Part shown: positions 1 through 64,000 of the stretch, one piece after another
Layout of the letters: every line of letters starts with the position of its first letter
Position numbering within the stretch: the stretch's first letter is position 1
Assembly (NCBI GenBank): GCA_018648325.1
Contig: JABGRK010000016.1
Span: 9,338 to 73,337, forward strand
Reading direction: 5' to 3'
Length of the DNA: 64,000 nucleotides
From: Chloroflexota bacterium
GTDB lineage: Bacteria > Chloroflexota > Dehalococcoidia > JABGRK01
Made by a program: the position numbers and the translations under genes
Notes under the pieces: model-generated
Seen by the model: the letters and a program-made list of their open reading frames with translations, nothing else
What the model was told of the DNA's origin: nothing
Database searches by the model: none

Positions 1-112
1 CATTGACTGGGTATTTCATATAAGCGGGATTGTTGGATTTATCGGCGTTGCAGTGTTTTATCTGATGGTTCGCTCAGATAAAAGCGATGACAGGCAACAC
101 GCCTTTGCTTAA
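1..112 (+). CDS. 3' end of a membrane-protein gene (partial, start outside window)
   Basis: Open frame from the window edge (codons from nt 2) reads IDWVFHISGIVGFIGVAVFYLMVRSDKSDDRQHAFA, then TAA at 110..112. It contains a hydrophobic TM-like stretch. Confidence 0.3.
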   Translation, partial: IDWVFHISGIVGFIGVAVFYLMVRSDKSDDRQHAFA

Positions 113-207
113 TAAGGAAAGCGTGTTTTGGCACGACTCCTGCTTGACCATACAATCCACACTGCGTTAAACTTTCACTCACAGTTCATAGATAAGCAGG
201 ACGTGTA

Positions 208-1272
208 TTGCAAAAGCGCAGGTATTTCATTCGCAACATGAATGCGGGCACCTTTCTGGAGATATTTATGGTCTCCGCAGTGGCCTCCATACTTGCCATT
301 CGCGCCTATCTGGTAATTGCAGATTACCCTCAACTTGGAAACAGTGATCTGCACATCGCGCATATGTTATGGGGCGGCGTATTCATGCTGGTGGGCATCA
401 TTTCGCTATCCATGTTCCTGGGCAAATCGGCGCAGTATGTCGGAGTCATATGCGGCGGTATTGGATTCGGCACATTCATCGACGAGGTGGGCAAGTTCAT
501 AACCCAAGACAATGACTATTTCTATCAGCCGTCTGTTTCCATTATATACGTCACCTTCATGGTTATTTTCCTGGCTGCGCGCAATATTCAGACGCGGGCT
601 CGTTACTCACGCCTTGAGTACCTGATGAACGCCATACACGAGCTTGAGGAAGTGGCACAATCCGATCTGGACAAAGAGGAAAAGGAAAAGGTTGCGGGGT
701 ATCTGGCAGAGTGCGATCAAAATGACCCGCTTGTATCTGAGCTTAAAGGCGCTCTTTCAAAGATAGAGCTTGTGCCTGTGCCGGAGCAGGGATACTACGT
801 GCGTCTCAGGACTCGCCTTGCCACGTTTTATCGAAATATTGCCACAACTAACTGGTTTAAGTGGGTGATAATAGCCTTTTTTGGGGCTCAGGTGGCATTT
901 AATCTTTTCTATGTGTTTGTACTGGTGACCCTTAAGTTACTTAGCTGGGATGTCTTAAATGTGGGCATTATTGAAAGCTTGGCCGGTGAACTGGAAAAGA
1001 TAACGTTTTCAGATTATGCTTACCTTACATCATCGTTGTTTGCCGCAGGTCTTGCCCTGTGGGGGCTTACACTGTTTATCAAATCACGCCTGAGAGCGTT
1101 TCAAATGTTTGAGCGATCAGTTATGGTATCGCTCTTTTTAACACAGGTGTTCATTTTTTTTCAGGCGCAGTTCTGGGGCCTTGCAGGGCTAATAATCTAT
1201 CTGCTGGTATATGTGGCGCTACGGTATATAATAGCTAGAGAAAGACTTGCCGGAGTAGATAAGCAAGTCTGA
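208..1272 (+). CDS. polytopic integral membrane protein, function unknown
   Basis: 354-aa ORF with several hydrophobic helices at both ends and an acidic soluble middle. It has a TTG start; an alternative ATG lies at 238. It ends with TGA. Confidence 0.6.
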   Translation: MQKRRYFIRNMNAGTFLEIFMVSAVASILAIRAYLVIADYPQLGNSDLHIAHMLWGGVFMLVGIISLSMFLGKSAQYVGVICGGIGFGTFIDEVGKFITQDNDYFYQPSVSIIYVTFMVIFLAARNIQTRARYSRLEYLMNAIHELEEVAQSDLDKEEKEKVAGYLAECDQNDPLVSELKGALSKIELVPVPEQGYYVRLRTRLATFYRNIATTNWFKWVIIAFFGAQVAFNLFYVFVLVTLKLLSWDVLNVGIIESLAGELEKITFSDYAYLTSSLFAAGLALWGLTLFIKSRLRAFQMFERSVMVSLFLTQVFIFFQAQFWGLAGLIIYLLVYVALRYIIARERLAGVDKQV

Positions 1273-1297
1273 CAAGTATTACTATAAGGAATGATTG

Positions 1298-1969
1298 ATG
1301 AATAAAGTAGATGTTTTAAAGAAATCACGTATATATTCCGGTCTCGACGATGCGGACCTGATCCTGATGGCCAGTGTTGCCGTTGATCGCAGTGTTAAAC
1401 AGGGAGAGTATGTTTTCTGGGAGGGTGATGCCTCCGACTGGTTCTTCGTAGTTGTAACCGGGCGGGTAAAGGTGGTTAAGCACTCCACATCCGGTAAGGA
1501 GCTCATTGTTGCCTTTTTTGATGCTGGCGAGGTGTTTGGCGAGGTGGCCGTGTTTGAAAACAAGCCTTATCCCGCCTCGGCGCAGGCTGTTGAAGATGTT
1601 GTTTTGCTGGGTTTTTCCCGTGATGATTTCATACGTTTTTTGTCCGAGCGTCCGCAGATTGCCCTCAAGGTGATAAATATACTGGGTGAGCGTCTCAGGG
1701 TAGCACAGGGGCGCATCAGTGACCTTGCCGGAGAACGTGTGGAGCAACGTCTGGCGCGCATACTGCTGATGCTCTCATCAAAACTGGGCAATACCCTTCC
1801 GTTTACCCGTGAGGAAATCGCCGATATGGCCGGTATGACCACCGAGACCGTTATCAGGCAGATGAGTAATCTAAAGGACAGAAAGATCGTTACTTCCACA
1901 CGCGGTGAGACGATAATTATTGATGAACTCAAACTGAAGCTGTTGGCTGAAGGGCCTCCCTCTGCTTAA
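1298..1969 (+). CDS. Crp/Fnr family transcriptional regulator
   Basis: N-terminal cNMP-binding-like beta-roll (GEYVFWEGD..FFVVVTGRVKV..GEVFGE). C-terminal HTH (TREEIADMAGMTTETVIRQMSNL). AAGGA lies 6 nt before the ATG at 1298; the ORF track starts at TTG 1295. Confidence 0.85.
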   Translation: MNKVDVLKKSRIYSGLDDADLILMASVAVDRSVKQGEYVFWEGDASDWFFVVVTGRVKVVKHSTSGKELIVAFFDAGEVFGEVAVFENKPYPASAQAVEDVVLLGFSRDDFIRFLSERPQIALKVINILGERLRVAQGRISDLAGERVEQRLARILLMLSSKLGNTLPFTREEIADMAGMTTETVIRQMSNLKDRKIVTSTRGETIIIDELKLKLLAEGPPSA

Positions 1970-1986
1970 GATATCCAACCGCATTT

Positions 1987-2000
1987 ATGATTTAAATCAT
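1987..2000. promoter_or_regulatory. FNR/CRP-type palindromic box ATGATTTAAATCAT
   Basis: Perfect 14-bp palindrome matching 8 of 10 specified positions of TTGAT-N4-ATCAA. A TATATT -10-like hexamer sits at 2023..2028, which puts the box centre near -41.5 of the inferred start site. Confidence 0.45.
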
Positions 2001-2066
2001 GGTTTACTATCTACAGGCGCTGTATATTACTTATGAAAGCAAGAAATCGGGGAGGAGGTAAGTAAA

Positions 2067-2330
2067 ATGCAGTGTCCGGGACAAGATACAAGATGGCTTA
2101 GAGTAGAACTGCATATGTGCCCCGAATGTGGTTACAAGGAGGAGATATTCTCCAATGAAACCAAGGTAAAGTGTTCCCAGTGTGGTAGCTGGATATACAA
2201 GGACAAGTTGCCTTCCTGCATAGACTGGTGTGCTTCAGCCCGCCAATGTCTGGGCGAGGAGCGCTGGCAGAAACTCATGGGTGATGTAAAATTGGATGAA
2301 AAAAAAGTAGAAAATACTAAGGAGGCTTAA
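2067..2330 (+). CDS. small Cys-rich zinc-ribbon protein
   Basis: 87 aa preceded by a strong GGAGGAGG RBS. Carries CPECG..(15)..CSQCG plus further Cys residues (CIDWC, C). Only 1 nt separates it from the next gene. Confidence 0.6.
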   Translation: MQCPGQDTRWLRVELHMCPECGYKEEIFSNETKVKCSQCGSWIYKDKLPSCIDWCASARQCLGEERWQKLMGDVKLDEKKVENTKEA

Positions 2331-2331
2331 T

Positions 2332-3183
2332 ATGAGTACGAAAGTAAAAAGACAAATAATCAAGATAGATGAGGAAAAATGCACCGGTTGCGGCGTCTGT
2401 GTTCCCGGTTGTGCCGAGGGCGCACTACAGATAATCGATGGTAAAGCAAAACTGGTATCAGAGATATACTGCGATGGGCTTGGTGCCTGCCTGGGTGATT
2501 GTCCTGAAGACGCCCTGTCTATTGAGGATCGCGAAGCAGATGAGTTTGACGAGGAGGCGGTTGAGCATCATTTGCATCAGCAACAGCATCCACATGATGA
2601 ACATCAGCACGACAGTCTGGCCTGCGGTTGCCCGTCCAGTTCGGTACAGGAGTTCGCCAAGCAGGAAGAAACACTGGCCTGTGGTTGCCCGTCCAGCTCA
2701 GTGCAGCAGTTCGAACAGCCTCAGGAGACGTTGGCCTGTGGATGCCCTTCAACCACGATAACCGAGTTCGATAAATGTGGTTTGAGTGGTGCAGTAGAAC
2801 CTGCTGCGCGTGCCAAGTCAGAACTTGCACACTGGCCGGTACAGCTTACGCTGGTTCCTCCGACCGCACCGTTCTTGCAGGGTTCTGATTTGTTGCTGGC
2901 TGCACATTGTGTAGCGTTCAGCTATTCTAATTTCCATCAGGACTTGCTAAAAGGTCACACTCTTTTGATCGCATGTCCCAAGCTTGATGATTTCGATGCG
3001 CATCTTGCCAAACTGATCAGTGTTATAAAAGCTTCGAATCTTAAGAGCCTGACGGTGGCCCGTATGGAAGTGCCGTGCTGCTCCGGTCTGGTTCATATGG
3101 CTCAAGAGGCGATACGTTTATCAGGTAAAGATGTTGCCTTCAAAGAGGTTGTTGTCGGGGTCAGAGGCGAGATCGAAAGTTAG
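2332..3183 (+). CDS. 4Fe-4S dicluster-domain protein with His-rich tract, CGCP repeats and a Cys-containing C-terminal domain
   Basis: CTGCGVCVPGC and CDGLGACLGDCP ferredoxin motifs, then HHLHQQQHPHDEHQHD, then 3 x LACGCPSS. The C-terminal domain reads HWPVQL..AAHCVAF..IACPKLDD..MEVPCCSGL. Preceded by an AAGGAGG RBS. Confidence 0.8.
   Translation: MSTKVKRQIIKIDEEKCTGCGVCVPGCAEGALQIIDGKAKLVSEIYCDGLGACLGDCPEDALSIEDREADEFDEEAVEHHLHQQQHPHDEHQHDSLACGCPSSSVQEFAKQEETLACGCPSSSVQQFEQPQETLACGCPSTTITEFDKCGLSGAVEPAARAKSELAHWPVQLTLVPPTAPFLQGSDLLLAAHCVAFSYSNFHQDLLKGHTLLIACPKLDDFDAHLAKLISVIKASNLKSLTVARMEVPCCSGLVHMAQEAIRLSGKDVAFKEVVVGVRGEIES
2617..2775 (+). repeat. in-frame tandem repeat, 57-bp unit, about 2.8 copies
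   Basis: Units at 2617..2673 and 2674..2730, plus a partial unit at 2731..2775. Each begins (c/t)tggcctg(c/t)gg(t/a)tgccc and encodes LACGCPSSSVQEFAKQEET-like 19-mers. Confidence 0.8.
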
Positions 3184-4619
3184 GCTTTTTTAGTTTTGAC
3201 GTTACCGGCCAGAAAACTGATGATGATGCCGGCAATGCAAACAAAAGCTACTATTAATGTTACATAATGGAAGCTGTCTATTACGGCAGCTTCCTTTGTT
3301 ATTCCTTGAGAAATGAAGAGGTTTTTCTTGAGGGCATAGATACTGCTGCTAATGGCCAGTCCCATGGTTAGCCCCAGCCCCCGCGATGTGGAGAGCATGG
3401 CTGATGCCGTACCGCGTTTGGTCGTCGGCACAGACCCCATTATCAGGCTGTTGTTAGGTGATTCAAATAATCCTATGCTCACCCCTAAAATGGTCAGTAT
3501 CAGTATTATTGTACCAATATGTGAAGTCTCATTAAGAGTGCTCATTAGCAGTAGGGAAACACCAAGTACTGTAAATCCGATTGTAGTTAGACCGCGGGTA
3601 CCTATTGTATCCGATAGCAGCCCGGTAAAAGGCGATATTACAAGCATGGCAATGGGGATGGTAATCTGGAGCATCCCCGATTTGAAGACTGAATAGCCCA
3701 ATCCTTCTTGGAAGAAGAAAGACAAAAGAAATATCCCCGCTATCCTGGTAAGAAAGCTGATAAACAGGCTCAGATTGGCCATACTAAAAGGTCGTGAGCG
3801 GAAAAGAGAAAGGTCCAGCAGGGGCTGTCTCACCTTTCGCTCAATAACGATAAACAGTGGTATTAATACTGCCGCGGTTATCAGGCAGCCAAGTACAAAC
3901 AAAGAAGTCCAGCCACGACCTCCCGATTGATTTAGTCCCAGCAGTAGTGCAAACATTCCCACAAAAAGGGCGACAGCTCCCCACTTATCAAAGCCGTGAT
4001 GCGCCTCTTGGGCTTTTTGTTCTGCAAGCAACCTGAATGCCACTGCTGTGACCAGAAGTACAATAGGTAATCGCATATAGAAAATCGACTGCCATCCAAA
4101 CGTGTCCACCAGGAAACCACCAAGCGCCGGGCCAATGGCTAGCCCTGCTCCTACCGATCCCACGTAGAATCCCATGGCTTTGCCGCGCTCTTTATCTGGA
4201 AAAACGTTGGTGATGATAGCCGGTCCCACAGCTATCATCATACCGGCGCCAACAGCCTGCACTACCCGAAACGAAATGAGCATAGGCATGCTTGTGGCAA
4301 GCGAGTTCAGCCCCAGCCCCAGTGCCGTGATGATCATGCCGATCATGTATACCCGCTTGCGGCCTATCCTGTCACCTATTTTACCGAAGGTGAGGGTCAG
4401 TCCAGCCACTGTGAGCATATAGGCAAGGTATACCCACACAGAGATCGTCTCGTTAACCGAAAACTGTTCAGTCAACTTTGGGATGGCAACATTTACAATG
4501 CTGTTGTCCATGGTGCTGGTAAATGTGCCTATGCAGATAACGGCGAGTGCCCACCATTTGTAGGAACTTATGCCTGCCTTATTTATTAAAGGGGATAGGT
4601 CACCGCCGCTTTTGGCCAT
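3180..4619 (-). CDS. MFS transporter, DHA2/EmrB-like (about 14 TM segments)
   Basis: 479 aa, hydrophobic throughout. MFS motif A-like GKIGDRIGRKRV after TM2. Its stop overlaps the convergent Fe-S gene by 4 nt. Confidence 0.85.
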   Translation of the reverse strand: MAKSGGDLSPLINKAGISSYKWWALAVICIGTFTSTMDNSIVNVAIPKLTEQFSVNETISVWVYLAYMLTVAGLTLTFGKIGDRIGRKRVYMIGMIITALGLGLNSLATSMPMLISFRVVQAVGAGMMIAVGPAIITNVFPDKERGKAMGFYVGSVGAGLAIGPALGGFLVDTFGWQSIFYMRLPIVLLVTAVAFRLLAEQKAQEAHHGFDKWGAVALFVGMFALLLGLNQSGGRGWTSLFVLGCLITAAVLIPLFIVIERKVRQPLLDLSLFRSRPFSMANLSLFISFLTRIAGIFLLSFFFQEGLGYSVFKSGMLQITIPIAMLVISPFTGLLSDTIGTRGLTTIGFTVLGVSLLLMSTLNETSHIGTIILILTILGVSIGLFESPNNSLIMGSVPTTKRGTASAMLSTSRGLGLTMGLAISSSIYALKKNLFISQGITKEAAVIDSFHYVTLIVAFVCIAGIIISFLAGNVKTKKA

Positions 4620-5287
4620 TATTCTGGTTTCTTCTCTTCTGCTTCTTTTTCTTTTGCTTTTATTTCGTCCTGCTGGGCTTTAGTTATATAATCGCGCTGC
4701 CAGCGGTGAATCTCGTCCAAAGCCGGTGGCGAAACGCTGAATACCTCTACATCCTTGGGGAACTGCACCCTGTGGCCCTCTCGCATGAAAATTGCGCCGA
4801 CCTCATCAGCCTTGAGTGTTTCGTCTACTACCTGGGCAATTTTTTCGTAGCGTTTTGTGGCAACCTCCATGTAGAACTCAGATACGGTTTTGCCCACCTT
4901 CTGGCTGATAAAACCGGCCATAAGGCACCTTTCCCAGTCCATGGACTCCTCAACCATGTCCTTATCCTCGGTTATCTCGAGTGCGGCACCGCCGTCGCAT
5001 TTCTGTTTTACGATCTTGTGGCAGGCCGGGTTCAGCTTTTCGATTATAGCCAGCCCTTCTTCACCGGCCATGGCAATCGACTCGTGATAGACGTGGTTTA
5101 TACTACCTATCTTGGTTTCCAGATTAGATATTTGACTGGCTACCTGATCCCAGAATTTAGTAAACATTTTCAGGTATTCATCAGGAGCGCTCTCGCCGTA
5201 GTATATTAATGGAACCAGCAGCAGTTTTCTTTTACCCGATACACTGCCAGCCTCTAGTTTTTCTATTTTACCCAGTTTTTCTGCCAT
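4619..5287 (-). CDS. conserved-looking soluble protein of unknown function
   Basis: 222 aa with an AAGGAG RBS before the ATG and a Lys/Glu-rich tail. Its stop overlaps the MFS start by 1 nt at 4619. The antisense 220-aa ORF has non-protein-like composition. Confidence 0.6.
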   Translation of the reverse strand: MAEKLGKIEKLEAGSVSGKRKLLLVPLIYYGESAPDEYLKMFTKFWDQVASQISNLETKIGSINHVYHESIAMAGEEGLAIIEKLNPACHKIVKQKCDGGAALEITEDKDMVEESMDWERCLMAGFISQKVGKTVSEFYMEVATKRYEKIAQVVDETLKADEVGAIFMREGHRVQFPKDVEVFSVSPPALDEIHRWQRDYITKAQQDEIKAKEKEAEEKKPE

Positions 5288-5498
5288 TTATTTCTCCTTT
5301 TTCAAGCGTGGTATTGCTTTGGTGCTAATACACAGGCTATTTGATATTAATTCGTAGTTGTTAGTATACCATAATTGAGTGTAACGAAGTGTCAGGCGAA
5401 TTTGAGTGGAGATAAAACCAGCTTGCCTCTCATCAAAGAAGAGCGAAATGATGCATGGTTGAGTTATTTTGGTTGACGCGTTTGCTAAAAGCGCAGAT

Positions 5499-5684
5499 CT
5501 AGATTGTCTTGGGTTTTAGTGCTTTTACGATGGCCGATAGCAGGATGCAGCTGGCCGCAACTGCGGCTATTATATAAACTATGGTCATGCTGTAGTCTAC
5601 CCATATCCCTATTAACAGGCCAACGGCCCAGATGAGAGCGGCTCAGGCTACAGCCCCGAATATGCCTTTGACTATTTCCTTCAT
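5499..5684 (-). pseudogene. small membrane-protein ORF interrupted by an in-frame TGA
   Basis: AGGAGG lies 6 nt before the ATG at 5684. The frame reads MKEIVKGIFGAVA-[TGA 5643..5645]-AALIWAVGLLIGIWVDYSMTIVYIIAAVAASCILLSAIVKALKPKTI, then TAG at 5499..5501. Confidence 0.35.
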
Positions 5685-5784
5685 GTTAAACCTCCTCTTT
5701 CTGCGCAAGGACGTAAAATCGTCTATTTGGCCATACTATCGCGACAATACTTGGTTGTCAAATGCTTGTTTTTTGATCCGGCTG

Positions 5785-5824
5785 ATGTCATTTGATGACA
5801 TTTGGCAGGCTTGTGCTTTATAAT
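5785..5824 (+). promoter_or_regulatory. candidate promoter with operator palindrome upstream of ccdA
   Basis: ATGTCAT-TTG-ATGACAT perfect palindrome at 5785..5801 overlaps a -35-like ATGACA (5795..5800). After an 18-nt spacer comes TATAAT at 5819..5824. Confidence 0.4.
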
Positions 5825-5853
5825 AAAAGTGTAATGAGTTGCAAAGGAAGTAA

Positions 5854-6588
5854 ATGATAGAGTCATTTGTGGAAAATTTGGGAGGGCTGTTACCCTTCGG
5901 TTTTTCCTTTACTGCCGGAATGGTAACCACCGTAACCCCGTGTGCCGTAGCCATGCTGCCGGCCTATATAGCGCTGTACCTGGGATCACAGGAAAAGGGG
6001 TATTGGGCTGAGTCGGTATATAAACGCATTGCCCGGGCACTGATCTTGAGTATAGTGGTGACACTGGCCTTTGTGCTGTTATTTGGAGCTGCCGGCGCGG
6101 TGCTTACAGCAGGTGGGGACAGCCTGAACTCTATTATACCCTGGGTGGCCGTTGTTATCGGGGTCATTCTTGTACTCATGGGCATTTTCTTTCTTTTTGG
6201 CGGGCATCTTTATATCAATTTTACCGCCCGGCTGGCCAACCGCATCGGTGCCGGTAAAGCCGTGGGCGTTAAGGGCTTCTTTATTTTTGGTATTGCCTAT
6301 GCGCTGGCCGCACTCAGCTGTAATTTGCCCGTTTTTTTGGTCGTAGTAGTTACTTCCATAACAGAAAAGGGATATGCTTCGGGTTTGCTTCAGTTTGTTT
6401 ATTATGCGTTGGGCATGGGTTTTATCATGATGCTCATTACACTTGCCTCGGCACTCTTTAAAGAGACTGCCAACCGCTGGTTACGACGTGTGGTTCCGGT
6501 AGTGGCCCGGCTAAACGGTCTGCTTCTTATATTGGCAGGAGTTTACATAATATATTATTGGTTTGTCAAGGGTGATATTCTGGGCTAA
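5854..6588 (+). CDS. ccdA: cytochrome c biogenesis / thiol:disulfide electron-transfer membrane protein CcdA (DsbD-core family)
   Basis: 244 aa with about 6 TM segments. The two hallmark membrane Cys are present (TPCAVAMLPAY and ALSCNLPVF). Confidence 0.85.
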   Translation: MIESFVENLGGLLPFGFSFTAGMVTTVTPCAVAMLPAYIALYLGSQEKGYWAESVYKRIARALILSIVVTLAFVLLFGAAGAVLTAGGDSLNSIIPWVAVVIGVILVLMGIFFLFGGHLYINFTARLANRIGAGKAVGVKGFFIFGIAYALAALSCNLPVFLVVVVTSITEKGYASGLLQFVYYALGMGFIMMLITLASALFKETANRWLRRVVPVVARLNGLLLILAGVYIIYYWFVKGDILG

Positions 6589-6624
6589 CCATTTGTATTT
6601 AGTAACGATCAGTAGGAGGATGGA

Positions 6625-7173
6625 ATGAAGAGAAATCTGCTTTTACATAAAGGTATATACATTGGGCTGGTCATCATATTAATGATTGGTTTAACGTTCG
6701 GAGCCGGTTGCTCCTCCGGGCAGGACGAAATCGTTGTTAGCGGCGAGATTGGGATTGAAGTTGGCGATACGGCGCCGGACTTCACTTTAGCTGATCTGGA
6801 TGGTAATGCGGTGACCTTGAGTGCTTTTAGAGGCAAGGCCGTATTTATTACTTTCTGGAAAAGTACTTGACCCGCATGCCGCTCTGAGATGCAGAGCATT
6901 GAAGCGATATACCAGAAATACAAAGATCAGGATGTAGTTGTATTAGGAATTGATTTGTTTGAGCGTGCGGATACCGTACGCAATTTTGTTAGAGTGCATA
7001 ACGATTATAACTGGACTTTCTTACTAGATAGCACGGGCCATGTATCATATGTGTATCAAGTCAGTATTCCCAAGAGCTTTTTTATAGACTCAACCGGTGT
7101 AATCAGAGCGATTCATGGTGTCACGGCTATGTCTTTTAGTACAATGGAAACATTACTGGCTAAAGCGAGGTAG
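6625..7173 (+). CDS. TlpA/ResA-like thioredoxin-fold lipoprotein with in-frame TGA at the CxxC position (candidate selenoprotein, UPAC motif)
   Basis: ORFs 6625..6870 and 6889..7173 share one frame. Read-through gives GDTAPDFTLADLDGNAVTLSAFRGKAVFITFWKST-U-PACRSEMQ..VVVLGID..FLLDSTG..SFFIDSTGVIR. AGGAGG RBS, signal peptide and a Cys lipobox-like FGAGC are present. Confidence 0.7.
6881..6897 (+). promoter_or_regulatory. candidate SECIS-like hairpin
   Basis: GCUCUG-AGAUG-CAGAGC: 6-bp stem and 5-nt loop containing G and U. It begins 11 nt after the UGA at 6868..6870. Confidence 0.4.
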
Positions 7174-7199
7174 AAAAACAGTCGCTGGTTATAGTATCC

Positions 7200-8138
7200 T
7201 TATAGCCCTCTGAGGTATTCTGGGCGCAGCAGGGACGGGTCCTGTTTCTCTATGATAGATGCCAGTTCTTTAATCATACGCTCTTTTTCCTGTGGCAGCT
7301 TCCCTCGTATAGAGAAGTAGTTTGAGGCATGCATGGAGCTGAAAAAGCAGTCTGAGAAGTTAGATTGCTCTACTATTGCCTTGAGTTCCACAAGCGAGTC
7401 CATCGGGCTTATCAGTTCGAATTTGCCGTCCTGCCAGTCGTTGTACAGTGGCGTTCCCGGGGTTATGGTCATGGTCAGCGCCGCAGCGAACTCAGGGTCT
7501 ATCTCGCTTAAGACGCGTGCTGTTGCCTCAACGTGTTTGGCCCGGTCCTTATTGCCACCGAGTCCCAGTATCACCGTGAGTGATTGCCTTATACCTGCTG
7601 CCTTGGTTTTTTTACCTGCCTCAATGATCTGATTTGAAGTCACTCCTTTGCCTATTTGCTGTAATATTTCATCGTCTCCGCTTTCAACACCCATGTAAAC
7701 AAGGCTCAGCCTGAGTTTCTTAAGTTTCTTAAGTTCATCTGCGCTTTTACGCAGTACGTCCTGCGCCGTACCGTAGGTTGCTACTTGCTCAATGAAAGGT
7801 AGTTTGCTCCTGATGTACTCAAGTACATATTTCAGGCGTTCGAAAGGGTAGACCAGCGCGTCGCCGTCTTGTAAAAAGATCTTTTTACCGTCCCACCAGT
7901 GATCAATTACGTGATAAATAATATTGGGGATACCCGGTAGTACGGCCCTGTCCTTTACATAAAGTGCAACAGCATCTATTTCGGCTTTGACCTCATCGAC
8001 ATCGCGCATTTGGAGTTTGCAGCCGTAGTAATTGCAAAAGGTGCAGGTGTTGTTGGAGCAGCCGGAAGTAAGCGGCAGAAAGTAACTGGCACTCTCGCTG
8101 GGAGGGCGAATAATCTCAGGTCTAATGAATTGTGCCAT
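7200..8138 (-). CDS. radical SAM domain protein
   Basis: 312 aa. Cys cluster C27-x4-C32-x2-C35 (CSNNTCTFC) followed by Y. GG-type SAM motif context (LQDGDAL) and a TIM-barrel-like pattern. Confidence 0.8.
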   Translation of the reverse strand: MAQFIRPEIIRPPSESASYFLPLTSGCSNNTCTFCNYYGCKLQMRDVDEVKAEIDAVALYVKDRAVLPGIPNIIYHVIDHWWDGKKIFLQDGDALVYPFERLKYVLEYIRSKLPFIEQVATYGTAQDVLRKSADELKKLKKLRLSLVYMGVESGDDEILQQIGKGVTSNQIIEAGKKTKAAGIRQSLTVILGLGGNKDRAKHVEATARVLSEIDPEFAAALTMTITPGTPLYNDWQDGKFELISPMDSLVELKAIVEQSNFSDCFFSSMHASNYFSIRGKLPQEKERMIKELASIIEKQDPSLLRPEYLRGL

Positions 8139-8253
8139 CAGTACTCTCTTCCTACCTTTTTAGCGCATATTTAAAACGTGTTTCCATTTTACATTGCCGC
8201 GTATCATATGCTCAAGTATGTCTTATGCTATAATCGGCACAGGAACATAAAGG

Positions 8254-8685
8254 ATGGTGCACTTGAGTATGGATAAGATGACCTGGCGGCAACGCATAAA
8301 AAGAACCACCGTGGACTGGTTGAAGTTGACAGTACTACTTGTTGACGAGGTTGCTATTCTGGTTGCCATATTGCTTATTATGCACTATGCCGGTGTGCGT
8401 ATACCTGCATCAATTACCGTAACAGTTTCTATCATCCTTGCAATAGTAATATTTTTGGTTCATCTGGCTGTCATTCCCCTGTTCCACAAAAAGCCTGTTA
8501 CCGGAAAAGAGAGCATGGTTGGCATGAAGGCAAAGGTGACGCAAGCACTGGAGCCTGCAGGTATGGTTGCCATATTGGGTGAACACTGGCGAGCAGAGTC
8601 CGTTGACGGCGATATTGAGGCTGATGTTGTGGTCCAGATCACGGAAACCGAGGGGCTTACCCTCAAGGTTAAGCGCTTATCCTAA
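8254..8685 (+). CDS. NfeD-family membrane protein
   Basis: 143 aa with two or three N-terminal TM helices. The C-terminal OB-like segment (GMKAKVTQALEPAGMVAILGEHWRAES...) is typical of NfeD. Confidence 0.7.
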   Translation: MVHLSMDKMTWRQRIKRTTVDWLKLTVLLVDEVAILVAILLIMHYAGVRIPASITVTVSIILAIVIFLVHLAVIPLFHKKPVTGKESMVGMKAKVTQALEPAGMVAILGEHWRAESVDGDIEADVVVQITETEGLTLKVKRLS

Positions 8686-8749
8686 CGATAATCCATACTT
8701 GTCGTACAATGGTGTTATTACTTCGTATTGCAGAAAAAGCTGATCTGTG

Positions 8750-9049
8750 CTATTTTCGACGTAGGATAGATTTAAACATACTGCCGATTCTGGAGAAAAT
8801 GGATTTTCTATCTGTCGGGTCTGATATGGACTGTTTTGATGGTTTACCATCAAGTAGATTTTTGAAATGGTGAGGGGTATAATCCAGGGCAAGTGCCAGT
8901 GCCCGAATTGTTTTAACGCTGGGTTTTACCTTGTCCGTTTCGATTCGGGACACAGTGGTAACAGTCAATCCGGACTTTGCGGCGAGCTCCTGTTGGGACA
9001 TTAGTTTCGATTCGCGGATTGACTTGAGTCCTAGTAGTTTCTTGGCCAA
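8750..9049 (-). CDS. XRE-family helix-turn-helix transcriptional regulator
   Basis: LMSQQELAAKSGLTVTTVSRIETDKVKPSVKTIRALALAL is a Cro/C1-type HTH. TTG start with AAAGGA upstream. Confidence 0.8.
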   Translation of the reverse strand: MAKKLLGLKSIRESKLMSQQELAAKSGLTVTTVSRIETDKVKPSVKTIRALALALDYTPHHFKNLLDGKPSKQSISDPTDRKSIFSRIGSMFKSILRRK

Positions 9050-9314
9050 AGTAGAGTCCTTTTCAATGATTCGTATACACTTATACTAGAACTATACCAT
9101 GATTTGTCAATACTTGTACAATATTTGTAGTTGAATTTGTACTATTGAAAACCCCTCTTTTTAGAAATATTTAGGTACCTGGTTTTGTTCCGTCGTCTGT
9201 CGTCTCTTTTCGCCGTTATTAGCACCCCTGTCCCCTACTGACCCCTGTGTCTCTCCCCAAAATGTTTAAAAATATGACCCAAAACGCCCTTGTGTTATCC
9301 AGTTTATTTGCCCT

Positions 9315-9632
9315 TTATTTTATCCAGCCCTCTTTGCGCAATATTTCACTTGTGAGTTTTGATCCGGGGCTGTCTCCTCTTGCCACCGTTACCGCAACCT
9401 GAGAGCCCACAGCATCGGCTATCTGGCCAACGCCTTGATTCCTAAAACCGGGGCACAGGGATATGGACTGCACTCCCTTATCGGCCACAAGCTTTTTGCA
9501 AACATCAATGGTCTGAGACAGATCCTTAACCAGGACGCTGTACATAGTATGCATCGGGGTTTCGAGCACAGATGTGTGTTTTGCCGGGTCTGCATCGGGT
9601 GTGAGCGATATAAATGCGGAAATAAAAGCCAT
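9315..9632 (-). CDS. small soluble protein of unknown function
   Basis: 105 aa with an AAGGAGG RBS, 11 nt downstream of the preceding gene in the same operon. Confidence 0.55.
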   Translation of the reverse strand: MAFISAFISLTPDADPAKHTSVLETPMHTMYSVLVKDLSQTIDVCKKLVADKGVQSISLCPGFRNQGVGQIADAVGSQVAVTVARGDSPGSKLTSEILRKEGWIK

Positions 9633-9643
9633 ATTGTTCCTCC

Positions 9644-10147
9644 TTAAAAACCGTTTTTCATATATTCGCGGGCCAGATTTGTGTAAACGCCGGTGTTCCC
9701 TCTATAAGCCCATGGTTTGCTTCGTTCTGTGAGCTTTTTGATCGTGGCAGGCGCACCTACAACCAGCGATTCTGTAGGCACGTGCGTTTCTTTCTCAATC
9801 AGCGCATGTGCGCCGATAACAACGTGTGAATCGATCTCGGCCTTGTGCAGTATCGTTGCGTTCATCCCTATAAGAACGTCGTTGCCGATCGCGCAGGAAT
9901 GTATAACGGCGCCGTGTCCGACTATAACGTTGTTGCCTATTTGCGTATTGCCGCCGTGCACCACGCAGTTATCCTCCACATGAGTGTTGCTGCCGATCAC
10001 AATCCTGCCCACGTCCCCGCGTATTACCGCGCCCGGCCATACGGTCGAATTCTCGCCGATTACAACGTCACCCACTATATAGGCCGAATTACTTATGCAC
10101 GCCGAATCATCGATTTGCGGCGTTTTGCCATTAAAAGCTTTGATCAT
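9644..10147 (-). CDS. gamma-carbonic-anhydrase-like / left-handed beta-helix (hexapeptide repeat) protein
   Basis: 167 aa with repeated [LIV]-G-x4 hexapeptides (VVIGENSTVWPGAVIRGD..IGSNTHVEDNCVVHG..IGNNVIVGHGAVIH). Resembles YrdA/PaaY. Confidence 0.85.
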   Translation of the reverse strand: MIKAFNGKTPQIDDSACISNSAYIVGDVVIGENSTVWPGAVIRGDVGRIVIGSNTHVEDNCVVHGGNTQIGNNVIVGHGAVIHSCAIGNDVLIGMNATILHKAEIDSHVVIGAHALIEKETHVPTESLVVGAPATIKKLTERSKPWAYRGNTGVYTNLAREYMKNGF

Positions 10148-10212
10148 CTCATCTTCCTGCTATAGATATCTGCCTGAGTATAGCATTATGCTTATTTACA
10201 AACTATCTTTCT

Positions 10213-11274
10213 TCAAGCAGAAAACTGCTTGATGCGCTTTATCATCTGCCACGCTACAGCGCCTATAACTATATTGGCGCCGATAAGGATGAGGGCTTCT
10301 GTAGAAACATTGGCCCATGTTGCACCTTCCGCGCTGATATCCATGATGGGTTGGACAAAGTAATACGATGGAAATATTTTGGCGATCCACTGCGGAAAAT
10401 ATGGGAACATGTAAAAGAGCGCCGGCACAAATATTATGAGTTGGGCTATTCTGGCCGTGGCAAACAGCGTATTGATATTGCTAACAAACGAGCTGAATAT
10501 CAGGCCAAGCTCCACCGCCATAACCGTTCCCAGCGCTATAAATATCATCAGCAGCCATGGCTGGTTACCAAGCGAACTGGTAAGTAGCAGTATGATCAGG
10601 CCCATAAGCAAGCTAAACACAAAGCCGAGCAGCGCCTTTGCCAGGTACACCTCGGTAAGTGACGCCGGGGTAATCACCAGCGCGTTGAGCGTTTTGCGTT
10701 CCTTCTCCTGCACTACCGATGTTGCAGTCAGGTATATGCCACCCATAACAATGGGCATTACCACGATGAAAGGTGATAAGCGCTGGCTCCACGGAATAGC
10801 CTCACCTCTTTCAATACCACTCGGATCATCGATTTTAATAGTAAAGGATGCACTCTGGCCTGCCACCTCTCTTACCATTTTAGATACGGTAGATTGCAGG
10901 ATACTGCGGTTACTGGCCAGGCTTTCTCCCCAGACGTATACCGTTAGGTTCGGATTACCTGCCATTGCAGCAGCATCGAATCCGTCAGGTATAACTATGC
11001 CTGCATCCACATTGCCGCCTTCAACGGCATTATTTAAGGCCGAAGCTGATCCGTACTGCGTTACCTGAATTGATTCATACTCACTTGCAATCGCTGGCAG
11101 TTGCGAGCTGCCTTCATCTACTATGCCCAGCCGGGGTACAGATGTACCGCTAAATATCAGTGTTACTATCAGCCACATCAGCAGGGGCATAATAACCACA
11201 AAGATAATAAGGAAACTCCTTGAGCCGTGCAACAAATCCTTAAGTGCTAAAATGCCAATTCGTTTTAAACTCAT
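10213..11274 (-). CDS. ABC-2 type transporter permease
   Basis: 353 aa: N-terminal TM, large extracytoplasmic loop, then 5 C-terminal TM segments. Overlaps the upstream permease by 4 nt. Confidence 0.8.
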   Translation of the reverse strand: MSLKRIGILALKDLLHGSRSFLIIFVVIMPLLMWLIVTLIFSGTSVPRLGIVDEGSSQLPAIASEYESIQVTQYGSASALNNAVEGGNVDAGIVIPDGFDAAAMAGNPNLTVYVWGESLASNRSILQSTVSKMVREVAGQSASFTIKIDDPSGIERGEAIPWSQRLSPFIVVMPIVMGGIYLTATSVVQEKERKTLNALVITPASLTEVYLAKALLGFVFSLLMGLIILLLTSSLGNQPWLLMIFIALGTVMAVELGLIFSSFVSNINTLFATARIAQLIIFVPALFYMFPYFPQWIAKIFPSYYFVQPIMDISAEGATWANVSTEALILIGANIVIGAVAWQMIKRIKQFSA

Positions 11275-12329
11275 CGGGTTTTCCTCCTCAGTGCCAGTAC
11301 GCCCAGTGTTAGGAATACAGCGGCAAATCCAAACATTATCAGCAGGTTAGACCAAAGGTCTGATAGCCCCATGCCGAAGTTGGAAGCACGGTGTATTGTG
11401 TCGGCATAGTAGTATGACGGAATAAACTTAACCCATACTGAAGCTGCCCCCGGCGCAAGTGCCGTCATTGTCGGCATAAGTAGGGCCATCATAATTACAA
11501 AGCTCCATGATACTGCCGACATATTGTCTTTGGAAAATGCTCCGGCAAGAAATCCTATCCCTGTGATCGCCAGCGATGCTAAAAGCAGGGTGAGAATCAC
11601 TATGGCCGCCTGCGTACCAAGCCCGCCGATAATTATCGCCACCAACATCCCCTGTCCAAAGGCCATACCAACACCGAAAACGCCCTTGGCCACAAAAAAG
11701 TCAACAATGTTTGCCGGTGATACCAGTACTGCTCGCACTGTGCGCCCCTCAAACTCCTCGCTGATAAGCGTTGCCAGCCCAAACAGCTGGACAATTATAA
11801 GCATAGGAGGAAGTATGGCACGCATCTGGTTGCGCATTGGTATCTGTGCGCCCAGAAAATCCGGAGGAATCACGTCTTGGGATGTTACGCGGGGTTGTCC
11901 GGCCTGCAAATAGGCAAGTTCTGTAACCATAAACTCAAGTTGCTGCGCTACCTCTGCTGGGGTATCTGATCTGGCGTATATCTGAATTTGGGGATCATCG
12001 CTTGTGAGCATATCTGCCGGAAGAGCGATACCCGCAAGGTACTGCCCATTGTCCACTGCATCTCTGAGTGCCTGATCGGAGTCAAGCTGCTCAACCTGAA
12101 GTCCCTCCTGCTGCCCAGCTATTAGCTGCGCAAAAACCGGCGGCACTGTGGGTGTATCCGAATACAGCCCGATCTTGATGCTCTCATTAACCGTAGTGGG
12201 CATTACGAAGTATATAGCAAGATAAGCTATAGTACCGAATATTGTTATGAGCAAAAATAACTTGTTTCTGAAAATAAGGACGATGTCCTTTATAACCAGT
12301 GCTGCTATAATCCGAATACGCGCATTCAT
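11271..12329 (-). CDS. ABC-2 type transporter permease
   Basis: 352 aa with the same topology as its neighbour. Overlaps the ATPase gene by 4 nt. Confidence 0.8.
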   Translation of the reverse strand: MNARIRIIAALVIKDIVLIFRNKLFLLITIFGTIAYLAIYFVMPTTVNESIKIGLYSDTPTVPPVFAQLIAGQQEGLQVEQLDSDQALRDAVDNGQYLAGIALPADMLTSDDPQIQIYARSDTPAEVAQQLEFMVTELAYLQAGQPRVTSQDVIPPDFLGAQIPMRNQMRAILPPMLIIVQLFGLATLISEEFEGRTVRAVLVSPANIVDFFVAKGVFGVGMAFGQGMLVAIIIGGLGTQAAIVILTLLLASLAITGIGFLAGAFSKDNMSAVSWSFVIMMALLMPTMTALAPGAASVWVKFIPSYYYADTIHRASNFGMGLSDLWSNLLIMFGFAAVFLTLGVLALRRKTR

Positions 12330-13189
12330 CCCGCAAGTCCCCTTCCTGTTATCTGCATGAATATTGCGCCCAGTGTTGCCTCTTCACTATGCACGGTTAC
12401 TACTTTTTCGGAAGCAAACAGTTGTTCAACCGCCTTCGCCGTATCTGCCGTGTCCATCACCACTTCGCGCTCTTCTAGTTGGCCGCCTTTGCCTGCTACC
12501 TGTGCCTTTAGTGCCCGCTTGCCATATTTAAGCTTGAGGTTGTGTGGAGTGTCCAGTGCTACCAGCTTGCCCTGATTCATAAAAGCTACGCGGTCACACA
12601 TCTCTCCAGCTTCGGTCATGTCGTGTGTTGTCAAAAATACGGTGGCTCCGCGATCGCGTTCTTTGCGGATGATGTCGCGAATGCCGTCTGCCGAAGTCGG
12701 GTCCAGTCCTGATGTTGGCTCGTCAAGGAACAGTACCTTGGGTTTACTCACCAGCGCACGTGCTACCATCAGGCGCTGCCGCATGCCCTTGGAGTAGTTC
12801 TCCACGCGATCCTTCTCCCTGCCGACAAGATCTACACGCCTCAGAAGGTCGTATCCATCGAAATCTGATGTGCCGAACAGCCGTGCGAACAGCTTGAGGT
12901 TCTCAATCGCACTCATCTGCTCGTACATATTAGGTAGCTCAAAGCATACCCCTATCTCAGATTGCACCCCACGCACGTTGGTGGCAACGTCCATGCCAAG
13001 TACCAGCGCTTTGCCTTCTTTGGGCTTCATCTGGCCAGTCAGTATTTTGGCCGTGGTCGATTTACCTGCTCCGTTTGGCCCCAGAAAACCGAATATCTCG
13101 CCCTCGGCCACGTTGAAATTGATGTGATCGACGGCTGTCAGGTCGCCGTATGTGTAGGTAAGATTTTCTGCTACGATTGCATCTGTCAT
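12326..13189 (-). CDS. ABC transporter ATP-binding protein
   Basis: Walker A GPNGAGKST, signature YSKGMRQRL, Walker B LFLDEPTSGLD, H-loop TTHDM. Confidence 0.9.
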   Translation of the reverse strand: MTDAIVAENLTYTYGDLTAVDHINFNVAEGEIFGFLGPNGAGKSTTAKILTGQMKPKEGKALVLGMDVATNVRGVQSEIGVCFELPNMYEQMSAIENLKLFARLFGTSDFDGYDLLRRVDLVGREKDRVENYSKGMRQRLMVARALVSKPKVLFLDEPTSGLDPTSADGIRDIIRKERDRGATVFLTTHDMTEAGEMCDRVAFMNQGKLVALDTPHNLKLKYGKRALKAQVAGKGGQLEEREVVMDTADTAKAVEQLFASEKVVTVHSEEATLGAIFMQITGRGLAG

Positions 13190-13191
13190 TA

Positions 13192-13821
13192 CTATTCCTT
13201 TCCTTTAACCTTGAAATTGGGCCCTTTGCCCGGCTTACCCATAAAGCCATAGAGGCATAGATTGAATAATTCGCGTATCAGTACAGATAGCTCTTGTGGG
13301 TCTTTTGGTAGATTTTTCAGTCCCGCCCAGCCTTGACGAAATACCTCGAAATAGATGCTTATTGCGGTGGGTGAGAATTCAGGATTTATGTATCCGTCGC
13401 GTTTGCCCTCAGCAAAAAAGGCTGCTATTTGTTCATTTGTCTTTTTCATAATTACGTTTTCTATATAATCCAGAAGCTCGGGATCGCTGTATACATCCAT
13501 CTGGAAGTGCTCGCCTTGAAAGTCGTAAGCGGCACTGGTTTTAGCAGTAAGCATTTGTTGCATTTTCTCTGGGAAAGATATATCTGCTTTGAAAATGGCT
13601 TGTCGTTTTTCATATATTCCATCGAGCAATCGCTTTACCACAACCTTTATCAGTGCGTCCTTACTACCGAAGTGGTTGTAGATCGACACCGGTGATACCA
13701 CTGCCTTCTTCGCTATTTCGTTAATGCTTACTTTTTTAAAGCCGTGCGCGTTGAACAACTCAAGTGCCGCATTTACAATGCTTTCCTTTTTGCGCTCTTT
13801 TCTACGCTCAAACCCGTCCAT
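13192..13821 (-). CDS. TetR/AcrR family transcriptional regulator
   Basis: N-terminal HTH (FKKVSINEIAKKAVVSPVSIYNHFGSKD). First gene of the ABC-2 operon. Confidence 0.85.
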   Translation of the reverse strand: MDGFERRKERKKESIVNAALELFNAHGFKKVSINEIAKKAVVSPVSIYNHFGSKDALIKVVVKRLLDGIYEKRQAIFKADISFPEKMQQMLTAKTSAAYDFQGEHFQMDVYSDPELLDYIENVIMKKTNEQIAAFFAEGKRDGYINPEFSPTAISIYFEVFRQGWAGLKNLPKDPQELSVLIRELFNLCLYGFMGKPGKGPNFKVKGKE

Positions 13822-13843
13822 TTTTCTGCTCCAAAAGTAAGAT

Positions 13844-13871
13844 ATGAAATATATGTACCATATCGTTTCAT
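13844..13871. promoter_or_regulatory. imperfect palindrome, candidate TetR operator
   Basis: ATGAAAtATATGTACcATATcgTTTCAT has outer and inner inverted repeats. It lies in the TetR/AraC divergent intergenic region. Confidence 0.35.
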
Positions 13872-14024
13872 AAATGTCAATACCCTGTTTGATACCAATT
13901 TGCGATCGATTTTTACAGTTACAAAAAAGTATACTTATGTGTCAAAAACATCGGTTTATGCCGTGCTAACCTTGATAATTCCGGCTAAGTAAGCAATAAT
14001 TGCTTGTTAACAAGGAGGAAAATT

Positions 14025-14989
14025 TTGCGCGAGGAATACACATTTCGCATAAACCGGGTTATGGATTACATAGAAGCTAATATAGACAAAGCGCTATCGC
14101 TGGAGAAACTCGCTGATGTTGCTTGCTTCTCTCGCTTTCATTTCCATCGTATATTTGCCGCTATGGTAGGTGAGACAACCAATCAGTTTATACAGAGGAT
14201 TCGTGTCCAGAAGGCTGCCGGGCAACTTCTCGTTTATCCGCGAAAACCTGTAACCACAGTAGCGCTTGATTGTGGATTTTCCGGCCCGGCAACGTTTGCC
14301 CGGGCATTTAAAGAGCGATACGGTATGAGTGCCAGCCGGTGGCGTAATGAATATAACATTGATAGCAATATTCGCAAAGCAAGCAGCAATAATGGTCAAC
14401 CTGTTGGCAAGATGAGTGAAGATTACAACATTTCCACAATCTATAATCAGGATACAAATCAAATTAAATGGAGTGTGGAAATGAAAGATACAAACAAACT
14501 GAAAGTTGAGGTTGAGGTTAAGGATGTGCCGGAGTTTACCGTAGCTTATATCCGTCATACCGGCCGTATGCGGGAGATGGCGAATTGTTTGGCCGGTTGT
14601 TTGCAAAGATAATGCAATGGGCTGGCCCCAGAGGGCTTATAGGAACTCCTGATTTCAAATGCCTGACCATCTACCATGATGACCCGTTGCTGGTTGAGCA
14701 GGACAAGCAGCGCATGAGTGTTGCCTTGGGCGTGCCGGAGGATACGGTAGTTGACGGAGAAATAGGCAAGATGAAGGTGTCCGCAGGCAGGTATGCTATG
14801 GCGCATTTCGAAATCGATCCAGAGCAGTACGGCGATGCCTGGGCTGCTGTGTGCGGTGGATGGCTTCCCGATAGCGGATATCAACCGGCAGACACCGGCC
14901 TGGTATATGAGCTTTACCTGAATAATCCGGAAGAACATTCAGAGAAGAAACATATTGTAGAGATATGCATCCCCGTAAAACCGCTTTAG
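14025..14989 (+). pseudogene. AraC-family HTH + GyrI-like effector-domain regulator, disrupted by a 1-nt frameshift
   Basis: AraC HTH present (FSRFHFHRIF..SGPATFARAFKERYGMSASRWR). The frame breaks after ..VAYIRHTG at about 14564. The -1 frame continues PYAGDGELFGRLFAKIMQWAGPRGL... (GyrI-like) to 14989. AAGGAGG precedes TTG 14025. Confidence 0.7.
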
Positions 14990-15046
14990 CTAGTAATCAT
15001 AGTTCTTTGAAATGAAGGCTCCTGCTTTAGACGGCAGGGGCTTTTC

Positions 15047-15832
15047 TTATTGCTTAAGTTCTTGTCGCAGAATGTCGAAAAATGTAGTTCTGGCATGTTT
15101 TTCGTGCCATGGGTAGTGCCCGCACTTGTCCAGAGATATGAAGCGGAAATCGCTCAGCACATTTGCCAGCGGCGTTTCGATTCCAGCGCGCGGGTGCGGG
15201 TCGTGATCGCCGTGAATGGCTACTACCGGGCATTTGATTTGTTTACCAAGCGCCAGTAGTTCGCCGCTGGCTCTGAGTTCTCGAGCTTCGGGCCAGACAT
15301 GGTCGAATATTTTGTACTGGTACTCGATAATGTCATTATCGTGAGGTAGTAGGTCATAGGAATCCGCCTGCTCCATAAGCTTGCCGAATTTCTCAAAAAC
15401 AGCGTTTTTATCAGCAATAGCTGGGCTATTGAATTCCACAAGCATGGAATCAAACGCTTTTCTTTCATTATTGGTTAATCTGCTTAGTCGAACGTCCATG
15501 ATGGAGGAGGCGTATTTTTCATCGAAAACGCCGCTGCTCACTAATATCAACTTCTTTATCAGAATGGGGTTTTGCGCTGTAACAATGTAGCTGAGCATGG
15601 CGCCCCACGAGTGTCCAATCAGCGTAATGGGGATGTCGGCGTTATCTTGTATTAAAGATGCTAGCTCTTCGATCTGACCGCTTAGCGTTGCCTGTGTTTG
15701 TAGGGGTTCCAGAACGCCGTATGTGAGTGACAACTCTCTGGCGATAGGTGCAACGTCACCGGGAGCGCCGGGGCCGCCGTGAATCACGGCTACAATGTAT
15801 GGAGGTTCGCCATATTTTCTAATGTTATTCAT
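15047..15832 (-). CDS. alpha/beta-fold hydrolase
   Basis: HGGPG oxyanion region, nucleophile elbow GHSWG, C-terminal His (CGHYPW). Confidence 0.8.
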   Translation of the reverse strand: MNNIRKYGEPPYIVAVIHGGPGAPGDVAPIARELSLTYGVLEPLQTQATLSGQIEELASLIQDNADIPITLIGHSWGAMLSYIVTAQNPILIKKLILVSSGVFDEKYASSIMDVRLSRLTNNERKAFDSMLVEFNSPAIADKNAVFEKFGKLMEQADSYDLLPHDNDIIEYQYKIFDHVWPEARELRASGELLALGKQIKCPVVAIHGDHDPHPRAGIETPLANVLSDFRFISLDKCGHYPWHEKHARTTFFDILRQELKQ

Positions 15833-15858
15833 ATGAGGCTATTATACATCAGAGGGAA

Positions 15859-15887
15859 TAAAAAAAGCCATGAGTTTGTTCATGGCT
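15859..15887 (-). terminator. rho-independent terminator after the tRNA cluster
   Basis: Stem AGCCATGA/TCATGGCT (15866..15887), followed on the minus strand by a U-run (plus-strand A-run 15859..15866). Confidence 0.55.
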
Positions 15888-15904
15888 TGCAAAAAGCAAA
15901 AAGT

Positions 15905-15978
15905 TGGTTGCCGAGCCAGGATTCGAACCTGGGCATACGGCTTCAAAGGCCGCTGTGCTACCACTACACAACTCGGCA
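15905..15978 (-). tRNA. tRNA-Gln(UUG)
   Basis: Cloverleaf by eye: acceptor TGCCGAG/CTCGGCA, anticodon loop CTTTGAA, T-arm GGTTCGAATCC. CCA is encoded. Confidence 0.9.
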
Positions 15979-15985
15979 TTTTACT

Positions 15986-16073
15986 TGGTACCGAAGGTCG
16001 GATTCGAACCGACACGGGGGTCGCCCCCCATCAGTTTTTGAGACTGACGTGTCTACCGTTCCACCACTTCGGC
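15986..16073 (-). tRNA. tRNA-Leu(CAA)
   Basis: 88 nt with a long variable arm. Anticodon loop CTCAAAA, T-arm GGTTCGAATCC. CCA is encoded. Confidence 0.9.
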
Positions 16074-16082
16074 TAAAGGATG

Positions 16083-16158
16083 TGGTGCCGAGGGGCGGAA
16101 TTGAACCGCCGGCACGTGGATTTTCAGTCCACTGCTCTACCCCTGAGCTACCTCGGCA
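16083..16158 (-). tRNA. tRNA-Phe(GAA)
   Basis: Acceptor TGCCGAG/CTCGGCA, anticodon arm GTGGA-CTGAAAA-TCCAC, T-arm GGTTCAATTCC. CCA is encoded. Confidence 0.9.
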
Positions 16159-16168
16159 TGCGTTAATA

Positions 16169-16198
16169 ATTGTAGCTGGTGTCAGTATCAAGTGTCAA
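16169..16198 (-). promoter_or_regulatory. sigma70-like promoter of the tRNA cluster
   Basis: On the minus strand: TTGACA, 18 nt, TACAAT. The -10 ends 10 nt before the tRNA-Phe 5' end. Confidence 0.55.
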
Positions 16199-16393
16199 CA
16201 CAGGAAAGAGGGTAATAAAAAGAAATAATGTTAAATGAAAGAGATTGATAAGGGGGTGTGTTATTTTATATCGATATCTATTACGATGCAGCGTTGTTGC
16301 AGCTGTATCCGTTTTTGCATTGTTATTGGCGCACTTTGTGCAATATACGTTGATGGCGTGATATTGAGTATCAACAGATGTATTTGCCCAGCT

Positions 16394-16813
16394 TTAGCTC
16401 ATCACCTCGTGTAGTTGCCTGCTGACATTTTGCAGATCAGGGCACAGCGCATTTATAGAGTAAAATAGGTCTTCAAGGTGAAATGGCTTGCTCATGATCT
16501 GCTGCACATCTATATTGAGAACCTGGTGTATCAGATCACTGTCCATATCGTAGGAGGTCATCAGAATGATTTTGGTACGAGGGCTGATTTTATTGAGTTG
16601 GCGTACAGTTTCAACCCATCCGGTTGGTTGTATCAGCGTATCAATCAGAGCTACATTGAATTGAGTGTTGAAGGCGAGGGCCACAGATTCATAGCCTCCA
16701 TGGGCTGGACATACCGAGTACCCTTCTCCTTGTAGTGCTCTGGACAGGATTCCAAGTACGTTATCATCGTTTTCTACTATTAGAACGTTATGATTTGAGA
16801 TCATGGCTATCAC
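16394..16813 (-). CDS. stand-alone response-regulator receiver domain protein
   Basis: 139 aa, CheY-like: acidic pocket VENDD, phospho-acceptor context VALID, conserved T (LMTS) and K (SKPF). No output domain. Confidence 0.8.
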   Translation of the reverse strand: MIAMISNHNVLIVENDDNVLGILSRALQGEGYSVCPAHGGYESVALAFNTQFNVALIDTLIQPTGWVETVRQLNKISPRTKIILMTSYDMDSDLIHQVLNIDVQQIMSKPFHLEDLFYSINALCPDLQNVSRQLHEVMS

Positions 16814-16944
16814 CTCCTGCTAAATATGAGATTAGCATGGTATTATAACAATTCAGGTAACAAGTATAACTTTTTGGTTATAAGTAGATTACAATATTTT
16901 GGCATTTGTAACCTGTAAAGCGGGGCTGTTGTTTTGCGGTAAAT

Positions 16945-16985
16945 AAAAAAGAGCACACCCAAAAAAATAATTTGAAGTGTGCTCT
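16945..16985 (-). terminator. candidate rho-independent terminator
   Basis: 9-bp stem AGAGCACAC/GTGTGCTCT with an 18-nt loop. A U-run follows on the minus strand, directly after the stop at 17003. Confidence 0.45.
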
Positions 16986-17002
16986 TTTATTGTTAACAGA
17001 TA

Positions 17003-17308
17003 CTAGTATCTATTCTGGGAGACCTTACTGTAGCAATCGCTGCAATAAACTGGTCTACCGTTGCGGGGCTCAAATGGTACTTCGGTGTCTTTTCCGCACT
17101 GGGCACATACTGCCGGGTACATCTGACGTCTTCCGCCGGTACCACCACCAAAACCGCCGCCGCCACGCTGTGATTTTCTTGCCGCTCGGCAAGAACCACA
17201 ACGCTTGGGCTCGTTTACAAAGCCTTTGGACTGGAAAAACTCTTGCTCCTCAGCAGAGAACGTAAAAGCATCTCCACAATCGAAGCACTGAAGTGTTTTG
17301 TCTTCCAT
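17003..17308 (-). CDS. CxxC-x17-CxxC zinc-ribbon protein with Gly-rich linker
   Basis: Two copies of C-x2-C..F..F...G......P..C..C separated by GGGGFGGGTGG. Matches the duplicated CxxC_CxxC small-protein family as remembered. GAGGAGG RBS. Confidence 0.8.
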   Translation of the reverse strand: MEDKTLQCFDCGDAFTFSAEEQEFFQSKGFVNEPKRCGSCRAARKSQRGGGGFGGGTGGRRQMYPAVCAQCGKDTEVPFEPRNGRPVYCSDCYSKVSQNRY

Positions 17309-17564
17309 CGGATGACCTCCTCTCTTAGTATTAAGTTAGAGTATGGGGCCATTCAACACTTGGTTAAACCTTGGATGGTTTGCTGAAGATGTAGTGACCG
17401 TACACGTAACTTCTTTAACTATACACTAAATATAAATATGGCGCAACCAGCCAACGTTTGTGCAAAGCTAAAAACGAATTTGTTAGGGATGGTTTTTGTG
17501 CATGTGGTAGAAGACAGAACGCTGGTATTTGAGCGGAAACCGGATATCGCAAGTTGATCGTTGC

Positions 17565-18419
17565 TCAGGAGGTCTTTTTAAGCAAGCTGACGATGCCTAT
17601 AGCGCCGGGGCCACTGTATGTTCCTATGACAGGTCCGAATGTTGTATAGAAGGTGTTTTTTCCCGGGATAAGGTGGGAAGTGTTTTGTCCCAGTGATTTG
17701 GCTTCTTCAGACGTGGTGTTGTAGACTACCGACATTTCTTCAATGTCGCCCAAGGACTCGGTTATTATGCGTATCTTGTCTAATACTTTTACATGAGAGC
17801 GTGCCTTGGCAATTCCTTCCACGTGTCCGTCGGATATCTCCAGGACCGGCTTTATTTTGAGCAGGGAGCCGAGCAGCCATTGTGCTTTGCCGATGCGTCC
17901 GCCCTTACGCAGATATTCGAGCGTATCAACAGTGAAAAATACTCGAATTCGGGGAATGGTGTCACTGATTAGCTCAACTATTTCGGCAAGCGTGGCGCCT
18001 TTTTGGGCTGCTCTTGCTGCTAGGATAGCCAGCAGGCCAAGTCCCATTGAGGTGGTACGTGAGTCGATGACCGATACCGGGCACACTGAGTCTTTATGCC
18101 CAACTAACGCTGATTCGTGAGTGGCGCTGAGTTCGGATGCAATGTGTAGTGAAACGATGCCATCTGCTTCTTGTGCCAGATTTTTGTATAATTGCTTGAA
18201 GGTTTCAGGTGAGGGTGCTGACGTTTTAGGAAGGATGGATCCCTCCACCAGCCTGTGATAGAATTGCTCGCCGGATATATCCACTCCGTCCTGAAATACC
18301 TCTTGGTCAAAGTGAACGTACAGTGGCACAATAGTAATGCCCAATTTTTCTGCGACGTCTTTGGGCAGGTCAGATGTGCTGTCGGTGACGATTTTTACGT
18401 TGGCCATAGTACGAACCAT
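17565..18419 (-). CDS. DegV family fatty-acid-binding protein
   Basis: KIVTDSTSDLP N-terminus, 284 aa, typical DegV length and pattern. Confidence 0.9.
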   Translation of the reverse strand: MVRTMANVKIVTDSTSDLPKDVAEKLGITIVPLYVHFDQEVFQDGVDISGEQFYHRLVEGSILPKTSAPSPETFKQLYKNLAQEADGIVSLHIASELSATHESALVGHKDSVCPVSVIDSRTTSMGLGLLAILAARAAQKGATLAEIVELISDTIPRIRVFFTVDTLEYLRKGGRIGKAQWLLGSLLKIKPVLEISDGHVEGIAKARSHVKVLDKIRIITESLGDIEEMSVVYNTTSEEAKSLGQNTSHLIPGKNTFYTTFGPVIGTYSGPGAIGIVSLLKKTS

Positions 18420-18464
18420 GATAATGGGTAGCTTCGAGTTTGTGAATACCTAGGAATCCGATGC

Positions 18465-19493
18465 TTAACGCTGAGGCTCAATGATTACCTTAAGACAATC
18501 TTCTGCTTTAGCAACCAGCGCAAATCCTTGCCTTGCCTCTTCCATACTCAGACGATGCGTTATGATGTTCTTTACGTCAACGCGATGTGTTGCTATCAGA
18601 TCCAGCGCCTGTTGGTAGTCGTCGGGACTGCCTGCGTACGATGTGGTGAGGGTTACCTCGTTGCGGGAGAAAAATTCGTTTATCGGTATCGAAAGGCTTA
18701 CGTCGTCTCTGGTCAGTGCGAAGATGAGTATTGTTCCACCTCGCTCCACCAACTTGAGCGATTGCTGGAACACTGCCGGAACTCCGGTGCATACTATTAC
18801 CAGATCGGCAAGACGCCCGTCGTTGAGTTCGCGCAGGCGTTCGGGAGCAAAATCGTTTGCATTGATTACATCGCTGGCACCAAGTCGTTTAGCCGCATCG
18901 AGTCTGTAATCGACTATGTCGGTGGCTATTACTTTACTTGCTCCCATGGCGTGTGCCAGATGTACGTGCAGCAGTCCAGCCATACCGCAGCCAAGCACAA
19001 GTACGCTTTGACCTTCTTTGAAGGTTGCTTTGCGTTGACCGCGCAACACGCAGGCCAGCGGCTCCACAAATGTTGCTTCGTCGAAAGAAACGTTATCGGG
19101 AATGAGAAACACTCCGCGTTTGACGTTGATGGCGGGCATGCGCAGGTATTCAGCGAATCCTCCGGGGTCAAAACTGGTTGAACGCAATGTGTTGCAGGCG
19201 GTCTCGTTATCGGTAAGGCAGTAGTGGCACTGGTCGCAGGGTACATGATGCGCTGCGGCTATGCGGTCGCCTATCTTATATTGGGTAACACCATCGCCAA
19301 CCTCGACAATTGTCCCAGCTATTTCGTGTCCTAGCACCAGAGGAGCCTTGTGGATGCGGTACCACTCCATGACGTCGCTGCCGCAAATGCCGCTGGCCTC
19401 AATCTTTACCAGCAGTTCGCCCGGGCCTATCTTTGGCGTGGGTAACTCTTCGACCCTGACATCACTGTTGTTGTAGTACATGGCAACGCGCAT
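18465..19493 (-). CDS. zinc-dependent medium-chain alcohol/polyol dehydrogenase
   Basis: Catalytic Zn ligands (GICGSD, GHEIAGTIVEVG), structural Zn CDQCHYC..C, Rossmann GCGMAGL. Confidence 0.9.
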   Translation of the reverse strand: MRVAMYYNNSDVRVEELPTPKIGPGELLVKIEASGICGSDVMEWYRIHKAPLVLGHEIAGTIVEVGDGVTQYKIGDRIAAAHHVPCDQCHYCLTDNETACNTLRSTSFDPGGFAEYLRMPAINVKRGVFLIPDNVSFDEATFVEPLACVLRGQRKATFKEGQSVLVLGCGMAGLLHVHLAHAMGASKVIATDIVDYRLDAAKRLGASDVINANDFAPERLRELNDGRLADLVIVCTGVPAVFQQSLKLVERGGTILIFALTRDDVSLSIPINEFFSRNEVTLTTSYAGSPDDYQQALDLIATHRVDVKNIITHRLSMEEARQGFALVAKAEDCLKVIIEPQR

Positions 19494-19496
19494 TAA

Positions 19497-20948
19497 CTAA
19501 TCTCCTTTAATTTCCATCAGCATCTTTTCAGACGAGAACCAGTACTCTCTGGACTCACCTATAAGGTACATGGAACCGGTTATTAACACAAGCTCATCCG
19601 GTCCTGCCTTTGATACAGCTGTTTTGATGGCATCCTCCACATTATTGCTTTTGATAACCTCAAGCGACGGGTTTATACGGTTTATTACCTTTGCCAGATT
19701 GCTTGCGGGCAGGGATGGTTTACCCAAGACATTGACCTGAGTGGCTATAACCCGGCTGGCGATGGGTATGAGCTCTGCAAGGATGGCATTTACGTCTTTA
19801 AAGGCTAGTATACCGGTTATTACGGTAACAGCCTTGTGCGGACCTGTTTTAAGGCTGCTTATCAGCGCGCGCATTTTTTGCGGATTGTGGGCACTGTCCA
19901 GCATGACCTGTGGTGCTTGCTGCACTGTTTCCATACGTCCCGGCATTTTCCAGCTCTCCAGCGCCGTCCTGATATTTTCCTCACTCACAGGCACACCATA
20001 TTTTTTATTTAGCACTTCGGCTGCCTTTACGGCCACCGCCGCGTTAACAGCGTTAAATGTGCCGGACTGGGTGATGTTCACCTTATCATACGTTTTAAAC
20101 GGTGTACGTATATCCATCGTGATACCAGTGTGATCTGACTCATGTATTATGTAGCTGAAGTCACGTTCCATCTTATATAGTTTGGCATTGTTTTTGACAG
20201 CCTCTTTCACGAAGATATCGAGTGTTTTGGGGTTGGTTTCTGACGTGATCACCGGCTGGTCACGTTTGATAATGCCTGCCTTGTGTTTTGCTATTTCAGC
20301 CAGTGATGTGCCAAGCTGTGGCGTATGTTCCATCGCGATATTAGTGATTATTGCCAGTTTGGATTGCACTACGTTAGTGGGGTCGTAGCGTCCGCCCAGC
20401 GCAGTCTCAACAACTGCCCAGTTCACGTTGCATTTGGCAAAGTACATATACATCAGGCAGGCCCATGCCTCCTGATAGCGCAGCATCTCGCCTGTTTTTT
20501 TATAGAATGACACAAGTAGTAGCTTGAACTCATCTACCAGCTCAACAAACGCTTGTGGTGATATCATGGCATCGTTAACAACAAGTTTTTCGTTGCACAC
20601 CTGCAGATAGGGAGAAGTGTGAACACCGGTGCGAAGGCCCGCCTGCCTGAGTATTGCGCCGATCATGGTGGCAACCGAGCCTTTGCCGCTAGTACCGGCG
20701 ATGTGAATCACCGAATACTTTTCTTGCGGATTTCCGGCGTGCTCCAGGAAGGCCTTTGTGCGGTTAATCTGGCGCAGGTAGTCCTTGAGGTAATCCGTCT
20801 GGCTCTTAGGGACGAGGTAGTATGACCCGGCCGGATCTGTGATGAGCGAGCGCAGCCAGTCCAGGCGCTGCCAGTAGGCATCCAGCGGGTGCTTCGGCGC
20901 AGGCGGCTGCTCTGATATTATTTCGTCGTTGTTGGTGATTTCTTCCAT
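19497..20948 (-). CDS. folC: folylpolyglutamate synthase / dihydrofolate synthase (Mur-ligase family)
   Basis: P-loop HIAGTSGKGS, Mur-ligase middle and C-terminal domains (DSAHNP). 483 aa with an N-terminal extension. Confidence 0.85.
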   Translation of the reverse strand: MEEITNNDEIISEQPPAPKHPLDAYWQRLDWLRSLITDPAGSYYLVPKSQTDYLKDYLRQINRTKAFLEHAGNPQEKYSVIHIAGTSGKGSVATMIGAILRQAGLRTGVHTSPYLQVCNEKLVVNDAMISPQAFVELVDEFKLLLVSFYKKTGEMLRYQEAWACLMYMYFAKCNVNWAVVETALGGRYDPTNVVQSKLAIITNIAMEHTPQLGTSLAEIAKHKAGIIKRDQPVITSETNPKTLDIFVKEAVKNNAKLYKMERDFSYIIHESDHTGITMDIRTPFKTYDKVNITQSGTFNAVNAAVAVKAAEVLNKKYGVPVSEENIRTALESWKMPGRMETVQQAPQVMLDSAHNPQKMRALISSLKTGPHKAVTVITGILAFKDVNAILAELIPIASRVIATQVNVLGKPSLPASNLAKVINRINPSLEVIKSNNVEDAIKTAVSKAGPDELVLITGSMYLIGESREYWFSSEKMLMEIKGD

Positions 20949-21730
20949 GCTACAGTGGCTTCATTATAGCATGTGGTGGTAGTTGCGGGAGGGGGATGGC
21001 TTTCAGACTTTCGATTATGGTTGTTTTTTGTAGCACCTTTTCTTTGTGCCTCTTTGACAGCACCGGTATTAATAATGTCTTCTAATTGTTTTTTCCTATT
21101 TTCTTTGTTAATGTACCAGTCTTGAATTAGCAGCTCGATTAGTTTGATTAATTTTTCGGATTCGTCAGGATCAACATCCACTATCAGGTTTATATCTTTT
21201 TCCATATGAGCACCTATATTACCAATCTTTCTTACTGCACTGATAGCTTGCCATGTGGTTGTATCGACTTTGTTTTCAATAGCGTTGATTTCGTCAACGA
21301 GCCTTCCCGGTTTGATACCCCAAAAATCACGGATGATTCCTTGTAAACACCTGCGTGATAGTGTTGCTGATGCCCTAGGGCTAAGGTCTTTAATCAAGTA
21401 AGCTTCTTTATAGTCGATTAAAATTGGTTCTGGTATGTAGCTTGGGAAGGAACGTGCTTTGGAAGGAGGCACTAAATCCCAATGATAAAGTTTTTTACCT
21501 ATTTCCTCCCATCGCTTTATATAATCGCCCAACACACGACTTTCATGCAGATCAGCTACAACTGCGACCTTCTGGCATTTTGGATTTGGGCAGACGATAA
21601 ACATAGTGTCTAGAATTTGCCGTCCGTCGGGATTATTAATATCTAATACGGAACGACTTGTTCTAATCCGCTCGTTTGTAATTGTTGTAGGTCTATCACA
21701 ATAAGGGCATGTCCAACTAAATTCTGGCAT
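20918..21730 (-). CDS. zinc-ribbon + DUF4145-like domain protein
   Basis: CPYCD..(37)..CPNPKC N-terminal ribbon. The C-terminal helical region (ATLSRRCLQGIIRDF..IENKV..AISAVRKIGNIGAHM) resembles DUF4145. Start placed at ATG 21730 (GGAGA RBS) because the ORF-track ATG 21787 lies inside the -10 box. Confidence 0.7.
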   Translation of the reverse strand: MPEFSWTCPYCDRPTTITNERIRTSRSVLDINNPDGRQILDTMFIVCPNPKCQKVAVVADLHESRVLGDYIKRWEEIGKKLYHWDLVPPSKARSFPSYIPEPILIDYKEAYLIKDLSPRASATLSRRCLQGIIRDFWGIKPGRLVDEINAIENKVDTTTWQAISAVRKIGNIGAHMEKDINLIVDVDPDESEKLIKLIELLIQDWYINKENRKKQLEDIINTGAVKEAQRKGATKNNHNRKSESHPPPATTTTCYNEATVAWKKSPTTTK

Positions 21731-21785
21731 TGCGATTTCTCCAAACTTCCCCAAGTGTGTTTTTATATATCCTGTAAGCGCCGTC

Positions 21786-21815
21786 ATTATACTGTGGGAA
21801 GCTGTGGCAAGTCAA
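21786..21815 (-). promoter_or_regulatory. near-consensus sigma70 promoter
   Basis: Minus strand: TTGACT (21810..21815), 18 nt, TATAAT (21786..21791). Confidence 0.5.
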
Positions 21816-21830
21816 TCACAGCTTTTGGGT

Positions 21831-21915
21831 CAACCCCATTGATCCCCCACTCATGGGGGAGGGAGGGAGAGATCGGGGGGCACCCCCAAACCCCCGGCAG
21901 GATTGCATCCTGCAC
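21831..21915 (+). repeat. U1 repeat, copy A (GC-rich multi-hairpin element)
   Basis: caacccc..ccccc-actcat-ggggg..ggggggcaccccc..cccccggcaggat-tgc-atcctgcac. Homologous to 23096..23166. Confidence 0.75.
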
Positions 21916-22003
21916 TGCTTTGTAGGACGTTGATATTATTGTCGAACCTAGGCTTTGGATACCACCAGTCCCTCGGCAGTTTTTTGCTATGCACGGCGAT
22001 TTC

Positions 22004-22054
22004 GTATTCTACTGCGTGTTGCATAGGATCAGGAAGTAGCTATGTACGTAGATT
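22004..22054 (+). repeat. U2 repeat, copy A (diverged)
   Basis: gtattctactgcgtgttgcatagg...gctatgtacgtagatt aligns with 23013.. and 23169... A further degenerate U2-like stretch lies at 21916..21950. Confidence 0.6.
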
Positions 22055-22124
22055 GGCGTTGGGACTGGGGAGGGCAGGTATTGGGGGCGCTGGCATTGTT
22101 GATCGAACGAGGGTTTTAGGGCAC

Positions 22125-22158
22125 AAAAAAAGAGGAAGCGATGTTTCACACTTCCTCT
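22125..22158 (-). terminator. rho-independent terminator of the aldolase gene
   Basis: Stem AGAGGAAG/CTTCCTCT (22131..22158), 12-nt loop, then a 7-nt U-run on the minus strand. Confidence 0.65.
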
Positions 22159-22172
22159 GGTTAGATTATGTT

Positions 22173-22198
22173 GGGGGACATCCCCGGCAAGGATGCAC
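22173..22198 (+). repeat. truncated U1-like fragment
   Basis: gggggacatccccggcaaggatgcac resembles the ..cacccccagacccccggcagga..tcctgcac end of U1. It abuts the aldolase stop codon. Confidence 0.4.
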
Positions 22199-22200
22199 TC

Positions 22201-22995
22201 CTATTTTGCGTTTTTGGTTGTTGTAAACAGGTCCTGCGCCTGTTTGGGGTTGATGTTGTCGTGGATGATGGCGCGTATGGCTGTAATCATGGCCACGGGG
22301 TAATCGTGCTTCCAGATGTTTCGGCCCAAATTCACGCCTATAGCGCCTTTTTGAATGCCATCGTATACAAACTCGAATACCTCAAGCTCCGTGTCTGTCT
22401 GCGGGCCTCCGGCCATAACCACGGGCACGGGGCAACCGTCTACTACCTTGTCGAAGTCCTTGGCGCAGTAATAGGTTTTGACCACCTGTGCGCCCAGCTC
22501 GGCGGCGATGCGGCAAGCCAGACCGAGATAGCGCGCCTCGCGCCTTTCCAGCTCCTTGCCCACGGCGGTAACTGCCATAACCGGCATGCCTAAGTTGAGG
22601 CCCTCGTCAACCAGCTTGCCCAGATTAAGCAGTGACTCGCGCTCATACTCATGTCCCACGAATATCGATAGTCCGACTGCTGATGCGTTGAGCCTGACTG
22701 CGTCCGCCATCGATGTGGTCAGTCCTTCGTTAGACAGGTCTCCACCTACAACGCTGGTTCCACCGGAAACACGCAGTATGATCGGCGTTTCCTCGGCGGG
22801 GTCAACGCAGGCACGCAGTACGCCGCGTGTGACGAACAGTCCGTCGGCATGTGGCAGCAGCGGTGCGATGGTTTCGCCCGGATGCTCCAGCTTGCTGGTT
22901 GGTCCCTGAAAATAACCATGATCGATGGGTAGAAACAGTGTTCTGCCATCGGGTTTTATCAATCTATTAAGCCTGTTTTTCATTCCCCAGTCCAT
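22201..22995 (-). CDS. class I aldolase of the DhnA/FbaB/LsrF/AroA' (DeoC-LacD) family
   Basis: 264 aa. N-terminal LFLPIDHGYFQGP, Schiff-base Lys context ELGAQVVKTYY, C-terminal GAIGVNLGRNIW. GGAGGA RBS. Confidence 0.8.
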   Translation of the reverse strand: MDWGMKNRLNRLIKPDGRTLFLPIDHGYFQGPTSKLEHPGETIAPLLPHADGLFVTRGVLRACVDPAEETPIILRVSGGTSVVGGDLSNEGLTTSMADAVRLNASAVGLSIFVGHEYERESLLNLGKLVDEGLNLGMPVMAVTAVGKELERREARYLGLACRIAAELGAQVVKTYYCAKDFDKVVDGCPVPVVMAGGPQTDTELEVFEFVYDGIQKGAIGVNLGRNIWKHDYPVAMITAIRAIIHDNINPKQAQDLFTTTKNAK

Positions 22996-23012
22996 ATGGT
23001 TCCTCCATTTTT

Positions 23013-23095
23013 GTATTCTACAACGTGTCGCTTAAGTTCTTGTTGTCTATACGTACGTAGATTTTTGTTTGTTATTTGGTAAGGAGGTTTTTTAT
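23013..23095 (+). repeat. U2 repeat, copy B1
   Basis: gtattctacaacgtgtcgcttaagtt..ctatacgtacgtagat..ttatttggtaaggaggtttttt is a direct repeat of 23169..23257. Contains the palindrome TACGTACGTA at 23050..23059. Confidence 0.8.
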
Positions 23096-23166
23096 CAACC
23101 CCCTTGCCCCCATTCTTGGGGGAGGGATTTGCACCCCCAGACCCCCGGCAGGACATTGTCCTGCAC
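23096..23166 (+). repeat. U1 repeat, copy B
   Basis: caaccccc..ccccc-attctt-ggggg..gcaccccc..cccccggcaggac-att-gtcctgcac, in the same orientation as copy A. Confidence 0.75.
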
Positions 23167-23168
23167 CT

Positions 23169-23257
23169 GTTTTCTACGACGTGTTGCTTAAGTTTATTTT
23201 GTCGATACGTACGTAGATGATCGTTTGTTATTTAAGTAGGGAGGTTTTTCAACTCCC
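23169..23257 (+). repeat. U2 repeat, copy B2
   Basis: gttttctacgacgtgttgcttaagtt..gatacgtacgtagat..ttatttaagtagggaggttttt. TACGTACGTA lies at 23206..23215. Confidence 0.8.
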
Positions 23258-23317
23258 GCTATATTTGGCACTTTGCACATTATACCTGCTTGCAGCGCTA
23301 TGTTCCAGTGGGGTTAT

Positions 23318-23539
23318 TTATTCTACTGAAGCTGGAGCGTCTTCAAGCTGGCGTTCGATGAATTCGGCGGTGGGCGATTTGTCTTTTGGCCAGTCAGGGA
23401 AAACTACAATGTATTTGTCTATCATATCGCTTATTCCGAAGTCCAATCCTACTATCTGCCTGACTATTCCGGTGCAATTGCAGTACGGGCTGTCTGCATC
23501 GATGACTCTGACTGTCTGTCCCATATCGAATCTGACCAT
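23318..23539 (-). CDS. small hypothetical protein (73 aa)
   Basis: GAGAGGA RBS and protein-like composition (MVRFDMGQTVRVIDADSPY..). No family recognised. Confidence 0.5.
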   Translation of the reverse strand: MVRFDMGQTVRVIDADSPYCNCTGIVRQIVGLDFGISDMIDKYIVVFPDWPKDKSPTAEFIERQLEDAPASVE

Positions 23540-23640
23540 GTATAAATCCTCTCGCCTTGTATCGAAAAATTGAGTTTGTATCTATATCAACGATAGCAAT
23601 GTTGAGCGCTTTAGGCAAGTGGAGGTGTTGTCCCATCGCT

Positions 23641-23669
23641 TTGACTAATGCACAAGCTGATACTATAAT
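23641..23669 (+). promoter_or_regulatory. near-consensus sigma70 promoter
   Basis: TTGACT (23641..23646), 17 nt, TATAAT (23664..23669), directly upstream of the GIDE-LemA ORF. Confidence 0.55.
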
Positions 23670-23691
23670 TCATATGAGTTATGGGGGCAAA

Positions 23692-24990
23692 ATGTTACCT
23701 ATTATCATTGGAAGTGTTGTTGCACTGGTTTGTCTTGTTGCTGGATTCTGGGTTATGCGGCGCAAGCGTCTCATCGACGATCTGCCCACATCTAAAACGC
23801 AGGGTGTATTCATCGGATTGGTGGAGCTTAAGGGAACGGCGGAATGCGAGAAGCCCCTATCGAGTTATCTGGCAGGGGAGCACTGTGTGCAATACGCCTG
23901 GCATGTGGAAGAGCACTGGTCGCGTGTGGTGCATGAGACGTATACAGACTCCAAGGGGAACACACGTACCCGTACTCGCAGGGAAAGTGGATGGAAAAGA
24001 GTTGCTGGCGATGAAGTCGCCACTCCCTTTTATTTGAAAGATGATACCGGTGTTATCCACGTTGTTCCGGATGGTGCAAATATTCATAACACTAAAACCT
24101 TTGATCAAACCTGTACGCCGGGAGACGGGCTTTACTACCGCAAGGGGCCTGCCTACGCGGTGGCAAATAGTTCCCACCGGCGGCGTTTTCGGGAAGACGC
24201 GATACCTCTTCATGCCTCACTTTATATAATGGGGCAGGCGCGGGAACGGCAGGACGTGGTAGCTGCCGAGATAACCCGGGATAAAAACGCGCCAATGTTC
24301 CTTATTTCAATGCGTAGCGAAAAACAACTCAGCACCTACTATGCCCGCTGGTGCTGGTTCTGGATGATATTGGGGCTGGTGGCTGCGGTGGCTGGAGCTG
24401 TGGTCTGGGGTATGCTCCAACCCGTATCAGGGGTCAGGTGGCAGCCGATTGTCAGTATGACCGGTGGATTTGCGCTGGTGCTGGCACTTGGCTGGGTTTG
24501 GACGGTGTACAACAGTCTCGTCGATCTAAACAATCGTTTGCAGCAGGGTTGGTCCCAGGTTGATGTGCAGCTTAAGCGGCGGTATGATTTGATTCCTAAC
24601 CTGGTAAATGCTGTACAGGGTTATCGCGATCATGAGAGCCAGACGCTGCAATTGGTAACGGAACTGCGTTCTCAACAGGAAGCAACGCGTCCTGGTGATG
24701 TAGGCCCTGATTTTAGAGGAGTAGCACCTGTATTACAGGCAACAATTGAGCGATATCCGGAATTGAAGGCAAACGAGTCCTTCTTGAAGTTGCAGAGTTC
24801 GTTGATTGATACGGAGCAGCGAATAGCGTTGGCGCGTGATTACTACAATAACATCGCCATGTTTCATAACACACGTCTTGAGATTATACCGGATCGCTTT
24901 GTTGCCTCACTGGCCAGATTGCGTCAGCATGCTCTAATAGGGGCTGCTGATTTTGAGCGCGCACCCGTCGAAGTGAAACTGGTGTCATGA
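23692..24990 (+). CDS. membrane protein fusing a GIDE-like domain to a LemA domain
   Basis: TM, then TSKTQGVFIGLVELKGTAECEKPLSSYLAGEHCVQYAW.. (GIDE-like), then TM segments, then the LemA signature YNSLVDLNNRLQQGWSQVDVQLKRRYDLIPNLVNAVQGY. Start chosen downstream of the promoter; ATG 23674 is an alternative. Confidence 0.75.
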   Translation: MLPIIIGSVVALVCLVAGFWVMRRKRLIDDLPTSKTQGVFIGLVELKGTAECEKPLSSYLAGEHCVQYAWHVEEHWSRVVHETYTDSKGNTRTRTRRESGWKRVAGDEVATPFYLKDDTGVIHVVPDGANIHNTKTFDQTCTPGDGLYYRKGPAYAVANSSHRRRFREDAIPLHASLYIMGQARERQDVVAAEITRDKNAPMFLISMRSEKQLSTYYARWCWFWMILGLVAAVAGAVVWGMLQPVSGVRWQPIVSMTGGFALVLALGWVWTVYNSLVDLNNRLQQGWSQVDVQLKRRYDLIPNLVNAVQGYRDHESQTLQLVTELRSQQEATRPGDVGPDFRGVAPVLQATIERYPELKANESFLKLQSSLIDTEQRIALARDYYNNIAMFHNTRLEIIPDRFVASLARLRQHALIGAADFERAPVEVKLVS

Positions 24991-25010
24991 TGTCAATTAG
25001 CGAGTAGTAA

Positions 25011-25196
25011 CTAGAGTCCTTGCCATTTGGATTCCCACGTGGTTCTGCGCTGGCGCTCGATTTTATCGTCTATTGCCTCGGTAAGCCATTGGCCGATGGT
25101 GCAGTCAGCAGCAGCAGCAGCTACCTTTGCTCGCTTCAGGGCGTCAGGGCTCATGCGTATGCTCAAATTTGGCCAGTTGTTTGCTTTTGTCATCAT
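25011..25196 (-). CDS. ribbon-helix-helix (CopG/Arc-like) small DNA-binding protein
   Basis: The last 61 codons of a 291-aa antisense ORF: MMTKANNWPNLSIRMSPDALKRAKVAAAAADCTIGQWLTEAIDDKIE.. This has an RHH beta-alpha-alpha pattern. Its promoter-like TTGACA-17-TACTGT ends 6 nt before the ATG, so the mRNA may be leaderless. Confidence 0.6.
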   Translation of the reverse strand: MMTKANNWPNLSIRMSPDALKRAKVAAAAADCTIGQWLTEAIDDKIERQRRTTWESKWQGL

Positions 25197-25205
25197 GCGG
25201 TTACA

Positions 25206-25252
25206 GTAATACATGTAATACGATTTGTCAATCACCCGTGCGGTGGTATAAT
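25206..25252. promoter_or_regulatory. back-to-back divergent promoters with GTAATAC direct repeats
   Basis: Plus strand: TTGTCA (25225..25230), 16 nt, TATAAT (25247..25252). Minus strand: TTGACA (25227..25232). GTAATAC-at-GTAATAC at 25206..25221 lies in the minus-strand promoter spacer. Confidence 0.4.
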
Positions 25253-25268
25253 GCAACCACGTTTGGCT

Positions 25269-25949
25269 ATGAAAAATCCATTTAAGAGGAAAAAACCTTT
25301 TATATTGAGCAGGGTTGCACGACGCAGCGGGAAGTTGTGTTTGCGGGTGGGAAGTGCGGTCGTACATGCGCCTGTACGATTGTGGCGAGCGATTGCCGGT
25401 GTGCTCTCTCGTCTGGCAGGTCGTTTGCAGCGCAGGGCGTTTGTTGCAAAACTGCAAAAGGGCGACATAATTCTGGCCAATCCCAGAACACTGCAACTGT
25501 CTGCTGTTAATATGCTGTATAGGCTGTTTTTGCGGGCAAAGTATGTACACAGCATGCTGTACATCGGCGATGGTAATATAATCCACACTACTTCGAAAAA
25601 GGGAGTTCAAATCGCGCCGTTGCCTCGAAAGATACATAAGAGCGGTCACTACAAAATCGTTCGCGCTAGAGACCTCAGTGATGATCAGCGCGAGCTGGTG
25701 GTGCAGCAGGCACTCAAAATGCAGGGACAGCAGATAGACCCTGCCGGACTGATCACCAACATCCCGGCGCGAATGCTGGGATTTAAAAAACCGCTTATTC
25801 GATTGGAGCGCAATCGCTTGTGGTGCGCCAAGCTCATCTATAAGGCATATCTGGCGGCGGGCATTGATCTGGTTGGACCGGATCACGCGGGCAATGTTAC
25901 CACCGAGGACCTCAGTAACAGCAGCTTGCTAAAAAGCATCTCTAAATAA
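25269..25949 (+). CDS. YiiX-like permuted papain / NlpC-P60 superfamily protein
   Basis: GDIILANPRT..YVHSMLYIGDGNIIHT...RLWCAKLIYKAY shows the permuted His..Cys order of the YiiX family. Start set at ATG 25269 because ATG 25251 overlaps the -10 box. Confidence 0.65.
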   Translation: MKNPFKRKKPFILSRVARRSGKLCLRVGSAVVHAPVRLWRAIAGVLSRLAGRLQRRAFVAKLQKGDIILANPRTLQLSAVNMLYRLFLRAKYVHSMLYIGDGNIIHTTSKKGVQIAPLPRKIHKSGHYKIVRARDLSDDQRELVVQQALKMQGQQIDPAGLITNIPARMLGFKKPLIRLERNRLWCAKLIYKAYLAAGIDLVGPDHAGNVTTEDLSNSSLLKSISK

Positions 25950-26025
25950 AATCTATCCTAGCTTTGTTATCTTATGTCATCGTGCTATAATGCATTGTTG
26001 ATTTACGGATTATTGAGTAGGCGAT

Positions 26026-27369
26026 TTGATAGAACAGAGTGATGAGTCTCTAGACAGGAAGAAGAAGAACCCCCCTAAAATGTTTGCCGGATGGTGGACT
26101 GTTATATCCGCTGGCGTCACTGGCTTTTGGGGTGCTGGATACTACCACTACGGGTTCGGCGCATTGTTAAAGCCAATTTCCTCTGATCTGGGTATTTCAC
26201 ATGCGAGAACTGTAATTCCTACTAGTATCGGTAGGCTCAGGGGTGGGATAGAGGGGCCTCTGACCGGGTGGATTTCCGACAGATACGGACCACGCCTGAT
26301 TACAGCGATAGGCGTTTTTATGTTCGGACTGAGCCTGATGCTAATGCAGTATGTGAATTCTACTTGGTCTCTCGTACTCATTTGGGGTATTATGCTGGGG
26401 ACTTCATCCAATCTTTACACCACTCCCATAAACACCGCGCTTGCCAACTGGTTTGTTAAAAAACGAGGGCTGGCCATGGCTATTAAAAGAACGCTTGATG
26501 GCCTCTCTGGGGTACTTGTGCTGCCGCTTATAATTTGGCTGATAGATGTGAGCGACTGGCGTACTGCCTGCATCATAGGTGGCGTTGTGATGTGGCTGGT
26601 TCCCCTGCCGCTGGTTATTTTTGGGGTCAAGCGGCATCGGCCGGAGTACTATGGATTTTATCCCGACGGCGCCAGATCAAGTGAGACGGTTGATGATACC
26701 AGCCAGATGCTACGTAAGGGGGCAAAATATGCCACTGAGGTTGCCGAAATAGAGTTTACAATCAGGCAGGCAATGAGTACCCCGACTTTCTGGCTGTTGC
26801 TGGTGGCCGGTGGATGTAATTACCTCGCTTTTCCTTTGATCAACGTATTCGGTATAGACTTTCTTGAGGATATCGGGTATGACAGGTATTGGGCTGGTAA
26901 AATGATGGCAATGATGGTGGCTGTGAGTCTGTTGCCCCGCCTTATTAGTGGATATTTTTCTGACCGCGTTTCCAGAAACCGCATGCGTTTCATTATGGCC
27001 AGCGCTTATACCTTTCAGGCGCTTGGTTTTGGTATATATTTGTTGTATCAAACCACGCGGATGCTTTATACATGGCTCATACTTAATGGTATAGGTATGG
27101 GCATATCCTATGCACTATTTGCCCCCTTAAGGGCGCGTTACTATGGCAGAAAGGCGTTTGGGTCGATTCACGGCATTCAGGAGGCGTTGATGACGCCGAT
27201 GGGATTTGTGGCGCCTATTTATGTGGGCTGGGTATGGGATAACACTGGCAGCTATTTGCCCGCCTTTAAACTGGTTACCATTTTACTGTTTGTTGCTGCG
27301 GTGGTTATGGCTTTTACAAAAGCCCCCAAACCGCCGGCACGCATCACCGATGTAACGCAACTGGCGTAA
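26026..27369 (+). CDS. MFS transporter (oxalate/formate-antiporter-like)
   Basis: 12 TM-like segments with an MFS loop motif (WISDRYGPR). The start is uncertain: TTG 26026 or ATG 26080. Confidence 0.8.
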   Translation: MIEQSDESLDRKKKNPPKMFAGWWTVISAGVTGFWGAGYYHYGFGALLKPISSDLGISHARTVIPTSIGRLRGGIEGPLTGWISDRYGPRLITAIGVFMFGLSLMLMQYVNSTWSLVLIWGIMLGTSSNLYTTPINTALANWFVKKRGLAMAIKRTLDGLSGVLVLPLIIWLIDVSDWRTACIIGGVVMWLVPLPLVIFGVKRHRPEYYGFYPDGARSSETVDDTSQMLRKGAKYATEVAEIEFTIRQAMSTPTFWLLLVAGGCNYLAFPLINVFGIDFLEDIGYDRYWAGKMMAMMVAVSLLPRLISGYFSDRVSRNRMRFIMASAYTFQALGFGIYLLYQTTRMLYTWLILNGIGMGISYALFAPLRARYYGRKAFGSIHGIQEALMTPMGFVAPIYVGWVWDNTGSYLPAFKLVTILLFVAAVVMAFTKAPKPPARITDVTQLA

Positions 27370-27814
27370 TAATATTAAATTAGATGCATTTAAGTTTTAC
27401 CTTCAGTTATTCCGAAGCTATTTTGCCTCAAACCTTCGCTAAAATTGTTAGAATATTGTGAGAATTGCGCCTACATCTGTTACTTCTTTGCTACAGCAGT
27501 GTGCTTTAATTGGTTATATTGATTTGGCGCAGGACGGTTTGAGATGATTGCTTACATCACTCATAAACGAAATAAGACAAACATTGAAATTTATGACAAC
27601 AATAAACATATTACAGTTTCATGCACTGATGAGGATAAAGCATGTGAGCTGCTTAATACTTTGCAGTTTGCCTCGGAATCCGTTCAAATAGCTACACCAT
27701 ACACTATCGCTTCCCCTTTACTTTTGTGATCCATCCGCTATTGCCATGTCTCCGCTTGCCTAAAGAGCGTAACCCTGCTATCGTAAAAGCCGCATTAACT
27801 TATGGAGCGATTGC

Positions 27815-27979
27815 ATGAATGACAAAACCCGAAAGTTGCAGGTGAGATTCAACCAGCAGCAGCTTGAGCTTCTGGATAATCTCAAAGCCAGCGGCAAATT
27901 CGGCAATAGCTATGAGGAAGTTATACGAAGTGTCTTCCGTCAGTACGTCGCGCAAACCATCGGCCGGAGGCAGTCATGA
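27815..27979 (+). CDS. 54-aa RHH-like small protein (absent from ORF track)
   Basis: GGAG lies 7 nt before ATG 27815. Sequence: MNDKTRKLQVRFNQQQLELLDNLKASGKFGNSYEEVIRSVFRQYVAQTIGRRQS. The TGA at 27977..27979 overlaps the ATG at 27976 of the next gene (ATGA). Confidence 0.5.
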   Translation: MNDKTRKLQVRFNQQQLELLDNLKASGKFGNSYEEVIRSVFRQYVAQTIGRRQS

Positions 27980-28914
27980 GGCCAGAGTATGGCAAGACAA
28001 GGTTTGATCTGATACTGAAGCCTGTTTCCGGTAAGGCTGTGCCTGTTTACAAGGGTGAGGTATTGCGTATTGCGCAGGTAGAGGGCGGGCAGTGCGTTGA
28101 TTTTAACTGTTACAACCTGCACGATTACAAAGAGCATATGGCAGTAGGACCTTCCGGTGGATTGCGTAAAAAAAAGGATGACCTGGTAATGACCAATCCG
28201 GCCAGAAATCGCCCTATGCTAGCGATACTGGAGATGCCGGAAAGCTGTGTTACCGATATCATTGCGCCGGGATGCTCAGCTCCTGTATTTGAGCGCAGAG
28301 CCGGGATAGAGGCCCACACGAATTGTCAGGATACGTTTTCTGAATGTATCGGCGAGTACGGCCTTACCCCGGACGATACTCATAACTCCTTTAACTTGTG
28401 GATGAACAGCTCCTGGACATCAGACGGTAAATACTACTCTTCATCTGACCGGAATACGGGTAAAAAAGGCGACTATGTTGATTTTCTGGCACTCATGGAT
28501 GTGCTTGCGGTTCCGGTTACATGTGGTGGTGGCGATTTTTCTAGAGGTAGTAACTACTGGTTCAAGCCGATACAAATCCAGATTTTTAAAACCAGCGACG
28601 ATCTGAATGTGCTAACCAATGATTATATCGCAAGGCACCAGCCGAAAACATCGAGAGGGCTGGAGGATTATCGTGTAAAGGATATTCGCACGCAGAGGGA
28701 GCTGGAAGCGCTTGCCGGGTATGCGCCGCGATTCAAGAATTTCCCGCTTCAAATCAGCGAGTTTGCAATTGAACTGACTGATGATGATTACCTCAACCTG
28801 CAGAAACTGCAGCAGATGGGCCTTGGAGACGATGATGAGGACGGGCTGAGGTCTGCTGTTATTGAGTGGTACATCAGTAACTACAATACCGCTGGTTCTC
28901 CGATACCAAGGTAG
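27976..28914 (+). CDS. DUF1989 (urea-carboxylase-associated-like) family protein
   Basis: LKPVSGKAVPVYKGEVLRIAQVEGGQCVDFNCYNLHDYKEHM, ..RPMLAILEM..D..APGCS, HTNCQDTF and NSFNLWMNS match the DUF1989 pattern as remembered. About 100 extra C-terminal residues. Confidence 0.75.
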   Translation: MRPEYGKTRFDLILKPVSGKAVPVYKGEVLRIAQVEGGQCVDFNCYNLHDYKEHMAVGPSGGLRKKKDDLVMTNPARNRPMLAILEMPESCVTDIIAPGCSAPVFERRAGIEAHTNCQDTFSECIGEYGLTPDDTHNSFNLWMNSSWTSDGKYYSSSDRNTGKKGDYVDFLALMDVLAVPVTCGGGDFSRGSNYWFKPIQIQIFKTSDDLNVLTNDYIARHQPKTSRGLEDYRVKDIRTQRELEALAGYAPRFKNFPLQISEFAIELTDDDYLNLQKLQQMGLGDDDEDGLRSAVIEWYISNYNTAGSPIPR

Positions 28915-28933
28915 TCATGTTTATAGAAATTAA

Positions 28934-29410
28934 ATGGGGGGCAACATCATGTCTGGCGATGTAATTGTTGCGTTTTGCGCGGTTTGTGGTAAGGAGATAA
29001 AAAGAGGCAAAACATCGGCACGTAAATATGAGGAAGATGGCCTTTGGGCCTGTGGTTTCGGATGTATCGGTAAATATAAAAAAGAGAGAAATAAGTGGAA
29101 TGCTGTTGAACTTGTTAAACTTAAGGAACGGCAAATTTCATATGACCTGCTTGTTGAATCAGGGCTAACACAGGAATGGGCGGATAAGTCATATATAGAG
29201 GACCTTCCTCAGGAAGCAAAAGATCTTATCGGAGACGAAAAGATTTTAGGTATATGTAAGGGCGTTTATGGATTGCGTAAACTACGCAAACAAATAATAG
29301 CTACAAGCACAAGAATAGTTATATTTGATCCCAAATTAACAGGCGTTTTTAAGCAAGTAATACCATATGAACAAGTGATTAGCGCGCAATACAGCAAAGC
29401 AAAATGTTGA
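28934..29410 (+). CDS. zinc-ribbon / PH-like domain protein, possibly truncated
   Basis: The N-terminus has CAVCG..(19)..CGFGC. The C-terminus (ILGICKGVYGLRKLRKQIIATSTRIVIFDPK..IPYEQVISAQYS) resembles bacterial PH-like domains but stops early. Confidence 0.5.
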   Translation: MGGNIMSGDVIVAFCAVCGKEIKRGKTSARKYEEDGLWACGFGCIGKYKKERNKWNAVELVKLKERQISYDLLVESGLTQEWADKSYIEDLPQEAKDLIGDEKILGICKGVYGLRKLRKQIIATSTRIVIFDPKLTGVFKQVIPYEQVISAQYSKAKC

Positions 29411-29462
29411 TAATCACGATCATGATGCTGTAGTTAATTTGTTGCGAGCCATTTGCAATTGA

Positions 29463-29705
29463 ATATCTGAGATAGCTGGGGTTACTGCATCCATATCATA
29501 CGACAAAGGATTTTTTAAAGAGAAATGGTCTTTTTATACTCCTATCGCGACACCAGTTATAGCTGGCAAACCCGCAGGGCAGGAATCCAAGCAAACGGAG
29601 TCTATCCCCGATCAGATAATACGATTGGAAGAGTTAAAAAATGCGGGTATTATAACTCTGGAAGAGTACGACAAGAAGAAGCAGGAATTACTGGATCGAA
29701 TGTAA
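29463..29705 (+). pseudogene. start-less reading frame encoding a SHOCT-like C-terminal domain
   Basis: ..SIPDQIIRLEELKNAGIITLEEYDKKKQELLDRM, then TAA at 29703..29705. No ATG/GTG/TTG is in frame after the TGA at 29460..29462. The same frame upstream reads NVDNHDHDAVVNLLRAICN. Confidence 0.45.
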
Positions 29706-29776
29706 TTGGTTGAATATCGACTGAAGCTAAACCTTTGTATCGACAATTCATTGCTACCAAGAAAAATAATCGAATA

Positions 29777-30478
29777 TTATCTGCGCATTGATGGAGACGG
29801 TAATCTGTAGGCGTACCATATTGCCAAGGCGAAGAAAATGATGTCAAGAATACCACGATAACCACTTGTCAGATTATCGAAATAGTTGGTAAAGAAATAC
29901 CCGAGTGTCATCCATCCTTCCCCGCCGACTTCATTATAATAATATCGAAGGATCAGGTATTCACCAATAAAAAGTGCGATTATGGTTAGAACAACGCTAG
30001 TATATTGCAATATCCTTGCTCGTTTTTGTCCTGCTCCATAGACAACGCAATAACCAACAAGCCAACCTACTACTACTACTACAAAACCTATTTGCCAGCC
30101 AGTTAGGATAGTAAAAAAGTACCATATAGTCCCACCCAAAGCTGCTCCAGCCAGTCCAAGCGCGATTGCTCCCAGTATTGCTGTTATTGATAACAAATCG
30201 CCAAAGGTGATGTTCTTGCTTTTCATTTGCTTCCATCGCCCGGCTTGGGTGTCAAAATACTGGGTACCGACCACTGGTTTGCCTTTTGCCGGAACCGAAC
30301 TGGCTTTTGAGTCGGCATTGTGAGCATCAACTGTTTTCATTACATAGTCTTTTTCTGAAAAGACGGCTTTACAGTTAGGGTTGTTGCATGAATAAATATT
30401 ATATGTTTTGTCTTTACGAATGGATGCTTGCCCGCATTCGGGGCAGTTTAAATTAGTGGTTGGTTTATGGGGTTCCAT
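29777..30478 (-). CDS. zinc-ribbon N-terminus + 4-5 TM membrane protein
   Basis: CPECG..(14)..CNNPNC ribbon, then VGTQYFDTQAGRWK, then hydrophobic helices. Paralog of 32062..32574. Confidence 0.6.
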   Translation of the reverse strand: MEPHKPTTNLNCPECGQASIRKDKTYNIYSCNNPNCKAVFSEKDYVMKTVDAHNADSKASSVPAKGKPVVGTQYFDTQAGRWKQMKSKNITFGDLLSITAILGAIALGLAGAALGGTIWYFFTILTGWQIGFVVVVVGWLVGYCVVYGAGQKRARILQYTSVVLTIIALFIGEYLILRYYYNEVGGEGWMTLGYFFTNYFDNLTSGYRGILDIIFFALAIWYAYRLPSPSMRR

Positions 30479-30500
30479 ATGCTTACTCCTTGCCTTTAAA

Positions 30501-31289
30501 TCAGTCTACAAGTTCTCCCCCGGTTTTGTTTGCATCTAACCACTGACGTACGGTGCCATCTGCATCGATGGTATAAAAATAGGTTGTTTGAGCAAGGTCA
30601 TCAGGTATGTAGTTGCTTAATATGGTGGCTCCACCATCTGCAGTATCGTCTTGTTGGTACAACACGTATCCGATTTTATCACCGGGAAAGGTGTAAGCGG
30701 TGGTAGTTCGATCAATCTCCTTATAAATGCCAGTCGAGGCAACATCGGGGAATGCAGTCATATCATTGGTGGGAATCGGATCAACTGGGTTGGGGATTCT
30801 TCCAATCTGATTCTCGGTCATCATGTTTGCAAGTGCATTAACTACCTCAGCTTTTTCTCTGTTTCTTTCTCGTGTTATAGTTTCAGTCGAAGCTGACAGC
30901 AGCCATTGACCACTAACTTGAGTTAAATGAAAATCCATTTCTATGGGATATTCCCATGTACTATCATCAGTAAATGTCAAAGATATATCGTAGGTACAAG
31001 AAACTTTGGCATCTGTTTCATCCTCTGATTCCAAAACTATGTTACGATTTGTGATTGAATATGATTTGGTGTCGTCAAAGATCATTTCCAATTTCTCAAC
31101 ACGCTCAGTACTGGTCTCATGGTTATAGTCCTCCGTTTGGTAGCTAACCACTACCTGAGTATTTTGAGACGACATTGCGTTTAAATATGCGTTTACAGTT
31201 CCTGTTGGGGTTGCTGTAGGCGAGCCGCATGAGACTGTAATGAGGATTAACAGCATCATTGTAGTTAAGACTAACCTTATTAGTTTCAC
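30501..31289 (-). CDS. lipoprotein (NTF2/DUF4878-like N-terminal half)
   Basis: Signal peptide with lipobox LITVSC. GTVNAYLNAMSSQN resembles small NTF2-like lipoproteins. It lies 22 nt upstream of the zinc-ribbon membrane gene. Confidence 0.65.
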   Translation of the reverse strand: MKLIRLVLTTMMLLILITVSCGSPTATPTGTVNAYLNAMSSQNTQVVVSYQTEDYNHETSTERVEKLEMIFDDTKSYSITNRNIVLESEDETDAKVSCTYDISLTFTDDSTWEYPIEMDFHLTQVSGQWLLSASTETITRERNREKAEVVNALANMMTENQIGRIPNPVDPIPTNDMTAFPDVASTGIYKEIDRTTTAYTFPGDKIGYVLYQQDDTADGGATILSNYIPDDLAQTTYFYTIDADGTVRQWLDANKTGGELVD

Positions 31290-31431
31290 AGCTTACCTCC
31301 AAATAAGTGATGGTATGCACATAATACTCCCGATTAAGTGGACGGGTCAACTATGGTCATATTATGACAGAGTTGCAAACTGTAGCTTGGCTCGCTATAC
31401 TTGAAACGATAATTTGATCGAGGAGTATTAT

Positions 31432-31983
31432 ATGTCTATCCGCATTATTTTTGTATCATTAGTAGTTCTAGTTCTTGCCATATCCTCCAATGCTTGCACA
31501 TGTGCTTCATCATCCGTAGCCGTTATTAATCTGGATGTGAGTTTGGCTGGAATCACCATATATGAGAAAGATGAAAAAATAAACGACGACAGAGCCGGTA
31601 CCCCCAATTATGTGTATCTGGTTAGCGAAGAGGAGGCAGTGAGTCTTGCCGGGCCTGATTTTTCATCGACGGTTGGAATCTCTCCTGAGGATCAATTAAT
31701 CCAATTAGTTGGTGATATAGGATATAGGGCTGAAGGGTATACAGTCACGGTTAACTCCAGATTGTCGTACGAAATTGATATCGCTGATTTTGAACATGAG
31801 ATGGCACTAGCCAAAGTAGAGCTGACCAAGGAGGGAGATATTGTTCGGTCCAGCTTTGTCTTTGTTGGTATGGGCAATGGTGTTGCCAAGGATGTAACGA
31901 TAACAGCAGTGGTGGACGGCGTGGCAGAAGGAAGTACAATCCCGATATCAATAGAAGCTCGTCATAATCTCTCAAACGAGTAA
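31432..31983 (+). CDS. secreted protein / lipoprotein, unknown function
   Basis: GAGGAG lies 6 nt before ATG 31432. Signal peptide ends in ISSNAC. Acidic mature part. Confidence 0.55.
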   Translation: MSIRIIFVSLVVLVLAISSNACTCASSSVAVINLDVSLAGITIYEKDEKINDDRAGTPNYVYLVSEEEAVSLAGPDFSSTVGISPEDQLIQLVGDIGYRAEGYTVTVNSRLSYEIDIADFEHEMALAKVELTKEGDIVRSSFVFVGMGNGVAKDVTITAVVDGVAEGSTIPISIEARHNLSNE

Positions 31984-32061
31984 GAAGAAAGTAACTACAT
32001 AACACCTTGATATAGCTTCAAGCTATATTCAAACTTAACTGACCTATGATAACGATGCTTG

Positions 32062-32574
32062 TTAATTCCAATCTACCCACCACAGTAGTAGATGAAGTAT
32101 GATCCACAGCATCTCTAAAAGGAGTTCTATTGCGAACCAGACTGGCCAGGTAGAGAGAGCATAGGGATTGATTGAATTGTCATTTCTACGTATTTTTATT
32201 CTGCGTGAAAGAGGCTTCCACCTTTTCTTTTTTGTATCATAGTACTCATTACCTACTATCGCCCGGGGTTCTGGTTGGCTTTTCTTCTTTGGTGGAACTG
32301 GGCGGGTTGTAGCTGTCTTTTTTGCGACAATACTTGCCATATCTTTCTGCGAGAAAACGATTTTGCAAGTCGAATTACTGCATTCATAGAGCTTATAGGT
32401 ATTGTTAAAGTGAAGAGAACGATGATCGCATTTTGGGCATACTGAAATTGCTTTTTGCTGCTCAGATAGTGTGACTATCATATCATTGTCGTTACGCGTT
32501 TTCACTGAAGTATTGCATGTACTGCAATATTGATTATTGGCGTTAAGCTCTGATCCACACTGAGGGCAATACAT
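32062..32574 (-). CDS. double zinc-ribbon protein with a single C-terminal TM segment
   Basis: CPQCG..CSTC, then CPKCD..(14)..CSNSTC and VGNEYYDTKKKRWK. Paralogous to 29777..30478. Confidence 0.6.
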   Translation of the reverse strand: MYCPQCGSELNANNQYCSTCNTSVKTRNDNDMIVTLSEQQKAISVCPKCDHRSLHFNNTYKLYECSNSTCKIVFSQKDMASIVAKKTATTRPVPPKKKSQPEPRAIVGNEYYDTKKKRWKPLSRRIKIRRNDNSINPYALSTWPVWFAIELLLEMLWIILHLLLWWVDWN

Positions 32575-32707
32575 ACTATCTCCTTGTATATTGATATAGA
32601 CGTATTGCGTTTCATAATACTATCAATGCTGCAACAGGCTTGCAAAGTATGCCTGAGTACTACGTTTTATAAAGCACTGGTGGTGGTGAAGAAGGGAAAT
32701 AAAAAAG

Positions 32708-32779
32708 TGGCAACGGGTGGAGTCGAACCACCGACCAAGGGCTTATGAGTCCCCTGCTCTGCCTCTGAGCTACGTTGCC
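32708..32779 (-). tRNA. tRNA with CAU anticodon (elongator Met or Ile2/lysidine type)
   Basis: Acceptor GGCAACG/CGTTGCC (G1-C72, so not an initiator), anticodon loop CTCATAA, T-arm GGTTCGACTCC. CCA is not encoded. Confidence 0.85.
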
Positions 32780-32970
32780 AAATTGCTAAAGAATTGTTTA
32801 CTTAGCAGCTAAAATTATATCGTTAGCTACGATGCTGTGTCAAGAAAGGGTGTAGTCTCAAAAAATAGCAATTGACATAAGATTGAGATTGCGTGCATAC
32901 TAGCCGTGTGTGGTATTATTAATCACAATCAAAACGGGGGTAAGGACTTATCGACCAGCAACGTTTAAAA

Positions 32971-33711
32971 ATGCTACTTTCAGATGTCGCTTCGGGCAAG
33001 CTAAATATCGAGGGAGCACTGGAGGGCCTGCGCAACCTGCCGTATGAGGATATAGGTTTTGCCAAGCTGGACCATCATCGGGAACTACGCCGTGATTTCC
33101 CTGAGGTAGTGTTTGGGCAAGGCAAAACGAACGAGCAGATTACAGCGATTGTCGAAAAGATGGCGGCTTCATCGGACAGGGTTTTGGTTACCCGCGCCAG
33201 TGCCGAATCATATGAAGAGGTCGTAAAAGTCGTTTCTGATGCTGTGTATAATGATGTGTCCCGTACAATAATTGTCAATCGCATGAAAAGTCAGCCTGCA
33301 CGAGAAGGAATTATGGTGCTTAGCGCTGGCACTGCCGATCTGCCTGTTGCCGAGGAAGCAGCGGTTACCGCTGAGCTTATGGGCAACAAGATTGATCGTG
33401 GTTATGATGTGGGTGTTGCCGGTATCCATCGCCTGTTTGATCATCTTCCAAGGTTGCGTAAATCAAAAGTTATCGTGGTTGTTGCAGGTATGGAGGGTGC
33501 ATTGCCGGGTGTGGTAAGCGGACTATTGTCTGTGCCGGTTATTGCCGTGCCTACCAGCTGTGGTTACGGCACCAGCTTTGGTGGGGTTGCACCGTTGCTG
33601 ACCATGCTCAACAGTTGTTCCCCCGGAGTGTCGGTGGTTAATATTGATAACGGCTTTGGTGCCGGATATCTGTCGTCATTGATAAATCGTGGCCATAATA
33701 GTAAGGAATAA
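32971..33711 (+). CDS. larB: PurE-like NCAIR-mutase-family protein, LarB type (nickel-pincer cofactor biosynthesis)
   Basis: The N-terminal LPYEDIGFAKLDHHRELRRDFPEVVFGQGKT and the PurE-like fold (VLSAGTADLPVAEEA, VVVAGMEGALPGVV) match LarB as remembered. Confidence 0.75.
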   Translation: MLLSDVASGKLNIEGALEGLRNLPYEDIGFAKLDHHRELRRDFPEVVFGQGKTNEQITAIVEKMAASSDRVLVTRASAESYEEVVKVVSDAVYNDVSRTIIVNRMKSQPAREGIMVLSAGTADLPVAEEAAVTAELMGNKIDRGYDVGVAGIHRLFDHLPRLRKSKVIVVVAGMEGALPGVVSGLLSVPVIAVPTSCGYGTSFGGVAPLLTMLNSCSPGVSVVNIDNGFGAGYLSSLINRGHNSKE

Positions 33712-33829
33712 ACGTAGTGCACTAGTCGGATCACACATTTGGAAATAGACTATTGTTGCACGTTTGTGCTAAAGTTGCCTAAAATGATTTTTGACTTGTT
33801 AGTACAGAGTATATTTTGGAGGAACCCTT

Positions 33830-34621
33830 GTGTTACTGACCATTGATGTAGGAAATACAAATGTAAAAATTGGAGTCTTTAAAGGTGAGGAACTGCGTGC
33901 CACGTGGAATCTTTTCACTGATGTCTACAAGACTGCTGATGAGTACACTGCGTTATTGCGTAATCTGCTTGCCGGGTCAGATCTTACCATGGACGATATC
34001 AATGGCGCCATTGTTTCCTGCGTTGCGCCGCAATTGCTCTATATCTTTGAGGGTTTGTGCAGGCGTTCATTTGGATTTAATCCACTGATAGTTGGTGCGG
34101 GCATCAGGACGGGTGTAAAGCTTAATTACGACAACCCACGAGAAGTTGGTGCCGACAGGGTTGTAAATGCCGTTGGTGCTCATCACCTGTACAAGGGTCA
34201 GTTGATCGTTATTGATTTTGGCACCGCTACCTCGCTGGAGGTGGTATCGGCAGATGGCGATTTTCTTGGTGGAGCGGTAGCTCCCGGAATAGGCATTTCA
34301 GCAGAGGCTTTGTTTAAGCAAACCGCCATGTTGCCCAGAGTAGAGTTACACAGCCCCGAAAAAGCCATTGGCAAAAACACCGTTGCTGCCATGCAGTCCG
34401 GCCTTATCTTTGGTTATGTTGGTCTGATAGAAGGACTGGTCGGGCGTATGAAGCAGGAGCTGGATGGTGATGTAACGGTTGTTGCCACCGGAGGGCTGTC
34501 AACTACCATTGCCAGGGAGACCGATGTGATTGATGAAGTGGCTCCTGATCTGACACTGGTAGGACTTAGATTGATATATGAGCTTAACGTGCACCATCCT
34601 CAGCGTAAGAGGAGTGGATAG
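33830..34621 (+). CDS. coaX: type III pantothenate kinase
   Basis: LLTIDVGNTNVKIG, GADRVVNAV and VIDFGTATS motifs. GTG start with GGAGGA RBS. Confidence 0.9.
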   Translation: MLLTIDVGNTNVKIGVFKGEELRATWNLFTDVYKTADEYTALLRNLLAGSDLTMDDINGAIVSCVAPQLLYIFEGLCRRSFGFNPLIVGAGIRTGVKLNYDNPREVGADRVVNAVGAHHLYKGQLIVIDFGTATSLEVVSADGDFLGGAVAPGIGISAEALFKQTAMLPRVELHSPEKAIGKNTVAAMQSGLIFGYVGLIEGLVGRMKQELDGDVTVVATGGLSTTIARETDVIDEVAPDLTLVGLRLIYELNVHHPQRKRSG

Positions 34622-35814
34622 TGCTAAAAGGTAAGAACATAATACTTGGTGTGACCGGTAGCATATCCGTATATAAGGCTGTCGATTTTGCCAGCAAGCT
34701 TGTACAGGCAGGTGCGGTGGTGGATGTGGTAATGACCAAGGCTGCCACTGAGTTTGTAAAACCCATATCCTTTAGCAGCCTGACCCAGCGTCCTGTTAGT
34801 ACTGAGATGTTTCCTGATAAAATCGACTACGATATAGCTCACATATCGCTTTCGGACAGGGCTGATTTGATAGTAATCTGTCCGGCGACAGCCAATACTA
34901 TTGCCAAGCTGGCAAACGGCATAGCCGACGATATGCTCAGTAGCACAGTGCTGGCCACCGAGGCTCCTGTGATTATTGCCCCGGCAATGAACTATCGTAT
35001 GTATCGCAATGAGGTGACCCAGCAGAATATCGATAAACTAAAAGGCAGAGGGTTTACCTTTATCGGTCCCGCCACGGGGCGATTGGCAAGCGGTGCCGTG
35101 GGCAAGGGACGCCTTGTTGATATAAAAGACGTGATGGGTGCAGCAAAGCAGGTGTTGGGTAGAGGCGGCGATTTGGCTGGTAAAAAAGTTGTGGTAACCG
35201 CGGGTGGCACGCAGGAGCCCATCGATCCGGTTCGTCGTGTGAGCAATCGCTCCTCCGGCAAGATGGGTTATGCTATTGCCGAGGCGGCGCGCGACCGTGG
35301 AGCCAGCGTTGTACTGGTCAGCGCTCCTACATCACTGAGTGCTCCGTATGGAGTTGAGCTTGTTTCTATTCAAACCGCTTCTCAGATGCACGATGCAGTG
35401 GTTAAGGCTGTAGACGGTTGTGACGTCCTGATTATGGCTGCGGCGGTTGCAGACTATCGCCCCAAAAATATAGCAGACAGCAAGATAAAAAAGAGCGCCG
35501 ATTCTTTGAGCATTGAGATGGAAAAAACAACAGATATTCTAAGCGATGTAAGTGCTTCGGTTAAGATTGGTTTTGCCGCTGAGAGCGATGATCTGGAAAG
35601 CAATGCACAGCAGAAACTGGCTAAAAAGAATCTGGACTTCATTGTTGCCAACGATATTACTACTGCAGGCAGCGGTTTTGATGTCGATACCAACGAAGTA
35701 ATTATTATAGATAAAAGTGGGCAAAAAACAAAACTTCCTCTGATGCCCAAAATTGATGTTGCCCATAAAATACTTGATCGCGTGGCGGCTTTAGTTTCCA
35801 AACCGACAACCTAG
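34621..35814 (+). CDS. coaBC: bifunctional phosphopantothenoylcysteine decarboxylase / phosphopantothenate-cysteine ligase
   Basis: N-terminal flavoprotein (GVTGSISVYKA, PATANTIAKLANG). C-terminal CoaB (NRSSGKMG, AAVADYRP). GTG start overlaps the coaX stop. Confidence 0.9.
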   Translation: MLKGKNIILGVTGSISVYKAVDFASKLVQAGAVVDVVMTKAATEFVKPISFSSLTQRPVSTEMFPDKIDYDIAHISLSDRADLIVICPATANTIAKLANGIADDMLSSTVLATEAPVIIAPAMNYRMYRNEVTQQNIDKLKGRGFTFIGPATGRLASGAVGKGRLVDIKDVMGAAKQVLGRGGDLAGKKVVVTAGGTQEPIDPVRRVSNRSSGKMGYAIAEAARDRGASVVLVSAPTSLSAPYGVELVSIQTASQMHDAVVKAVDGCDVLIMAAAVADYRPKNIADSKIKKSADSLSIEMEKTTDILSDVSASVKIGFAAESDDLESNAQQKLAKKNLDFIVANDITTAGSGFDVDTNEVIIIDKSGQKTKLPLMPKIDVAHKILDRVAALVSKPTT

Positions 35815-35881
35815 TTTTTTTCTTTCAAAAAATCCGAGCATTTTTGTTGTGATATTATGCCCCTCCAGCTTTGATTTAGAC

Positions 35882-35911
35882 TTGACCACAGACCTTTGCG
35901 AGAGCTATACT
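35882..35911 (+). promoter_or_regulatory. candidate sigma70 promoter of the pur operon
   Basis: TTGACC (35882..35887), 18 nt, TATACT (35906..35911). Confidence 0.4.
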
Positions 35912-35970
35912 TATATTGGATAACAAGTCGGATTTGCGATTTTTTTAAGGGTGGTCAGCTTAAAGCGTAA

Positions 35971-37368
35971 ATGCATGAATCGTGCGGAATATTTGGTGTC
36001 TATGCGCCCGGTGAGGATGTAGCCAGACTCACCTTCTTCGCACTATACGCTCTTCAGCACAGGGGTCAGGAGAGCGCTGGTATCGCCACAGCTGATGGTC
36101 AGCGCATCCACGTACACACTAGCATGGGACTTGTAGGGCAGATTTTTGATGAGCCCACACTGGGACGCCTCTTTGGGGACATGGCTATCGGCCATAACCG
36201 TTATTCCACCACAGGATCAAGCCATCTTGCCAATGCACAACCTATTGTCGTTGAGAGTTCTCTTGGGCAAATGGCGCTTGCGCATAATGGCAATCTGATT
36301 AATGCAGAGTACCTGCGACAAGAGCTAAAAGATAAGGGATATACCTTTAACACCTCTACTGATTCTGAGGTTATAGCGCACTTAATTGCGTCCTCCCCTG
36401 AAAAGACGTGGGCGGATAAAATAAGGTCTACCATGCGCCGTCTGATTGGGGCATATTGCCTTGTTATTATGACCCCGGACAAGTTGTTCGGCGTTCGTGA
36501 CCCGCTTGGTGTGCGTCCGATGAGTCTGGGTAAGATAAACGGGCACTGGATGATTGCATCGGAAAGCTGCGCGCTTGACCATCTGGGCGTATATTCCACA
36601 CGCGAAATTGATCCCGGTGAAATACTTCAGATCAGTTCTGAAGGACTTAAAAGCTACAAAGAGACATCAAAAAAACATGCCTTTTGTGTGTTTGAATACA
36701 TATACTTTGCCCGGCCAGACAGTGTGATAAAGGATCGCTTGCTATATACAACGCGTGAAGCGATGGGGGCGCAACTGGCCATAGAACATCCGGTTGATGC
36801 TGACCTTGTTATAGGGGTTCCCGATTCGGCCACGGCTGCTGGCATAGGCTACGCACGTCAATCGGGTATTCCAGTTAGTGAGGGGCTGCTTAAAAACAGA
36901 TATGTAGGACGTACCTTTATCGAGCCTGATCAACGGATCAGGGATCTGGGTGTACGTATAAAGTTTAATCCATTGCCACGGGTAATTGAGGGCAAGCGTC
37001 TGGTTGTCATTGACGACAGCATAGTACGCGGTACTACCACACCGCACGTTGTTAGTATGCTCAGAAGAGCGGGTGCAAAAGAAGTCCATTTGCGTATCTG
37101 CGCCCCACCACTGCGGCATCCATGCTTTTTGGGTGTAGACATGGCTACCAAGGGTGAGCTGATAGCGGCCCAGAAGACGGTTGAGGAAATAGCCGAACAC
37201 ATTGGGGCTGATTCGTTGGGCTATCTGAGTGTAGATGGATTACTTAAGGCAGTGGGCATAACCAATAGCGAGTTATGCCTGGCCTGTTTTACTGGCGATT
37301 ATCCTGTACCCGTCCAGCTTGAAATGGATAAACTGGCGCTGGAATCAGACGATAACCTTTCTGCATAA
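35971..37368 (+). CDS. purF: amidophosphoribosyltransferase
   Basis: MHES-CGIFG Ntn nucleophile, PRPP motif VVIDDSIVRGTT, C-terminal Cys ligands. Confidence 0.95.
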   Translation: MHESCGIFGVYAPGEDVARLTFFALYALQHRGQESAGIATADGQRIHVHTSMGLVGQIFDEPTLGRLFGDMAIGHNRYSTTGSSHLANAQPIVVESSLGQMALAHNGNLINAEYLRQELKDKGYTFNTSTDSEVIAHLIASSPEKTWADKIRSTMRRLIGAYCLVIMTPDKLFGVRDPLGVRPMSLGKINGHWMIASESCALDHLGVYSTREIDPGEILQISSEGLKSYKETSKKHAFCVFEYIYFARPDSVIKDRLLYTTREAMGAQLAIEHPVDADLVIGVPDSATAAGIGYARQSGIPVSEGLLKNRYVGRTFIEPDQRIRDLGVRIKFNPLPRVIEGKRLVVIDDSIVRGTTTPHVVSMLRRAGAKEVHLRICAPPLRHPCFLGVDMATKGELIAAQKTVEEIAEHIGADSLGYLSVDGLLKAVGITNSELCLACFTGDYPVPVQLEMDKLALESDDNLSA

Positions 37369-37389
37369 AAAAGGTCGGGAGGTCAAGAG

Positions 37390-38409
37390 TTGGCGCAGGA
37401 AATGAGCAAATATGCTGCGGCCGGGGTTAATATTGATGCCGGCAATGAAGCGGTAAATCGTATCAAAAAACATGCCCGTTCCACCTTTAACTCCAATGTT
37501 ATTACAGACCTCGGTTTCTTCGGCGGGCTCTATCAATTACCCGATGATAGCAATAAAGTCCTTGTTTCCAGTGCAGACGGTGTTGGTACCAAGCTGAAGA
37601 TTGCTATAGCGCTAAACAAGCACGATACAGTGGGTATAGATATCGTAAACCACTGTATAAATGATATTTTCACCTGCGGTGCGCACCCACTTTTTTTCAT
37701 GGACTATCTGGCGGTTGCCAAACTTGACCCTGCTCAAGCCGAAAGCATTGTAAGTGGACTTGCATCTGCCTGCCGCGACTCAGGTATTGCGCTTCTCGGG
37801 GGAGAGACGGCCGAGCTGCCTGCTATGTACGCAGATGGTGATTATGACCTGGCCGGGTTTGTGCTTGGTTTAGTCGAAAAAGATAAAGTTATAAACGGTT
37901 CTGGAATCAAATCGGGCGATGTGATATTTGGGTTGCCCTCAAATGGGTTGCATACCAATGGCTATTCGCTGGTACGCAGTATATTCGGGGAAGACCCCAA
38001 GGATTTGAACAAGGTTTATCCCGAGTTGGGGCGAACTTTGGGAGAAGCGCTGCTTGAGCCTCACCGTTGTTATTTCAAGGACGTCAAGCCTGTTTTGCCG
38101 CACATCAAGGGTATGGCACACATAACGGGCGGTGGCCTGCTGGAAAACGTTCCCCGCATATTACCCGATGGGCTTGCGGCTCACATTAAATCGGGTGCAT
38201 GGCAGGTATTGCCCATATTCGATCTTATACGCAGGACGGGTGATGTCAGTATGGACGAGATGTACCGCGTATTCAACATGGGATTGGGTATGGCGATTGT
38301 TTGCTCGCCCCAGGATGTCGATAAAGTAAAAACGGCAATACCCGGGGCTCTGGTTGTGGGAGAAATCCTTGAGTCGAAAAACCCCGATACCAAAATTACG
38401 ATAGATTAA
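37390..38409 (+). CDS. purM: phosphoribosylformylglycinamidine cyclo-ligase (AIR synthetase)
   Basis: YAAAGVNIDAG, SADGVGTKL and NDI..GA.PLFF motifs. TTG start with GGGAGG RBS. Confidence 0.95.
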   Translation: MAQEMSKYAAAGVNIDAGNEAVNRIKKHARSTFNSNVITDLGFFGGLYQLPDDSNKVLVSSADGVGTKLKIAIALNKHDTVGIDIVNHCINDIFTCGAHPLFFMDYLAVAKLDPAQAESIVSGLASACRDSGIALLGGETAELPAMYADGDYDLAGFVLGLVEKDKVINGSGIKSGDVIFGLPSNGLHTNGYSLVRSIFGEDPKDLNKVYPELGRTLGEALLEPHRCYFKDVKPVLPHIKGMAHITGGGLLENVPRILPDGLAAHIKSGAWQVLPIFDLIRRTGDVSMDEMYRVFNMGLGMAIVCSPQDVDKVKTAIPGALVVGEILESKNPDTKITID

Positions 38410-38435
38410 ATTTGAATTTTAAACGGAGGTGATGT

Positions 38436-39959
38436 ATGAAGGCGATTCTTAGCGTATCCAATAAAGCCGGACTGGTAGATTTTGCTAAAGGACTGGAAAA
38501 ATTAAACGTTGATATTTACAGCACCGGTGGTACCAAAAAGGCTTTGTCAGATGCTGGTGTTAAGGTGCACAGTGTTTCGGACCTCACTGGTTTCCCGGAA
38601 ATACTGGATGGCCGTGTGAAAACATTGCATCCCATGGTGCATGGTGGAATTCTGGCCAGACGCGATAAACCCGACCATATGAAGGAACTTGATAGTAATA
38701 AGATAGACCCTATTGATATGGTGGTGGTCAATCTTTATCCGTTTGTGCAGACCGTGGCCAAGCCCGATGTCACACTTGCCGATGCGCTGGAAAACATAGA
38801 TATTGGCGGGCCTACCATGATTCGGGCGTCTGCCAAGAATCACCCCAGCGTACTGGTTGTAGTAGACCCGTCCGATTATGATAATGTGCTTGAACTGCTG
38901 GGTAAGGGCGAAGTGCCTGCCGATGAGCGTAAGAAGCTGGCACAGAAGGCATATCAGCACACCGCCACCTATGACACGGCCATCTCTCAGTATCTGTTAG
39001 GTGATGAAAGTTTGCCCGATGACATGACTATTGCGCTTAAGAAGAAATACGATCTGCGTTATGGCGAAAACTCGCACCAGAAGGCAGCGTTTTATGAGGA
39101 ACAGGTTGTTGGTGGAGCCGAGCAGACCGGCATTATTTCCGCCGAGCAATTGTGGGGCAAGGCGCTATCGTTTAACAACATACTTGATGCCGATGCGGCG
39201 TGGAGTACTGCCACAGATTACCCCGACCCTACCGTTTCCGTAGTGAAACATACCAACTCCTGCGGACTGGCCTCACATCCGGTGCTGGTTGAAGCCTACA
39301 AGCGGGCGTACTCCGGTGATACGGTTTCCGCCTTTGGCGGCATATGTGCCATCAATCGCAAGGTTGATCTGGCCACCGCACAGGAGATATACAAGAACTT
39401 CTACGAGATAGTAATTGCACCTGCTTATAATGACGATGCACTTGAGTATCTCAAGAAGAAGAAGGATCTTCGCATCCTGCTGGCCAAACCGTCAGACTTC
39501 AAGGGATATGACTTTCGCCGTGTTGAGGGCGGAATGCTGGTACAGGATGCTGATATTTATCCTGAGGATAAGCTTGAGATCACAACGGCGACCAAGCGCC
39601 AGCCCACCGAGCAGGAGTTAAAGGATTTGATTTTCGCCTTCAGGGCAGTAAAACATATTAAGTCCAACGCTATCGTGTTTGCCAAAGAGCAGACCTTGCT
39701 GGGCATGGGTGCCGGACAGCCCAACCGCGTTATCAGCGTTGAGTTATCGTTCAAGCTGTCAGGTGATGCGGCCAAGGGAGCTGTGATGGCTTCAGACGCC
39801 TTCTTCCCGTTCCCGGATTGTGTTGATCTTGCACATAACGCGGGAATCACCGCCATTATCCAGCCGGGCGGATCGATGAATGACAAGGCTTCTATTGAGG
39901 CTGCCGATAAGTATGGTATGGCAATGGTATTTACCGGAATCAGGCATTTCAGGCACTAG
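38436..39959 (+). CDS. purH: bifunctional AICAR transformylase / IMP cyclohydrolase
   Basis: MGS-like N-terminus (ILSVSNKAGL, GRVKTLHP) and transformylase part (VKHIKSNAIV, GGSMND). Confidence 0.95.
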   Translation: MKAILSVSNKAGLVDFAKGLEKLNVDIYSTGGTKKALSDAGVKVHSVSDLTGFPEILDGRVKTLHPMVHGGILARRDKPDHMKELDSNKIDPIDMVVVNLYPFVQTVAKPDVTLADALENIDIGGPTMIRASAKNHPSVLVVVDPSDYDNVLELLGKGEVPADERKKLAQKAYQHTATYDTAISQYLLGDESLPDDMTIALKKKYDLRYGENSHQKAAFYEEQVVGGAEQTGIISAEQLWGKALSFNNILDADAAWSTATDYPDPTVSVVKHTNSCGLASHPVLVEAYKRAYSGDTVSAFGGICAINRKVDLATAQEIYKNFYEIVIAPAYNDDALEYLKKKKDLRILLAKPSDFKGYDFRRVEGGMLVQDADIYPEDKLEITTATKRQPTEQELKDLIFAFRAVKHIKSNAIVFAKEQTLLGMGAGQPNRVISVELSFKLSGDAAKGAVMASDAFFPFPDCVDLAHNAGITAIIQPGGSMNDKASIEAADKYGMAMVFTGIRHFRH

Positions 39960-39975
39960 GACTAAAAGGAGTCAC

Positions 39976-41040
39976 ATGTCAGGTATTGCTGATCTTGACA
40001 CCATTATGGATAGTTTAGGGGCGGAGGAAAAAGCGATTTTTCTCCGCCTTTTCCACGTACATTCGACGGTGGGGCAGATACGTCCTCCTTATACAATGCA
40101 TGATTGGATAAAGAATCAATTTGGCTCTGTCGAACAAACGCTTGAGCAAAAGGTCATCAGAGTCACCAACCTCGTTACATTAGAAGAGTCGTTGTTCAAT
40201 AAACTGCGTGCAGACCGTCCCATATCGGAGGCAGTAAATCACGGTAAGATTGATGTTGGTGATAACGATCCATTTCATGATCCACTGGCAAATACCCCTG
40301 AGGATGTCTTTGGTCGTATTAAGGGCAAGTATTGCGTTACCGCCAGTAATGTGGCCAAATATGATGGACTGCATGGCGTAATTGTCTTCGACGAAGCCGA
40401 CCCACTTAAGTTTACTGCCGGGCAGGTGGTCGACTATATAGATACCGGCACCAAATGGGCCAAGCGAGCCCACGAAGTTGACGCGGATGCCAAATACTAC
40501 TTTTTCATGTGGAATTGCCTGGCAAAAGCGGGGGCTTCTCTTGTGCACGGGCATACGCAGGTGGCACTGAGCCGGCATATGCACTACGCCAAAATAGAGC
40601 GCTTACGCCGCGCCGCGCTGGCCTACGAGTCTGAGCATGGCTCTGATTACTTTGACGATTTGTACAAAGCGCATGAGTCTGTAGGTTGTGGCATTGAGCG
40701 CGATGACGTTCGTATTCTTTCTCATCTGACGCCGGTAAAGGAAAAAGAGGTTGTGCTGATGGCTCCAACGCTTAACGACGCTCTTAAGTCAGCAGTGTAT
40801 ACGGCCTTAAGTTGCCTGCGGGATAATCTTGGTACAAGTTCTTTTAATCTGGTCATTCAGATGCCGCCTATTGCTGAGGTGGATGAGGACTGGAGTTGTT
40901 TTCCTGTGATGGTACGCATCGTCGACCGTGGTAATCCGGACAGTAAGGTATCTGATATGGGGGCTATGGAGCTATACGGGGCCAGCGTTATAACCAGTGA
41001 TCCTTTTGAGGTGGCACGTGCGCTGAAGGATTGTTTTTAG
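39976..41040 (+). CDS. GalT/HIT-superfamily-like putative nucleotidyltransferase
   Basis: FFMWNCLAKAGASLVHGHTQV resembles the H-x-H-x-Q nucleotidyl-transfer motif of GalT-like enzymes. AAAGGAG RBS before ATG 39976. Confidence 0.55.
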   Translation: MSGIADLDTIMDSLGAEEKAIFLRLFHVHSTVGQIRPPYTMHDWIKNQFGSVEQTLEQKVIRVTNLVTLEESLFNKLRADRPISEAVNHGKIDVGDNDPFHDPLANTPEDVFGRIKGKYCVTASNVAKYDGLHGVIVFDEADPLKFTAGQVVDYIDTGTKWAKRAHEVDADAKYYFFMWNCLAKAGASLVHGHTQVALSRHMHYAKIERLRRAALAYESEHGSDYFDDLYKAHESVGCGIERDDVRILSHLTPVKEKEVVLMAPTLNDALKSAVYTALSCLRDNLGTSSFNLVIQMPPIAEVDEDWSCFPVMVRIVDRGNPDSKVSDMGAMELYGASVITSDPFEVARALKDCF

Positions 41041-41810
41041 CTCTGGTAATTCTGTGGTCTTCTCAGTTCATCCAGGAACTGTACCGATTTAACCTCACGC
41101 TCTAAAATGTACGTGATATAGCTGCGCATTATGGCCTCAAGTTCTTTGGACAGACCTTCGTTTAGCTTTACTCTGCTTGCCTGCTGGTAGCTGCTTTGTT
41201 GAAGCAGCCGCATTACTTTGAGCGCGTTAAGCGAGAGTGGCCTTACTGCGGGTTCGGCAAGCCTGCATGCGGGGCATAAAGTTCCGCCGCCGCTGGCACT
41301 GAAGTAGTTTTCAACCGGTTCAAGCGCTTTTTTGCAATGTATGCACGTTTTAAGTTCAGGTTTGTATCCCAGATATCCCAGAAGACGTATCTCAAAGTGG
41401 CGCAGCAGACGGTTTACATCTTCCTCTTCAATTATGTTTTTAATGGTGTCTAGCAGCAGTCTGTAAACAGGGTAGTTTTCGATGTGCTCCTCGGTGAATC
41501 GGTCCACCAGTTCTGCGGTATAAAGGGCACAACTGGTGCGCCACAGGTCGCTGCGCAATGGCAGAAAACTGTCTATGGTCTGGCTTTGGGTGATGATATC
41601 CAGATTGCGGCCCTGTGCTAGCATCATTGAGCTATGGATAAGTGTTTCCACATTACCTCCCAGCTTGCTCTTGGATCTTCTTACTCCCTTGGCAACCGCC
41701 CTGATTTTGCCGAGATTTGGGGTATAGATGACGAGGATTTTATCAGCCTCGCCCAGATTGCTTCGTTTTAAAACTATAGCTTCGGTTTTATAGACTCGTG
41801 GTTTGGCCAT
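41037..41810 (-). CDS. recO: DNA repair protein RecO
   Basis: N-terminal OB (EAIVLKRSNLGEADKIL) and Zn motif CIHCKK..CPAC. Confidence 0.9.
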   Translation of the reverse strand: MAKPRVYKTEAIVLKRSNLGEADKILVIYTPNLGKIRAVAKGVRRSKSKLGGNVETLIHSSMMLAQGRNLDIITQSQTIDSFLPLRSDLWRTSCALYTAELVDRFTEEHIENYPVYRLLLDTIKNIIEEEDVNRLLRHFEIRLLGYLGYKPELKTCIHCKKALEPVENYFSASGGGTLCPACRLAEPAVRPLSLNALKVMRLLQQSSYQQASRVKLNEGLSKELEAIMRSYITYILEREVKSVQFLDELRRPQNYQS

Positions 41811-41826
41811 CCGTCCTCGATTTATA

Positions 41827-42336
41827 TCAGGATGTGGGTATGCTCATCTGATCAGCTATTTCGATAATGCGGTCGGGGTTTTCCGTAGAAAATATCAGTA
41901 TTTTTGATTTACCAGTTTTCAAAGCTAATTCAATTTGGGGATTTTTCATGAGATTGTACGCGCGTACCCATGTTCCATCCCTGCGGGTGAAGTACAGTCC
42001 TATTCCGCCGGAGCTTTTGGATTGGTCGCTCACATTTGTGCATTTTCCAACGTTTTCCCATGCAACCACACTTTTGAACATGCCGTAGCGTAACGTAATT
42101 GCGCTTGATGTTACTGCTATACTTAGCTTTTTAAAGTTAATGAATAGTATTGTTACTGTCAGTGATAGCAAAAACATAATCAGGTAAAACCAGTTTGGGA
42201 TATTGCCGATGGTTGTTTTGAGGCTTAGATAGATATAGGCGGCCAGAAACATTAGTGTTATCACACCCATGATTATTATTATCTGTTTCATTACTCTGGG
42301 TGATGAGGTTTCTTCATAGAGGGCGTTTGTATCCAT
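41827..42336 (-). CDS. membrane protein with PH-like soluble domain, unknown function
   Basis: Two TM helices followed by a roughly 100-aa beta-rich domain. Sits between recR and recO. Confidence 0.55.
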   Translation of the reverse strand: MDTNALYEETSSPRVMKQIIIIMGVITLMFLAAYIYLSLKTTIGNIPNWFYLIMFLLSLTVTILFINFKKLSIAVTSSAITLRYGMFKSVVAWENVGKCTNVSDQSKSSGGIGLYFTRRDGTWVRAYNLMKNPQIELALKTGKSKILIFSTENPDRIIEIADQMSIPTS

Positions 42337-42366
42337 CCATCCTCCCGGACTTTGATCGGCAGTAGT

Positions 42367-42975
42367 TTAAAACTCCTGTCGACCCTCCAGCGCTCGTGTC
42401 AGTGTTATCTCGTCGGCGTACTCCAGATCGCCGCCGGCGGGCAGTCCCCGCGCAAGCCTTGTGACCCTGATGCCAAGTGGTGCGATGAGTCGTTGTATGT
42501 ACATGGCTGTTGCCTCGCCCTCTAGGTTGGGATTGGTGGCAAGGATTATTTCTTTGACATCATCATTTTGAATGCGCGTTAGCAGTTCTTTGATTTTTAG
42601 ATCGTCAGGTCCGATACCATCGGCAGGGGAGATAACGCCGTGCAATACATGGTATACGCCGCTATATTTCCTTGTGCGCTCGATAGCAAGTATGTCCAGA
42701 GGTTCTTCGACGATGCAGGTTATGGAATGGTCGCGCTGAGTGTTGTTGCAGATGCTACAGGGATCTGCAACAGTTATGTTTTGACACACTGAGCAGAGCA
42801 TGACGTTTTCTTTTACCGCCAGCACGGCTTCCGCCAATGCCCTGGCGTCACCTTCAGGCATACGCAACAGATAGTATGTAAGCCGCGCCGCACTTTTTGG
42901 ACCTATACCGGGCAGCTTATTGAACTCCTCGATAAGACGGGAGATGGGCTCTGGTGTAGATTGAAAATTTAACAA
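42367..42975 (-). CDS. recR: recombination protein RecR
   Basis: HhH (LPGIGPKSAARL), C4 zinc finger (CSVCQN..CSIC), Toprim domain. Confidence 0.95.
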   Translation of the reverse strand: MLNFQSTPEPISRLIEEFNKLPGIGPKSAARLTYYLLRMPEGDARALAEAVLAVKENVMLCSVCQNITVADPCSICNNTQRDHSITCIVEEPLDILAIERTRKYSGVYHVLHGVISPADGIGPDDLKIKELLTRIQNDDVKEIILATNPNLEGEATAMYIQRLIAPLGIRVTRLARGLPAGGDLEYADEITLTRALEGRQEF

Positions 42976-42992
42976 AACTACTTCCGTTTATT

Positions 42993-43292
42993 TTAAGTTA
43001 GCCCAGGTATATTAAATCCACCCATACGACTCTCTGACAGTTGCTGCGCCTTGCCGGATGCCTCGTTGATGGCGCTCATTATCAGATCTTCAAGCATCTC
43101 AACATCATCGGGATCGACTGCCTCTTTGCCGATTTTTATTGATTGTATTTTTTGATGTCCGTTCATTGTCACAGTCACGACTCCGCCGCCGGAGCTTGCC
43201 TCAACGGTTGCCGTTTCTAGTTCCTGCTGGGCTTTAGCAAGGTCTTTTTGCATCTGCTGCATCTGGCGCATCATGTTCTTGTTTACATTCAC
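42993..43292 (-). CDS. ybaB: YbaB/EbfC family nucleoid-associated protein
   Basis: 99 aa, MMRQMQQMQKDLAKAQQEL..GGGVVTVTMNG.. Lies in the canonical dnaX-ybaB-recR order. Confidence 0.9.
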   Translation of the reverse strand: MNVNKNMMRQMQQMQKDLAKAQQELETATVEASSGGGVVTVTMNGHQKIQSIKIGKEAVDPDDVEMLEDLIMSAINEASGKAQQLSESRMGGFNIPGLT

Positions 43293-45004
43293 TGGTTTCC
43301 TCCTGGATTGTCGTTTATAATTTCGGCACCCATCTCAATGGCTGTATCAAGCAGTGTTTTCTTCTTCTGCTTTTTCTCGCGTGGGGTGAGCACGCAACGT
43401 ATTTTAAAATCGTTTCCAAATACTTTGTTTATAGTGTTTTCCACCATATGGCCGTACTTGGGGTCCTCGATTTTATCCTTGTGAAAGGGGTAGTAAAATC
43501 CCAAAACTATGGTATGGTCCTCAAGGTCTATGGGATCGCAGGCGCTTCTAAGCAGTGCATCCAGATTGCCCGTGGAGCCAACGCCGCGCAGTGCCTGTAT
43601 TACATAGTGCCAGTTTTTCTGGATGTATTCCAGATTTTTTTCTCCCAGCGGTAGCCCGTCCAGTTCGCTTGTTCCGGTTTTTACGTCCGCGGTAGCTGGT
43701 GTTACTTGTGTGGGCGCAGGTTGCTCTATCGGTGGTGGTGTTTGTTGTATAACCGGTGGCTGTTGCTGCACCGGCGCTTCAACTTTTGGTGCAGGAGGTT
43801 GAACCTGTATTGGCTGAGCAGGCTGTTTCTGTACTGGTGCGGGTTGAGCTTGTACGGGCGGTTGTGCTTGTTGCTTTACCGGCGCTGGTTTTTGAGCCGG
43901 TGCTGGCTGCGCAGGTACTGCAGTCGTTGTTTTGGGTAGTGACAGTTCAACAATGGCCAGTTCCAGTGAGATGGTAGATTGTGACTCAGCGTTATGGTTG
44001 ACCTGGCCCAGCAGCCTGATTGCCTCCAAAATCTGGTCGGCTGATGTTGTTGAGGCGAGTTTTTTCATTTCGTCTTCGGCTTCTTTTGTCAGATCGAGTG
44101 TGCCGCCAGCGCCAATTTTCATCATCAGAACGCCCCTGAGCTGTTCTACTACCTCTTTGGTAAACTGGCGCAAATCCAACCCATCGTTGGCAATAGCGTT
44201 TACGGCGGTAATTCCTGCAGTAACGTCTTTTTGCAGTATGTGCCTGGCTACCTGTCCGGCGCGCTGATCTCCCGTTATCCCCAGTAGTTCCTGCACATGC
44301 TGCACTCCGATGTTAGAGCTGGTTGATATTGTCAGTCTCTCAAGCAGATTCTGGGCATCGCGCAGGCTTCCCGTTGCCGCTTTGGCTATAAGCGTCATTG
44401 CGTGCGGGTCTACAGCAATGCCTTCTTCTTTGCAGATATACTCAAGTCGTCCGATGATTGCATCAAGAGCAATGCGTCTGAAATCAAATCGCTGACATCT
44501 GGACAATATTGTCGCAGGAATTTTGTGTATTTCGGTAGTAGCCAGCACGAAGATCACATGCGCCGGTGGTTCTTCCAGTGTTTTGAGCAGCGCATTGAAT
44601 GCCGAGGTTGAGAGCATGTGCACCTCGTCGATGATGTATACTTTGTATTTTGCCAAATCGGGCGAGTAGTTTACGTTTTCTCGCAGCTTGCGGATGTCGT
44701 CAACACCTGTGTTTGATGCGGCATCTATCTCTACAAGGTCCAGGTCTCGCCCCTCATTTATAGCGGTGCATATCTGGCATGTATTGCAGGGCTCCCCTTT
44801 GCCGTTTTCAAGGCAGTTGACTGCCTTGGCCAGAATGCGCCCGGTGCTCGTTTTGCCGGTACCCCTTGGTCCGCAGAAAAGATATGCATGGGACACGCGG
44901 TCTGAGGCCAGTGCGTTGGTCAGAGTTTGTGTTATATGCTCCTGTCCCACAATCTCGGCCAGCGTTCGCGATCGCCATTTCTGATAGAAAACTTGTGGAC
45001 TCAT
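43289..45004 (-). CDS. dnaX: DNA polymerase III subunit gamma/tau
   Basis: Walker A GPRGTGKTS, DEVHMLS, SRCQRF sensor. A Pro/Ala/Gln-rich linker follows, then a C-terminal domain. Confidence 0.95.
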   Translation of the reverse strand: MSPQVFYQKWRSRTLAEIVGQEHITQTLTNALASDRVSHAYLFCGPRGTGKTSTGRILAKAVNCLENGKGEPCNTCQICTAINEGRDLDLVEIDAASNTGVDDIRKLRENVNYSPDLAKYKVYIIDEVHMLSTSAFNALLKTLEEPPAHVIFVLATTEIHKIPATILSRCQRFDFRRIALDAIIGRLEYICKEEGIAVDPHAMTLIAKAATGSLRDAQNLLERLTISTSSNIGVQHVQELLGITGDQRAGQVARHILQKDVTAGITAVNAIANDGLDLRQFTKEVVEQLRGVLMMKIGAGGTLDLTKEAEDEMKKLASTTSADQILEAIRLLGQVNHNAESQSTISLELAIVELSLPKTTTAVPAQPAPAQKPAPVKQQAQPPVQAQPAPVQKQPAQPIQVQPPAPKVEAPVQQQPPVIQQTPPPIEQPAPTQVTPATADVKTGTSELDGLPLGEKNLEYIQKNWHYVIQALRGVGSTGNLDALLRSACDPIDLEDHTIVLGFYYPFHKDKIEDPKYGHMVENTINKVFGNDFKIRCVLTPREKKQKKKTLLDTAIEMGAEIINDNPGGNQ

Positions 45005-45114
45005 TTAACCATCCGCTTTAAAGATTATTATAATATGAAATCTATTTTAGCAGGTAAATCCAAATAAAGCACTGAATGAACTTGTGGATAATTACGAGGT
45101 TTTGGCCATATTAG

Positions 45115-45570
45115 TCAGTCTTCGATTCGTTTGATTACCACTGTTTCAATATCCTGCATCTGCTGCCTGTCTTCATCGTTTTCGTGATCATATCCCAGCA
45201 GGTGCAATACACCATGTGTTACCAGCCACATAACTTCCCGTTGGACCGTGTGTTTTTGCTCTTTTGCTTGCTCTATTGCGCGGGGATATGAGATTACCAC
45301 CTCCCCCAGGTGCAGCGTCTGGTCGGGCGGCATAACGAAGTCTTCGCCTTCAAGCAGAGCGAATGATATAACATCGGTGGGGGAGTCTATGCCGCGGTAC
45401 TCGCGGTTCATCTTGTGTATACTTGCATCATCGGTAATTACCAGCCCTAGTTCAAAAGAATTGGCGGTTTTTGCAATTTCAAGTGTAGTTTTAACTGTTT
45501 TCTCAAGCAGTGCATTGTCTATCTTATCGTGAAACTGGTCATCAATTTGTATGCTTATTAAACAGTTCAT
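45115..45570 (-). CDS. ybeY: rRNA maturation endoribonuclease YbeY
   Basis: HGVLHLLGYDH zinc motif. The start is uncertain: ATG 45570 chosen, the ORF track gives TTG 45606. Confidence 0.85.
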   Translation of the reverse strand: MNCLISIQIDDQFHDKIDNALLEKTVKTTLEIAKTANSFELGLVITDDASIHKMNREYRGIDSPTDVISFALLEGEDFVMPPDQTLHLGEVVISYPRAIEQAKEQKHTVQREVMWLVTHGVLHLLGYDHENDEDRQQMQDIETVVIKRIED

Positions 45571-45690
45571 ATCACGAATATTAGCATAGCTAAATATGGC
45601 GGTCAACGCGATCTTGAAAAAGATGAGCTAGTATATGTAGAATTCCTAGCCTATAGTCGCTATAATGTAGTAAGAAGGGGTTTAAAGCCG

Positions 45691-46650
45691 ATGGCATCTA
45701 TTTTGGGAGAAAACTTTAATTTAAGAAATGCAACAATGATAGCAGCATGGCCCGGTATGGGGCATGTCGGCGTTGGGGCTGCCGGCTACCTTAAGGAGAT
45801 GCTGGGTGCTGTGGATGTAGGTGGGCTTGAACTGCCTGAACTGTTTGATTTGCCCGGTGTTTTTGTGGAAAAAGGGTTGGCTCAACTTCCCAAATTCCCG
45901 GAGAGCAAGTTTTACATCTGGCGTAATAGTAATGCCGGAGGCGACCTGGTCTTTTTCCTGGGTGAATCTCAACCTTCACGCAAAGGTTATGATTATGCGG
46001 CTAAAGTGCTTGATGTGGCCCAGGAGCTGAATGTGCAGCGCATATATACATGTGCGGCAGCACCGGCGGCCATTCGCCACAGGCAAAAACCGAGGATATT
46101 GGCTGTGGCCAACAATCCTGAGCTGGTGGAGTATCTAAGGAAATATCAGGTTATTCTTATGGGTGACGGTTCCATCAGTGGCATGAACGGGCTGCTTCTG
46201 GGCGTGGCGGCGGAACGAAACGTGGGCGCTATTTGCCTTTTGGGTCAGTTACCGTATTATACAGTGACTATTCCCAACCCCCGCTCTTCCAAGGCTGTGT
46301 TGGAAATTTTGTGCAAGATGCTTGATATTGATGTTGACATGGACAATATGGATTCTCTGATCAAAGATGCTGATAACGAGATAGACCAACTGGTTAAGAG
46401 CTCCGAGCAGATGGAAGAGATGATGACCAATATGACGCCGGAATCGCCGCAGGCTCTTTCGGATGCAAGCGATAAGGTTAAATCTATTGAGGATGACATC
46501 AAAAGCCGTCGTCATATAGAGGCTCTTTTCAAGCAGACAGAACAGGATAGATCTAAGGTTGGTGAGCTTAAGGCAGAGCTGGACAGGCTGGATTTGTTCA
46601 AGGAATACGAGGACAGATTTTTGGGTCTGTTCAAGAAGGGCAATCAGTAG
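45691..46650 (+). CDS. PAC2 (proteasome-assembly-chaperone-2-like) family protein with acidic coiled-coil tail
   Basis: MIAAWPGMGHVGVGAAGYL.. and the body pattern resemble the bacterial/archaeal PAC2 family. The last roughly 100 aa are charged and helical. Confidence 0.65.
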   Translation: MASILGENFNLRNATMIAAWPGMGHVGVGAAGYLKEMLGAVDVGGLELPELFDLPGVFVEKGLAQLPKFPESKFYIWRNSNAGGDLVFFLGESQPSRKGYDYAAKVLDVAQELNVQRIYTCAAAPAAIRHRQKPRILAVANNPELVEYLRKYQVILMGDGSISGMNGLLLGVAAERNVGAICLLGQLPYYTVTIPNPRSSKAVLEILCKMLDIDVDMDNMDSLIKDADNEIDQLVKSSEQMEEMMTNMTPESPQALSDASDKVKSIEDDIKSRRHIEALFKQTEQDRSKVGELKAELDRLDLFKEYEDRFLGLFKKGNQ

Positions 46651-46806
46651 GCATCTGGATTGCTGGTACCCCTGATCTGACGTGTTTTTAATAACCCTAT
46701 AGCTTATGTTCATTGTTTAACCTCTTTTCTTGACAACATCGGGAAGCTGTGATAGCTTTTTTACATATTTATATATGAGACTAAAGTTCAATTAGGAATT
46801 TTTATA

Positions 46807-48471
46807 ATGAAAAGCGACCTAATTAAAAAGGGAATCGAGCGTGCACCGCATAGGACTCTTTTGCGAGCATTGGGATGTACTTCGGATGACTTTGACAAGC
46901 CTTTCATTGGCATCGTGAACAGTTTTAACGAGGTCATACCCGGTCATATGCATTTGAAGCAGATTGCCGAAGCGGTCAAGGCTGGCGTATACAGCGGTGG
47001 TGGTACTCCGTTTGAGTTCAATACTATCGGCGTATGTGATGGTATTGCCATGGGGCATATCGGTATGCGCTATAGCTTGCCTAGTCGTGAACTAATCGCT
47101 GATTCCGTGGAGATAATGGTTCAGGCCAATGCCTTTGACGCGCTGGTGTTCATTCCTAATTGCGATAAGATAATACCTGGTATGCTGATGGCAGCGGCCA
47201 GACTGAACATACCGTCCATCTTTATTAGTGGTGGGCCTATGATGGCGGGCAGAAAAGGCGGGCAGGCTCAGGCTCTTGATCTAAACTCTGCATTTATGGC
47301 TGTGGGCAAGGTGATAGCGGGTGAGATGACCGAGGCTGAGCTTGAGGAAATAGAGACCCTATCCTGTCCCGGGTGCGGTAGTTGCTCCGGTATGTTTACT
47401 GCCAATACCATGAACTGCCTGACAGAGGCTATGGGAATGGGCTTGCCCGGTAATGGTACCATCCCCGCGGTGGAGTCCAGACGTATTCATCTGGCCAAGG
47501 AAGCCGGCAGGAGAATCGTTCAGTTGCAGGCCGAGAACGTCTGCCCAAAGGATATTATTACCAGGCAGTCTATTGAAAACGCTTTTGCGCTGGATATGGC
47601 ACTTGGCGGCAGTACCAACTCGGTGCTGCATGTTATGGCTCTGGCCAGTGAAGCTGGCGTTGATTTTTCACTTGATGCCATTGATAAGATAAGTAAACGT
47701 ACGCCGCATCTGGCCAAGATCAGTCCTTCGAGCGATCAGCATATACAAGACCTTGATCTTGCCGGTGGAGTATCTGCGGTGATGCAAGAACTTGGGGAAG
47801 ACTTGCTTAATACGAATGCAATAACGGTTTCCGGTAAAACCGTGGGACAGATAGCAAAAGACGCCGTCAACCGGGATGAAAACGTAATTCATTCTAGGGA
47901 TAACGCTTATTCCAAATCGGGTGGGCTGACCATACTGTTTGGCAATTTAGCCCCTGAGGGCGCAGTGGTTAAAAGCGCTGCGGTAGCGCCTGAGATGATG
48001 GTGCATAGTGGCCCTGCAAGAGTATTCAACTCTGAGTCCGAGGCGACAGCAGCCATTCAGGCCAGATCCATAAAAAGCGGTGAGGTAATAGTTATCCGTT
48101 ACGAGGGACCGCGAGGCGGACCCGGTATGCCCGAGATGCTAACTCCTACCTCAATGCTCAGCGGCATGGGTATGGACAAGCAAGTGGCGCTTATTACCGA
48201 CGGACGATTTTCTGGAGCCACGCGAGGTTCTGCCATAGGCCATATCTCTCCAGAGGCGGCAAGCGGTGGCCCGATAGCGGCAATTAATGAGGGAGATATT
48301 ATCTCCATAGACATACCCAATCACAAGCTCAGCGTCGATTTAAGCGACGATGAAATTGAAAAAAGACTTGCGGCGTTGCCTACGTTCGAACCCAAGATAA
48401 AGAGTGGATATTTAAAACGCTATGCTGAGATGGTGACATCTGCCAGTACAGGGGCGGTGTTTACCAAATAG
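46807..48471 (+). CDS. ilvD: dihydroxy-acid dehydratase
   Basis: CDGIAMGH and [18 protein letters not shown] motifs, 554 aa. Confidence 0.95.
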
Positions 48472-48483
48472 GGGGCAGTACTT

Positions 48484-50175
48484 ATGAAGCTAAACGGTGC
48501 GCATATACTATGCGATGGACTGGTAAAAGAGGGTGTAGAGATTGTTTTTGGCTTTCCCGGCGGGAAAGTTATAGAGCTGTTTGATACGTTTGCTCATTAC
48601 CCGCAGCTTCGTTTTGTACTGGTCAGACATGAGCAGGCTGCGGCCCACGCCGCTGATGCTTATGCACGCGTTACCGGCAAAGTAGGGTGTTGTGTGGCCA
48701 CTTCTGGTCCTGGTGCCACTAATCTGGTTACGGGGATTGCCAATGCCCATCTGGATTCGGTTCCAATGGTTGCTGTAACCGGACAGGTAGACAGAGGCTC
48801 ACTGGGCAGGGATGCTTTTCAGGAAGTAGATATAACCGGAATAACGCTGCCTATTACCAAGCACAACTATCTGGTAATGAAGTCCGATGAAATGGCTGAG
48901 GCTGTCAAAGAAGCATTTCATATTGCCGGTACGGGTAGGCCCGGGCCAGTTCTGATTGATGTGCCCAGTGATGTTTGGGTGGAGCAGTCAGAGTACACCT
49001 ATCCCGAAAAAATTGAGCTACCGGGATATAAGCACAAGCTTCCGGTGTATCCTACGCAGATAAAGAAAGCATTGAAAGCTATTTCTGAGGCCAGGCGCCC
49101 AATAATAGTCGCGGGCAACGGTGTAATAATTTCCAATGCTCATGTTCAGCTTAAGGAATTGGCGGAAAAGGCGCAGATTCCCGTTGTAAACACCTTGCTG
49201 GGGTTAGGATGTTTTCCGCAGGATCATGTGCTCTACTATGGAATGACCGGAATGCATGGCATGGCTTACGCCAATTATGCACTCAATGAAGCTGACCTGA
49301 TAGTTGCAATTGGCATGAGGTTTGATGATCGTGTTACCAGCAAGCTAAGTACTTTTGCTCCTCGCGCAAGTGTGGTGCACATTGATATTGATCCCGCCGA
49401 AATCGGTAAGAATGTAAAGGCAAATGTTGCTGTAGTTGGTGATGTAAAAGAAGTGCTGACCGCACTTAACAAGGATATTGAGACACTGTCTCATGGTGAT
49501 TGGTTAAAACAGATTGAGCAGTGGAAAAGCGATCATCCGTCGCATGAAATAAGGGATACGGATCGGTTGCTGCCGCAATATGTGGTACGGTGCATCAGCG
49601 ATGTAAGCGGGGGTGATGCGGTTATTGTTACAGGTGTGGGGCAGCATCAGATGTGGGCTGCTCAGTTTTCGGTTATTAACAAACCGAGAAGTTTTGTTTC
49701 ATCCGGTGGACTTGGAACCATGGGTTTCTCCTTACCGGCGGCCATAGGCGCACAGATGGGGCGTCCTGATGAAACGGTCTGGTCTATAGACGGTGATGGC
49801 AGTTTTCAGATGACACTGCAGGAGTTGGCCACCATTGCGCAGGAAAAGCTTCCGGTAAAGATAGCCATCCTTAATAACGGATATCTTGGTATGGTAAGGC
49901 AGTGGCAGGAATTCTTCTGGGATAAGCGCTATGTTGCAACGCCGATTGCCAGCCCTGATTTTGTTAAAATAGCCGAGGCATATGGAATTGAGGCCATGAG
50001 GGTAACTAACAAGGCTGATGTACTGCCAGCCATTGAGAAGGCTACGAATTATGATGGTCCGTTCCTTATCGATTTCAGGGTTGAGCCTGAAGAGAACGTT
50101 TTACCTATGGTAAAATTAGGTTCTGCGATAAGCGAACTGATCGAACAACCGAAAAGCGAGGTGAGCACATGGTAG
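48484..50175 (+). CDS. ilvB: acetolactate synthase large subunit
   Basis: ThDP motif GGLGTMGFSLPAAIGA..DGDGSFQM..NNGYLGMV. Confidence 0.95.
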   Translation: MKLNGAHILCDGLVKEGVEIVFGFPGGKVIELFDTFAHYPQLRFVLVRHEQAAAHAADAYARVTGKVGCCVATSGPGATNLVTGIANAHLDSVPMVAVTGQVDRGSLGRDAFQEVDITGITLPITKHNYLVMKSDEMAEAVKEAFHIAGTGRPGPVLIDVPSDVWVEQSEYTYPEKIELPGYKHKLPVYPTQIKKALKAISEARRPIIVAGNGVIISNAHVQLKELAEKAQIPVVNTLLGLGCFPQDHVLYYGMTGMHGMAYANYALNEADLIVAIGMRFDDRVTSKLSTFAPRASVVHIDIDPAEIGKNVKANVAVVGDVKEVLTALNKDIETLSHGDWLKQIEQWKSDHPSHEIRDTDRLLPQYVVRCISDVSGGDAVIVTGVGQHQMWAAQFSVINKPRSFVSSGGLGTMGFSLPAAIGAQMGRPDETVWSIDGDGSFQMTLQELATIAQEKLPVKIAILNNGYLGMVRQWQEFFWDKRYVATPIASPDFVKIAEAYGIEAMRVTNKADVLPAIEKATNYDGPFLIDFRVEPEENVLPMVKLGSAISELIEQPKSEVSTW

Positions 50176-50732
50176 CATCAGTCAAGCATACACTCGTTGC
50201 ACTGGTTGAAGATAAACCCGGCGTACTCAATCGTTCTGCCAGCCTGTTCCGCAGGAGGGGATTTAACATTGAAAGCATTGCTGTAGGGCATTCTGAAATT
50301 CGGGGATTATCGCGAATGACCATTGTTGTTGATGGTGCCAGTACAGCCGTTGAGCAGGTTGAAAAGCAGCTCTATAAGCTGGTAGATGTTGTTAAAGTTA
50401 TTGACATCACTGAGGACCGTATGGTGTCTCGCGAACTGGCGCTGATCAAGGTTAGTGCCACCGCTGCTCAACGTAGCGAGATTGTCCAGATTGCCGACAT
50501 CTTCCGTGCAAGAATTGTTGATGTAGCTCCTGATTCGGTAATGATTGAGGTTACCGGAGATGAGGCTAAGCTTAATTCGCTGCTGGAACTGCTTAAAGAT
50601 TTTGGCATTAAAGAATTGGTTCGCACAGGACGTATTGCTATGGTTCGTGGCACCAGTGAAGCCGTACCCATAGACGAGGAGTCGGTGCAGAAGATAAAGC
50701 GTCGAAGAAAAAAAACAAAGACAGAAAAATAA
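50169..50732 (+). CDS. ilvN: acetolactate synthase small (regulatory) subunit
   Basis: ACT domain (HTLVALVEDKPGVLNRSASLFRRRGFNIESI). Overlaps ilvB by 7 nt. Confidence 0.9.
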   Translation: MVASVKHTLVALVEDKPGVLNRSASLFRRRGFNIESIAVGHSEIRGLSRMTIVVDGASTAVEQVEKQLYKLVDVVKVIDITEDRMVSRELALIKVSATAAQRSEIVQIADIFRARIVDVAPDSVMIEVTGDEAKLNSLLELLKDFGIKELVRTGRIAMVRGTSEAVPIDEESVQKIKRRRKKTKTEK

Positions 50733-50752
50733 ATACACTCAAGGAGTAAACA

Positions 50753-51748
50753 ATGGCAAAGATGTACTACGACAAGGATGCAGACCTAAACCTAATGAAG
50801 GGTAAAAAGATCGGTATTATTGGCTATGGCTCACAGGGGCATGCCCATGCGCAGAACCTGCGTGATAGCGGTATTGATGTGATAGTTGCTGAGATCGAGG
50901 GTAGCGAAGGATATAAACTGGCAACAGATGCCGGTTTCCAGGTGCTTCCCACGGCTGAGGTTGCCAAGGCGGCTGATGTTATGATCATACTGGTTCCCGA
51001 TCAGTATCAGAAGCAGGTCTATTATGATCACATCGAGAAAGGGCTTACCAAGGGCAATATGTTGATGTTCGCTCATGGTTTCAACATTCATTACAGCCAG
51101 ATAATTCCGCCGGCAGATGTGGATGTAACCATGATAGCGCCAAAAGGCCCGGGTCATATGGTAAGGCAGCTTTACACAGAGGGGTCAGCTGTACCGGCAC
51201 TGGTCGCCGTTTATCAGGATGCATCGGGTCAGGCCAAGGAGAAAGCACTGGCTTATGCCAAGGGAATGGGTTCCACCAGGTCCGGTGTGCTGGAGACCAC
51301 GTTTGAAGAAGAGACCGAGACCGATCTTTTTGGTGAGCAGGCCGTACTTTGTGGCGGTGCAACAGCTTTGATCAAAGCCGGTTTTGAGACTCTGGTTGAT
51401 GCCGGGTACCAGCCCGAGATAGCCTATTTTGAGGTCTGTCATGAGCTCAAACTCATCGTTGACCTGATTTATAAAGGCGGCTTTGAATACATGCGCTACT
51501 CTGTCAGTGATACTGCTGAGTATGGTGATTACACCCGTGGCCCGCGCGTAATCGACGAAATGGTAAAAGAAGAGATGGGTCAGATTCTTGCTGAGATTCA
51601 GGATGGTAGTTTTGCCAGAGAGTGGATTCTGGAAAATCAGGCGGGACGTCCCATGCATAACGCGCTCAAGCGCATTGAGGCCGACCATGAGATTGAAGAG
51701 GTTGGCAAGAAACTGCGCGGTATGATGAGCTGGCTGGATAAAAAATAA
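50753..51748 (+). CDS. ilvC: ketol-acid reductoisomerase
   Basis: [17 protein letters not shown] Rossmann motif, class I length (331 aa). Confidence 0.95.
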
Positions 51749-51761
51749 TCGGAAGTAAGTT

Positions 51762-53279
51762 ATGGATAAGATAATAATCTTTGACACAACTTTAAGAGAT
51801 GGGGAACAGGCGCCGGGCGCCAGTCTGGACATTGACGAGAAGATAGAGATAGCAAAACAGCTTGAAAAGCTGGGCGTTGATGTGATTGAGGCTGGTTTTC
51901 CCGTGACCTCCCCGGCTGACTTCGAGGCGGTGCGCCGCATCGCTCACGAGGTAACGGATTCTGTTGTCTGCGGGCTGACTCATGCAAATGCAGACGCTAT
52001 TGATCGCACATGGGGAGCCATAAAAGATGCCAAAAAATCACGCATTCACGTATTTCTGTCCAGCTCCGATATTCACATAGAACATCAGTTGCACAAAACG
52101 CGGGATCAGGTTCTGGATCTTTCAGTGGCCATGGTGACGCGTGCCAAATCGTATTGCGACGACGTTGAATTTTCACCTATGGACTCCACGCGTACAGAAC
52201 CGGAGTTTCTTTATCGCATACTTGAGGCGGTGATAAACGCTGGTGCTACCACGGTAAACATCCCCGACACGGTTGGTTATGCCATGCCGCGAGAGTTCGG
52301 TGCGCTCATTGATAGTATTTTTAAAAACGTGCCCAATATAGATAAGGCTGTAGTGAGCGTACACTGTCATAACGATTTGGGTTTTGCCGTAGCTAACAGT
52401 CTGGTGGCGGTAAATAGGGGAGCACGTCAGATAGAGTGCACCATCAATGGTATTGGTGAGAGGGCAGGCAACGCCGCACTCGAAGAAATAGTTATGGCCG
52501 TTAACACTCGCAAGGATGTTTATAACCTTGAAACGGGAATAGATACAACACAGATTTATCGCACCAGCCGCATGGTGAGTGACTTTACCGGTTTTCTGGT
52601 GCAACCCAACAAGGCCATTGTCGGTGGCAACGCCTTCAGACACGAATCGGGCATACATCAGGATGGGGTGATCAAGGAAAGAGCAACCTATGAGATTATG
52701 TCTCCGGCCGATATCGGATTAACGGTAAACAGTCTCGTACTTGGTAAACACAGTGGTCGTCATGCTTTCAAAAATCGTCTTTTAGAGCTTGGTTACAAGC
52801 TGGATGATGATGATCTCAATCGCGCTTTTGCTGCATTTAAGGATGTGGCTGATAAAAAGAAAGAGATTGATGACAGGGATATCGAGGCGCTTGTTGCGGA
52901 TGAGTTGCGCGCTGTTTCTGAGATATATCACCTTGAGCATGTACAGGTTTGTTGTGGTGAGCCGGCGGTTCCAACCGCATCGGTAAAACTCAGCGGTCCT
53001 GATGGAGAACTTCTTGAGGGTGCTTCAGTCGGCACAGGTCCCGTGGATGCCATCTACAAGGCTATCAGTCAGCTGGTTCCAGTACCCAATGAACTTACCG
53101 AATTTTCCGTTAAGTCGGTAACCGAGGGGATTGATGCCATAGGCGAGGTGACCATCAAGATCGAGAGCGATGACCGTACCTATATTGGCAGAGGAGCGTC
53201 AACAGATATCATTGTTGCCAGCGCCAAGGCCTATCTGAATGCGCTAAACAGGCTTATTTCGGTAAAAAATAGGAGTTGA
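51762..53279 (+). CDS. leuA: 2-isopropylmalate synthase
   Basis: [20 protein letters not shown] and a C-terminal LeuA-dimer regulatory domain. 505 aa. Confidence 0.9.
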
Positions 53280-53289
53280 GAAAAAAGTT

Positions 53290-53859
53290 TTGAGTCAGAA
53301 GATAGACAAAGATAAAATAGAAAAAGCAGTGGCTCTGATTATCGAGGCCATTGGTGAAAATATTGACCGGGAAGGTTTAACTGATACTCCCCGGCGCATT
53401 GCTGAAATGTATGAGGAAATATTTAGCGGTGTGCATGACGATCCGGCAAAAGCGCTGGATGTGGTGTTTGACGAAGAGCATCGCGAGATGGTTATCCTCA
53501 AAGACATTCCCTTTTACTCTATGTGCGAGCATCATTTCATGCCATTTTTTGGCACGGTGGATATTGGTTATATCCCGGATGGCCACGTGGTTGGTGTGAG
53601 CAAGCTGGCACGTGTGGTTGAGGCAATTGCCAAGCGACCACAGCTTCAGGAGCGTTTTACTTCGCAGATTGCCGAGACCATAATGGAAGGGCTCAAACCA
53701 CAGGGTGTTGCAGTGGTGGTTCAGGCGGAACATCTGTGCATGACCATGCGTGGTATTAAGAAACCGGGAAGTAATTTCGTAACGTCCGCTAACCGTGGAA
53801 ACTTTAGAAGTAAACCGGCTACCCGTGCAGAATTCCTATCACTGATTCGCAGCAAGTAA
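53290..53859 (+). CDS. folE: GTP cyclohydrolase I
   Basis: [10 protein letters not shown] and QERFTSQIA motifs. TTG start. Confidence 0.9.
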
Positions 53860-53862
53860 AAA

Positions 53863-55461
53863 TTATAAAGTTTTACGTATTTTGCCTTTACGCACCAGCC
53901 AGTATTCCAGGCTGTCTACCAGCGATAACCAGCTTGCTTCTATGAGGTTGGTCGAGCTTCCCACTGTACGCCAGAAATGCTCGCCGTCTGTTGATTCTAT
54001 AAGCACTCTGACCGGCGCACCCGTACCTTCGCTCTCCTCCAGTATGCGTACTTTGTAGTCTATCAGCTTAACATCGGCTACTTTGGGGTAGAACGTTTTT
54101 AGCGCTTTGCGCAGTGCAGCATCCAGTGCATCTACGGGGCCGTCACCCTCGGCGGCGGTATGTATAGACTCATTGCCTACACTTACCTTGACCATGGCCT
54201 CCGACAACATTCTGCCACCGTTGCCCGCGGCAGGTGGCCGGCGCTGGCTTTCCACCACCACTAGAAAATCGACCAGTTCAAATGGCGCTTTATACCCTTC
54301 CTGCGATCGGCGCAGCAGCATCTCAAATGATGCTTCGGCTACGTCATACTGGAAACCGGCATTTTCCAGACGCTTTATCTCATCCAGAACGCCTTTGGCA
54401 TAATCGTTTTCTTTACTAAGATCAAAGCCAAGGTTTTTGGCTTTGTAGACTATATTGCTTTTACCTGCCAGCTCAGACACAAGCACCCTGCTTGCATTGC
54501 CCACTTGCGATGGATCCATATGCTGGTAGCTTGCATCATTGCGCATTATACCCGATACATGCAGCCCCGCTTTGTGTGCAAACGCGCTTGCCCCCACGTA
54601 TGGCTGGTACTGGTTGGGTATAAGGTTGGCTATTTCGGATACGTAGTGCGAGATGTCGCTCAGCCTTGCAAGTTGTTTGGTGCTTATACTGCTCATTCCC
54701 ATCTTCAGCTTGAGTGCCGGTATTATGGAGCACAGGTTGGCGTTGCCGCAGCGCTCGCCGTAGCCGTTTATCGTTCCCTGTACTTGCACAGCGCCTGCAG
54801 AAACTGCCGCCAGTGAGTTGGCCACTGCCAGTTCGCCATCATTGTGGGCATGTATGCCCAGCGGTACATCGAATGTCTGGCATGCCGCGGTTGCCGCCGC
54901 TATTTCCTGCGGTAGCGAGCCACCGTTGGTGTCACACAGTACCACACAGTCGGCACCTGCCTCGGCAGCCATGTGAACGCATTTAAGGGAGTATTCTGCG
55001 TTCATCTTGTATCCATCAAAGAAGTGTTCGGCGTCGAAAAAGACGGTATAGTCTTTAGACTTCAAATATTTTATGGAATCCCATATCATACGCAGGTTTT
55101 GTTCAAGCGTGGTTTCCAGCACTTGTGTTGCGTGCAGTTCTGACGTCTTGCCTACCAGACAGACGGTACTGGTTCCGGCATCCAGCATAGCCTTGATGTT
55201 AGGGTCATTTTCCGCATTGTTTTTGGCATGACGCGTGCTGCCGAATGCTACTATCTGCGCATGCGACAGTGACAGCTCTTTGGCCGTTTTGAAGAAATCT
55301 ATATCTTTGGGATTGGAGCCGGGCCATCCACCCTCTATATAGTGGATGCCGAGCTTATCCATTTTCCGTGCTATTTTAAGTTTATCTTCTACGGAAAAGG
55401 ATATGCCTTCGCTCTGGGCACCATCCCGCAGTGTTGTGTCGTAAAGTTGTATTTTTTGCAC
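53863..55461 (-). CDS. cimA: (R)-citramalate synthase (CimA-type member of the LeuA family)
   Basis: YDTTLRDGAQSEGISFS, IEGGWPGSNPKD and HAHNDGE. The 532-aa long form with a C-terminal regulatory domain resembles the Geobacter/methanogen CimA type. Confidence 0.8.
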   Translation of the reverse strand: MQKIQLYDTTLRDGAQSEGISFSVEDKLKIARKMDKLGIHYIEGGWPGSNPKDIDFFKTAKELSLSHAQIVAFGSTRHAKNNAENDPNIKAMLDAGTSTVCLVGKTSELHATQVLETTLEQNLRMIWDSIKYLKSKDYTVFFDAEHFFDGYKMNAEYSLKCVHMAAEAGADCVVLCDTNGGSLPQEIAAATAACQTFDVPLGIHAHNDGELAVANSLAAVSAGAVQVQGTINGYGERCGNANLCSIIPALKLKMGMSSISTKQLARLSDISHYVSEIANLIPNQYQPYVGASAFAHKAGLHVSGIMRNDASYQHMDPSQVGNASRVLVSELAGKSNIVYKAKNLGFDLSKENDYAKGVLDEIKRLENAGFQYDVAEASFEMLLRRSQEGYKAPFELVDFLVVVESQRRPPAAGNGGRMLSEAMVKVSVGNESIHTAAEGDGPVDALDAALRKALKTFYPKVADVKLIDYKVRILEESEGTGAPVRVLIESTDGEHFWRTVGSSTNLIEASWLSLVDSLEYWLVRKGKIRKTL

Positions 55462-55485
55462 TGCTTTTTCAATCCTTTTTATAGG

Positions 55486-56574
55486 TTAGACTCGCTCCGC
55501 GATAAGTGCGCCCATCTGTTTGGTACCTACCTTGGTGCAGCTTTCCTGCATTATATCATACGTGCGGTATTTTTCTTCTAGCGCCTTGTCTACTGCACTT
55601 TCTACAGCCACTGCTTCCTTGTTAAGTCCCAGCGAGTAGCACAGCATCATGGCCACACTCAAGATGGTGGCGATGGGATTGGCCATATCCAGTCCGGCAC
55701 GTCTTGGTGCGCTGCCGTGAATCGGCTCGTACAAACCTAACGAGTGCGAATCAGCAGTTGGTACTCCGGCAAGGCTTGCAGAGGGCAGCATTCCCATTGA
55801 TCCGGCCAGCATTGATGCCTCGTCGGTCAGTATATCGCCGAAGGTGTTTTCTGTCACCATCACGTCCAGATATCGTGGGTTTTGTATCAGGCGCATGGCG
55901 CAGGCGTCCACCAGCATATGTTCCAGATCTACGTCCGGATAGTTTGCCGATACCTCGATCACAACCTGTCGCCATAGCCGCGATGACTCCAGCACGTTGG
56001 CCTTATCCACGGAAATTAGCTTTTTCTTTCTACTGCGTGCCAGCTCGAATCCGACCTTGGCTATTCTCTCGACTTCATGCTCATTGTAAGCCATGGTATC
56101 TACGGCCCGGCGTCCCTTTGTTGTGGTCCACTGCCGCTTCGGTTTGCCGAAGTATAGCCCTCCGGTAAGCTCTCTTACGCAGATAAAGTCTATTCCGTCA
56201 ACTACCTCCGGTTTCAGGTTGGTAGAATCCCTCAGGAAAGGGAACAGTTTCACTGGACGTAAATTTGCAAAAAGACCCAAGGCCTTGCGCAGTGCTAAAA
56301 GCCCGTCTTCCGGTCTAACGCTGGCATTGGGGTCGTCCCACTTTGGTCCGCCAACCGCACCCAGCAGTATGGCATCGCTCTTTTTGCAAATTTTGAGCAC
56401 GTCTTTTGACAGGGCCGTGCCATGATTATCTATGGATATGCCGCCGATATCGCCGTAATCCAGCTTGAAATCATGTCCGTACTTGGCACCCACACTCTTT
56501 AAAACGTTGACTGCCTCACCTGCGACTTCAGGCCCCACGCCGTCGCCGGGAAGCACTGCTATACTGAATTTCAT
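55486..56574 (-). CDS. leuB: 3-isopropylmalate dehydrogenase
   Basis: MKFSIAVLPGDGVGPEV start and the NLFGDILSD-like TFGDILTDE. Internal ATG 56574 chosen, 5 nt after the leuD stop. Confidence 0.95.
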   Translation of the reverse strand: MKFSIAVLPGDGVGPEVAGEAVNVLKSVGAKYGHDFKLDYGDIGGISIDNHGTALSKDVLKICKKSDAILLGAVGGPKWDDPNASVRPEDGLLALRKALGLFANLRPVKLFPFLRDSTNLKPEVVDGIDFICVRELTGGLYFGKPKRQWTTTKGRRAVDTMAYNEHEVERIAKVGFELARSRKKKLISVDKANVLESSRLWRQVVIEVSANYPDVDLEHMLVDACAMRLIQNPRYLDVMVTENTFGDILTDEASMLAGSMGMLPSASLAGVPTADSHSLGLYEPIHGSAPRRAGLDMANPIATILSVAMMLCYSLGLNKEAVAVESAVDKALEEKYRTYDIMQESCTKVGTKQMGALIAERV

Positions 56575-56578
56575 TCTA

Positions 56579-57079
56579 TTACCCCTTCGCCGATATCTTA
56601 CGTTTCGTATACTCAACCAGCCCGCCTGCCTCAATAAGTTCCAGCATGAATTCCGGGTAGGCTTTAGCTGTAAATGTCTGATTTTTGGTAGTATTGACTA
56701 TTTTGCCGGATTCAAGCTCAACCTCCAGCACATCACCCGCATCGGTGTCATCAACCGCTTCTGCGCTTTCCAGCAGCGGCAGACCGATGTTGATGGCGTT
56801 ACGCATAAAGATACGCGCGAAGCTTTTGGCAACAACGCAACTTACACCAACCGTTTTAATGGCCAGTGGCGCATGTTCACGGGAAGAGCCGCAGCCAAAA
56901 TTGGTTGTAGCCACAATTATATCGTCTTTGCTCACTTTGGATACAAACTCGGTGTCGATATCTTCCATACAGTGCTTGGCCAGCTCATCCGGATCTGATA
57001 CGTTTAGATACCGTGCAGGGATGATAGCGTCGGTATCCACGTTTGCTCCGTATTTAAAAACCTTGCCACTGAGTTTCAT
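56579..57079 (-). CDS. leuD: 3-isopropylmalate dehydratase small subunit
   Basis: GCGSSREHA motif, 166 aa short form. Confidence 0.9.
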
Positions 57080-57100
57080 AATGACTCCTTGTTATGCTTG

Positions 57101-58357
57101 TTATTCCTTGATATCTTCCGGATTGGCTATCCTGCCCAAGATGGCGCTAGCTGCAGCAACTGCTGGATTTGACAGGTAAACCTCTGACTTGGTGCTGCCC
57201 ATGCGCCCCACAAAGTTGCGATTGGTGGTGGAGATGCATTTTTCGCCTTCGGCAAGTATACCCATATATCCACCCAGGCATGGCCCGCAGGTCGGCGTGC
57301 TTACCACGGCTCCGGCCCTGATGAACGTCTCGATATAGCCAGCGCGCAGGGCCTCTAAGTAGACATCTTGCGTACCGGGTATAATAATACATCGCACGTC
57401 TTTATGTACTCGCTGCCACTGCAATATGTCGGCGGCTATTTTAAGGTCCTGTATGCGTCCGTTTGTGCAACTGCCAATTACCGATTGGTCGATTTTTATA
57501 TCTCCCACCTTGCTTATTGGCTTGGTATTTGACGGAAGGTGAGGGAAAGCCACCTGTGGCTCTATCTTGGATGCGTCATACTCAATAACCTGCGCATACT
57601 CGGCATCCTTATCTGCTTCATATACCGTATATGGGCGCTTGGCGCGGTTTTGCAGATACGCCTCGGTTTTATTATCCACTCTAAACAGCCCTGCCTTGGC
57701 GCCTGCCTCGATGGCCATGTTGGACATGGTGAAACGTCCATCCATGGAAAGCTTATCGATTGCCGGGCCAGTAAACTCCATTGCCGAATACAGCGCTCCG
57801 TCAACGCCAATATCACCTATGGTGTGCAGGATGAAATCCTTGCCCGTTACCCATTTGGGTGCCTTGCCGTGGTAAACGAACTTGATTGTCGGTGGCACCT
57901 TCATCCATATCTCACCGGTTGCCATTGCCGAAGCGATATCGGTTGAGCCCATGCCAGTGGCAAATGCACCCACGGCGCCGTATGTGCAGGTATGCGAGTC
58001 TGCTCCTACTATCACATCTCCCGGTACGACCAGACCTTGTTCGGGAAGCAGCACGTGCTCAATGCCCATCTGGCCCACTTCGAAGAAGATGCTACCCTGC
58101 TCGCGGGAAAACTCCCGAAGGATCTTGGCCTGTTCAGCGGAGTGGATATCTTTATTAGGTACGAAGTGATCCGCCACCATTATTACCTTTGCCGGGTCAA
58201 AAACCTTTTTTACCCCGATCTTCTTAAATTCCCTGATGGCAATAGGAGCGGTGATATCGTTTGACAGAACTACGTCCACCTTGGCGGATATGAACTGTCC
58301 GGGACTCACCCTATCTTTTCCGCAGTGTGCTGCCAGTATTTTTTCTGCCAGTGTCAT
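57101..58357 (-). CDS. leuC: 3-isopropylmalate dehydratase large subunit
   Basis: Aconitase-family Cys ligands (GSCTNGR, CGPCLG), 418 aa. Confidence 0.95.
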
Positions 58358-58376
58358 GTTTTTGCTCCTTAGTAAG

Positions 58377-59300
58377 TTATGATGCGTTATATACCGCTAC
58401 CTGTAAAGCCTGTGGCAGAACGATAAATTTTGCCGGGCTTGTGCCCAGAAGCTCGCCGTCTGCTTCTATATATAATTGTTCTTTGCTGCTAACCTCAATA
58501 GTTTTGACTTTATGCATATCTACCTTGGGGTGATTTTTGAGCGTTCCTTTATAAGCCATCGCCAGTCCTTTTATAAACCCTATGGCGTTTATATCGCCCA
58601 GTACCACAGCGTCCAGCACACCGTCAGCCAGATCGGCCCAGGGCGACAGGCGCATCCCGCCGGCAAAACTTGCGCCGTTATTTATAATAACACCTAAGGC
58701 ACGTTTGTTTGAAGCCTTACCGTCAATTGATATGGTCATGTTTTTGGCTTTGTATCTGAGAGATGTATAAATACCGCTTATCCAGTAGGGAATGGAGCTC
58801 ACTACCCGGAATCGATCTTTGGTTGCCTTGAGCACTGCTGCGTCAAATCCAACACCTGCCATGTTGATGAATATACGCTGTTTGCGTTTGCCGTCTTTTG
58901 TACATTCTACTCTTCCCACGTCGATTGTTTTTTTTGCCGCCATCGCCAGTTGCCCGGTCGTTTTACGATAAGCTCCCAATATACCGATGGACCTAGCGAA
59001 ATCATTGCCTGTCCCCGCACTGATTACTCCTAAAGTCGTCTTGCTTTTACCCGATGAATCGATTAGACCGTTTACCACCTCATGCACTGTGCCGTCGCCG
59101 CCCACTGACATTACCAGTTCATATCCATTAGCTGCTGCCTGTCTGGCAATTTGTGTTGCATGACCAGGCATTTCAGTAAAATCGCAGTCGAATTTCAGTC
59201 CGGATTTGGTCAAAAGACGCTCGATACGTGGCCATTTAAGACGGGTTATACCGCCGGACGACATAGGATTAACGATAACTTTTGCATGGTGGTTGAGCAT
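58377..59300 (-). CDS. diacylglycerol-kinase-family lipid kinase (YegS/BmrU-like)
   Basis: [17 protein letters not shown] and GTGNDFAR motifs. Confidence 0.85.
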
Positions 59301-59338
59301 TTATCTCGCATCCCTAAATTTAAACTCAAAGGTGTAGT

Positions 59339-60391
59339 TTAACCCAAGTCCAGGGACTGTTCAATAGCTTCCAGCTTGGAAGGAAGTTTGATTGGGGGCT
59401 TGGCCGCTTTTAAAGCTATGTCAGGGTCTTTAAGGCCGTTGCCCGTAATGATGCATACCGCCGTTTTGCCTGCAAGGTTAAGCCCGCCATTTACGCTTTT
59501 AATCAATCCGGCCAGGGAAGCTGCTGAGGCAGGTTCCCCGAAGATGCCCTCCTTGGTGGCAAGCATATTATATGCACTTAGTATTTCGTTATCGGTTACG
59601 CTGTCTATCACACCGCCCGACTCGTCTCTGGCAATTATTGCCTTTTCCCAGCTTGCGGGATTACCGATGCGTATGGCTGTTGCTATTGTTTCTGGATTCT
59701 CTACTATATGATCTTTGACAATGGGTGCTGCACCTTCGGCTTGAAAACCCATCATCACAGGGCGTTTGCTAGCTTTTCCGGCGTTGTTATATTCTACGTA
59801 CCCCTTCCAGTAGGAGGTTATGTTGCCGGCGTTGCCCACGGGTATGAAATGATAGTCTGGGACATCGCCCAGAGCATCGACTATTTCGAATGCGCCGGTT
59901 TTCTGGCCTTCAATGCGGTTGGGATTAACGGAGTTGACCATTGCAATGGGGTGTTTTTCGGCCATCTGTCGAACCAGCGATAACGCCTGATCGAAGTTTC
60001 CGTCTATGGCTATAACCCTGGCTCCATAGGCCACCGCCTGTGCCAGCTTGCCCATAGCGATGTTGCCGTGGGGAACGATAACACAGGTCATCAGTCCCCA
60101 GTATGCGCCATATGCCGCCGCTGAAGCGCTGGTGTTACCCGTAGAGGCGCACATTATGGCTTTACTGCCTTCTTCAACCGCCTTGGCAACTGCCATAACC
60201 ATGCCCCTGTCTTTAAACGAACCGGTGGGATTACATCCCTCCAGCTTGAAGTAGAGAGCGCCAACGCCAAACTCTTTTTCCAGGACGCGTGACCTGACCA
60301 GGGGCGTGTCGCATTCTCCCAGGGTGTATATTGGGGTATTATCGGTCAGCGGTAAAAAATCGCTGTATTTTTGTAATATGCTAGGCTTCAA
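59339..60391 (-). CDS. thrC: threonine synthase
   Basis: PLP-lysine motif NPTGSFKDRG, 350 aa. Confidence 0.95.
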   Translation of the reverse strand: MKPSILQKYSDFLPLTDNTPIYTLGECDTPLVRSRVLEKEFGVGALYFKLEGCNPTGSFKDRGMVMAVAKAVEEGSKAIMCASTGNTSASAAAYGAYWGLMTCVIVPHGNIAMGKLAQAVAYGARVIAIDGNFDQALSLVRQMAEKHPIAMVNSVNPNRIEGQKTGAFEIVDALGDVPDYHFIPVGNAGNITSYWKGYVEYNNAGKASKRPVMMGFQAEGAAPIVKDHIVENPETIATAIRIGNPASWEKAIIARDESGGVIDSVTDNEILSAYNMLATKEGIFGEPASAASLAGLIKSVNGGLNLAGKTAVCIITGNGLKDPDIALKAAKPPIKLPSKLEAIEQSLDLG

Positions 60392-61673
60392 CCCTGATGA
60401 AATTGCTAACCTCCCTTACGGCGGATAGGCTTTCCAGTTTGGCAAGCGCCGACTGCATTGCTGATTCACGTGCAAAGTGAGTCATAAGCACCAGCTCCGC
60501 ACTCTGCGTTTTTTCGTCTACTGCTTTTTGTATTGCAGAAGCTATGCTTATTTGCTCGTCGCCAAGTGTTTTGGCTATTTGTGCCAGAACACCGGGGGTG
60601 TCGGCAACGTTTATTCTTATGTAGTAGCGCGTGTTTATATCTGCCATTGGTTTTATTTGCTTGGCAGTGTTAAGTTTGAACTTCGGTCTTCTGGAATATC
60701 CTAGGAGTATATCCTGCGCTATATTTATAACGTCGGTGACGATGGCGCTGCTGGTTGGCTGAGGACCGGCACCTTGTCCGTAGAATATCACCCTTCCCAC
60801 CAGATCGCCCTCTACCTGCACTGCGTTGAACACGCCGTTTACCTGAGCCATGAGCAGGTCTTCAGGCACGAAAGTGGGATGAACCCTTAGCTCAATGGCA
60901 CCGTTTTCTTTCTTGGCAATGGCCATAAGCTTTATAGCGTAGCCTAGTTCCTTGGCGTACTCAAAATCACGCTTGGCCACTTTGGATATGCCCTCAAGGT
61001 AGACGTCGTCCGGCGTTACCGTGGTCCTGAACGCTAGTGTTGCCAGAATTGCCACTTTATACATTGCATCGACGCCTTCGATGTCGTTGGTGGGATCGGC
61101 CTCGGCGTAGCCTAATGCCTGCGCTCGCTTTACAGCCTCATTAAACTCTATGCCTTCTTTTGCCATGTTAGAAAGAATGTAGTTCGTCGTCCCATTTATA
61201 ATCGCCTGAATCGATGTGATGTTGCTCGCCAGCAAATCCTGCTTGAACGAATTGGTTAGCGGTATGCCGCCGCCCACGCTAGCCTCGTATAGAATGTCGA
61301 CTTTGTTTGCATCGGCCAGTGCAAACAACTCGGGGCCGTGTTTGGATATCAATTCCTTATTGGCAGTGACCACGTGTTTCCCACTCGCCAGCGCTTTTTT
61401 TACAAAATCAAGCGCCGGTCTTTCCCCACCGATAAGCTCAATGACGATGTCTATATCGGCATCGCTCAGAATATCATCAGCGTTTGTGGTAAGCAGGTTG
61501 GGGTTAATATCCACATCGTGCTTTTTGTTTAAGTCTTTTTCCGCCACCTTCTTAAGGACGATGGGGCATCCGGCCTGTTCCGATACGCGTTTATTTCGCT
61601 CGATGAGGACTTTGGCAACACCGGTGCCGATTACTCCCAAACCAATGAGGCCAATATTTACACTTTTTTTCAC
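60381..61673 (-). CDS. hom: homoserine dehydrogenase
   Basis: NAD-binding GLGVIGTGV, catalytic domain and C-terminal ACT domain. Overlaps thrC by 11 nt. Confidence 0.95.
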   Translation of the reverse strand: MKKSVNIGLIGLGVIGTGVAKVLIERNKRVSEQAGCPIVLKKVAEKDLNKKHDVDINPNLLTTNADDILSDADIDIVIELIGGERPALDFVKKALASGKHVVTANKELISKHGPELFALADANKVDILYEASVGGGIPLTNSFKQDLLASNITSIQAIINGTTNYILSNMAKEGIEFNEAVKRAQALGYAEADPTNDIEGVDAMYKVAILATLAFRTTVTPDDVYLEGISKVAKRDFEYAKELGYAIKLMAIAKKENGAIELRVHPTFVPEDLLMAQVNGVFNAVQVEGDLVGRVIFYGQGAGPQPTSSAIVTDVINIAQDILLGYSRRPKFKLNTAKQIKPMADINTRYYIRINVADTPGVLAQIAKTLGDEQISIASAIQKAVDEKTQSAELVLMTHFARESAMQSALAKLESLSAVREVSNFIRVEA

Positions 61674-61796
61674 TGTTTTACCCTCTTACTAAAATTTGAT
61701 AGGGCAGTTATATTCTACTGGACATAAAGAGAGGCAACAAGCCTGCAACTGTTACCTCAAACAAAACTAACTTATAAATTTATATATTCTTAAAGG

Positions 61797-62087
61797 TCAG
61801 TTTTGCTGGTTCCAACCTGTTGCTCTAATATGAGCGGGCGTGTATGGAAGCAGCGCCAGATGTCTTGCCCTTTTAAGGGCCATTGTCAGGCGACGCTGAT
61901 GTTTGGCGCAGGTGCCTGTCTTGCGGCGTGGCTCTATCTTGCCCTGATCCGAGATGAATCGTCTTAGCACGTTAATGTTTTTGTAATTTATGTCCAAGCT
62001 TTTATCTACACAGAAAGTACATTTTCTGCGCCTGGGCACATACCTTTTTTTATCTCTTCTTCTGTTTGAACTTTGGAATCTTGGCAT
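61797..62087 (-). CDS. rpsR: 30S ribosomal protein S18
   Basis: [31 protein letters not shown] pattern. Confidence 0.95.
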
Positions 62088-62157
62088 TTTCTCCCTATCT
62101 ACCTTAAATTAGTGTTATTTAAGACGTATAAAATACAATTTTTAAATGAACTTTGAT

Positions 62158-62556
62158 CTAGAAAGGAATCTCTTCCGGCTCGACGTCGTGATGGTTCTCA
62201 TCACCAACCGCAGCTCCCTGCCTGTCCAGGAAAAGAACCCTGTTTGCTATTATTTCAATGCGGGACCGCTTTTGTCCGTCCTGTCCCTCCCAGGTGCGTG
62301 TCCTGAGGCGTCCTTCAACGTAAGCCCGTTTGCCTTTAGTAAGAAACTGGTTACATGTTTCAGCCAGCCTGTTCCATGTAACAACATCAAACCACTCTGT
62401 TTCCTGCTTGCGCTCTCCATCAGGAGCAGTGTAGTTTCTGCTAGTGGCCATTCTGAACGATGTTACCGGGTTTCCGTTGGGTGTGAAACGCATTTCCGGG
62501 TCAGTGCCGAGATTACCGATGATCATTACTTTGTTTAGCCCCGCCATTATCAACAC
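62158..62556 (-). CDS. ssb: single-stranded DNA-binding protein
   Basis: NKVMIIGNLGTDPEMRFT OB fold and acidic tail ending EEIPF. Confidence 0.95.
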   Translation of the reverse strand: MLIMAGLNKVMIIGNLGTDPEMRFTPNGNPVTSFRMATSRNYTAPDGERKQETEWFDVVTWNRLAETCNQFLTKGKRAYVEGRLRTRTWEGQDGQKRSRIEIIANRVLFLDRQGAAVGDENHHDVEPEEIPF

Positions 62557-62593
62557 TCCTTATATCAAAACTCGTTTTGACGAATAGGGTCTT

Positions 62594-62887
62594 TTATGAG
62601 CCTGGTCTGATAAGCAGGTGACGAAGTATGTCTTCATTGAGCTTTAAACTGGCTTCCAGTTCATGGGTTAAGTTGGGGTCCAGTTTGAAATGAGTGAGAA
62701 CGTATTCTCCCTCAATAAAATGTTTTATGGGATAGGCAAGCCTGCGCTTTCCCCATCGGTTTATCTCGTCAATGGAACCGCCCTTATTGGTTATGAGTTT
62801 TACTACTTTATCCACGGTTGGGTGTGATTCTTCCTCAGCCGTCTCAATCTCCGGGCTGATGACCAACACCATTTCATAGTCCTGCAA
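62594..62887 (-). CDS. rpsF: 30S ribosomal protein S6
   Basis: (M)QDYEMVLVISP.. and WGKRRLAYPI motifs. TTG start with AAGGAGG RBS. Confidence 0.95.
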   Translation of the reverse strand: MQDYEMVLVISPEIETAEEESHPTVDKVVKLITNKGGSIDEINRWGKRRLAYPIKHFIEGEYVLTHFKLDPNLTHELEASLKLNEDILRHLLIRPGS

Positions 62888-62952
62888 CTAAAGCCTCCTT
62901 GTAAACTTGCCATGTGTTCAGTGTGAAATACTATGATTTATCTAATCTACCC

Positions 62953-62990
62953 ATTATACCACGGTACTATGACTACAACAAGGGTTGTTG
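62953..62990 (-). promoter_or_regulatory. candidate extended -10 promoter of rpsF-ssb-rpsR
   Basis: Minus strand reads TGgTATAAT (62953..62961). A weak -35 TTGTTG lies 17 nt upstream, inside the glyA 3' end. Confidence 0.4.
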
Positions 62991-64000
62991 ATTGTTATAG
63001 CGGGTAATTCCGGGCACTGGAAATCTGCCCGTTATATCGCAAACTTGTTGTTTTACCTCGTCGTATATCTTGCTATCGCCAACGTTGGTTAGCACTCTGA
63101 CGATGAGCGTAGCAATTTGCTTCATTTCCTGGCTACCAAAACCCCTTGAGGTTACGGCGGGGGTTCCCAGCCTGATACCGCTGGTTATAGTTGGTGGCTG
63201 CGGATCGAACGGTATGGCGTTTTTGTTGGTGGTGATACCCACCTTATCCAATGCTTTTTCTGCCGCATCGCCGGTTACTCCTGATTTGGTAAGATCGACA
63301 AGCATCATATGATTATCTGTGCCGCCCGAAACTATGCGCAGTCCTTCTTTCTGGAGGCTGTCTGCTAAGGTCACGGCGTTTTTAAGTACTTTGCTCTGAT
63401 AGTCAATGAAATCCGGTTTCATCGCCTCACCATAGGCAACCGCTCTGGCTGCAATGGCATGCATCAAAGGTCCACCCTGAATACCGGGGAAAACTGCCTT
63501 ATCTATTGCCGATGCGTAATTAGATTTACATAGTATAAATCCACTACGAGGTCCTCGCAGCGTTTTATGGGTAGTGGATGTTACTACGGCTGCATGTGGC
63601 ACCGGACTTGGGTGTAGTCCGGCGGCAACTATTCCCGCTATATGGGCCATGTCCACCATCAGCATGGCTCCTACCGACTCCGCTATTTTGGCAAAACGCT
63701 GGAAATCTATGATTCTGCTGTAAGCTGTGGCACCGGCCAGTATTACTTTTGGTTTGTTGGCTTTTGCTATGCGCTCAATTTCATCATAGTCAAGCTGTTC
63801 ACTGTCGCGGTTTACGCTATAGGGGATGAAATTGTAGAGTTGTCCAGAGAAATTTACAGGGCTGCCATGGGTCAGGTGTCCCCCTTGAGCCAGTGACATA
63901 CCCATAATTTTGTCACCGGGCTTGCATAGGGCGAAGAATGCTGACATGTTGGCCTGGGCGCCGCTATGTGGTTGCACGTTGGCGTGATCGGCCTTAAATA
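62973..64000 (-). CDS. glyA: serine hydroxymethyltransferase (partial, N-terminus beyond window)
   Basis: PLP-lysine motif [10 protein letters not shown]. The frame stays open to the window edge. Confidence 0.95.

Follow-up and report, generated by a model that had tools for sequence, protein, structure and literature searches.

A tlpA-like gene split by an in-frame TGA downstream of ccdA very likely encodes a UxxC selenoprotein in an uncultured Chloroflexota bacterium

Results and Discussion

Gene Structure and Public Annotation

Analysis of a 64-kb stretch of DNA from an uncultured Chloroflexota bacterium (hereafter, the window) indicated that positions 6625–7173 very likely constitute one gene, in which the UGA at 6868–6870 is decoded as selenocysteine (Sec) under the direction of a 17-nt hairpin. 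The gene almost certainly encodes a genuine UxxC selenoprotein of an already known type, and its recognition is a correction of annotation rather than a new kind of biology. The ORFs at 6625–6870 (81 aa) and 6889–7173 (94 aa) lie in a common frame, and only a single TGA and six sense codons (PACRSE, 6871–6888) separate them; the read-through translation is ...GKAVFITFWKST*PACRSEMQSIE.... Both the coordinates and the translation agreed with a first-pass annotation of this DNA, which had reported two same-frame ORFs parted in this way and had expected gene callers to split or discard the gene; the public gene calls indeed split it (81 + 94 aa).

Since gene callers give exactly these two ORFs, and every ortholog has an ATG 18 nt past the stop, a truly split gene was considered, in which translation would stop at the UGA and restart at the ATG at 6889 to yield polypeptides of 81 and 94 aa, separate or associated. 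This was judged very unlikely. The Met at 6889 is the family-invariant M of an E-M motif that is also found in Cys homologs, and its ATG lacks a Shine-Dalgarno sequence and lies inside the hairpin loop. The six in-between codons are conserved in frame, including the essential second Cys and R-S-E, yet would be untranslated. Moreover, a thioredoxin fold cut between β1 and the CxxC helix would lose the whole redox motif, and the alignment with the ResA structure 4nmu_A runs across the TGA junction.

The features of the single 182-aa gene and its surroundings are given in Table 1. The Cys following the N-terminal hydrophobic stretch had a matching position in nearly all aligned homologs, and the orthologs showed lipobox-like ends (FASGC, FAVSC, FAPGC, FVTGC, FAAGC). 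The product is thus probably an extracytoplasmic, membrane-anchored lipoprotein.

Table 1. Positions of the tlpA-like gene, its sequence elements and neighbouring features in the window.
Feature	Position	Strand	Description
Small membrane ORF, divergent from ccdA	5499..5684	-	61 aa; in-frame TGA at codon 14 (5643-5645)
Sigma-70-like promoter candidate, upstream of ccdA	5795..5824	+	ATGACA-18-TATAAT; 11/12 consensus matches
ccdA, membrane thiol-disulfide electron transporter, first cistron	5854..6588	+	244 aa; Pfam DsbD_TM 6.9e-13
Shine-Dalgarno sequence	6614..6619	+	AGGAGG; 5 nt before ATG at 6625; read from sequence
TlpA/ResA-like selenoprotein gene	6625..7173	+	182 aa; UGA = Sec at codon 82 (predicted)
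Predicted signal peptide	6625..6711	+	Ends lipobox-like ...LTFGAG-C29; by eye
In-frame TGA, proposed Sec codon	6868..6870	+	N-terminal (attacking) Cys position of CxxC, by alignment
TGC, second (resolving) Cys of U-P-A-C	6877..6879	+	C85 invariant in alignments; TGC/TGT in 7/7 TGA loci
SECIS-like hairpin	6881..6897	+	GCUCUG (6881-6886), AGAUG (6887-6891), CAGAGC (6892-6897); 6-bp stem, 5-nt loop

Family Assignment and Redox Motif

After substitution of C for the U, the 182-aa product scored above the gathering cut-offs of the Pfam families AhpC-TSA (1.9e-26; 92.9 bits, cut-off 26) and Redoxin (3e-23; 82.7 bits, cut-off 26.6), and Thioredoxin_8 was also matched. The closest solved structures were those of ResA (4nmu_A, 2.1e-18; 1st9_A, 1.9e-16), and the assignment of the fold was made based on these sequence matches. 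Judged in this way, the product is a TlpA-like thioredoxin-fold protein of the AhpC-TSA/Redoxin type, in agreement with the earlier description of the read-through as one TlpA/ResA/redoxin-type protein.

ResA (Bacillus subtilis/B. anthracis, PDB 1ST9, 4NMU) and TlpA (Bradyrhizobium) are CcdA-/DsbD-dependent extracytoplasmic thiol-disulfide reductases with a role in the maturation of cytochrome c and cytochrome oxidase. The product resembles them in its predicted N-terminal membrane anchor, its FW..W-CxxC-..EMP motif region and its genetic linkage to ccdA. ResA was the top NCBIfam match (PRK03147, 5.4e-28); however, the score of 98.1 bits did not reach the cut-off of 170 bits (NF002854 / PRK03147), and the product is therefore not a ResA ortholog, although it would act in a similar way. 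It also differs from ResA in the predicted Sec in place of Cys and in its neighbourhood, as no resB/resC or ccs genes adjoin 6625–7173; the gene context thus gives no support for a role in cytochrome c maturation. The peroxiredoxin motif PxxxTxxC/U is absent from the product (sequence FITFWKSTU), and the peroxiredoxin profiles remained under their cut-offs (BCP PRK09437, 48.5 vs. 140; PrxU, 25 vs. 270). The UGC-containing TlpA/ResA-like WAxxUGC selenoprotein family (NF041054) gave 43.8 bits vs. a cut-off of 300, and the motif of the product is U-P-A-C, unlike the U-G-C of that family. Comparison of the fused protein with contigs of GTDB representative genomes, a set that does not include the source species, returned distant Cys homologs only.

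In the alignment, the TGA column corresponded to the first Cys of W-C-P-P-C in all Cys homologs (18/18), consistent with the first-pass placement of the TGA at the first Cys of WCxxC to give U-P-A-C. The redox motif reads FWKST-U-PA-C, with the second Cys invariant and T in place of W81. The product differs at three otherwise near-invariant residues (N76T, W81T, P84A), and the family-invariant residues 3' of the TGA are all kept (C85, E88, M89, Y99, G108, D135, Y144 and P149, among others).

Conservation of the TGA Across Loci

The region 5287–7200 of the window was 100% identical across nine separately assembled metagenome contigs (ENA, JGI, Logan), which have common sample-series prefixes and may derive from one population. 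A sequencing or assembly error that made a false stop has only the prior for metagenome assemblies in its favour. Its probability is negligible, given that the nine identical contigs came from different runs, assemblers and sources and that six diverged orthologs share the TGA.

In these six orthologous loci, which belong to other species (L042, L082, L106, L107, L108, L109), this codon is likewise TGA and not TGY; ccdA lies upstream and/or the same radical-SAM gene convergent downstream. Pairwise amino acid identity among the seven TGA loci (the window and these six) is 65–89%, and the frame is intact in all seven, free of other stops and of frameshifts. In the closest Cys ortholog (P0001/L105, 63% identity), TGC stands at the Sec codon. 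Values of dN/dS 3' of the TGA were approximately 0.15–0.18, and those 5' of it were similar; for this 3' part, dN was 0.115 and dS 0.745 between the window and L082, and 0.234 and 1.308, respectively, between the window and L042. These ratios show strong in-frame purifying selection on the coding sequence 3' of the TGA, which excludes a simple nonsense mutation.

This bears directly on the possibility of a pseudogene, in which a TGY-to-TGA mutation would have inactivated a Cys-type tlpA and left the two ORFs as decaying remnants. The change from TGC to TGA takes a single base, the three substitutions mentioned above affect near-invariant residues, and none of the Sec machinery was seen in the window or in the approximately 10 kb beyond it. 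Nevertheless, the TGA has been kept in seven loci at this degree of divergence, with synonymous sites near saturation, low downstream dN/dS, no other lesions in 7/7 and conserved ccdA synteny. The conservation across the seven loci and the selection 3' of the TGA effectively refute this explanation, leaving it a very small probability, and the divergence of the loci excludes that they are a single recent clone. The nonsense mutation that the first-pass annotation had named as the threat to its own proposal did not hold.

The SECIS-Like Hairpin

By itself, the hairpin is short and statistically unremarkable, with a minimum free energy (MFE) of −7.7 kcal/mol for the 17-mer (−11.8 in context) and z-scores of −1.4 and −2.35 for stretches of 71 and 45 nt, respectively; its significance comes from the comparison among loci only. 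The sequence GCUCUG-AGAUG-CAGAG[C/U] was identical in 7/7 TGA loci apart from one C/U wobble, while synonymous sites outside the hairpin were near saturation. Inside the hairpin, four of the five degenerate conserved codons are frozen (Arg as CGC and Ser as UCU, among others), and the fifth varies C/U only, with the G-U pair kept; outside it, this applies to only 16 of 58 such codons. As read from this codon pattern, selection acts on the hairpin at the RNA level. Cys homologs do not have the hairpin, forming 1–4 of 6 possible pairs in that register, which in the Cys ortholog L105 reads CGU GCC GAA AUG CCU GAC.

The minimal SECIS of Escherichia coli fdhF consists of a 17-nt upper stem-loop approximately 11 nt after the UGA; in the window, the spacer between UGA and hairpin is 10 nt. 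The published bSECISearch model of bacterial SECIS elements (bSECIS) specifies a loop of 3–9 nt, a stem of 4–16 bp, a G in the first two loop positions, a UGA-to-loop distance of 16–37 nt and an MFE ≤ −7.5 (summarised in PMC13188914, Fig. 2). The hairpin conforms to all of these, with a loop of 5 nt, a stem of 6 bp, a G at loop position 2, a UGA-to-loop distance of 16 nt and an MFE of −7.7. Like the bSECIS consensus and the fdhF element, it is a stem-loop that closely follows the UGA within the coding region; it departs from the consensus in its loop (A-G-A-U-G vs. the commoner G-[G/U], with A at loop position 3 instead of G/U), in a spacing at the lower limit, and in having no bulged U. Searched against Rfam, the whole window gave no SECIS or other match at the gathering threshold, and 5400–7300 gave none even at E ≤ 10. 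The earlier proposal of a 6-bp/5-nt hairpin where bacterial SECIS elements sit was thus borne out by the bSECIS model and by the conservation across the seven loci.

A pattern scan, in which the loop GAGAUG was imposed by the search pattern, yielded 69 further TGA-bearing TlpA homologs; of 74 pattern matches, five that did not align with the fused protein in blastp were left out, as was L032, whose blastp match was very short. One subset of these homologs kept this hairpin geometry while the stem had changed in a compensatory manner, and alternative stems were present in other TGA-bearing TlpA subfamilies (GGAAGG/CCUUCC, GUGAGG/CCUCAC, GUGCGG/CCGCAC). In the class-A set, both-side changes occurred at 4/6 pairs and 99% of cells were paired vs. 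44–69% with the partner slid, a percentage that is partly circular because the set was chosen for pairing.

Gene Context and Neighbouring ORF

The gene starts 36 nt after the end of ccdA, the translation of which shows both conserved Cys (VTPCAV, ALSCNL). In L042, L107 and L109, too, the TGA gene is preceded by a DsbD_TM gene, and this synteny, together with the DsbD_TM match in the window, agrees with the first-pass statement that the gene follows ccdA. The promoter candidate upstream of ccdA is a consensus match, which does not in itself show function.

A systematic scan of the window for other TGA-interrupted genes gave nothing credible except the 61-aa ORF (5684..5499, minus strand), which has a strong RBS and is separate from the tlpA-like selenoprotein gene. 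An intact homolog in L109 has its TGA at the corresponding codon; between the two, every difference in the codons on either side of the TGA is synonymous (8/8, counted by eye from the alignment), and the downstream indels of 6 and 9 nt are in frame. No Pfam or NCBIfam family was matched. This ORF may tentatively be viewed as a second, uncatalogued selenoprotein beside the ccdA-tlpA(U) operon, although we regard that as rather doubtful. Its product (MKEIVKGIFGAVA-U-AALIWAVGL...) would be a membrane protein of two helices, and its single Sec would lie close to the cytoplasmic end of the first. If so, the ORF would represent a new family of small membrane selenoproteins, and the protein could possibly feed or regulate the CcdA-to-TlpA(U) selenol/thiol relay.

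Selenocysteine Decoding and Proposed Mechanism

Elsewhere in the window TGA is an ordinary stop. Reassignment of TGA in this organism was considered and rejected, because the well-aligned leuA, dnaX and degV end in TGA; the genetic code is thus not reassigned. Neither selA, selB and selD nor a tRNA-Sec was found in the 64-kb window or in the approximately 10 kb past its end, where (through L025) ribosomal proteins, rimM and lytB are located.

The conservation of the locus demands read-through of the UGA without identifying the inserted residue, and no Sec machinery was seen in the DNA covered. A near-cognate tRNA for Trp or Cys might therefore suppress the UGA, with the hairpin as stimulator, to give a W/C-P-A-C protein. 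We consider such non-selenium read-through unlikely: Trp at the catalytic position would kill the enzyme, and TGY would be the simpler codon for Cys, as in the sister ortholog L105. Furthermore, the UGA falls on the catalytic Cys, a position that Sec regularly occupies across dozens of catalogued families of thioredoxin-fold selenoproteins, and the hairpin fits the position and loop criteria of a SECIS. By its DnaX, the organism falls nearest to Chloroflexota/Dehalococcoidia MAGs and appears to belong to the Dehalococcoidia. This class includes selenoprotein-rich members, with two of its MAGs ranking in the BSepDB top ten of bacteria by selenoprotein richness (PMC13326102).

For the preferred reading, Sec insertion at the UGA, we propose that the hairpin acts as a bacterial SECIS bound by SelB-Sec-tRNA(Sec). 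The gene would be co-transcribed with ccdA, and its product would be exported and probably lipid-anchored, with U-P-A-C in place of C-x-x-C. CcdA would move reducing equivalents across the membrane from cytoplasmic thioredoxin and reduce the selenenylsulfide of the TlpA-like protein, which would in turn reduce disulfides of extracytoplasmic client proteins. In characterised relatives, the clients are apocytochrome c or similar.

Relation to Known Selenoproteins and Implications

Bacterial selenoproteins of the UxxC TlpA/redoxin type are already catalogued in three named families (representatives WP_010940744.1, MGB1650493.1 and HEU0032618.1). The gene shares with them the AhpC-TSA, Redoxin and Thioredoxin_8 domains, Sec as the first residue of UxxC and a SECIS immediately 3' in the coding region, a likeness that was drawn from domains and motif and in which both sides are predictions. 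The clade of the window differs from them in being a ccdA-linked, probably lipoprotein-type form from uncultured Chloroflexota, and in the loss of the Trp before the active site in three of its seven members (window, L082 and L106; KST-U / AST-U). A selenoprotein specialist would find nothing unexpected here.

The consequences are mainly for annotation and for the redox biology of these bacteria. Public protein sets list a single functional gene as two pieces (81 + 94 aa), an error that recurs in at least six related species and in dozens of further TGA-bearing TlpA homologs; owing to the split annotation, the redox inventories of these uncultured Chloroflexota are incorrect here. The finding also adds a clean, syntenic Sec/Cys ortholog pair. 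In the Sec form, the P-D/E that follows the E-M motif of the Cys form is replaced by Q-S, and these changes create the SECIS stem, showing a coding sequence reshaped to host the element. The selenoprotein is predicted to be placed on the extracytoplasmic side of the CcdA relay.

Gene layout and protein family

The first-pass annotation had read the TlpA/ResA-like gene tlpA(U) as one reading frame crossing a selenocysteine (Sec) codon downstream of ccdA, and this layout was found as described: two ORFs in a common frame, separated only by a single TGA (proposed Sec codon 82) and six sense codons (P-A-C-R-S-E), with ccdA directly upstream. With the TGA translated as Cys, the 182-aa fused protein matched the Pfam families AhpC-TSA (1.9e-26) and Redoxin (3e-23), both well over the gathering scores. 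Its best matches among solved structures were ResA proteins (4nmu_A, 2.1e-18; 1st9_A, 1.9e-16), and the ResA alignment was continuous through the ORF junction. Aligned with 18 Cys-containing homologs, the fused protein had the TGA at the column of the first W-C-P-P-C Cys and kept the second one, so that the motif becomes U-P-A-C, again as proposed.

Features of the tlpA(U) region and further ORFs of the window
Feature	Position	Strand	Remarks
ccdA	5854..6588	+	DsbD_TM 6.9e-13; 36 nt upstream of tlpA(U)
Promoter-like site	5795-5824	+	upstream of ccdA
AGGAGG	6614-6619	+	ahead of tlpA(U) ATG at 6625
tlpA(U)	6625..7173	+	182 aa
First ORF of tlpA(U)	6625..6870	+	81 aa
K-S-T codons before TGA	6859-6867	+
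TGA	6868-6870	+	proposed Sec codon
Hairpin GCUCUG-AGAUG-CAGAGC	6881-6897	+	10 nt after UGA
Second ORF of tlpA(U)	6889..7173	+	94 aa; starts at ATG 6889
Radical-SAM gene	7200-8138	-	312 aa; convergent on tlpA(U)
Small ORF	5684..5499	-	61 aa; divergent from ccdA
TGA of small ORF	5643-5645	-	codon 14
Sizeable ORF	208-1272
Sizeable ORF	4619-5287
Sizeable ORF	20918-21787
Sizeable ORF	30501-31289
Sizeable ORF	39880-41040

Nearly all homologs have a Trp just ahead of the active-site Cys (ATW-C). This Trp was replaced by Thr in the window protein and in the orthologs at loci L082 and L106 (KST-U or AST-U), while the other four Sec orthologs keep it (A[ST]W-U). Two further near-invariant residues, N76 and P84, were likewise substituted in the window protein. 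Elsewhere in the window, the five sizeable ORFs (222-386 aa) had no Pfam or NCBIfam match; the 222-aa one, beside an MFS transporter, was conserved and syntenic in locus L042.

Authenticity of the TGA codon

An exact search with the CcdA protein recovered 13 contigs in ENA, JGI and Logan assemblies. As had been anticipated of standard gene callers, public calls divided tlpA(U) into 81 and 94 aa, in ten of ten places among the matches listed. Window positions 5287-7200 were 100% identical in all nine contigs compared (L016-L024); several of these have common sample-series prefixes and may represent one population, but they come from separate libraries and assemblies nonetheless. The zero variation over 1.9 kb indicates either a highly clonal population or samples of one series. 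A sequence error at the TGA was ruled out by the identity of these nine separate assemblies. Reassignment of TGA was also ruled out: many ordinary window genes, including leuA, dnaX, degV and ABC transporter genes, end in TGA and align end to end with their own families, so TGA is a normal stop in this organism. Contig L016 was identical to the window from 5287 rightwards; to the left (L016 1-2718) it carried instead a run of small minus-strand ORFs and a Metallophos gene, which looks like the breakpoint of an insertion or rearrangement at strain level, perhaps of a mobile element or prophage.

Orthologs and selection on the reading frame

A metagenome collection was scanned with the DNA pattern F-W-x3-TGA-[P/G/A/R]-x-C-[R/S]-x-E-M. 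This yielded 74 loci, 69 of which matched the fused protein by blastp, each with the TGA in the first-Cys column; the close orthologs were L082 (69.8% identity over residues 2-182) and L042 (58.4%). The C-terminal fragment, used as a protein query, retrieved only fragments of 92-98 aa, i.e., more split gene calls, from contigs that all had a TGA at the same codon (L106-L109). Pairwise identity among the seven TGA loci, including the window, was 65-89% over the mature domain. A DsbD_TM gene lay upstream of the tlpA(U) ortholog in L042, L107 and L109, and a 312-aa radical-SAM gene was convergent downstream in at least five of the seven loci (window, L082, L107, L108 and L109). The radical-SAM gene of the window showed weak partial similarity only, to B12-type radical-SAM methyltransferases and HemW-like proteins.

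The closest Cys-containing homolog (P0001, encoded at L105) was 63% identical and had the clade-specific stretches CSSGQ.EI... and DNDYNWTFLLD too. The state of the Sec column in orthologs, named at first pass as a check on the reading, was TGA in L042, L082 and L106-L109 and TGC in P0001. Judged from these comparisons, the seven TGA loci and P0001 are a classical Sec/Cys ortholog pair.

Nei-Gojobori estimates downstream of the TGA were dN 0.115 and dS 0.745 (dN/dS 0.15) for the window vs. L082, and dN 0.234 and dS 1.308 (dN/dS 0.18) for the window vs. L042. The dN/dS after the TGA was indistinguishable from that of the upstream mature part (window vs. L082: dN 0.217, dS 1.198, dN/dS 0.18). 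None of the seven copies had an extra stop or frameshift. A pseudogene, arisen by nonsense mutation of a Cys-type tlpA and named earlier as an outcome that would overturn the Sec reading, was excluded by this in-frame selection (dN/dS 0.15-0.18 after the TGA) and by the intact frames in all seven copies. Termination at the UGA with a restart at ATG 6889, giving a split gene, is very unlikely, since the six intervening codons, which specify R-S-E and the invariant second Cys among others, are conserved in frame. The ATG itself is the codon for the E-M motif's Met, a residue invariant in the family, and lacks a Shine-Dalgarno sequence upstream.

SECIS-like hairpin

Sec insertion at the UGA had also been proposed from a hairpin downstream, and this hairpin recurred in all seven TGA loci as a 10-nt spacer followed by GCUCUG AGAUG CAGAG[C/U]. 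By itself it was statistically unimpressive (z = -1.4 for 71 nt and -2.35 for 45 nt). Among degenerate codons with a conserved amino acid, four of the five inside the hairpin were frozen, including a six-fold Arg (CGC) and Ser (UCU), and the fifth was AGC or AGU only, so that the base pair (G-C or G-U) is kept; beyond the hairpin, only 16 of the 58 codons of this kind were frozen. At the corresponding site of L105 (CGU GCC GAA AUG CCU GAC) the stem cannot form, and other Cys homologs had 1-4 of six possible pairs in the hairpin register. Protein and RNA changed together: the Cys forms have R-A-E-M-P-[D/E] where the Sec forms have R-S-E-M-Q-S, whose Q-S codons (CAG AGC) are complementary to those of R-S (CGC UCU).

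The window hairpin fell within every range of the bacterial SECIS model as given in the Fig. 2 legend of PMC13188914, with spacing and energy at the lower limit: apical loop of 5 nt (model 3-9 nt), stem of 6 bp (4-16 bp), the required G in the first two loop positions at position 2, 16 nt from UGA to loop (16-37 nt), and MFE of -7.7 kcal/mol (≤ -7.5 kcal/mol). Its loop, A-G-A, differs from the commoner G-[G/U] of bacterial SECIS elements.

At least three hairpin designs followed the UGA among the 69 TGA-bearing TlpA/redoxin loci (within L031-L104): 6 bp with an AGAUG loop, GGAGAUG-NNN-CAUCUCC (a group of about 28 loci) and, in other loci, yet other hairpins slightly further downstream. In other TGA-bearing TlpA subfamilies, 21 loci had equal hairpin geometry with a different stem (GGAAGG/CCUUCC, GGAGGG/CCUUCC, GUGAGG/CCUCAC or GUGCGG/CCGCAC). 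Four of the six pair positions showed changes on both sides, and 99% of cells were paired vs. 44-69% with the partner slid; because this same-geometry set was itself selected for pairing, with the loop fixed by the search pattern, the compensatory changes are informative but the percentage paired is not. The TlpA/redoxin family seems to have arrived at a SECIS repeatedly, each time in one and the same conserved R-x-E-M-P coding stretch.

Probable Sec decoding and proposed function

No tRNA-Sec was found in the 64-kb window, and no selA, selB or selD among the approximately 35 larger window genes annotated (pur, ilv/leu, thr, dnaX, folC, coaBC and similar functions); the 10 kb past the window end held no sel genes either. 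The best named relatives of DnaX were from Chloroflexota/Dehalococcoidia MAGs (49-55% identity; closest unnamed relatives up to 70%), and the TlpA homologs pointed to the same group. In BSepDB, two Dehalococcoidia MAGs rank in the top ten bacteria by selenoprotein genes, with 49 and 46 (PMC13326102), and Sec-containing FDHs have been reported from marine Dehalococcoidia single-cell genomes (PMC5736913). Together with the Dehalococcoidia affinity, these reports make Sec use in the lineage plausible, and we infer Sec-decoding capacity for this organism. The original UxxC selenoprotein reading holds on the orthologs, the frame selection, the conserved hairpin and the Sec/Cys pair, by which tlpA(U) is very probably a genuine Sec-decoded gene.

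In the mechanism judged most likely, SelB-GTP-Sec-tRNA(Sec) would bind the hairpin as the ribosome meets the UGA, placing Sec at position 82. The protein would be exported and tethered to the membrane's outer face via its N-terminal hydrophobic segment and a lipobox-like ...GAG-C29; nearly all homologs have a Cys at the C29 position. Sec would take the attacking position in the CxxC motif and react with the disulfide of a client to a mixed selenenylsulfide, which Cys85 would then resolve. CcdA, from the gene immediately upstream, would re-reduce the U-x-x-C selenenylsulfide using cytoplasmic thioredoxin, and re-reduction via CcdA is established for the CcdA/ResA and DsbD/TlpA systems. No cytochrome c maturation genes were adjacent to tlpA(U).

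A small divergent ORF with a second in-frame TGA

The small ORF has a strong RBS (GGAGG + TTTAAC + ATG) and the translation MKEIVKGIFGAVA-TGA-AALIWAVGLLIGIWVDYSMTIVYIIAAVAASCILLSAIVKALKPKTI. L109 has a same-position homolog (1752-1952, minus strand; 66 aa, 72% identical) with a TGA at the matching codon. Between the two ORFs, the 13 codons preceding the TGA showed five differences, all of them synonymous; the first three differences following it were synonymous too, and two downstream indels (6 and 9 nt) kept the frame. L042 retained a decayed remnant, TGA included (approximately 2630-2714, minus strand). A hairpin, CUGGGCC-GU[U/G]-GGCCUG, places its loop, opened by G-U, 18 nt after the UGA; its energy was marginal (-7.0 and -8.6 kcal/mol) and in context not significant. 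The product, predicted to be a two-helix membrane protein, had no Pfam or NCBIfam family match and is not known to have a Cys homolog. The ORF may encode a small membrane selenoprotein that has so far escaped cataloguing; with two intact copies, this is a lead only.

Relation to known selenoproteins

Existing catalogues already include UxxC selenoproteins that have TlpA-like, redoxin or AhpC-TSA domains, among others as 'Redoxin family protein' (PF08534) and 'Prx-like thiol:disulfide oxidoreductase' (PF00578) (PMC13188914, PMC9312934). The tlpA(U) product fits these definitions by domain and motif. With 98 bits vs. a cut-off of 170 it is not a ResA ortholog, and it is neither a peroxiredoxin nor a WAxxUGC-type selenoprotein. 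For tlpA(U), the result is a well-supported correction of the annotation within a selenoprotein class that was already known. Next to tlpA(U)/ccdA lies what may be a new small selenoprotein, and tlpA(U) itself is a clear example of a coding sequence reshaped into a SECIS element.
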